Shown: positions 1-32,000, numbered from the stretch's first letter. The stretch: DNA of 32,000 nt from Acinetobacter wanghuae (GCF_009557235.1 NZ_CP045650.1:780001-812000), one strand, 5' to 3'. Notes: generated from the sequence alone by a model not told the origin. Made by a program: numbers and translations.

Positions 1-1410
1 AACCACAATAATTGCAATGAATGAACAGATAAAGCCGGGGATAATTTCATAAATGCCAGTTGCGGCAAATAGATTTTTCCATGCAATCACGATCACAGCA
101 CCAACGACCATACCGGCTAAAGCACCGTTTAATGTCATGCGTTTCCACATTAAAGACAAAATAATCAGTGGACCAAATGCCGCACCGAAACCTGCCCATG
201 CATACGCCACAAGACCGAGTACTTTAGATTCAGGATTACCCGCCATCCAAATCGCAAGAATCGAAATTAGTAATACCATCAAACGACCGATCCAAATCAA
301 TTCTTTTTGCGAGGCATTTTTACGTAAGAATGATTTATAGAAATCTTCAGTCAGGGTACTCGAGCACACTAAAAGCTGACAGCTAAGTGTACTCATCACG
401 GCAGCTAAAATAGCGGCAAGTACAACGCCCGCAATCCATGGATTAAACAGAATTTTAGTCAATTCCATAAACACTGTTTCAGGATTGGCATTAACAACTG
501 CTGCCAGTTCAGGATGTTGTTGGAAATAAGCTATCCCGAAGAAACCTGCTGCAACAGCGCCGACCAAACACAGCGTCATCCATGTCATCCCAATACGACG
601 TGCATTCGGAATTGATTTCACTGAATCTGCCGCCATGAAGCGTACCAAAATATGCGGTTGACCAAAGTAGCCTAAGCCCCATGCCAATAACGATAAAATC
701 GCAACGAAGCTCAGATTGCCAATAAAGTCGAACGCTTGAGGACGAGCGGCTTCAAGCGCTAAAGTCACTTGCGATAAGTCGGAGAAACTTAAGATTGCGA
801 CGATTGGAGTCAACAATAACGCGAAAATCATAAAGCCCGCTTGAATGGTATCTGTCCATGAAACAGCCAAGAAACCACCGATAAACACGTAACTGATGGT
901 TGCAATCGCACTGATCCAAAGTGCTGTGCTATACGGCATTGCAAACATACTTTCGAATAAACGCGCGCCGGCAACCATACCTGAAGCACAATAAATCGCA
1001 AAGAATATTAAGATAATAACCGCAGACACGATACGTAAGACTTTCTTTTGATCATTAAAACGATTTGAAAAATAGTCGGGCAGGGTCAGGGCATTGTTTT
1101 GCACTTCGGTGTGGACACGTAAGCGACCTGCAACCAAAAGCCAGTTGAGCCATGCACCAATGATCAGACCAATCGCAATCCACATTTCAGATAAACCTGA
1201 AAGATAAATTGCGCCGGGTAAGCCCATTAAAAGCCAACCACTCATATCGGATGCGCCTGCAGATAATGCAGTGACAAAACTACCTAAACGGCGACCCCCT
1301 AAAATATAATCAGAAAAGTTAGTGGTGGCACGGTACGCCATCAAGCCGACGACGACCATCAGCACAATATATAAAAGAAAGGTGATTAATGTTGGATTGA
1401 GGGAGCTCAT
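1..1410 (-). CDS. putP: Sodium/proline symporter PutP (SSS family); the C-terminal end runs off the window start
   Basis: Absent from the ORF track because it has no in-window stop. Hand translation of the minus strand from the ATG at 1410-1408 gives MSSLNPTLITFLLYIVLMVVVGLMAYRATTNFSDYILGGRRLGSFVTALSAGASDMSGWLLMGLPGAIYL. This matches the conserved PutP N-terminus (NFxDYILGGRxLGxFVTALSAGASDMSGWLLMGLPGA). The track ORF 53..340(+) is antisense to it. Confidence 0.9.
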   Translation of the reverse strand, partial: MSSLNPTLITFLLYIVLMVVVGLMAYRATTNFSDYILGGRRLGSFVTALSAGASDMSGWLLMGLPGAIYLSGLSEMWIAIGLIIGAWLNWLLVAGRLRVHTEVQNNALTLPDYFSNRFNDQKKVLRIVSAVIILIFFAIYCASGMVAGARLFESMFAMPYSTALWISAIATISYVFIGGFLAVSWTDTIQAGFMIFALLLTPIVAILSFSDLSQVTLALEAARPQAFDFIGNLSFVAILSLLAWGLGYFGQPHILVRFMAADSVKSIPNARRIGMTWMTLCLVGAVAAGFFGIAYFQQHPELAAVVNANPETVFMELTKILFNPWIAGVVLAAILAAVMSTLSCQLLVCSSTLTEDFYKSFLRKNASQKELIWIGRLMVLLISILAIWMAGNPESKVLGLVAYAWAGFGAAFGPLIILSLMWKRMTLNGALAGMVVGAVIVIAWKNLFAATGIYEIIPGFICSFIAIIVV

Positions 1411-1573
1411 ACAATATCCATTTTCGAGTTGGACTGTAAATCGAAATAAGGACTACGTTTAGACAACCATGTGTAAAATCAACATTACACAAGCGACCCA
1501 GCCCAGAAGATTACAAAAAATTAACGCGAAATTTAACCATAAATTCGAACAAATTGCAGAGTTTTTATTGCGG

Positions 1574-1607
1574 GAAAAAACAATAGGTAGCGCGAAGGCT
1601 ACCTATT
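1574..1607 (-). terminator. Rho-independent terminator downstream of the SPFH/NfeD operon
   Basis: A perfect 10-bp stem (AATAGGTAGC 1582-1591 with GCTACCTATT 1598-1607) has a 6-nt loop. On the minus strand it is followed by a T6 run (A6 at 1575-1580 on plus). Confidence 0.6.
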
Positions 1608-1628
1608 TGGATGAAACTTCATGCGATT

Positions 1629-2483
1629 TTATGGATTACGCCCCATGACACCACGGATGGTATTCATAATATCGGCAGGTAACACTACTGTTTTGGCATT
1701 GTTCGATTTCGCCATATCCTGCATGGCTTTTACATATTGCTCACCCAACAAGTAAGCCACAGGAATTTCTTTATCACCGACCGCAGAAGTGACCATTTCG
1801 ATGGCACGTTGCGATGATTCAGCCAAAACCACTTGTGCTTCAGCATCACGACGCGAGGCTTCCAGACGACCATCCGCTTCTAAAATAGCCGCTTGTTTTT
1901 CACCATCGGCTTTAGTCACCGTCGCACGACGTTGACGTTCAGCCGCAGCTTGTTCTTCCATTGCTGTTTGCATGGTATGTGAAGGTTTAATATCTTGGAT
2001 TTCAACCGTTTTTAAGGTAATCCCCCAATCAGCAATATCCTCTGAAATAGCAGCTTTGAGTTTTGCTTTAATATGATCACGTGAAGATAAAGCATCATCG
2101 AGATCCATTTCACCGACAATTGAACGCAGTGAGGTTTGCACCATGTTTTGAATTGCCCATGTATAGTTTTCAATACCATACACCGCTTTTTCAGGTGTAG
2201 TCAGATTGATATATGCCACGGCATTCATGAGGAGCACCGCATTATCTTTGGTAATCACTTCTTGTGAAGGAATATCCAATACAATGTCTTTGGTAGTGAC
2301 TTTATAGGCTACTTCATCAATATACGGAATAACAAAGTTTAAACCTGGACCCAAAGTGGTGTGGTATTTACCCAAGCGTTGCACGATCCACTTATAACCT
2401 TGTGGAACAATACGTACACCTTTAAAAATGGTGATGGCGACAAAAGCCAAAAACGCAATAACAATAATAGTGCCAGCAGACAT
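1629..2483 (-). CDS. SPFH/band-7 (stomatin-like, QmcA/YbbK-type) membrane protein
   Basis: The 284-aa protein has an N-terminal TM helix and an SPFH core (IVPQGYKWIVQRLGKYHTTLGPGLNFVIPYID...). Its C-terminal region is Ala/Glu-rich coiled coil (EEQAAAERQRRATVTKADGEKQAAILEA). It starts 2 nt after its NfeD partner gene ends. Confidence 0.9.
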   Translation of the reverse strand: MSAGTIIVIAFLAFVAITIFKGVRIVPQGYKWIVQRLGKYHTTLGPGLNFVIPYIDEVAYKVTTKDIVLDIPSQEVITKDNAVLLMNAVAYINLTTPEKAVYGIENYTWAIQNMVQTSLRSIVGEMDLDDALSSRDHIKAKLKAAISEDIADWGITLKTVEIQDIKPSHTMQTAMEEQAAAERQRRATVTKADGEKQAAILEADGRLEASRRDAEAQVVLAESSQRAIEMVTSAVGDKEIPVAYLLGEQYVKAMQDMAKSNNAKTVVLPADIMNTIRGVMGRNP

Positions 2484-2485
2484 AA

Positions 2486-2968
2486 TTAAATACCTTTCTC
2501 ATTTTCATAATTATTTGTATGGGGTTGAACGACCAGTTCATTACCGAGAATGTCCACAACACGGACACGATCACCCACTTGAACAGTTTTCAGCGTACGA
2601 CAGTTCCACTCATCTGAGCCAAGGACTGGCATCGGGAACCGTACTTTAATCTGGTCATGCGCTAGATTGACTTGAATCACCATGCCGACCTGACCAATAG
2701 TCGCTTCACGAGATAAACCTGCTTTGGTTTTATCTGTTGAAAGTGGCTTAATGTATTTAAACCACGCCACGGTGCAAAGCACAGAAAAGAAAATCCAAAT
2801 CAGCACTTGTAAGATGATACCCATTGACGGGAACATCCAAAATAACACACCGACTAAAATGGCACCCACACCAAACCAAAGTGCAGCAAATGCGGGCAAA
2901 ACCAGTTCTGATAAAATCAGCACCACGCCCAAGACAAACCAATGCCATGGTTCAAAAACGAATTCCAT
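2486..2968 (-). CDS. NfeD-family (YbbJ-like) membrane protein, partner of the SPFH protein
   Basis: The 160-aa protein has several N-terminal TM helices and a C-terminal soluble OB-like segment (GQVGMVIQV...DEWNCRTLKTVQVGDRVRVVDILGNELVV). The conserved NfeD-then-SPFH operon order is present. Confidence 0.85.
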   Translation of the reverse strand: MEFVFEPWHWFVLGVVLILSELVLPAFAALWFGVGAILVGVLFWMFPSMGIILQVLIWIFFSVLCTVAWFKYIKPLSTDKTKAGLSREATIGQVGMVIQVNLAHDQIKVRFPMPVLGSDEWNCRTLKTVQVGDRVRVVDILGNELVVQPHTNNYENEKGI

Positions 2969-3052
2969 ACATCTACTCGTGTATTGTAAAAGTTAAATCA
3001 ATCTCTTTTTCAATGTAACAGATTGGGGTTAAATTACATACAATTGAATCAG

Positions 3053-3970
3053 TTAAAATTTTGATTGCGGTACAGGTCTAAATGCGGCGGGTGATTTTTT
3101 AAAGTCAGTGATCGCTTTTTGAATCGATTTAATTTTTAATTGCGCTGCTTTTTCACCTTCTAAAATGGTTTCATTGCTCGCCTTTAAGTCTAAAGTACCA
3201 ATATGACCAACTTTCGGTGTAATCACCACAGTCGCTTGATTCAATTCTTCATTGATACTTTGCTGTCCCATAATATTGATGGTTTGATCGAGCAAACCAA
3301 ACATACTCACAGCCTTAGAACTGTCCGGACGCGCTGAAATATCGACAGCAATCACAATATCGGCACCCATCGCTTTTGCAGTTTTGACCGGAATAGGGCT
3401 GACCAAGCCACCATCGACATATTGAGTACCTGCAATTGTGGCAGGAACAAATACATTTGGAATACTGCAAGATGCACGTACGGCTTGACCTGCATTGCCT
3501 TTGATGAAATCAGCTCGACGACCATTGTCTAAACGTGTCGCAACCGCAGCAAAGCGAATAGGAAATTGTTCAATCGGTTTATTCGCAACATTTTTATTAA
3601 TGAAGTCTTGCAGCTTTTGACCTTGAATGATGCCTTGACGGTTTAACGTCAAATCTCGAATATCAGATTCTTTAAAATTAAGTGCGATTTGTTGTAATTG
3701 ATAAGGTGATTTACCACTGGCATATAAACTGCCGACGAAACTCCCCGCACTGGTGCCTGTCACAATTTTCGCTTTGATGCCATGCGACTCAAGTACTTTT
3801 AATACCCCAATATGCGCAAAACCTTTAGCACCGCCGCCGCCAAGGGCAACCCCAATTACAGGTTGGCGTGCTTGAATGGTTGTGGTTTTAGCGGGGATTT
3901 GGGTGGCTTTATCGCAGGCAGTTAAAGCAAATACCGCAGCAAAAATCGGAGCGTAAAAAGCAAATTTCAT
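3053..3970 (-). CDS. Patatin-like phospholipase, probable lipoprotein
   Basis: It has a signal peptide with a lipobox-like LTAC. Patatin motifs are present: GGGGAKG (oxyanion hole), GTSAGS (GxSxG nucleophile) and a DGG catalytic Asp motif. Confidence 0.85.
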   Translation of the reverse strand: MKFAFYAPIFAAVFALTACDKATQIPAKTTTIQARQPVIGVALGGGGAKGFAHIGVLKVLESHGIKAKIVTGTSAGSFVGSLYASGKSPYQLQQIALNFKESDIRDLTLNRQGIIQGQKLQDFINKNVANKPIEQFPIRFAAVATRLDNGRRADFIKGNAGQAVRASCSIPNVFVPATIAGTQYVDGGLVSPIPVKTAKAMGADIVIAVDISARPDSSKAVSMFGLLDQTINIMGQQSINEELNQATVVITPKVGHIGTLDLKASNETILEGEKAAQLKIKSIQKAITDFKKSPAAFRPVPQSKF

Positions 3971-4031
3971 TGTAATCAGTCAAATAATGAAACAAAATTA
4001 AGCTTATATGAGCAAAGATTGACATATTTTC

Positions 4032-4667
4032 CTAGCTTTTTTTGGCATGCTTTTGTAACGGTTTTGCGATACGTTTAGGATGTTTTGCTGAAATTTTGCC
4101 ATGATAATGGGCATAAATCTGCTCTAAGTCAGCTTCATAATTGCCTGTGGTGTGATACACACCCAAAATCAAAATGGTTTTCGTCTCATAATCAAAGCCA
4201 AACATGACAATAGGTAACCCTGCACTATGTGCAATATGATAAAAGCCGCTACGGATTTTCTCTGGTGCTTTTCTTGAGCCTTCAGGTGCCATGCCGACCC
4301 AAATTTGCTGTTTATTTTGAATGGCATGAATAATTTGTTGGGTTTTTCCTTGCGGAGAATCACGTACCACAGGAACAACGCCAATCCATTGTAAAAGAGG
4401 CTTAAGTGGGGTGCGAAATAAACTGTCTTTGCCAAAGATGGTAATGTCTAGCCCAAGTCCTAACAGCGCATTAAAACCATACCAAGCATCTATATTGGAG
4501 GTATGCGGTGAAATAATGGCAACCGCTTTGGCTAAATTGGGAAACTCCCCTTGAAATGTCCAACCCTGTGCTAAGAACAGTTGTTTAAATAATTGACGTC
4601 TTAACTTGCTACCACGACTCGGAACACGTGGGGGTAAATGTGGAAATTTGGCTGTAGGCATAAGCAA
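4032..4667 (-). CDS. PlsC-family (lyso)phospholipid acyltransferase
   Basis: The 211-aa protein carries the HX4D motif (HTSNID) and the PEG motif (MAPEGSR) that are diagnostic of glycerolipid acyltransferases (PF01553-type). Confidence 0.8.
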   Translation of the reverse strand: MLMPTAKFPHLPPRVPSRGSKLRRQLFKQLFLAQGWTFQGEFPNLAKAVAIISPHTSNIDAWYGFNALLGLGLDITIFGKDSLFRTPLKPLLQWIGVVPVVRDSPQGKTQQIIHAIQNKQQIWVGMAPEGSRKAPEKIRSGFYHIAHSAGLPIVMFGFDYETKTILILGVYHTTGNYEADLEQIYAHYHGKISAKHPKRIAKPLQKHAKKS

Positions 4668-4693
4668 TAGCTCATCTTCATTTTATTGTTTTC

Positions 4694-6028
4694 ATGATTT
4701 TGAGCTGTTTAAAACAGGATTTCATTGGCAAAATATCTATTCAAAACCACCAAAACGATAATACTGATCAAAGGATTGATGCGAACACGATGCAAAATAT
4801 ATATCTGTTGCTGTTTAGCCTATATTGGGCGCAGGGCTTACCCGTTGGCTTTATGACGCATGCTTTGCCAGTTATTTTGCGCGCTGAAGGCGTGTCGCTG
4901 ACGCATATCGGTGGTTTTGGACTGTTGATGTTGCCTTGGTCCATTAAGGTTTTTTGGGCGCCGTTGGTCGATCGTGTGGGATCAAAACGATGGGGGCATT
5001 ATCGTAGCTGGATTATTCCGACACAATTATTAACCGTGGCTGTACTCATTGGACTGTCATTTTTACCCATTACTGCTTTAGATCAACCACTGTATTTGCT
5101 AGCTTTCTTTATGAGTTTGTTGCTCATGAATACGATTGGTGCAACTCAGGATGTCGCGACCGATGGATTGGCGGTGACAAGATTGAAAGGCGAGCAGCAA
5201 CATTGGGGTAATACTTTTCAAGTTGTGGGTTCACGTTTAGGTTTTATTGTCGGTGGTGGTGCAATTCTGTGGTTAATTGATGCACTGCAATGGCAAACCA
5301 CGTTTTTAATACTGGCTGCTTTGGTTTTTTTGAATACGCTGCCCATTTTATTGTTTAAAGAATCATCGGTTCAAAGCCAAAATCCTACCGAAAAAGTAGA
5401 TCAAGCGCGCTTTAGTCTTCGATCTTATTTTCAATATTTTCTGAACAATCGTACCTTGAAACGTTGGTTCTTGGTTTTAATCACATTTAAGCTGGTTGAT
5501 GGTCTTTCAGGACCCATTTTAAAGCCATTAATGGTCGATTTAGGCTTAAGTTTAAGCCAAATTGGTGTGTATATCACGATGTTGGGGGCTTTTGCAGCAC
5601 TGCTGGGGGCGGGACTTGCCGGTCTGTGTCTGCGATTTATATCTCGTGCTCATACACTCTTTATTTTTTCGATTCTAAAAATTATCAGTATGTTTGGTTA
5701 TGCATGGTTAGCTCAGCAATATGAAGCAAAACATACGGTGAATGAATGGGTGATTTATAGCATCAATGCCTTAGAAGACATGATCTCAGCGATGTTATTG
5801 GTGGTGATGCTGACATTAATCATGCAATACAGCCGTAAGCAATATGCGGCTACAGACTTCACTTTTCAGGTAGCAATTATGGCGACGGTAAGTGGTGGTT
5901 TATATAGTATCAGCGGTATTTTTGCTGACCATTTTGGCTATAGTCTTTATTTAAACTTCATTGTGGTATGCAGTCTTTTAAGTCTTATTCCAATTTGGAT
6001 TTGGAAAAAAGCCGCAAAAAATAATTAA
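4694..6028 (+). CDS. MFS transporter, AmpG/PAT-family-like
   Basis: The protein is polytopic and has the AmpG-type motif LPWSIKVFWAPLVDR after TM2. The true start is probably the ATG at 4790 (MQNIYLLLFSLYW...), because the first 32 residues of the track ORF are hydrophilic filler. Confidence 0.7.
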   Translation: MILSCLKQDFIGKISIQNHQNDNTDQRIDANTMQNIYLLLFSLYWAQGLPVGFMTHALPVILRAEGVSLTHIGGFGLLMLPWSIKVFWAPLVDRVGSKRWGHYRSWIIPTQLLTVAVLIGLSFLPITALDQPLYLLAFFMSLLLMNTIGATQDVATDGLAVTRLKGEQQHWGNTFQVVGSRLGFIVGGGAILWLIDALQWQTTFLILAALVFLNTLPILLFKESSVQSQNPTEKVDQARFSLRSYFQYFLNNRTLKRWFLVLITFKLVDGLSGPILKPLMVDLGLSLSQIGVYITMLGAFAALLGAGLAGLCLRFISRAHTLFIFSILKIISMFGYAWLAQQYEAKHTVNEWVIYSINALEDMISAMLLVVMLTLIMQYSRKQYAATDFTFQVAIMATVSGGLYSISGIFADHFGYSLYLNFIVVCSLLSLIPIWIWKKAAKNN

Positions 6029-6164
6029 TCCGACGAATATGAGCTAAAAAAGCAGCTATTAGCCTAAAGTACTAAATAGAATATATAAATAATATTTTAA
6101 TAATTTTGTAAGATAAGCAGTGTGTGTAATATTCGTTACAAAATAATTCAAGGAAATTTTTTAG

Positions 6165-7274
6165 ATGAAAACTAAGTTAGCGACAGCAATTGCATTAAGC
6201 CTTTTGGCGGGGTCAACTTTTGCAGCACCAACATTCTATGGTGAGATTGATGCATCAATTGATTACTTACCTGAAGATAACCGAGCACCATTTAAGGATA
6301 AAGACGTTGTTGAACTTAGTTCGAACAGTTCATTTGTTGGCTTAAAAGGTGAAGAGAAACTTACTGAACGTTTAAATGCAGTGTATGCCATTGAATGGGC
6401 GTTTAACTCAGATGGCGAAGGCTCTGATTGGTCACAACGTAACCGCTTTGTTGGTTTAAAAGATGCGAAATTAGGTACATTGAAAATTGGTGCACACGAT
6501 ACACCGTTAAAACAACTGTCTAGCCCAGTCGATACGTTTAATAACTATGTTGGTAACAAAGCTGACGTAACAGGCATCATGACAGGCGAAACCCGTTTAT
6601 CTAACGCTGTAGTTTACGAATCACCAGCTTTTGCAGTTGCTGAAGGTAAAGTTCAAGCAAATGTCTTGCTAGCTACGGGCGAAAACAAAAAAATTGAAAA
6701 AGGCAATGGTGCGTCGAAATCAGCAGGTCGTGGTTTAGGCGATACTTGGTCAGCCTCTTTAGTCTATAACAACCCAGTTGTGGTTGCTGGTCTTGCTTAT
6801 GATAAAGCTGTACCGACAACCTTCGCAGGTCGTGGTTTCGATAACGCAACTTACCCAGAAGCAGGTCAAGCGGGTTTATTTGCTGCGGCAAATACGTTAC
6901 GTGCGATTGGTCGTGTAAATTTGGACGGTGGTCTTGCACTGAAAGCACTTTATCAAACATCAGAAGTTGAAAAAGCAGACGGTAATGCAGATGGTTCAGA
7001 GTTTATCGATGATGCTCAAGGTTGGTTAATTGGTGCTGAATACAATATCCCAACTGCGAAAGCTTGGACTGTGAAAGCACAATATAGCCAAAACACAACT
7101 TCATTCACAAATGGTAAAGCAGACTTTGACGCTGAACAAATTTTTGTAGGTGCAGACTATGCATTCAATAAACAAGTGAAAGCATACGGTTATGCAGGTT
7201 ATTTAACGCTTGAACAAGGTTCAAATGAAACTAAACAACCTGTTGTAGGTACAGGTCTAGAATACAAATTCTAA
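6165..7274 (+). CDS. Outer-membrane general porin (Gram-negative porin family)
   Basis: The signal peptide is MKTKLATAIALSLLAGSTFA/AP, and the beta-strand N-terminus TFYGEIDASIDY is typical of porins. Alternating-residue strands and a C-terminal aromatic residue (GLEYKF) are present. An AAGGAAA RBS lies 8 nt upstream. Confidence 0.8.
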   Translation: MKTKLATAIALSLLAGSTFAAPTFYGEIDASIDYLPEDNRAPFKDKDVVELSSNSSFVGLKGEEKLTERLNAVYAIEWAFNSDGEGSDWSQRNRFVGLKDAKLGTLKIGAHDTPLKQLSSPVDTFNNYVGNKADVTGIMTGETRLSNAVVYESPAFAVAEGKVQANVLLATGENKKIEKGNGASKSAGRGLGDTWSASLVYNNPVVVAGLAYDKAVPTTFAGRGFDNATYPEAGQAGLFAAANTLRAIGRVNLDGGLALKALYQTSEVEKADGNADGSEFIDDAQGWLIGAEYNIPTAKAWTVKAQYSQNTTSFTNGKADFDAEQIFVGADYAFNKQVKAYGYAGYLTLEQGSNETKQPVVGTGLEYKF

Positions 7275-7296
7275 TGTAGACTTTGTCATCTAAATA

Positions 7297-7327
7297 AAAA
7301 GGCGATGTGAAAACATCGCCTTTTTTA
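7297..7327 (+). terminator. Rho-independent terminator of the porin gene
   Basis: The stem GGCGATGT (7301-7308) pairs with ACATCGCC (7313-7320) around a GAAA loop, and a T6 run follows. Confidence 0.8.
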
Positions 7328-7412
7328 TGCATGGTTTTAAATAGCTTATCGAATTAATGCAAAAGGAAAGCTAGGCAGAGATGCTACATTAGAACAAAAA
7401 ATTGGATATCAC

Positions 7413-8095
7413 ATGACCATCCTTGCTGTACTGTTTGACCTCGATAATACCTTAACCCACCGTGACTTAAGTGTGCAGGCATTTACCCGACATTTATGGC
7501 AATCCTATGCAGCTGACTTAGCGCATATTGATTTTGAAAAAATGACGCAGATTGTCCGTCGCATTGATAATGGGGGTTATCCCAAGAAAGAACATCTGAC
7601 CCATCCAAGCATTGGCGCATCGGTTTCCTATGCACTATTGCAAGAACTGCAATGGAAAAATCCTCCAAGTTTAGAGGAACTGTCTACCTTTTGGTTTGAA
7701 CAATGGTTTATGTGCCGTAGCCATGCCGCAAGCGCAAAGAGCTTTTGGCGCAGTTGAAAAATAAAGGCTATCAGCTTGGTATTATCTCGAACGGTGGGCA
7801 TGAGACCCGCCTGAATATTCTGAAAGGGCTTGGCTTTGCGCATTATTTTGATGAAATTATCAGTTCAGGCTTAGTCGGCGTCAGTAAGCCCAATCCTGAA
7901 ATTTTCCATCTGACGGCCAACACATTGGGCGTGGCGCCTGAACATTGTGTCTATATTGGCGATCATCCCATTAACGATATACAAGGGGCAAGTGCTGCCG
8001 GTATGCGCGCCGTTTGGATCGAAGGCTTTCATCCAGCCACCCAACCGATCGAGCGTAAGATTCAACAGTTAAGTGAGCTGTGGCAGTATTTGTAA
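7413..8095 (+). pseudogene. HAD-superfamily hydrolase (subfamily IA-like) split by frameshift(s)
   Basis: ORF 7413..7757 carries HAD motif I (LFDLDNTL). ORF 7745..8095, in another frame, carries motifs II-IV (GIISNG, SKPNPEIF, GDHPINDIQGA). The two overlap at 7745-7757. The tail of the first ORF (FMCRSHAASAKSFWRS) looks out of frame. Confidence 0.7.
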
Positions 8096-8102
8096 GTTCT
8101 AT

Positions 8103-8780
8103 TCAGGTTTGGCGTTGGGTATTGATGGCTATCGTCCATTGGCAATGTTGGCAGCGTGGGCAATCTTGGTTGGCACTTGTAAGCAGACAGACATTGCCGC
8201 AGTGTAGACAGGCATAATGTTGATGCGCTTCAATGTGTTGAATGGACTGCTGTGCCTTGGGGTAGAGTGGCAGACCATAACCGACCTGTTCAGGGCTGTA
8301 AAATAAAATACTAAATTTGCCATCACTTTCAAGCAGACCCACACGGACTTGTCCCAAATGTTCGACTCCTTGTTGGCGCATTTCGGCAAAGAACTCGTCA
8401 TGCGACATTTTGCCGCGCTTAATATGTTCAAGCACCATCTTGCCATCTTCCACAATGTATAAAGATTTGCCTTCTAACAAATCTTCAAATGGTTGGTATT
8501 TCATGGTGAGTAAGGTGGTAATGCGATACAACACAATAATAGTTGCCATCACCAAAAATGCTTGTAACAGCGGCAGTTCTTCATCAAACATCGGGTCGCC
8601 GGCGATCGAACCTAAAGACAAAATAATCGCGACTTCAAAGATCGACAATTGTCGCACGCCGCGTTTACCTGTCAGGCGCAAGAACAAAATAATCATGATG
8701 TACATGACCAAGCAGCGCAGCAAAATTTCTGCGGCAAATGACCATGTGGTGTCATGAATAAAAATGGTTGACCACTCCAC
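8103..8780 (-). CDS. DUF421 (YetF-like) membrane protein with a Cys-rich C-terminal tail
   Basis: The 225-aa protein has N-terminal TM helices (LRLTGKRGVRQLSIFEVAIILSLGSIAGD) and a soluble YetF-like domain. The C-terminus is HYACLHCGN...DCPRCQHCQW (CxxC...CxxCxxC). Confidence 0.7.
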   Translation of the reverse strand: MEWSTIFIHDTTWSFAAEILLRCLVMYIMIILFLRLTGKRGVRQLSIFEVAIILSLGSIAGDPMFDEELPLLQAFLVMATIIVLYRITTLLTMKYQPFEDLLEGKSLYIVEDGKMVLEHIKRGKMSHDEFFAEMRQQGVEHLGQVRVGLLESDGKFSILFYSPEQVGYGLPLYPKAQQSIQHIEAHQHYACLHCGNVCLLTSANQDCPRCQHCQWTIAINTQRQT

Positions 8781-8966
8781 TTAGAAGCTCCGTTTATTAT
8801 TATCTTAAGGTGAGTGTATCAAGTGAAGATCGATGATGATGTTGGTATTTATGTAGTGATTTGATGCCTAAAAATTATTTGTAAATCATCATTCTTTAAG
8901 TCGTTCTGTTTAAGCATTTAAAAATTCAGCATCAACATCGACTACTCACGTTAAAATACTTTTTAT

Positions 8967-10016
8967 TTGTTTGATATTTTGATGATGTCTTTTGCGCTAA
9001 AAACCACGCCACCTACGATACTTGAAGTCTCACCACAGCATCCAAAGTTAAACCGTTTAATTGATGAGATCGAACAGCAAAAACAATTATTGCTTGCGTG
9101 GCAAAGTGCTAAAGATGAGATCCGCACCTATAGTCTAAAGGCACTCATACCTACATATTGTGAGCTATATAGTACCTTGTATGAACAGATGCAAACCCTT
9201 TGGAATAGCCTAAGTTGTTATGATTTAAGCAAATCAGATACGGTGGTAGTAGAAGATAAAATCCAAACCTTAGCGCGTTTACTGCAAGGTTCACATTTGT
9301 TGACTCAAAAGCAGGTCGATGAAGTGGAAAAGATGCATGCGTATTATGTGCAGGCAAACGAGTACGATAAGAAAAAAACCAAGAGGAAAAACTCAGCTAC
9401 TATTGATGAGCCTGACAATGAAACCGTTCAAGGTGGTGATGAGCTTGAAGATTGGAACAGCGATCAATATCAACAAGAACGTGAGCAAGCCAAGCTCAAA
9501 CGTCAGCAGGCTAAACAAGCCCAAGCCGAAAAGTTGGTGAATCAATCGCTGAAAACCGTCTATTTAAAAATTGCATCCATCATTCACCCTGACCGTGAGC
9601 CTGATGAATCTAAAAAAGCGGAAAAGACTGAACTTCTACAACGTGCCAATGAAGCCTATGAACAGGAAGATTTATTCTTTTTACTTAAACTTCAGCTTGA
9701 AGTGGAGCAAAGTAAGAATGGCTCAAATAAAGGTTTAAGTGCGGAGCAAGTGAAGTTTTACCAACAGGCTTTAGAAGCGCAAAGTCAGTCTTTGAAAAAG
9801 CAGATTCAGGAACTCATTGATTCACTTCTTTGGTCAACCAAAGCCAAAATTGCGGTGCAAAAATCAAAAGGTCAACTGAATATTGAGCAGTTATATAAGC
9901 AGATTGATGCGGATGTATCTGCGGTAAAGCAACAGTTAAAAGCGGAAAAGCAAAGGCTGAGTTTTATGGGGAAAGAGAGTGGGTTGGAGATGTTGTTGGA
10001 GCATCAAGTGCTTTAA
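8967..10016 (+). CDS. Coiled-coil protein with an internal J-domain-like segment
   Basis: LKTVYLKIASIIHPDREPDESKKAEKTELLQRANEAYEQ follows the J-domain pattern (helix II, HPD, helix III), with HPD at 9585-9593. The rest is Lys/Gln/Glu-rich coiled coil. The track start is a TTG, and the ATGs at 8982 and 8985 are likelier starts. Confidence 0.6.
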   Translation: MFDILMMSFALKTTPPTILEVSPQHPKLNRLIDEIEQQKQLLLAWQSAKDEIRTYSLKALIPTYCELYSTLYEQMQTLWNSLSCYDLSKSDTVVVEDKIQTLARLLQGSHLLTQKQVDEVEKMHAYYVQANEYDKKKTKRKNSATIDEPDNETVQGGDELEDWNSDQYQQEREQAKLKRQQAKQAQAEKLVNQSLKTVYLKIASIIHPDREPDESKKAEKTELLQRANEAYEQEDLFFLLKLQLEVEQSKNGSNKGLSAEQVKFYQQALEAQSQSLKKQIQELIDSLLWSTKAKIAVQKSKGQLNIEQLYKQIDADVSAVKQQLKAEKQRLSFMGKESGLEMLLEHQVL

Positions 10017-10021
10017 ACTTT

Positions 10022-10046
10022 TCTCCCTTTCCCTTTGGGAGAGGGA
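10022..10046. repeat. REP-like GGGAGA/TCTCCC palindromic element between convergent genes
   Basis: TCTCCCTTTCCCTTTGGGAGAGGGA has an inner hairpin TCCC-TTT-GGGA nested in TCCCT...AGGGA. Its arm composition matches the elements at 21682, 21735, 22981 and 28958. Confidence 0.5.
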
Positions 10047-10049
10047 TTA

Positions 10050-10724
10050 TTAGAAAACATTGCCCACCAATTCCGATAGATCTTCATCTAAAGTAATAGC
10101 CCATTTCCAAAAAGCAGAATATGCAAATTGAGGTGAGCACATAGCTTTTAATTTTTCGATTTTTAAATCAATTTCGGATTGAGCTAACGGTTCTGTAGGA
10201 AATAGCAATTCATTTTTGATTTTTTGTAGTTGAAAACTATATCTTTGAATATCTTTGATTAGTTCGCTCCGACTAATGCCTCTGATTCCAGTTGATGTAT
10301 TGTTATAGCATTCATCTAATAGCATTAGTGTAAGGTTGACAGACTGTTGGGTTGAAGGACTATTTTCTCTAACAGTTACTTTAATATCTCTATTATTTGT
10401 TAGAGGACACTCAAGTATAAGATAGTGAGATATATCATGGTTAGCTATAGAACAGTCTAATATGTTTGTATGAGTATGACTTTTAATACTGTTACAACGA
10501 CTACAACTATAGAATAAATTATTCCAATTAAATTTTTTTATTAGGTCTCCTTGGTGTGGATCGAGATGCTCAACCTGAATGTCTGAAATATTAGCTCTTT
10601 CACATAGATAACATTTCCCATGAAACATTTTTTTTAAGGTAAGCAGAACTTCCTCGGATCTATAATCTTTGTTGGTACCTGTCAGACTCTGTGGGACTGT
10701 ATTTGGTCTACTAACTGAAAACAT
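10050..10724 (-). CDS. HNH nuclease, Septu PtuB-like (TIGR02646-type pattern)
   Basis: The 224-aa protein contains KCYLCERANISDIQVEHLDPHQGDLIKKFNWNNLFYSCSRCNSIKS. This gives CxxC, then the catalytic-type H in EHLDPH, then N...N, then CxxCN..K, the HNH beta-beta-alpha-metal layout. Its ATG overlaps the upstream ATPase stop by 1 nt (TAATG at 10722-10726). The DNA is very AT-rich. Confidence 0.75.
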   Translation of the reverse strand: MFSVSRPNTVPQSLTGTNKDYRSEEVLLTLKKMFHGKCYLCERANISDIQVEHLDPHQGDLIKKFNWNNLFYSCSRCNSIKSHTHTNILDCSIANHDISHYLILECPLTNNRDIKVTVRENSPSTQQSVNLTLMLLDECYNNTSTGIRGISRSELIKDIQRYSFQLQKIKNELLFPTEPLAQSEIDLKIEKLKAMCSPQFAYSAFWKWAITLDEDLSELVGNVF

Positions 10725-11868
10725 TACTTGGACCCTTCTTGAGTAATTTTTTCGAGTTTATTTTTTGCAACAATATATTGTAATTGAGACTCAATAGAAA
10801 GTTTTGGCAAATCCATTTCTATTCTTTCTAGAGTATTTTTGATTTCCATCAAATTATCTCTATGCATATCCTGTTCGATAAATTCGACAATCAATTTAGA
10901 AATATAAAGGGTGTCATTACTTTCTGGATTAATATGAAATAGTTCTTTAATAATTGATTCATGTGAATAAAGACTCAAATCATCATCAAAAAATTCACCA
11001 CTAGAAATATCATAAACTACAGTATCATTGTTCGTTGAAGTAATAACAAAAGGTGAGTGAGTACTAACAATAAATTGTGTTTTGGGGAAAGACTTAATTA
11101 AGAATGGTAATATCTTTTTCTGTAATGAAATATGTAGATGGACATCAATTTCATCAATTATAGTTACACCTGAGAGTTCTTCTGGACTAATTTTTTCTCG
11201 TTCTGCTCTCATAAGAAGAGATGAGTAAATATAAAAAATTGCCTTAAAACCAGAAGAAAGTTGTTCAAAACTATAGTTAACATTTCGATTTCTTAAATTT
11301 ATAAGGACTTCATTTCCGTCTTTAGAAAAAGATAGTTCGATCGAATCATTTTCAAATATATTTTTTAAGTCATTTTCTACTTTAAGAAACCATTTCTGAA
11401 CTTCATTGACCATCCAAATGGTATGTCCTTTTTCTCCGGAACGATTGCTAAGAATATTGTTGATATCCTTTTTTATAGATATTAAATAAGCCTCTAAAAG
11501 ATTTGGTGGATCTGTAAGTTCTGGATTTTTAGTTAAATGCTCATAACTTTGAAACACTTTCATACTTAGTCCTTCAAGGGAAGGGACACGTGAGGAGTCA
11601 AAAAAGTTAAAAGCTATTTTTCTATTGTGAATGGGAATAAGAGCAAACTTTGTATCTTTTTGAATAATTTTATTTATATGATCAAAAATTCTATTAACTA
11701 GATTTTCTAAAAATTCAGGTGAGTAATAATGAAAATATTGTTCTAAATTTGGATCTTCAATTGTCTTAATAATATAGTCTTGTTGGTTAAGTATCGGATT
11801 ATCTCTGAAGAAATATTCTTTTTCTATCAAAAAAATATTGTAACTATTTTTCAGGATATTATTTAATT
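10724..11868 (-). pseudogene. ABC/SMC-type ATPase (Septu PtuA-like), C-terminal fragment cut off by the IS insertion
   Basis: The fragment contains the signature-like motif QLSSGF, Walker B/D-loop VTIIDEIDVHLH and H-loop FIVSTHSP. The frame stays open upstream of the track TTG start (ELNNILKNSYNIF-LIEKE...) until it hits a stop inside the IS at 11870-11872. Confidence 0.75.
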
Positions 11869-11894
11869 CTTAGATTCTCAAATGAAGTGCAACA
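11869..11894. repeat. IS left terminal inverted repeat
   Basis: Read directly from the sequence; see the IS entry above. Confidence 0.75.
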
Positions 11895-11966
11895 GAGATT
11901 AAATTTTGGAAAGAAGCAAGATGAGCTAGCATTTTGCTTCCGACCGACCAAAGTCAAAGTTGCATC

Positions 11967-12914
11967 ATGAACTATACTCATCTTACCCAAGAAGAAAGAT
12001 ATCAGATTTTTACATTGTTACGTGAAGGATTTTCTCAACGTTATATTGCTTGGAGACTGAATCGTTCACCTTCCACTATTTCTAGAGAAATCAATCGTAA
12101 TCGAGCTAGAAATGGTTATTTCGCTAAGCATGCTAGTAAACTCGCTCGAAGACGCCATTGCTCTAATCCTAAAAGAATCCCTGATGAAATATGGGCAAAT
12201 GTCATCTTTTATCTTGAACTTCAATGGAGTCCTGAACAGATTGCTTCCCGTGTTTCAGTCAGTCTGCATTCAATTTATCGCTTAATACGACAGGATAAAA
12301 ATAAGGGCGGTACTCTCTTTCATCATCTACGTTTCAGAAATCAAAGAAAGAGGAAATACGGCTCTCCTGAAACTCGTGGTCAGCTGGCTAATCGTAAAAG
12401 CATTCATGATAGACCGATTGAGATTGAACAGCGTCATCGTTTCGGTGATCTAGAGATAGATACGATTGTGGGTAAGAATCATCAGCAATCATTGGTCTCG
12501 ATTGTAGATCGTAAGACAGGTTATTTGTGGCTAAAGAAGTGTAGCTCACGTAAAGCAGAGGAAGTTTGCCAAACAACGATCAGTTTACTTGAGCCAATCA
12601 AAGATCAGCTCAAGACGATTACCGCAGATAATGGTAAGGAGTTTAGTCTGCATGAATGTGTTGCTCAAGAATTAGAAATAGACTGGTATTTCGCAGATCC
12701 TTATAGCGCTTGGCAACGAGGTACGAATGAAAATACCAACGGCTTAGTCAGACAATACATTAGAAAGGGAAGTGACTTAAATCAGTATACAGATGAATAT
12801 ATCTCAGAAATAACAGCCCGTATCAATCATCGTCCAAGAAAAAGACTCGGCTTTAAAAGTCCGAGTCAGGTATTATGGCAACAACATGGTGTTGCACTTC
12901 AAATGCTAATCTAA
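11967..12914 (+). CDS. IS30-family DDE transposase
   Basis: The probable start is the ATG at 11967 (MNYTHLTQEERYQIFTLLREG...), which opens an N-terminal HTH segment (RSPSTISREINRN). The DDE triad contexts are typical of IS30: GDLEIDTIVG, TITADNGKEF and PYSAWQRGTNENTNGLVRQY. The track ORF starts 33 nt earlier at a non-ATG codon. Confidence 0.9.
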   Translation: MNYTHLTQEERYQIFTLLREGFSQRYIAWRLNRSPSTISREINRNRARNGYFAKHASKLARRRHCSNPKRIPDEIWANVIFYLELQWSPEQIASRVSVSLHSIYRLIRQDKNKGGTLFHHLRFRNQRKRKYGSPETRGQLANRKSIHDRPIEIEQRHRFGDLEIDTIVGKNHQQSLVSIVDRKTGYLWLKKCSSRKAEEVCQTTISLLEPIKDQLKTITADNGKEFSLHECVAQELEIDWYFADPYSAWQRGTNENTNGLVRQYIRKGSDLNQYTDEYISEITARINHRPRKRLGFKSPSQVLWQQHGVALQMLI

Positions 12915-12915
12915 G
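12890..12915. repeat. IS right terminal inverted repeat (contains the transposase stop codon)
   Basis: Read directly from the sequence; see the IS entry above. Confidence 0.75.
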
Positions 12916-13225
12916 ATTTATAAATAGAGGAAAGATCAGATGCTTTTTTTCTTTGGATTATTTGCTCAATTAAATAAATGCTGTTTTCACTAAGTTTAAG
13001 AGGCTGTTGGAATTTTTCTAAAGTATATTCTAATAGTTCGATAAGTTTATTAGTGTTCTCTTTTTCAAGGTTTATGCCTAAACCAACTTTATCATTAGCT
13101 AAATGATTTCTAATTTTGTTTAAAAAGTATGTTTTTCCTGAACCATTATTCCCTGTCAGAATTAAGTTTCTACCGTGTAAAGGAATTTCATTTTTTTCGA
13201 ATAAAATAGTATCTATATGATTCAT
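12916..13225 (-). pseudogene. ABC/SMC-type ATPase (Septu PtuA-like), N-terminal fragment with Walker A
   Basis: MNHIDTILFEKNEIPLHGRNLILTGNNGSGKTYFLNKI... carries the Walker A motif GNNGSGKT. The ORF ends 2 codons into the IS-derived sequence (stop at 12911-12913). Deleting 11869-12918 (1050 nt) joins it in frame to the C-terminal fragment (...SSIYK-LNNILKNSY...), giving 483 aa. Confidence 0.75.
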
Positions 13226-13227
13226 TG

Positions 13228-13259
13228 TGAGAAATAAAGGGCTGAATAATCAGCCCTTT
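13228..13259 (-). terminator. Probable valS terminator hairpin
   Basis: AAAGGGCTGA (13236-13245) pairs with TCAGCCCTTT (13250-13259) around an ATAA loop. On the minus strand an ATTTCT tail follows, which is a weak T tract. Confidence 0.5.
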
Positions 13260-13290
13260 ATACTACAAATCAGATCAAACTAACAACACT

Positions 13291-16185
13291 TTAAAGCGCT
13301 GCAATTTGCTCCATATTCGCTTTAATCTTCGCTAACTGATCAGCAAACTCAGCAAGCTTCACTTTCTCGCCTTCAACCACAGCAGCAGGTGCTTTCGCCA
13401 CAAAACCTTCATTGGCAAGTTTAGTTGCAATTTGGTCATGTTGCTTTTGAACTTTGTCTAGGTCTTTTTGTAGACGACCCAATTCCGCTTTAGGATCAAT
13501 TAAGCCCTTCATAGGAACGAATACAGACACATGACCAACAACACTTGATGAAGACAATGGCGGTTGTTCAGCATCTGCAAGGAAAGTAATGCTTTCAACT
13601 TTTGCCAATGCTTTAAACAACGGTTCAATACGTGCGATTTGCGCTTTTTCAGCATCAGTGGTGTTTTGAAGCAGAACAGGCAACAAGCGCGCATTACCTA
13701 GACCCATCTCACCACGGATGTTACGTACCGCACCAATCAGACCTTGAAGCCATTGCATATCTGCTTCAGCTTGGTCGTTGATAAGCGCTTGGTCAGCAAC
13801 TGGGTATTGCGCCAACATAATTGTTTCGCCAACGATGTTCAGTTTCGGCGCAAGTGTTTGCCAGATTTCTTCTGTTAAGTAAGGCATTAACGGGTGAGCC
13901 AAACGTAAAGACGCTTCCATCACAGAAAGAAGCACACGACGCACTTCAGCTTTACGCTCAACCGATACATTTTCATCATTCAGAACAGGCTTAGTCAGCT
14001 CTACATACCAGTCACAGTATTCATTCCAAATGAACTCGTAAATCGCTTGTGCAGCCAAGTCTAAACGATAGGTCGCAAATGCTGTTTGCACCGCTTGTTG
14101 CGCTTTTTGTAAACGGCTCACGATCCATTGTTCAGGCAATTCCCAAAGGTCTTGACGTACTTCTTGACCAATCACTTGCTCTTCGCAATTCATCATCACG
14201 AAACGGGTTGCGTTCCAGATTTTGTTGGCAAAGTTACGGTAACCTTCAACACGTTTCATGTCGAACTTGATGTCACGACCGGTGTTAGCAAGCGCACAGA
14301 ATGTGAAACGAACGGCATCTGTACCGTAAGATTGAATACCTTCAGGGAATTCTTTACGAGTAGATTTTTCAATCTTCGCCGCTTGTTTTGGGTTCATCAA
14401 ACCTGTAGTACGTTTTTGTACTAAAGTTTCAAGATCCACACCGTCAATCAAATCTAATGGGTCAAGCACGTTACCCTTAGATTTAGACATCTTCTGACCT
14501 TCGCCATCACGTACCAAACCGTGTACATACACAGTTTTAAACGGCACTTGCGGTGTACCATCTTCATTTTTCATGAAGTGCATGGTCATCATGATCATGC
14601 GGGCAACCCAGAAGAAGATGATGTCAAAACCTGTTACAAGCACATCAGTCGGGTGGAAGGTATTTAAGAAGTAATTCTCAGCATCTTTTTTGGCATCGCC
14701 AGTCCAACCTAAAGTTGAGAATGTCCAAAGACCTGAAGAGAACCATGTATCCAATACGTCTTCATCTTGATCTAATTGAACATCAGCAGGAATGTTGTTT
14801 TTCGCACGAACTTCGTCTTCGTTACGACCAACGTAAACATTACCTTCTGCATCGTACCAAGCAGGGATACGGTGACCCCACCACAATTGACGCGAGATAC
14901 ACCAGTCTTGAATGTTGTTCATCCAAGCCATGTACATGTTGCTGTATTGCTCAGGTACAAATTTGATGTCGCCATCTTTCACGGCTTTGATTGCAGGTTC
15001 AGCAAGTGGCGCAATCTTCACATACCATTGATCCGTCAATAACGGCTCAACGATGACACCTGAACGGTCACCACGAGGTGGCTTAAGCGTATATGGCTGA
15101 ATTTGATCTAACCAACCTTCAGCTTCCGCTTGAGCAACGAGTTTTTTACGTGCTTCAAAACGCTCTAAACCAATGTAGTCACTAGGTGCAGGAATGGTTT
15201 TAGAAATTTGTTCGCCCGCTTTTGCGATATATTCAAAATCGCTCAACACTTCCGCATTTTTGTTGAAGATGTTGATGATTGGCAATTCGCAACGTTTACC
15301 CACTTCATAGTCATTGAAGTCATGTGCAGGGGTAATTTTTACACAGCCTGTACCGAATGCTTTATCGACATATTCGTCTTTAACGATTGGAACCGCACGA
15401 CCTGTAATTGGCAGGATAATATTTTTACCCACCAAGTCGGCATAGCGTTCATCATCAAGCGCAACCGCAACCGCAGTATCACCTAATAATGTTTCAGGAC
15501 GAGTGGTTGCAACAACGATGTGATCTTTACCATCGTGGGTACGAAGCGATTTATCTTCAAAGAAGTATTTGAAGTGCCAAAGCGAACCTTGTTCTTCTTT
15601 ATCAGACTCAACTTCTAAGTCAGAAAGCGCCGTTTGGAGTTTCGGATCCCAGTTTACAAGGCGTTTACCACGGTAGATCAAACCATCTTCATGCAGTTTA
15701 ACAAACACTTCTTTCACTGCGTTTGATAAACCATCATCCATGGTAAAGCGTTCACGTGACCAGTCTACAGATGAGCCTAGACGACGAATTTGGCGAGTAA
15801 TGTTACCGCCAGATTGTTCTTTCCATTCCCAAACTTTTTCGATGAACTTTTCACGACCAAGATCATGACGGCTAATGCCTTCTGCACCCAACTGACGTTC
15901 CACAACCATTTGGGTTGCAATACCTGCGTGGTCAGTCCCCGGTTGCCAAAGCGTATTTTTGCCTGACATACGGTTATAACGGGTCAACGCATCCATAATG
16001 GCATTGTTGAAACCATGACCCATGTGCAAGCTACCAGTGACGTTTGGCGGCGGAATCATAATACAAAACGATTCACCGTTTTTAGAAGGCTTGAAATAAC
16101 CACGCTCTTCCCAAGTTTGGTACCATTTTTTCTCGATCTCAGTAGGATCGTAGGTTGTCGCGATATTTTGCGCTGAATCAGTCAT
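13291..16185 (-). CDS. valS: Valine--tRNA ligase
   Basis: The 964-aa protein has the class I HIGH motif ([12 protein letters not shown]) and the KMSKS motif, plus a CP1 editing domain and the C-terminal coiled coil typical of ValRS. Confidence 0.97.
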
Positions 16186-16373
16186 AGTTCGAACAATTCA
16201 AAAGTAGCTAAAAAATTGCAGCTATTGTAGCAAAAAAATAGCGTAGTGCGGCAGCTTAACCAAATGCAAACTTTATCTGATTGGCAGCGTGCAAAACTCC
16301 TCGTATGATAGAGCATTACATGACCATGTCGTGTAGACCACGATAACGATAATAAAACCAATAGGAGCGCGCG

Positions 16374-17042
16374 ATGAGTCATCACATTTACTTAGAAATA
16401 CAACCTGAAACCTTTCAACGCTTTCAAGATATCCATCGAAAATTAAATGCGGGCGCTGCTGAAAGTTTGTCTAAACCGTTAGGGGATAACTTGGCAGATA
16501 TTGCCTGTGAAATTATTGATCAAGTGTTTGGTCGCATTGCGCGCTTATCTTCGTCTAAAGACCATGAGTCAGAAAAAATCGTACAACAAATTGTAGAGAC
16601 CACCCGTAAATATATGCCGTGGTCGGTGTCCTTTTTTGGCAATGAACGTTTATTGCCGATGGTCAATTATTTATATGACATGACCCAACAAAATGATGGA
16701 CATTATTATATTTATTATCCTGTCGAGCAAACCTTAGTCACCGAGTTGCTTGGCTGCGTTGAACACATGAAGCAAGGCAATAATCAATATACCAAGCCAG
16801 CATTGAAAGCCTTTACCCAAATTGTCGATGTTGGGGTGACGTACTTAATCCGTGAACCGAAAAAGATGTTGAAATTTAATGTCGTGGTCGATAAAACCTT
16901 AAATGGTGTCATCAATTTGACCACGCAATTGGGCTATAAGCGTTTTGATAAGCTCGGGCAAATCTATGATGCCGCAGCCATCAGTCATTATTTCGATCAT
17001 TTCTTGGCATTTTTGGATGATGAAATTCCGCAGCAGGCTTAA
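16374..17042 (+). CDS. Hypothetical protein (no motif recognised)
   Basis: This 222-aa ORF has an ATG start preceded by AGGAG and base composition like its neighbours. It is divergent from valS. Confidence 0.5.
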   Translation: MSHHIYLEIQPETFQRFQDIHRKLNAGAAESLSKPLGDNLADIACEIIDQVFGRIARLSSSKDHESEKIVQQIVETTRKYMPWSVSFFGNERLLPMVNYLYDMTQQNDGHYYIYYPVEQTLVTELLGCVEHMKQGNNQYTKPALKAFTQIVDVGVTYLIREPKKMLKFNVVVDKTLNGVINLTTQLGYKRFDKLGQIYDAAAISHYFDHFLAFLDDEIPQQA

Positions 17043-17077
17043 TACAATAGACGTATCTCAAGGATTGAACAAAGAAT

Positions 17078-17875
17078 ATGGACAATTTACAAGGCAAAGT
17101 GGTGTGGATTACAGGTGCATCTTCAGGGATTGGTAAAGCACTGGCTTATGAATGTGCAGCCCAAGGCGCGCAAGTCATTTTAACTGCACGTCGTTATGAA
17201 GAACTCGAAAATGTGCGTCTGAGTTTGCCTAAACCTGAGCAGCATGTCTCGATTGCCGTAGACATTACCGACGATGCACAAGTCGAAGCTGCCTACCAAA
17301 AAGTGTTGCTCGCAAAAGGTCGCATTGATTGGCTGATCAATAATGCAGGTTTAAGCCAGCGCGCTTTAATTGCAGACACCAGCATGCAAACTGAACGTGC
17401 GATTATGGAACTCGATTATTTCTCGCAAGTTTTTTTAACCAAAACGGTATTACCTACATTTTTAGCGCAGAAATCAGGACGTATTGTGTTTGTATCCAGT
17501 GTTGCAGGTTTATTGGGCACACAATATCGCGCGTCTTATTCGGCAGCCAAAGCCGCGATTCACATGTGGGCAAACAGTTTACGTGCCGAAGTCGCAGCGC
17601 AAGGTGTCGATGTTTCGGTGTTATTTCCCGGTTTTGTCAAAACCAATGTCTCAATCAATGCCTTAGATGGGGCAGGGAAACCACAAGGTTATGACAATGA
17701 CGCAACCGCCAATGGTTTAGAAGCAGATGATTTTGCGCGTCAGTCGGTGCAAGCGCTATTGGCAGGTCAAGAATATGTGGTGATTGGCGGTTCTAAAGAA
17801 AAGCTCGGAGTGTGGGTATCGCGGTTATCGCCAAAAACCTTGTATAAAATGATTCGTAAAATGAAAGTGAAGTAA
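17078..17875 (+). CDS. Short-chain dehydrogenase/reductase (SDR) family oxidoreductase
   Basis: It carries the TGASSGIG cofactor-binding motif, NNAG, and the catalytic pair S...YSAAK (YxxxK). Confidence 0.9.
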   Translation: MDNLQGKVVWITGASSGIGKALAYECAAQGAQVILTARRYEELENVRLSLPKPEQHVSIAVDITDDAQVEAAYQKVLLAKGRIDWLINNAGLSQRALIADTSMQTERAIMELDYFSQVFLTKTVLPTFLAQKSGRIVFVSSVAGLLGTQYRASYSAAKAAIHMWANSLRAEVAAQGVDVSVLFPGFVKTNVSINALDGAGKPQGYDNDATANGLEADDFARQSVQALLAGQEYVVIGGSKEKLGVWVSRLSPKTLYKMIRKMKVK

Positions 17876-18005
17876 AACTTGTGCCATCAACATCTTGGGA
17901 GCATGTCTGAAATATTGGATTGCATTGCAGTAACAACTTAAGACTTGTAGTTTTAGCACAGCGCTTTAATGTAAGGATAAGATTAATCACAATAAGTACA
18001 TCATC

Positions 18006-19286
18006 ATGAAAACACCTGTGCCCGATTATTTACAGCATGTGCTGTCTGCGTGTAATAACAATCAATCTGGGGCATTGGCAAATTATATTCCTGAGCTGGC
18101 ACAAGCTGACCCCAATAAATTGGCATTAGCATTGTCGACTATTGATGGCACGATCTATTCCACAGGCGATGACACGCTTGAATTTACCATTCAGTCGATG
18201 TCAAAACCTTTTGCTTATGCTTTAGCCCTAAAAACCTTAGGGTTAAACGCAGTCCTTCAAAAGGTCGGGGTTGAGCCATCAGGGGAAGCCTTTAATCAAA
18301 TCTCGCTTGGGCAAGACCAATTGCCAAAAAACCCGATGATTAATTCGGGGGCAATCACCACACACGCATTGCTGCCGCATAAAAAAACCGTATCTCGAGC
18401 AGAGCATTTACGCCGTTTTTTGAGTGAACTGGCAGGACGAGAATTGCAGTTTGATGAAAATGTTTATGCATCGGAAGTCAAAACGGCATTTCGCAATATG
18501 TCTATCGGTTATATGCTCAGAACCGTCGGTGTGATGGATGAAGACCCTGAACAAATCGTCAATGGTTATATTCAGCAGTGTTCCATTAAGGTCACGGTCA
18601 AAGACCTCGCTGCCATGACAAGTGTGCTTGCGAACGGGGGGATACAGCCAAAAACAGGCAAGCGCTTATTAGATCGTGCCATTGTGCGCCAAGTGTTAAG
18701 TGTGATGATGACCTGTGGGATGTACGATGCAGCGGGCGATTGGCTGACCACGGTCGGGATTCCTGCCAAAAGTGGCGTTGCCGGTGGCATTATGGGGGTG
18801 CTCCCCGGTCAAGTCGGCATTGCGGTGTTTTCACCGAAGCTCGACAGCCATGGTAACAGCGTGCGCGGTGTCGAGATTTTTGAGCGACTCTCGAGCGATA
18901 TGGGTTTACATTTGATGGAAGGGACACCTTCGGCACAGACCATTTTGCAAAGCCGTTATAGCATCGGCAAAAAACAAAATGTGATTGTCTATGAACTGCG
19001 CGGTGTCTTGCAATTTACTGAATCGGAAATGTTATTGCGTTTCTTGCAGGATGAACCTCAGGCTAAAAATAAGATTATCTTGGATTTGACTAATTTGACT
19101 TTAATTCATGATGTCGGTGCACGTATGCTGTTTGAAGGCGTAAAGCGCCTAAAAGAAGATGGGCATCAGGTCATTGTCGTAGATTCAGAAGGAGTGCTCA
19201 GCGAAGAACAAGTCAAGGGCAATAAACGTTTGGTGGTAAACGACACACTCGAACACTATCTCGCGCAATTTGAAGAAAAGAAATGA
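18006..19286 (+). CDS. glsA: Glutaminase A with a C-terminal STAS domain
   Basis: The glutaminase core includes YIPELA and the serine-lysine motif QSMSKPF, plus AKSGVAGG. About 110 extra C-terminal residues (VIVYELRGVLQFTESEMLLRFL...ILDLTNLTLIHDVGARMLFEGVKRLKEDGHQVIVVD) follow an SpoIIAA/STAS pattern. Confidence 0.88.
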   Translation: MKTPVPDYLQHVLSACNNNQSGALANYIPELAQADPNKLALALSTIDGTIYSTGDDTLEFTIQSMSKPFAYALALKTLGLNAVLQKVGVEPSGEAFNQISLGQDQLPKNPMINSGAITTHALLPHKKTVSRAEHLRRFLSELAGRELQFDENVYASEVKTAFRNMSIGYMLRTVGVMDEDPEQIVNGYIQQCSIKVTVKDLAAMTSVLANGGIQPKTGKRLLDRAIVRQVLSVMMTCGMYDAAGDWLTTVGIPAKSGVAGGIMGVLPGQVGIAVFSPKLDSHGNSVRGVEIFERLSSDMGLHLMEGTPSAQTILQSRYSIGKKQNVIVYELRGVLQFTESEMLLRFLQDEPQAKNKIILDLTNLTLIHDVGARMLFEGVKRLKEDGHQVIVVDSEGVLSEEQVKGNKRLVVNDTLEHYLAQFEEKK

Positions 19287-19729
19287 GTGCCTTAGCGTTT
19301 GAGTTTAGTTTAAGTGCTGATAGGCTTTTGCTACATATAGATGGACAAAACTTTGAAATCTCAAAAGGGCTGTCTCATATTGCGGCGCAGAGCTTAAAGC
19401 AACAACACTTGAATGCCTTAGCCATTGAACATGCGATAGATGTCATTGAGCAGATGCTAGAGCAACTGCACCTTGATTATGCTGTGCAGCGTATAGGCGT
19501 GAGTCATGATCTTGTACTCAAGCAAATCTTTCATTTATTTTTTCAAGATCAGCATAAAATTGACCGCTTGATGCTCGAACATGCGTTTAACGAATTTATT
19601 GAGCGGACTGAATACTATGTCAGAAAAGTTGATACAGATCAGTTGTCTATTTTTCTCTATTTTATTTTTATACGAGAAATGATGCATCACTTGAATGTGA
19701 TCGACATTGAATACATAGAAACGTCATAA
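19283..19729 (+). CDS. Hypothetical 148-aa protein, translationally coupled to glsA
   Basis: Its ATG overlaps the glsA stop (ATGA at 19283-19286). No motif was recognised. Confidence 0.5.
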   Translation: MSALAFEFSLSADRLLLHIDGQNFEISKGLSHIAAQSLKQQHLNALAIEHAIDVIEQMLEQLHLDYAVQRIGVSHDLVLKQIFHLFFQDQHKIDRLMLEHAFNEFIERTEYYVRKVDTDQLSIFLYFIFIREMMHHLNVIDIEYIETS

Positions 19730-19748
19730 ATCGATGGCAGAGTACAAG

Positions 19749-19778
19749 AAAAAAGCCCTGAATATTCAGGGCTTTTTT
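19749..19778. terminator. Bidirectional rho-independent terminator between convergent genes
   Basis: A perfect 18-nt palindrome GCCCTGAATATTCAGGGC (19755-19772) is flanked by an A6 run and a T6 run. Confidence 0.8.
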
Positions 19779-19803
19779 ATAGAGATTTTATATAGCGTTT
19801 GGT

Positions 19804-21534
19804 TTATTTAATGTGTTCAGCAACATCGCTAAAGATCACACCTAAACCATGTGCACCTGCATCAGGATAGCCTAAGCTGCGATCACCGACCGTACCTGCA
19901 CGACCCATACGCGCGACAATTTCTTTAGTCGACTCTGCACCGGCAACAGCAGCAGCAGCACCAAGGACAAAGTTTTCTTTAAAGCTTTTGTCTGTGTTTG
20001 CTGACCATGAGTCTGCACATGGTACTAGAGCATCAATTAAGGTTTTATCACCCACAACAGCACCGCGACCGAATGAACGTTCACCTGTGGTTTGAATGCC
20101 TTGAACTGCCGCTTGTAGCATCTCAGCAAAATCCGCCACGCTTAGAGTGGTTTTGCCTTTAATGGCTTTACTTGCAGCACGGAATGCTGAACCCCAAATT
20201 GGACCTGACGCACCGCCACAATGTTCCATAATGATCATTGAGCAGTTCAACATAAACTCATCCATATGCTGTGCTTGGATTAAGTCTTGCCATTCACGTT
20301 TTAGCTGTTTAAAGCCTTTTGCCACGCTCATACCGAAGTCGCCGTCGCCTGCGTGAGCATCTAACTCGCAGAAAGGTACTTCATTTTTAATAATACAAGC
20401 AGACATCACATCGACCACATAACGCATATTTTCAATGCTGAACTGTTCATTGCTAATGACCGCGTGTTCAGGCTGTGTTTCCACTTCAATATTTGCGCTA
20501 CGTGCAGCTTTGCTATCTTTGGCTGCAAACTCAAATGCTAACGCAGGTGAGCCATCCATTTTAAATGCAGGGGTATTGGCTTCGGCATCTAAGTAGCCTT
20601 TAAGTTCATCATCAACCGCAAGTAATGACACCGATGCACCGTTCATGTCGATACTGGTCATGTAGTTGCCAACGAATGTACGGTAAATTTTGATCCCTTT
20701 ACGCGCCAAATGCTCGCACACATCATTGTTAAATACATACAGTTCTTGCAGTGGCGTTGTACCAAAACCATTCACCAATACCGCAACTTCCTTCAGGTCA
20801 GGACGGTCAAGGAACAAGTCATCGACAATGCGTTGAGCCAGTTCTTGCGATGGTAAGATTTTTTCACGACGGATACCCGGTTCACCATGAATACCGACGC
20901 CGTATTCCATTTCGTCATCTGCTAAGGTAAACGTTGGCGTACCTTTGGCAGGAACGGTACATGAGCTATAGGCAAAACCAAGGCTAATCACGTTATCTGC
21001 GGCTTTTTGCGCAACGGTTTTCACTTTTGCAAGGTCTAAACCTTTTGATGCTGCTGCGCCGGCAATTTTATGGACGAATACTGTGCCTGCCACACCACGA
21101 CGACCGACTGTGTATAGGCTGTCTTTAACTGCAATGTCATCTGCGACTTTGACATAGTCAACTTTAATACCGTCGTCTGTTGCTAAAGCTGCACCATTCT
21201 GGAAATTCATCATATCGCCAGAATAGTTTTTGATAATCATCAGCACGCCTTTGTCGGTTGCGACTTGGGTCAATGCTTTATAAATTTGAATTTGTGACGG
21301 TGATGCAAAGACATCGCCACACACAGCAGCATCTAACATGCCTGTGCCGACAAAGCCTGCATGTGCAGGTTCGTGACCAGAACCACCACCACTGATGAGT
21401 GCCACATTGTTGTGTTTTTCTTTGCGTGACACGATTTTATAAGATTCGTTAAATGCAAGTTCAGGATGTGCCAGCACGAAGCCTTTGCACATTTCGACAA
21501 CCAAGTTTTCAGGGTTGTTGATGAGTTTTTTCAT
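19804..21534 (-). CDS. ATP-dependent dihydroxyacetone kinase (fused DhaK + DhaL domains)
   Basis: The 576-aa protein has the N-terminal DhaK motif GGGSGHEPAHAGFVG and the C-terminal DhaL nucleotide-binding motif DAHAGDGDFG. Confidence 0.92.
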   Translation of the reverse strand: MKKLINNPENLVVEMCKGFVLAHPELAFNESYKIVSRKEKHNNVALISGGGSGHEPAHAGFVGTGMLDAAVCGDVFASPSQIQIYKALTQVATDKGVLMIIKNYSGDMMNFQNGAALATDDGIKVDYVKVADDIAVKDSLYTVGRRGVAGTVFVHKIAGAAASKGLDLAKVKTVAQKAADNVISLGFAYSSCTVPAKGTPTFTLADDEMEYGVGIHGEPGIRREKILPSQELAQRIVDDLFLDRPDLKEVAVLVNGFGTTPLQELYVFNNDVCEHLARKGIKIYRTFVGNYMTSIDMNGASVSLLAVDDELKGYLDAEANTPAFKMDGSPALAFEFAAKDSKAARSANIEVETQPEHAVISNEQFSIENMRYVVDVMSACIIKNEVPFCELDAHAGDGDFGMSVAKGFKQLKREWQDLIQAQHMDEFMLNCSMIIMEHCGGASGPIWGSAFRAASKAIKGKTTLSVADFAEMLQAAVQGIQTTGERSFGRGAVVGDKTLIDALVPCADSWSANTDKSFKENFVLGAAAAVAGAESTKEIVARMGRAGTVGDRSLGYPDAGAHGLGVIFSDVAEHIK

Positions 21535-21681
21535 GGAGGGAAACCTTCACGTGTATTTGGGAGAGTTCTAAATGTGGCTATTATCCTAGAAAGTGAGGTT
21601 TTTTGCAGAACTAAAAATGTAAAAACAGATGATTTGACGTTGAGCGGTTAGAAAAAGGGCGTTAATTTGATAAATTAAATC

Positions 21682-21702
21682 CCTCCCTTTAATAAAGGGA
21701 GG
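21682..21702. repeat. REP-like perfect palindrome CCTCCCTTTA-A-TAAAGGGAGG
   Basis: It has 10-bp arms and lies at the left edge of the AT-rich islet. It closely resembles the palindrome at 22981-23001. Confidence 0.55.
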
Positions 21703-21734
21703 AGCTGTCACGTAATTCATTTGCTACGTGGAAT

Positions 21735-21778
21735 TCCCCTCTTTTCCCTTGCGCCATATATGGCTCAGGGCTAGGGGA
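21735..21778. repeat. Long imperfect REP-like hairpin
   Basis: TCCCCT (21735-21740) pairs with AGGGGA (21773-21778), CCCT with AGGG inside that, and the centre is a perfect palindrome GCCATATATGGC (21753-21764). Confidence 0.45.
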
Positions 21779-22147
21779 GATTTAAAATAAAGGAAAATAA
21801 AAATGAAACCCTACAATAAAAACTTAAAACAAGTGTTGTGTGAGTTGCGCTAAAAATATTTTTAAGGAGTAGTACAGAATTTTCCAACTTAATAAGATTT
21901 TTATTAATACAGTTAATTGATTTTCATCTTGTAAAATAACGATTAGAAATTTTTGTAGGGATAGTAGTATGGGTTTTTTCGATATGTTGTTTTCGGGTAT
22001 TGGATCATTATTCAGTGCTGCGGTAAGTGTGGTTTCGGAAGTCGTTTCTACAGTAAAAACTTTTTTTCTGCTAAAGACGTTGTAACTAAAACCGTTAACG
22101 AAAATAAGAATAAAAAAATAGATGAAATTCATGATATTAACGATGAG

Positions 22148-22891
22148 TTGATTTATCTAAAACGTAAGGTGAAAGACTATGGTTACATCACGGAGCAACA
22201 GAAAAAAAGAATAAATGACCTGGAGGAGAAGCAAACATATATTCGAGATGAAATTAATCAGAGTCGCCAAATTTTATCTGCTGACAAGTTTCAATCAAAT
22301 GTGCAGAACATTGAGAAAGTTGACATAGGACATGAAACAACACATGTTCTGCAATGGAATGCCTTTGCGGATACTATGGCAAAGAAATGCCCTAAATGTT
22401 CTAGACCTATGAAATTACAGTGGGCTAGAGAACTTTCATATGTAAGTCCAACAGATTTTTACTGGGGATGTACAGGTTGGTATTTTCAAAGTAATCAAAT
22501 AAAAGGATGTAAATTTACTCAAAGGCTAACTAAAGATGACCTTTCATTGATGACCGATGTCTCTGCACCTGAGTTTGAATTATCTTCACAAGATTTTAAT
22601 ATCATTCTTCATGATCCAAATACATCTGAAAGTATTCTTGAAAGAATGGATGATCTTCAAGCTGATCTGAGATCAAAGAAAAAAGGGATTGATATAGTTT
22701 GCTGTCCAATCCATGCAGAACCTATGGTTCTACAGAAAAAAAGAAATGGTGTGGGGCTTTTAGACCAATATTATTTAAGATGTGCTCATTGGGCTCAAAA
22801 TGACCAAGGTTGCAACTATATTGAAAAATTAAAATCAGGATCTCAACTTGCGGCTCTATTAAAAAATCAAACAGGTATAGGAATTTTATAA
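22148..22891 (+). CDS. Coiled-coil protein with two topoisomerase-type (zf-C4_Topoisom-like) zinc ribbons
   Basis: The first ribbon is CPKCSRPMKLQ...FYWGCTGWYFQSNQIKGCKFTQ. The second is a degenerate copy, CCPIHAEPMVLQ...YYLRCAHWAQNDQGCNYIE. The track start is a TTG with a poor RBS, and the frame is open upstream to 21968 (see the frameshift finding). Confidence 0.6.
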   Translation: MIYLKRKVKDYGYITEQQKKRINDLEEKQTYIRDEINQSRQILSADKFQSNVQNIEKVDIGHETTHVLQWNAFADTMAKKCPKCSRPMKLQWARELSYVSPTDFYWGCTGWYFQSNQIKGCKFTQRLTKDDLSLMTDVSAPEFELSSQDFNIILHDPNTSESILERMDDLQADLRSKKKGIDIVCCPIHAEPMVLQKKRNGVGLLDQYYLRCAHWAQNDQGCNYIEKLKSGSQLAALLKNQTGIGIL

Positions 22892-22948
22892 TTTAAATTC
22901 TGAATTGGACTGTTGCATCTAGAATTAATTTTAAATTTTACTGAATTA

Positions 22949-22977
22949 AAAAATCCCCTCAATCGAGGGGATTTTTT
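22949..22977. terminator. Bidirectional rho-independent terminator (zinc-ribbon gene and metH)
   Basis: ATCCCCTC (22953-22960) pairs with GAGGGGAT (22965-22972) around an AATC loop. An A run lies upstream and a T6 run downstream. Confidence 0.75.
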
Positions 22978-22980
22978 ATT

Positions 22981-23010
22981 CCCTCCTTTATTAAAGGAGG
23001 GTTAGGGAGG
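22981..23010. repeat. REP-like three-arm element
   Basis: A perfect palindrome CCCTCCTTTA-T-TAAAGGAGGG (22981-23001) is followed by TTA and a third arm GGGAGG. It sits just downstream of the metH stop. Confidence 0.55.
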
Positions 23011-23022
23011 ATTTAGAGATAC

Positions 23023-26000
23023 TTAAACCACTGAATCATCCAAATTCGGCGCTAACCAACGTTTCGCCTCATCCAACGTCCAACCCTTACGCTTCGCATA
23101 ATCTTCGAGCTGATCGCCAGAGATTTTACCCACGTTAAAGTATTCGGTTTCAGGGTTGGCATAGTAGAAACCGCTGACACTTGAAGGTGGCCACATTGCA
23201 AAGCTAGACGTTAAGTAAGTCCCGATCTTATCAGTCGTACCTAACCAATCAAACAATGGTGCTTTTTCCGAATGCTCAGGACAAGCAGGGTAGCCCGGTG
23301 CAGGACGAATACCCACATACTTCTCTTTAATCAAATCATCATTCGTTAAAGTTTCAGAAGCTTGATAGCCCCAGAACTCTTTACGAATACGTTGGTGAAG
23401 ATGCTCGGCAAAGGCTTCAGCAAAACGATCACCCAAGGCTTGTACCAAGATCGCGTTATAGTCATCACCTTTGGCTTTGTAGTCTTGCGACATTTCTTCA
23501 GCACCAAAGATCGAAACTGTAAAGCCACCCAAGTAGTCTTGAGCGACATCTTTCGGTGCAACAAAGTCAGCCAAAGAGTAATTTGCTTTACCAGTCACTT
23601 TGTCAGACTGCTGACGTAAATGCTCGAAGGTATGAGTCACATTGCCCGTTTCATCTGCAACAGCAACAGTGTCGCTTGCAACACGGTTGGCAGGGTAAAT
23701 ACTGAATGTGGCACGGGCATCAAAACGTTTATTCTCAATAATGTCTTTTAGCATGGCTTGTGCATTTTCGAACAAATCACGAGCCGCTTCACCCACGACT
23801 TCATCTTCAAGAATTTTTGGGAATTTACCCGCCAAGCTCCAAGAAATAAAGAACGGTGTCCAGTCGAAGTAGTCAACCAACGTTTCTAATGGATAATTGG
23901 TAAATGTTTCCGAACCAATAAAGTTCGGCTTCACAGGTGCATGTTTTTCAAAATCAATTTTGAAACCATTTTCAACCGACTGTGCATACGCCAATTTGGC
24001 AGCTTTCGGTTGTTTATTGGCTAAACGCACACGGATTTTTTCATAATCCGCAGCATAGTCGGCTGCCAATTGCGGTTTCATTTCCGCAGAAAGTAATTGT
24101 GTTGCAACACCCACAGCACGAGAAGCATCTGCTGTATAGAACACACCATCATTTTGATATTGTGGTGAAATTTTCACAGCAGTATGTGCTTTAGAAGTGG
24201 TCGCACCACCAATCATCAATGGAATATTAAAGCCTTTACGTTGCATTTCTTTGGCAACAAAAACCATTTCATCCAATGACGGGGTAATCAAACCTGACAA
24301 ACCGATGATGTCGACTTTTTCATCAATCGCAGTTTGTAGAATTTTTTCACACGGCACCATCACGCCAAGGTCAACGATGTCATAGCCGTTACAGCCGAGT
24401 ACAACACCAACAATATTTTTACCAATGTCGTGTACGTCGCCTTTAACCGTTGCAAGCAAGATTTTACCTTTTGCTTCGGCTTGGGTTTTTTCAGCTTCGA
24501 TGTACGGGTTGAGCCAAGCTACGGCTTGTTTCATGACACGTGCCGATTTAACCACTTGCGGTAAGAACATTTTGCCGGCACCAAACAAATCGCCAACCAC
24601 GTTCATACCTGCCATCAGTGGACCTTCAATCACATCCAATGGGCGCGTTGCTTCTAAGCGAGCTTCTTCAGTATCTTGATCAATATACGTGGTGATACCT
24701 TTGACAAGCGCATATTCAAGACGTTTTGCAACTGACTCATTACGCCATTCAAGGTTTTCTTCGGCTTTTTGTGCACCTGCTTGACCACGGTATTTTTCAG
24801 CAACAGTGAGTAGTTTTTCTGTTGCATCTTGACCGCTTTCACCTTGGTTACGGTTTAAAACGACATTTTCAACCGCTTCTTTGAGTTCCGCATCAATGTC
24901 ATCGTAAATGGCCATTTGACCGGCATTTACAATCCCCATGGTCATACCTTGCTGAATCGCATGGTATAAGAACACCGAGTGAATCGCTTCACGTACTGGC
25001 TCATTGCCACGGAATGAGAAGGATACGTTAGACACACCACCTGAAATCATCGCATTCGGTAGGTTTTGTTTAATCCAACCGGTCGCTTCAATAAAGTCGA
25101 CGCCATAGTTGTTGTGTTCTTCAATCCCCGTTGCCACTGCAAACACGTTCGGGTCAAAGATAATATCTTCAGAAGGGAAGCCGACTTCGTTGACCAGCAC
25201 ATCATAAGAGCGCTTACAAATGGCTTTTTTACGTTCTGCGGTATCGGCTTGGCCATCTTCATCAAATGCCATCACGATCACGGCTGCACCATACTGACGG
25301 CAAAGGCGCGCACGTTCTACAAACTCGTCATAACCTTCTTTTAAGGAAATCGAGTTCACAATGGCTTTACCTTGCACGCATTTTAAACCGGCTTCAATAA
25401 TGTCCCATTTTGATGAGTCAATCATGATCGGCACACGTGAGATATCAGGCTCAGACGCGACCAAATTCAAGAAGTGCACCATTGCACCTTGTGAATCGAG
25501 CATGCCTTCATCCATATTGATATCGATGATTTGCGCACCGGCTTCAACTTGTTGACGTGCAACGTCTAAGGCTTCGGCAAAGTTTTCTTCTTTAATGAGG
25601 CGAAGGAATTTTTTAGAACCCGTGACATTGGTACGTTCACCGACGTTCACAAAGAGTGAATCTTGCGTGATGTTAAATGCTTCTAAACCACTTAAACGAC
25701 ATGCAGGCGCAATCTCAGGAATTTGACGTGGTGCAATGCCTTCAACAGCTTGCGCAATCGCGCGAATATGGTCTGGCGTGGTACCACAGCAACCACCGGT
25801 AATATTAATTAAACCACTTTCTGCAAATTCTTTAATAAATGCGGCGGTTTCTTCAGGTGTTTCATCATAACCACCAAAGGCATTTGGTAAGCCTGCGTTT
25901 GGATGTGCTGACACAAAGGTATCGGCAACGTCAGATACCGTTTTCACATGTGGACGCATTGCATCTGCACCAAGCGCACAGTTAAAACCAATTGAGATTG

Positions 26001-26709
26001 GTTCAGCATGGCGCATCGAGTTCCAGAACGCTTCTGCGGTTTGACCAGTTAAAGTACGACCTGAGGCATCGGTAATCGTACCTGAAATCATAATTGGTAA
26101 TTCATAACCCAATTCTTTAAAGACTTCTTTAACCGCAAAGATCGCAGCTTTGGCATTTAAGGTATCAAAGACCGTTTCGATCAGGATGATATCGACACCA
26201 CCTTCAATCAAGGCTTTGGTCGATTCGATATAGTCGACTTTAAGTGCATCAAAAGTGATATTACGGAATGCAGGATCGTTTACGTTTGGCGAAATAGACG
26301 TGGTGCGTGAAGTCGGACCAATCACACCTGCCACAAAACGTGGTTTTTCAGGCGTTGAATATTTGGCACATGCTTCTTTGGCAAGACGCGCAGCAGTACG
26401 GTTAATTTCGGGCACTAAATCTTGCATGTGGTAGTCAGACATCGAAACACGCGTACCATTAAAGGTGTTGGTTTCAATAATGTCTGCACCCGCTTCAAGA
26501 TAAGCTTCGTGAATGCCTTGAATAATCTGCGGCTGAGTTAAAACCAGTAAGTCGTTATTACCTTTAAGGTCGTATGCCCAATCTGCAAAACGCTCACCAC
26601 GATAATCGGCTTCTTCCAATTTATGGCGTTGGATCATGGTACCCATCGCACCATCGATAATTAAAATTCTCTTGGTAAGAAGTTCTTTTAGTGTGGCAAG
26701 TGTGGACAT
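23023..26709 (-). CDS. metH: Cobalamin-dependent methionine synthase
   Basis: The 1228-aa protein has all four modules: homocysteine-binding, pterin-binding, the B12-binding motif [11 protein letters not shown] (DxHxxG), and the AdoMet reactivation domain. Confidence 0.97.
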
Positions 26710-27211
26710 TCAAACTTTCTCAGCAGAAATCAAAAACATCGGTCATCTTAGCAGAATTAAACCGTGAATTCTGCGGCTCATTCCTCAGAAAGATGGATAT
26801 ACATGATATGAAAATTTGATAAGTCTTTTTGTCTATTTTAGTGATTTAGGGCATTGTCTTATGCATTGAATCTATATCATTCAGTTCAAATGAGACTGAT
26901 GTTTGGGTTGGAAGTCTGTTTGTATAAGTGATAAGAGATTGAACTGAGCATTTTTTTAAAATACATAGATATGCGCATCCTAAAGCATTGATTCGATGAC
27001 AGATTGCACAGCCGTAATGATTTGTCATAAATATGACAATATATTATTGCAAAACTGACATATCTTGAAGGGATAACCTAGTCATGATGGTTTTAATTTA
27101 AATATTTATTAAATTATTGATATTTATTACTATAATTTGGTTTGAATACATTATTTTTGGGCTTTTATTTTTAGAAAAATGCCCCTGCAATCAGCGACCG
27201 ATAACAGTGCT

Positions 27212-27229
27212 TTGTCATATAATTGTCAC
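27212..27229 (+). promoter_or_regulatory. Pho-box-like site upstream of the phosphate transporter gene
   Basis: TTGTCATATAATTGTCAC matches the E. coli Pho box consensus CTGTCATAWAWCTGTCAY at 16 of 18 positions (hand alignment). It ends 48 nt upstream of the ATG at 27278. Confidence 0.35.
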
Positions 27230-27277
27230 AATTAAAATGAACAATAGAGTCATTCTGAATCTTTTATTCCTGCTTGA

Positions 27278-28900
27278 ATGAATTCTAATCAAACTCCCGT
27301 AGATACTGCACAACAATCGACCTCTTCGCAGTCGTCGACCAATGTTCATGTGCCCACACCGAAATTTTTTATGCCGGTGTTTTTAACCCTCATTATTTCT
27401 ACGCTGATTTATATTGGCTTTCAATTGTCGGCAGATTTGTCGCATGTTCCAGCGCTTAATCTCTATACCCTCGTGTTACTTGCAACAGCATTATTCATTG
27501 CCTTAGGCTTTGAATTTGTAAATGGTTTCCATGACACCGCCAATGCTGTAGCAACTGTCATTTATACCAATGCCTTGTCTGCACCTGTTGCTGTGATGTG
27601 GGCAGGATTTTGTAACTTCCTTGGGGTGATGGTGGCAAGCGGTGCTGTAGCGTACGGTATTATTGCTTTATTGCCTGTTGAACTGATCATGAATGTCGGT
27701 TCTGGGGCTGGTTTCGCGATGGTCTTCGCGATGCTCATCGCTGCAATTCTTTGGAACTTAGGGACTTGGTTCTTGGGGATTCCTGCATCAAGTTCACATA
27801 CCTTGATTGGTTCAATCTTGGGTGTGGGCATCATGAACTATATTTTACACGCAGGCACAGGTGCTTCGGGTGTAGATATGGAACAGGTGATGAAAGTTGG
27901 TAAAGCACTGTTATTTTCACCACTCATTGGTTTTGCTTTTGCAGCCGTACTCTTCCTGTTGGTGAAAAAAGTCTTTCGTAAGCAACTTGAATTGTTCAAG
28001 CCACCCGAGGGTAATACACCACCACCGCCACTGATTCGTGCGATTTTGATTTTTACCTGTACCGGTGTCAGTTTTGCGCATGGTTCAAATGATGGTCAGA
28101 AGGGCATGGGCTTAATCATGTTGATTTTGATTGGTTGTGTGCCGTTGGCTTACTCGTTAAACAAAAACTTAGATCAAGAACATCTACAGTCTTTTGGGCA
28201 ATTGTCTGCACAAACTTCGCAAGTGATTTATGCAAATCATGAGGAAATTCCAGACGAAGTGGCACGCGAAACCATTACCAAATACATTCAAACCAAAGAA
28301 ATCACGCCTGATGTTGTGCCAGCATTGGCAAGTCTCACCGATCATTTGGGTGAAAAAGTAGGTTCATATCAGAACATTAAAGATGTGCCTGAAGCGCAAG
28401 TTTCAGAGTTCCGTAATGATATGTACTTAAGTTCAACGGCCTTTAAACGTCTTGATAAAGCAGATGCATTGCCAGCCATGACGGAAACACAAGAGCAAAC
28501 AGTTAAAGCGTATCGTAATAATCTTGATTCGTTCTTACAGTACATTCCAACATGGGTAAAAGTGGCAACAGCATTGGCACTTGGCTTGGGTACAATGGTG
28601 GGTTGGAAGCGCATCGTTGTGACTGTGGGTGAGCGTATTGGTAAAGAGCATATGACTTATGGTCAAGGTATGTCTGCTGAACTTGTCGCAATGTCGACGA
28701 TTGCGGCGGCAGATGGTTTTGGTATGCCAGTTTCCACCACACACGTATTAAACTCTGCAGTGGCAGGTACGATGGTGGCGAATAAGTCAGGTTTGAACTT
28801 CCAAATGGTGAAAACTATTCTTTCAGCTTGGATCTTCACACTACCTGCAACGATCTGTTTATCAGGTGGTTTGTATTGGTTATTGCTGAAAGTATTCTAA
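27278..28900 (+). CDS. pitA: PiT-family inorganic phosphate transporter
   Basis: The 540-aa polytopic protein has the duplicated PiT signature: GFHDTANAVATVIYT near the N-terminus and a related STTHVLNSAVAG segment near the C-terminus. A large central hydrophilic loop separates them. Confidence 0.88.
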   Translation: MNSNQTPVDTAQQSTSSQSSTNVHVPTPKFFMPVFLTLIISTLIYIGFQLSADLSHVPALNLYTLVLLATALFIALGFEFVNGFHDTANAVATVIYTNALSAPVAVMWAGFCNFLGVMVASGAVAYGIIALLPVELIMNVGSGAGFAMVFAMLIAAILWNLGTWFLGIPASSSHTLIGSILGVGIMNYILHAGTGASGVDMEQVMKVGKALLFSPLIGFAFAAVLFLLVKKVFRKQLELFKPPEGNTPPPPLIRAILIFTCTGVSFAHGSNDGQKGMGLIMLILIGCVPLAYSLNKNLDQEHLQSFGQLSAQTSQVIYANHEEIPDEVARETITKYIQTKEITPDVVPALASLTDHLGEKVGSYQNIKDVPEAQVSEFRNDMYLSSTAFKRLDKADALPAMTETQEQTVKAYRNNLDSFLQYIPTWVKVATALALGLGTMVGWKRIVVTVGERIGKEHMTYGQGMSAELVAMSTIAAADGFGMPVSTTHVLNSAVAGTMVANKSGLNFQMVKTILSAWIFTLPATICLSGGLYWLLLKVF

Positions 28901-28912
28901 TCTTTCACTTAT

Positions 28913-28944
28913 AAAAAAACGCTGCTTTGGCAGCGTTTTTTTTT
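28913..28944 (+). terminator. Rho-independent terminator of the phosphate transporter gene
   Basis: CGCTGC (28920-28925) pairs with GCAGCG (28930-28935) around a TTTG loop, and a T9 run follows. Confidence 0.85.
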
Positions 28945-28957
28945 GGATCATAGAAAA

Positions 28958-28992
28958 GTCCTCTCCATTTGGGAGAGGACTTAGGAGAGGGA
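28958..28992. repeat. REP-like three-arm element
   Basis: GTCCTCTCC (28958-28966) pairs with GGAGAGGAC (28972-28980), followed by TTA and a third arm GGAGAGGGA. The layout matches 22981-23010. Confidence 0.55.
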
Positions 28993-28998
28993 ATAATA

Positions 28999-30540
28999 CT
29001 ATTTTCCAAACTTTTTCATTAAGCCTTTCGGCAGTTTCTCTTCTGCAAAACCATATAAGGCTGCAAAGGGCAGTGCAGTACGGGCTAAATAGGCAACACG
29101 CCATAAACCGCCATGATTAGCCCCGTGCATCATTAATTCTAAAGGATGGTTCAGTTTGACTTCTGGATTGGCAACGGATTCAGCATTGCGCAGATCATGA
29201 ATCCAAAGTGCGGCCATAATCGCATTAGTCGTCTCTGGTGCAAACGATTCCACATCAAATAAACGTGCACCACTAAATGCAGCTTTGAGCAGGGGATTTT
29301 TGGTCACTGAATGTGTGGTGGTCGACGGTGCAATATTAATACTGACACGTTGACCGTTTTCTCGCGCTAAAGTGGCACGCCATTGTTGAATGCGTTTTGC
29401 CAAAGCATAGTTTGGACCTTGTTCAACCACTAAACAGTCACAGATCCCGTACGATGCTTCACCGCTTTGAATCAACTGGTGATCATTTTTCTGAAAGAAA
29501 GATTCTCTTGAGAGCGTCGCAATACCTTTTGAAATCAGTGAATGTGCTTTTGAACGTGCTTTGTATTTTTGTGTGGATGCTTCAATGACTTCTTGCGGAA
29601 CAGCATATACATCAGTTGGCGTACACATATACATGAGACTGGTATTGGCTTTTTCCGCACTCACATGCTGCATGATGGCATCCATCGCCATGGAAACACG
29701 CACATGTTTTTCACCGTCTAAATATGCAATTGCAGCTAAATCGAGATCTTGTTCAAACTGGAGCAGCCATTGTGCAATTTCAGGAATTTGTGTCAGTAAA
29801 TTTGCACCTAATTTTTCTTTTAATACGTCAATTGCAGTGTCTGCATCAAGCTTTTCTGTACACGGTGCATAAAGGGTGGCATTCCCTGCACTCACTGTGT
29901 CTAGAATTTTGCCCCACACCCGCGTATTGGGTAAGTCGACCGCGACAATATTGGCTTTCCATTTGGCTAACCATGTGAGTGGACCTGCTTCTGAGGCAGC
30001 ACCAAATAAAACAGTGGTGCGATCAGACAAGTCAAACCATTCAGGATGGGCAATACATTGGCGTAGTGCATCTGCATGTGAGGCTTCAACAATACCGCGC
30101 TCTTGCCATTGCTGAATTTGCTTAAGCAGGGCATCCCCTTGTAATTTTTGTCCGTGATAGGGAACGTACCATTCAGGTGCTTGAGTAGAACGCCCTTGAA
30201 GCACATAAGTCTCTAAGGTTTGCGTTGGTAAAGACATCACATCTTTAAGGATATATTTCTGTCCATCACGATAAAATTCAAAAATTGCATGTGCGTGTTG
30301 CAAGCCTGCTTTTGCGATTTCTAATGCAGACTCAGAAGACTGCAGTCCATGCTTCACTAAATTTTTAAAATGGCGTGGGTAGTGTTTACGCCAGTTTTTT
30401 TCAGCACTTGCTTGCGCGGATGAGTTTGGGTCAACGTGTGCTAAAGCGGCTGCAACAATGGAACGTCCAACTTGAGAACTACTTGGTTTTTGTTGATTTG
30501 GAGCAAGGGGGAATTGAAGACCATCGATCGATGTTGACAT
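28999..30540 (-). CDS. Hypothetical 513-aa protein (family not recognised)
   Basis: This long ORF has host-like composition. The only hint is a weak beta-alpha-beta-like segment, VLFGAASEAGPLTWLAKWKANIVAVDLP. Confidence 0.5.
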   Translation of the reverse strand: MSTSIDGLQFPLAPNQQKPSSSQVGRSIVAAALAHVDPNSSAQASAEKNWRKHYPRHFKNLVKHGLQSSESALEIAKAGLQHAHAIFEFYRDGQKYILKDVMSLPTQTLETYVLQGRSTQAPEWYVPYHGQKLQGDALLKQIQQWQERGIVEASHADALRQCIAHPEWFDLSDRTTVLFGAASEAGPLTWLAKWKANIVAVDLPNTRVWGKILDTVSAGNATLYAPCTEKLDADTAIDVLKEKLGANLLTQIPEIAQWLLQFEQDLDLAAIAYLDGEKHVRVSMAMDAIMQHVSAEKANTSLMYMCTPTDVYAVPQEVIEASTQKYKARSKAHSLISKGIATLSRESFFQKNDHQLIQSGEASYGICDCLVVEQGPNYALAKRIQQWRATLARENGQRVSINIAPSTTTHSVTKNPLLKAAFSGARLFDVESFAPETTNAIMAALWIHDLRNAESVANPEVKLNHPLELMMHGANHGGLWRVAYLARTALPFAALYGFAEEKLPKGLMKKFGK

Positions 30541-30663
30541 GCAAAATATCTCGTGCGTAATCGCAATTAATATACAGATGTATACATTATCGCTGCTAAC
30601 TTTAGCACTCGATTGGCAATAACTGCCAACTGTATGGTTAATTTATTACGAGATATTTCAATT

Positions 30664-30686
30664 AAAAAAAGGAAGCAAAGCTTCCT
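30664..30686 (-). terminator. Rho-independent terminator of the binding-protein gene
   Basis: AGGAAGC pairs with GCTTCCT around a 3-nt loop. On the minus strand a T7 run follows (A7 at 30664-30670 on plus). Confidence 0.7.
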
Positions 30687-30708
30687 TCTAGAGTGTTTTA
30701 AACCAACC

Positions 30709-31647
30709 TTACTTGATTGCTTGAATCAATTCTTGAAGCATAAATGCAGTATTGTTTAAGCCTGCACCGGTAATGTACCAAGCATCAGCATTTACATAGA
30801 TGACTTTTTTATCCTTTAAAGCTTGAGCATTTTTAAGGGCTGGGTGCTTCAAAATATTCTCTTGTGCAGTGTACTTTTGAGTATTGACAGCACCACGATC
30901 TAAAACAATGATGTAATCTGGATTTTTTGCGATTGCCGCTTCAAGGCGTTTGAGATTGGCTTCAGCGATTTTTAAAGCCTCAGGACTACCTGCTTCAGGA
31001 CGGGGTGCATCCGATTTTTCAGATAAGTCTAAAACAGACTTCAATCCGGCAAAATCATAAACAAAGCCAAAACGATCATTTTCTGCATGCGGCATAAAGT
31101 TTTGACCGACAGCAAACAGCATAAGAGCAGATTGCCCCTTGGTTTTTGCTTTAAGCGCTGCTTGTAACTTCGCAAGCTGTGCTAATTTTTCATTTGCAAT
31201 TTTTTGTTGACCAAATGCATGAGCAAGCGTATTCGTGCGCTCTTCTAAATTTGACATATAGTTCGAGGTGTCAGGCGATAAATCTAATGTTGGTGCAATC
31301 GTTTTTAAGCTTTCGGCTTTAGAGGCAGAGCGACCACCCACAATAATTAAGTCAGGCTTGGCTTGTTTTAAGACCGCTAAATCTGGCTCAAAAAGTGAAC
31401 CTGCCTTGGTGTATTGTGCAGTCTGATAGCGACTCAAATCACCATGATAACTTGAATTTGGAACGAGTTTGGCATCAATGCCTAATGCATTTAAAGTATC
31501 TAAAGCAGATAGGTCATATACCGCCAAAGTTTTAGGTATTTCTTTTAAAGCAACAACTTGGTCTTTATATTTAAAGTCCACTTGTGCGGATGCCGCACCT
31601 ATAGTTCCCAAGCCTAATAACATTAAAATAGTCAGTTTTTTTAACAC
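30709..31647 (-). CDS. Periplasmic siderophore/iron-chelate ABC-transporter substrate-binding protein (Peripla_BP_2, YclQ/CeuE-like)
   Basis: The signal peptide is MLKKLTILMLLGLGTIGAASA/Q. Segments PKTLAVYDLSALDTLNALGI and KPDLIIVGGR follow the cluster-A binding-protein pattern. Confidence 0.75.
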   Translation of the reverse strand: MLKKLTILMLLGLGTIGAASAQVDFKYKDQVVALKEIPKTLAVYDLSALDTLNALGIDAKLVPNSSYHGDLSRYQTAQYTKAGSLFEPDLAVLKQAKPDLIIVGGRSASKAESLKTIAPTLDLSPDTSNYMSNLEERTNTLAHAFGQQKIANEKLAQLAKLQAALKAKTKGQSALMLFAVGQNFMPHAENDRFGFVYDFAGLKSVLDLSEKSDAPRPEAGSPEALKIAEANLKRLEAAIAKNPDYIIVLDRGAVNTQKYTAQENILKHPALKNAQALKDKKVIYVNADAWYITGAGLNNTAFMLQELIQAIK

Positions 31648-31720
31648 GATGTCTTACCCTCGAAATAGCCTAAGAGTAACATAATTTCATTAAATGAAAA
31701 TCATTTACATCTATAAATTT

Positions 31721-31748
31721 AAAAAGAAGGGATCTGATGATCCCTTCT
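31721..31748 (-). terminator. Rho-independent terminator of the rhomboid-like gene
   Basis: AGAAGGGATC (31725-31734) pairs with GATCCCTTCT (31739-31748) around a TGAT loop. The minus-strand T run corresponds to AAAAA at 31721-31725 on plus. Confidence 0.65.
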
Positions 31749-31755
31749 TATATAG

Positions 31756-32000
31756 TTATAAAAATGGAACTTTAGCCAATTGTTGTAAAAAGTGAGGAAT
31801 CAAACGTGGTTCAATAATAATGGTGACAATGACACCATAAGCCGCACCCCAAAGATGGGCACTGTGGTTAATATTAGAGTTGCCTTTTTTACCTGACCAA
31901 ATGCTATATGCGACATACAGCACAGCGAAAATAATCGCTGGCACAGGAATAAAGAACACAAATATTAACTTCCACGGCTGAAACAGGATATATGCGAATA
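31756..32000 (-). CDS. Rhomboid-family intramembrane protease, C-terminal part (the N-terminus lies beyond the window end)
   Basis: The frame is open through to position 32000 (hand check: ...FAYILFQPWKLIFVFFIPVPA...). Two TM helices are present, together with a histidine motif NHSAHLWGAAYG that resembles the rhomboid TM6 AHxGGxxxG motif. Confidence 0.5.
   Translation of the reverse strand, partial: FAYILFQPWKLIFVFFIPVPAIIFAVLYVAYSIWSGKKGNSNINHSAHLWGAAYGVIVTIIIEPRLIPHFLQQLAKVPFL

What the first reader, a model, noticed from the sequence alone, without database searches (positions are those of the whole stretch)
10050..13225. Septu-like two-gene ATPase + HNH nuclease module in an AT-rich insertion next to valS
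Two minus-strand genes overlap by 1 nt (TAATG). The upstream gene, once reconstructed, is a 483-aa ABC/SMC-type ATPase. It has Walker A GNNGSGKT, signature-like LSSGF, Walker B IIDEIDVHLH and H-loop STHSP. The downstream gene is an intact 224-aa HNH protein (CYLCE..VEHLDPH..NWNNLFYSCSRCNSIK). An ABC-ATPase followed by a small HNH nuclease of the TIGR02646 pattern is the defining architecture of the Septu (PtuA/PtuB) anti-phage system, and of the PtuAB effectors attached to some retrons. Hand-counted 60-nt samples inside the ATPase gene are 23-25% GC, against 37% in a valS sample and 57% in a metH sample, which fits horizontal acquisition. I recognised nothing in the central ~250 aa of the ATPase or the C-terminal ~130 aa of the HNH protein, so this could be a divergent or unclassified subtype.
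Basis: partly seen in the sequence, partly recalled or inferred. Interest (0 to 1): 0.8.

Follow-up and report, generated by a model that had tools for sequence, protein, structure and literature searches.

The report
IS-broken Septu anti-phage operon beside valS
This is an ordinary two-gene Septu (PtuA ATPase + PtuB HNH nuclease) phage-defence operon in Acinetobacter wanghuae; a mobile element has split its ATPase gene, and it sits in a chromosomal slot next to valS that holds a different defence system in almost every related species.

Summary
ptuB (10050-10724, minus strand) is intact. ptuA is split by a 1047-bp IS30-family element (11869-12915, 3-bp ATT duplication). Removing it restores a 483-aa ORF that aligns without gaps to an intact 482-aa homologue in the same position in another Acinetobacter.

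PADLOC profiles match both proteins full-length (PtuA E=1e-98, PtuB E=9e-80). The predicted structures hit only solved PtuA and PtuB chains. There is no reverse transcriptase or retron RNA, so this is stand-alone (type I) Septu. As it stands, the system is most likely inactive.

- The gap between valS and the neighbouring conserved gene is a defence hotspot across Acinetobacter. It holds Septu variants, DUF4297-HerA, PifA, OLD/AriA-like, HEC-06, SIR2, caspase-like and HEPN-like genes, or nothing (421 bp).
- Among seven Septu pairs at this site, the PtuA C-terminal extension tracks PtuB (rho 0.89) but not the rest of PtuA (rho -0.12). This points to repeated recombination at the conserved Walker B/H-loop stretch.

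Interest is low to moderate.

The parts
10050..10724 (-). ptuB: intact 224-aa HNH nuclease (annotated GFH30_03610 in A. wanghuae)
   Evidence: ORF. PADLOC PtuB PDLC00331 E=9e-80, residues 1-223 on profile positions 1-218 of 222. AlphaFold pLDDT 93.5. Foldseek top 9 hits are all PtuB chains. Exact sequence match in A. wanghuae.
10482..10613 (-). HNH / zinc-finger core of PtuB (C38-x2-C41 ... E52-H53 ... H57 ... N69 ... C74-x2-C77-N78 ... K81)
   Evidence: Translation. Nearly all of these residues are invariant in 59 homologues; E52 and H57 are conserved in at least 90%.
10053..10349 (-). PtuB helical C-terminal domain, the predicted docking domain for the PtuA C-terminal extension
   Evidence: Helices 126-141, 152-174, 182-195, 203-220 in the model. 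The alignment to solved PtuB chains is full-length. The role of this domain is taken from PMC12819146.
10724..11868 (-). ptuA 3' fragment (codons ~104-483 plus stop). It carries the signature motif, Walker B, the H-loop and the C-terminal extension. NCBI annotates it as a 368/377-aa 'AAA family ATPase'.
   Evidence: PADLOC PDLC00297 E=1.2e-86 over residues 183-481.
10727..10936 (-). PtuA C-terminal extension (residues 414-483, three predicted helices). This module is co-inherited with ptuB.
   Evidence: Helices 420-435, 439-454 and 461-481 follow a low-confidence linker at 403-417. Identity to P0001/P0002/P0003 drops from 89-96% to 19-39% at residue 414, while P0010 is 76% identical here. The DNA crossover is shown.
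11051..11260 (-). Conserved ATPase core: signature LSSGF (11246-11260), Walker B/D-loop TIIDEID (11144-11164), H-loop STHSP (11051-11065). This is the likely recombination hinge.
   Evidence: Translation. Invariant columns S308, G309, D341, E342, D344, H373. Identity is 65-95% across all seven hotspot Septu pairs.
11869..12915 (+). IS30-family insertion sequence interrupting ptuA (transposase ORF 11934-12914; inverted repeats 11869-11894 and 12890-12915)
   Evidence: NCBIfam NF033563 transpos_IS30, 290 bits against a cut-off of 80. Pfam HTH_38 + rve. Inverted repeats. 92-93% identical copies on Acinetobacter plasmids. Single copy in the window.
11866..11868 (.). Target-site duplication ATT (left copy)
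12916..12918 (.). Target-site duplication ATT (right copy)
12916..13225 (-). ptuA 5' fragment (codons 1-103, with Walker A GNNGSGKT at 13130-13153). Annotated GFH30_03625, 104 aa.
13234..13261 (.). Perfect 12-bp hairpin between the valS stop codon and the ptuA start codon. It is probably the valS terminator and marks the valS-side edge of the variable region.
   Evidence: Inverted repeat I10; sequence. The same sequence is read through as 'YKGLIIQPFI' in ORFs of L012, L014 and L020. The terminator role is inferred; the consensus terminator scan did not call it.
10017..13290 (.). Whole variable, AT-rich hotspot interval between the conserved 349-aa gene (8967-10016) and valS (13291-16185)
   Evidence: Homology to the empty site L013 ends close to the two stop codons. 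The gap is 421 bp to 5.3 kb with different cargo in the 18 Acinetobacter loci where both flanking genes are present.

Best explanation
The locus is a stand-alone (type I) Septu anti-phage operon, ptuA-ptuB, in the chromosome of Acinetobacter wanghuae. It lies in a variable defence hotspot between valS and a conserved 349-aa gene. ptuA has been split after codon 103 by an IS30-family insertion.

Before the insertion, the operon would have worked as characterised Septu systems do (this is inferred by homology). PtuA, an ABC/SMC-type ATPase with a helical insertion, oligomerises. Pairs of its three-helix C-terminal extensions clamp the helical C-terminal domain of the PtuB HNH nuclease. ATP-bound PtuA holds the nuclease in check. 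Phage infection releases or activates PtuB, which cuts nucleic acid (DNA nicking or tRNA-Tyr cleavage in the studied homologues) and stops phage replication.

In this genome Walker A is separated from the rest of the ATPase, so the system is most likely non-functional. The insertion looks recent: the duplication is intact, the transposase ORF is intact, there is no other lesion in ptuA, and ptuB keeps every invariant residue.

This operon is also a mosaic. Its PtuA body belongs to one lineage, and its PtuA C-terminal extension plus PtuB belong to another.
For: Shown here:
- Gene structure, IS boundaries, target duplication and the restored 483-aa ORF.
- Gapless alignment at 85% identity to an intact allele in the order valS-ptuA-ptuB.
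- Full-length PADLOC matches to PtuA (E=1.2e-98) and PtuB (E=9e-80).
- AAA_21 and AAA_15 score above the Pfam gathering thresholds.
- By sequence, the PDB hits are PtuA of retrons Ec83/Ec78 and of E. coli Septu 8ee4.
- By fold, only PtuB and PtuA chains are found.
- All catalytic motifs are invariant across about 60 homologues of each protein.
- There is no Rfam RNA in the window, and no ORF in the interval other than ptuA, ptuB and the IS transposase.
- Septu pairs sit at the same site in L003, L004, L012, L017, L020, L021, L024/L025 and L026.
- The mosaic structure is shown.

Taken from the literature:
- E. coli Septu forms a 6:2 PtuA:PtuB complex; ATP inhibits the nuclease; it nicks plasmid DNA (PMC12640716).
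- The PtuB C-terminal domain and a pair of PtuA C-terminal extensions form a nine-helix bundle (PMC12819146).
- Septu EcB88 cleaves the tRNA-Tyr variable loop and needs Walker A/B and the HNH residues (PMC13096335).
Against: - No functional data exist for this subfamily. Its PtuB is only 13-19% identical to solved PtuBs, and the PtuA model is of moderate confidence (pLDDT 75.8, TM 0.2-0.4 to solved chains). Substrate and trigger therefore cannot be transferred with confidence.
- The curated NCBIfam models (PtuA NF041760, PtuB NF041761, TIGR02646) and the Pfam HNH model all score below their cut-offs.
- The claim of inactivity is inferred from the split gene, not measured. A 368-aa PtuA fragment with an intact C-terminal extension could still be made together with PtuB.
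- No convincing promoter was found. The promoter scan found fewer sites than in shuffled sequence.
Confidence: 0.9

Rival explanations
1. The IS-disrupted locus is still active in a changed form. The IS left end supplies an outward promoter, and a truncated PtuA (about 368 aa: no Walker A, but with signature, Walker B, H-loop and C-terminal extension) is made together with PtuB. This would act as a deregulated or differently regulated nuclease module.
For: - A -35-like TTGAGA inside the IS left end, 17 nt from TATCCT in the flank, faces ptuA'-ptuB.
- A TTG-initiated 368-aa ORF continues to the native stop and overlaps ptuB as in the intact operon.
- The C-terminal extension and ptuB are undamaged.
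Against: - The promoter match is weak (9 of 12). Such matches are rarer here than in shuffled sequence (4 found against 14.6 expected).
- Walker A mutants abolish Septu defence in the studied homologue (PMC13096335).
- No other genome shows a natural PtuA starting at this position: the homologues with near-full query coverage are about 470-490 aa.
Confidence: 0.06
2. It is the effector half of a type I-A retron (Septu type II, like Retron-Eco7/Ec78 or Eco4/Ec83) that has lost its reverse transcriptase and ncRNA.
For: The best PDB sequence hits are retron-associated PtuA and PtuB. There are weak hits to NF041760, NF041761 and TIGR02646 ('retron system putative HNH endonuclease').
Against: - No RT ORF and no Rfam RNA are present in the interval or the window.
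- None of the eight related loci at this site carries an RT next to ptuAB.
- Retron PtuA scores only 79.6 bits against a cut-off of 500, and the match starts at profile position 63. The N-terminal extension that contacts the RT is therefore absent (PMC12819146).
- PDB hits favour retrons partly because far more retron PtuAB structures than stand-alone ones have been solved.
Confidence: 0.02
3. It belongs to a different ATPase-nuclease defence family (OLD, Gabija GajA, PARIS AriA, PD-T4-4, HEC-01, PDC-M01) rather than Septu.
For: All of these share the AAA_15/AAA_21 ABC-ATPase fold. AriA appears at the bottom of the PDB sequence hits (E=0.008). Genuine OLD/AriA-like genes occupy the same hotspot in other species (L001, L015).
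Against: - 24 of the top 25 PADLOC families for the ATPase are PtuA, and the best covers the whole protein.
- There is no TOPRIM domain.
- The partner is an HNH protein matching PtuB end to end.
- The top 50 fold hits are all PtuA.
Confidence: 0.02

Closest known systems
Stand-alone (type I) Septu PtuA/PtuB, as represented by PADLOC clusters PDLC00268 (PtuA) and PDLC00331 (PtuB)
   Same: Both proteins give full-length profile matches (E=1e-98 and 9e-80). The gene order and the overlapping stop/start are the same, no RT is present, and all ATPase and HNH motifs are conserved.
   Different: ptuA is interrupted by an IS30-family element, so this copy is probably dead. No member of these particular clusters has been studied experimentally, as far as the searched literature shows.
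E. coli Septu (EcSeptu; PDB 8EE4, 8EE7, 8EEA, 8SUX) and Septu EcB88
   Same: Same architecture and fold (Foldseek prob 1.00 to 8eea PtuA and PtuB chains). Same predicted docking arrangement: a three-helix PtuA C-terminal extension with a helical PtuB C-terminal domain.
   Different: Sequence identity is very low (PtuA 13-17%, PtuB 13%). PtuB gives no sequence-level hit to the 8EE7/8EEA PtuB at E<=1. The substrate (DNA nicking or tRNA-Tyr cleavage) and the trigger cannot be assumed.
Retron type I-A effectors (Retron-Eco7/Ec78 and Eco4/Ec83 PtuAB; 9NNB, 9KJX, 9E8Z, 9N69)
   Same: These are the closest solved structures for both proteins (PtuB TM 0.57-0.66 over the full length). The docking principle between the PtuA extension and the PtuB C-terminal domain is shared (PMC12819146).
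   Different: No RT, ncRNA or msDNA is present. The retron-specific N-terminal extension of PtuA is absent. The NCBIfam equivalog cut-offs are missed by a wide margin.
Core defence hotspots flanked by conserved genes (P. aeruginosa cDHS, PMC10250203; 21 A. baumannii hotspots, PMC11723918)
   Same: A fixed chromosomal slot between two core genes, AT-rich, occupied by different defence systems or left empty in different genomes. No single obvious mobilising element is present.
   Different: It was seen here across species of the genus rather than across strains of one species. I could not establish whether the valS site is one of the published A. baumannii hotspots. valS is not mentioned in the main text, and the supplement is not held.

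Membership tests
Septu type I (stand-alone PtuAB) | PtuA: ABC/SMC-type ATPase that matches PtuA profiles better than other defence ATPases | tested here: met
   PADLOC PDLC00268 E=1.2e-98, residues 10-480. 24 of the top 25 families are PtuA. AAA_21 (58.2 bits against 27) and AAA_15 (37.2 against 32.1). Foldseek top 50 are all PtuA.
Septu type I (stand-alone PtuAB) | ATPase catalytic motifs present (Walker A, signature, Walker B/D-loop, H-loop) | tested here: met
   GNNGSGKT, LSSGF, IIDEID and STHSP are present in the reconstructed protein and invariant in 61 homologues.
Septu type I (stand-alone PtuAB) | Uninterrupted ptuA gene (needed for a functional system) | tested here: not met
   ptuA is split after codon 103 by a 1047-bp IS30-family element. 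Both available A. wanghuae records carry the fragments. This affects function in this genome, not family identity.
Septu type I (stand-alone PtuAB) | PtuB: small HNH nuclease matching PtuB profiles, with the HNH/zinc-finger residues | tested here: met
   PDLC00331 E=9e-80, full-length. C38/C41/H53/N69/C74/C77/N78 are invariant. Fold matches PtuB chains only. Pfam HNH is below its gathering score (17.7 against 21.4).
Septu type I (stand-alone PtuAB) | ptuA immediately upstream of ptuB on the same strand, with the pair conserved in other genomes | tested here: met
   1-nt TAATG overlap. The same pair occurs in L003, L012, L020, L021, L024/L025 and L026, and a distinct Septu cluster in L017.
Septu type I (stand-alone PtuAB) | PtuA C-terminal extension and PtuB helical C-terminal domain able to form the docking bundle | tested here: inconclusive
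   The models show a three-helix extension (residues 420-481) and a helical PtuB C-terminal domain. Extension identity and PtuB identity co-vary across loci (rho 0.89). No complex was modelled or measured.
Septu type I (stand-alone PtuAB) | Confers phage resistance that depends on the ATPase and HNH residues | not testable with these tools
   Needs cloning of the reconstructed operon and phage challenge.
Retron type I-A / Septu type II | Adjacent reverse transcriptase and msr-msd ncRNA | tested here: not met
   The interval holds only ptuA, ptuB and the IS transposase. There are no Rfam matches in the whole window. None of the related loci has an RT next to ptuAB.
Retron type I-A / Septu type II | Scores above the NCBIfam equivalog cut-offs for retron Ec78 PtuA and PtuB, and carries the PtuA N-terminal extension | tested here: not met
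   NF041760 scores 79.6 bits against 500, and the match starts at profile position 63. NF041761 scores 26.1 against 150.
TIGR02646 (retron system putative HNH endonuclease subfamily) | Score at or above the curated cut-off | tested here: not met
   37.8 bits against a cut-off of 52.15, E=1.8e-9, residues 21-100 only. Several homologues are labelled TIGR02646 by their sources.
OLD / Gabija GajA / PARIS AriA | ATPase fused or paired with a TOPRIM nuclease, with the best profile match to those families | tested here: not met
   No TOPRIM hit. None of these families is in the top 25 PADLOC hits. AriA appears only at E=0.008 in the PDB search.
IS30 family insertion sequence | Single DDE transposase matching IS30, terminal inverted repeats, short target duplication | tested here: met
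   NF033563 scores 290 bits against 80. HTH_38 + rve. Inverted repeats match at 22 of 26 positions, with a 3-bp ATT duplication.

The most novel reading that the evidence does not exclude
Septu diversifies by cassette re-assortment inside a fixed chromosomal hotspot. The variable PtuA body (residues ~1-300, presumably carrying sensing specificity) and the effector cassette (PtuA C-terminal extension + PtuB) are exchanged independently. Homologous recombination in the highly conserved Walker B/H-loop stretch of ptuA would be the mechanism. The valS 3' gap would then be a genus-wide Acinetobacter defence hotspot where this happens repeatedly. I found no report of this for stand-alone Septu in the searched literature, but the search was limited.
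Probability: 0.55. Interest if true: 0.4.

Novelty: new member of a known kind. Interest (0 to 1): 0.25.

Why it matters
For the locus itself, little is at stake. It is a recognisable Septu operon that current defence-finding profiles already cover, and it is broken in this strain. Public records annotate its parts only as 'AAA family ATPase', 'hypothetical protein' and 'HNH endonuclease'.

The comparative context is of more use:
- It gives a clean natural example of IS-mediated loss of a defence system, with an exactly reconstructable ancestor.
- It identifies a valS-adjacent hotspot across Acinetobacter whose unexplained cargo could be mined for new defence genes. Examples are a DUF6414 protein, a caspase-like protein with a small predicted membrane protein, a HEPN-like protein, and a 317-aa protein with no family match.
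- It offers natural domain-swap evidence that the PtuA C-terminal extension and PtuB form one co-evolving unit. This fits the cryo-EM interface and suggests how to build chimeric Septu systems.

Tried and rejected
- **Rfam scan** of the whole window at gathering thresholds: nothing, so no retron ncRNA.
- **Promoter/terminator scan** of 9900-13400: 4 promoter-like sites against 14.6 expected and no terminator call. It is uninformative, and I do not rely on the hybrid IS promoter idea.
- **Plasmid and phage collections:** the ptuAB DNA and the PtuB protein have no meaningful match (one 114-nt, 76% match in an E. coli record; no phage match). The locus is therefore not obviously carried by a known plasmid or phage.
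- **The look-up of encoding contigs** for the 368-aa fragment P0004: not on record.
- **Li et al. 2024** (the Septu structure paper, PMC12318543) is not held. Its findings are cited second-hand from PMC12640716 and PMC12819146.
- **A. baumannii hotspot paper:** valS is not mentioned, and no supplement is held. Whether this hotspot is already catalogued remains open.
- **OLD, Gabija, PARIS and retron readings** were considered and rejected on profile, domain and context evidence.
- **An alternative IS boundary** (11864-12920, the 31-nt repeat arms) was rejected. Only removal of 1050 bp (IS plus one ATT) restores the frame and matches the intact homologue.


Full report
**1. What is in the sequence**

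The interval 10017-13290 lies between a conserved 349-aa gene (8967-10016, + strand) and valS (13291-16185, - strand). It contains three coding features:
- an intact 224-aa ORF at 10050-10724 (-);
- an ATPase ORF in two pieces on the same strand, 368 aa at 10724-11830 and 104 aa at 12911-13225;
- between those pieces, a 326-aa ORF on the + strand (11934-12914).

The + strand ORF is an IS30-family transposase. NCBIfam NF033563 scores 290 bits against a cut-off of 80, and Pfam finds HTH_38 plus rve. The element spans 11869-12915 (1047 bp). Its terminal inverted repeats match at 22 of 26 positions, and it is flanked by a 3-bp ATT duplication.

Deleting the element and one ATT copy restores a single 483-aa ORF. 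This reconstruction is not just plausible. It aligns without a gap, at 85% identity, to an intact 482-aa protein (P0001), including across the junction (...SSIYKLNNILKNSYN...).

The ATPase stop codon and the start of the downstream gene overlap by one base, TAATG.

GC content is 26-27% in the ATPase gene and 33% in the small gene, against 44% in valS and 41% for the window. The contrast is real.

Exact protein matches identify the source as Acinetobacter wanghuae. There the pieces are annotated as 'AAA family ATPase', 'hypothetical protein' and 'HNH endonuclease'.

**2. What it is**

- **PADLOC profiles.** They match both proteins from end to end. PtuA cluster PDLC00268 gives E=1.2e-98 (residues 10-480 on profile positions 17-409 of 411). 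PtuB cluster PDLC00331 gives E=9e-80 (residues 1-223 on positions 1-218 of 222). Of the top 25 ATPase hits, 24 are PtuA and one is the retron I-A ATPase. OLD, GajA and AriA are absent.
- **Pfam and NCBIfam.** Pfam AAA_21 and AAA_15 pass their gathering scores, while the generic HNH models fall just short. The curated NCBIfam models built on retron Ec78 PtuA and PtuB, and TIGR02646, hit but score far below their cut-offs.
- **Solved structures by sequence.** These are PtuA of retrons Ec83/Ec78 and E. coli Septu 8EE4, and weakly the retron I-A PtuB.
- **Predicted structures.** An AlphaFold model of the small protein is confident (pLDDT 93.5). Its nine significant Foldseek hits in the PDB are all PtuB chains aligned over the full length, including 8eea_G of E. 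coli Septu. The PtuA model is moderate (pLDDT 75.8), but its top 50 PDB hits are all PtuA chains.
- **Conserved residues.** Across 59-61 homologues, the Walker A, signature, Walker B/D-loop and H-loop residues of PtuA are invariant. So are the CxxC...H...N...CxxC-N residues of PtuB.
- **No retron parts.** There is no reverse transcriptase ORF in the interval and no Rfam match anywhere in the window.

The locus is therefore a stand-alone (type I) Septu operon.

The middle of PtuA is the helical insertion in the ABC-ATPase head (helices 51-171 and 223-274 in the model). The C-terminal ~100 residues of PtuB form the helical domain that docks on PtuA (PMC12819146). I see no basis for calling this a new subtype.

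**3. Context: a defence hotspot**

I fetched the locus around homologues of the 349-aa gene from 23 genome contigs. In the 18 Acinetobacter loci where both flanking genes are present, valS is 91-98% identical at the protein level. The gap between the two genes varies from 421 bp (L013, effectively empty) to 5.3 kb, and is always AT-rich (27-35% GC against 36-44% in the flanks). Homology between the window and the empty site stops close to the two stop codons.

The cargo differs almost every time:

| Locus | Cargo in the gap |
|---|---|
| L003, L004, L012, L020, L021 | divergent Septu pairs |
| L017 | a second Septu cluster |
| L007 | DUF4297-HerA |
| L009 | PifA |
| L001, L015 | OLD/AriA-like ATPases |
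| L010 | HEC-06 (DUF262-type) |
| L002 | a PDC-M29-like pair |
| L006 | a SIR2 protein |
| L005, L014 | a DUF6414 protein |
| L019 | a caspase-like protein with a small predicted membrane protein |
| L016 | a HEPN-like protein |
| L008 | a 317-aa protein with no family match |

A small DUF559 gene is a frequent co-resident.

Two further IS-free Septu loci at the same site were recovered through the closest proteins:
- L024/L025, from an Acinetobacter metagenome-assembled genome: valS, ptuA (482 aa), ptuB (223 aa), DUF559.
- L026, Acinetobacter sp. CIP-A165: valS, ptuA (475 aa), ptuB (224 aa), then the conserved neighbouring gene.

The ptuAB DNA and protein are not found on catalogued plasmids or phages. 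This kind of hotspot has been described for P. aeruginosa and A. baumannii (PMC10250203, PMC11723918). I could not determine whether this particular site has been listed.

**4. A mosaic operon**

The closest PtuA relatives (P0001, P0002, P0003) are 89-96% identical to the window protein over residues 1-413 (one 100-residue segment falls to 79-81% in P0002 and P0003). Over residues 414-483 they are only 19-39% identical. The PtuB paired with P0001 is only 52% identical.

Conversely, the closest PtuB (P0122, 86% identical) is paired in L026 with a PtuA (P0010) that shows a different pattern. It is 30-34% identical over residues 1-300, 75% over 301-413 and 76% over 414-483.

At the DNA level, the window is 90-98% identical to L025 through most of ptuA. 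That is higher than in the adjacent valS (about 85%). Identity then drops to 50-65% from about ptuA codon 400 onward, and this is where identity to L026 rises to 78-93%.

| Comparison among the seven Septu pairs at this hotspot | Spearman rho |
|---|---|
| PtuA C-terminal extension identity vs PtuB identity | 0.89 |
| PtuA body identity vs PtuB identity | -0.22 |
| PtuA body identity vs extension identity | -0.12 |

The pairwise values are not independent, so the nominal p-value should not be taken literally. There are four clearly discordant pairs:

| Pair | PtuA body % | C-terminal extension % | PtuB % |
|---|---|---|---|
| window / L025 | 92 | 39 | 51 |
| window / L026 | 28 | 76 | 86 |
| L003 / L012 | 17 | 81 | 82 |
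| L020 / L025 | 23 | 72 | 91 |

Reciprocal discordance of this kind cannot come from rate differences alone. It indicates recombination. The segment 301-413 (signature, Walker B, H-loop) is 65-95% identical in every comparison and is the obvious substrate for it.

The breakpoint coincides with the low-confidence linker (residues 403-417) that precedes three predicted helices (420-481). This fits the cryo-EM finding that two three-helix PtuA C-terminal extensions and three PtuB helices form a nine-helix bundle (PMC12819146). The extension plus PtuB therefore behaves as one heritable cassette. That inference comes from seven loci and should be tested on a larger set.

**5. How it most likely works**

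*Shown here:* family identity, intact catalytic residues, operon structure, and the disruption.

*Inferred from characterised homologues:*
- PtuA oligomers hold PtuB through the docking bundle.
- ATP binding restrains the nuclease.
- Infection activates PtuB, which nicks DNA (E. coli Septu) or cleaves the tRNA-Tyr variable loop (Septu EcB88, Retron-Eco7), arresting phage replication.
- Walker A/B and HNH mutations abolish defence (PMC12640716; PMC13096335; PMC12819146).

Which substrate and which trigger apply to this distant subfamily is unknown.

*In this genome:* the insertion separates Walker A (13130-13153) from the rest of the ATPase, so the system is most likely inactive. The insertion appears recent. 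The duplication and the transposase ORF are intact, there is no second lesion in ptuA, and ptuB retains every invariant residue. Both available A. wanghuae records carry the split gene.

A residual activity of a truncated PtuA with PtuB, driven from the IS end, cannot be excluded. It rests only on a weak promoter-like match.

**6. Verdict**

The hint of a new subtype is not. This is a new, IS-inactivated member of a known defence family, sitting in a hotspot of a known kind.

The modest added value lies in two things: the genus-wide valS hotspot, with several unclassified cargo genes, and the evidence that the PtuA C-terminal extension and PtuB are re-assorted as a unit against different PtuA bodies.

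Noticed in passing
window 10017-13290; loci L001-L021, L024-L026: The gap between valS and the conserved 349-aa gene is a variable, AT-rich defence hotspot across Acinetobacter species. It holds Septu variants, DUF4297-HerA, PifA, OLD/AriA-like ATPases, HEC-06, a PDC-M29-like pair or SIR2, or is empty (421 bp in L013).
   Followed up: yes
window 10727-10936 and 10050-10724; L003, L012, L020, L021, L025, L026: The PtuA C-terminal extension and PtuB are co-inherited and re-assorted against different PtuA bodies. The recombination hinge lies in the conserved signature/Walker B/H-loop segment.
   Followed up: yes
L005 11717-12670, L014 11685-12695, L008 11735-12688, L016 11621-12745, L019 11652-12919: Hotspot cargo with no PADLOC match: a DUF6414 protein (L005, L014), a 317-aa acidic protein with no family (L008), a HEPN-like 374-aa protein (L016), and a small predicted membrane protein plus a caspase-like (Peptidase_C14) protein (L019). 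These are candidate uncharacterised defence genes.
   Followed up: partly
L003 12412-12717, L005 11246-11614, L006, L009, L014, L016, L017, L019, L020, L024/L025 10226-10624: A small DUF559 (Vsr-like endonuclease fold) gene recurs in the hotspot next to very different defence cargo. It is absent from the window. Its role is unknown; it may be a hotspot resident, a marker or a recombination aid.
   Followed up: partly
L001 11129-12313 and L003 11135-12319: A 394-aa paralogue of the conserved 349-aa flanking gene (30-37% identity in two segments) lies inside the hotspot in two species.
   Followed up: no
It does contain an HPD tripeptide (…IIHPDREPDE…) in a helical, charged context, so the label is unverified rather than refuted.
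   Followed up: partly
window 7413-8095: A HAD-family hydrolase gene is split into two overlapping ORFs (7413-7757 and 7745-8095) by a frameshift near 7715-7745. It is a probable pseudogene or a sequencing error.
   Followed up: partly
window 21500-23000: A second low-GC stretch (32-35% against about 44% in the flanks) between the dihydroxyacetone kinase gene and metH. It contains a 247-aa ORF (22148-22891) with only a weak zinc-ribbon (Zn_ribbon_recom) hit, and may be another small acquired island.
   Followed up: no
window 13226-13290: The ptuA start codon lies only 8 nt after a perfect 12-bp hairpin that follows valS. There is no recognisable Shine-Dalgarno sequence and no room for a promoter. 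This suggests expression by read-through from valS or from a promoter inside the valS 3' end. The hairpin sequence is conserved in other species at this site.
   Followed up: partly
window 11869-12915: The IS30-family element has only 92-93% identical, gapped relatives on three Acinetobacter plasmids and none in the related chromosomal loci. It may be an unnamed IS, but ISfinder could not be consulted.
   Followed up: partly
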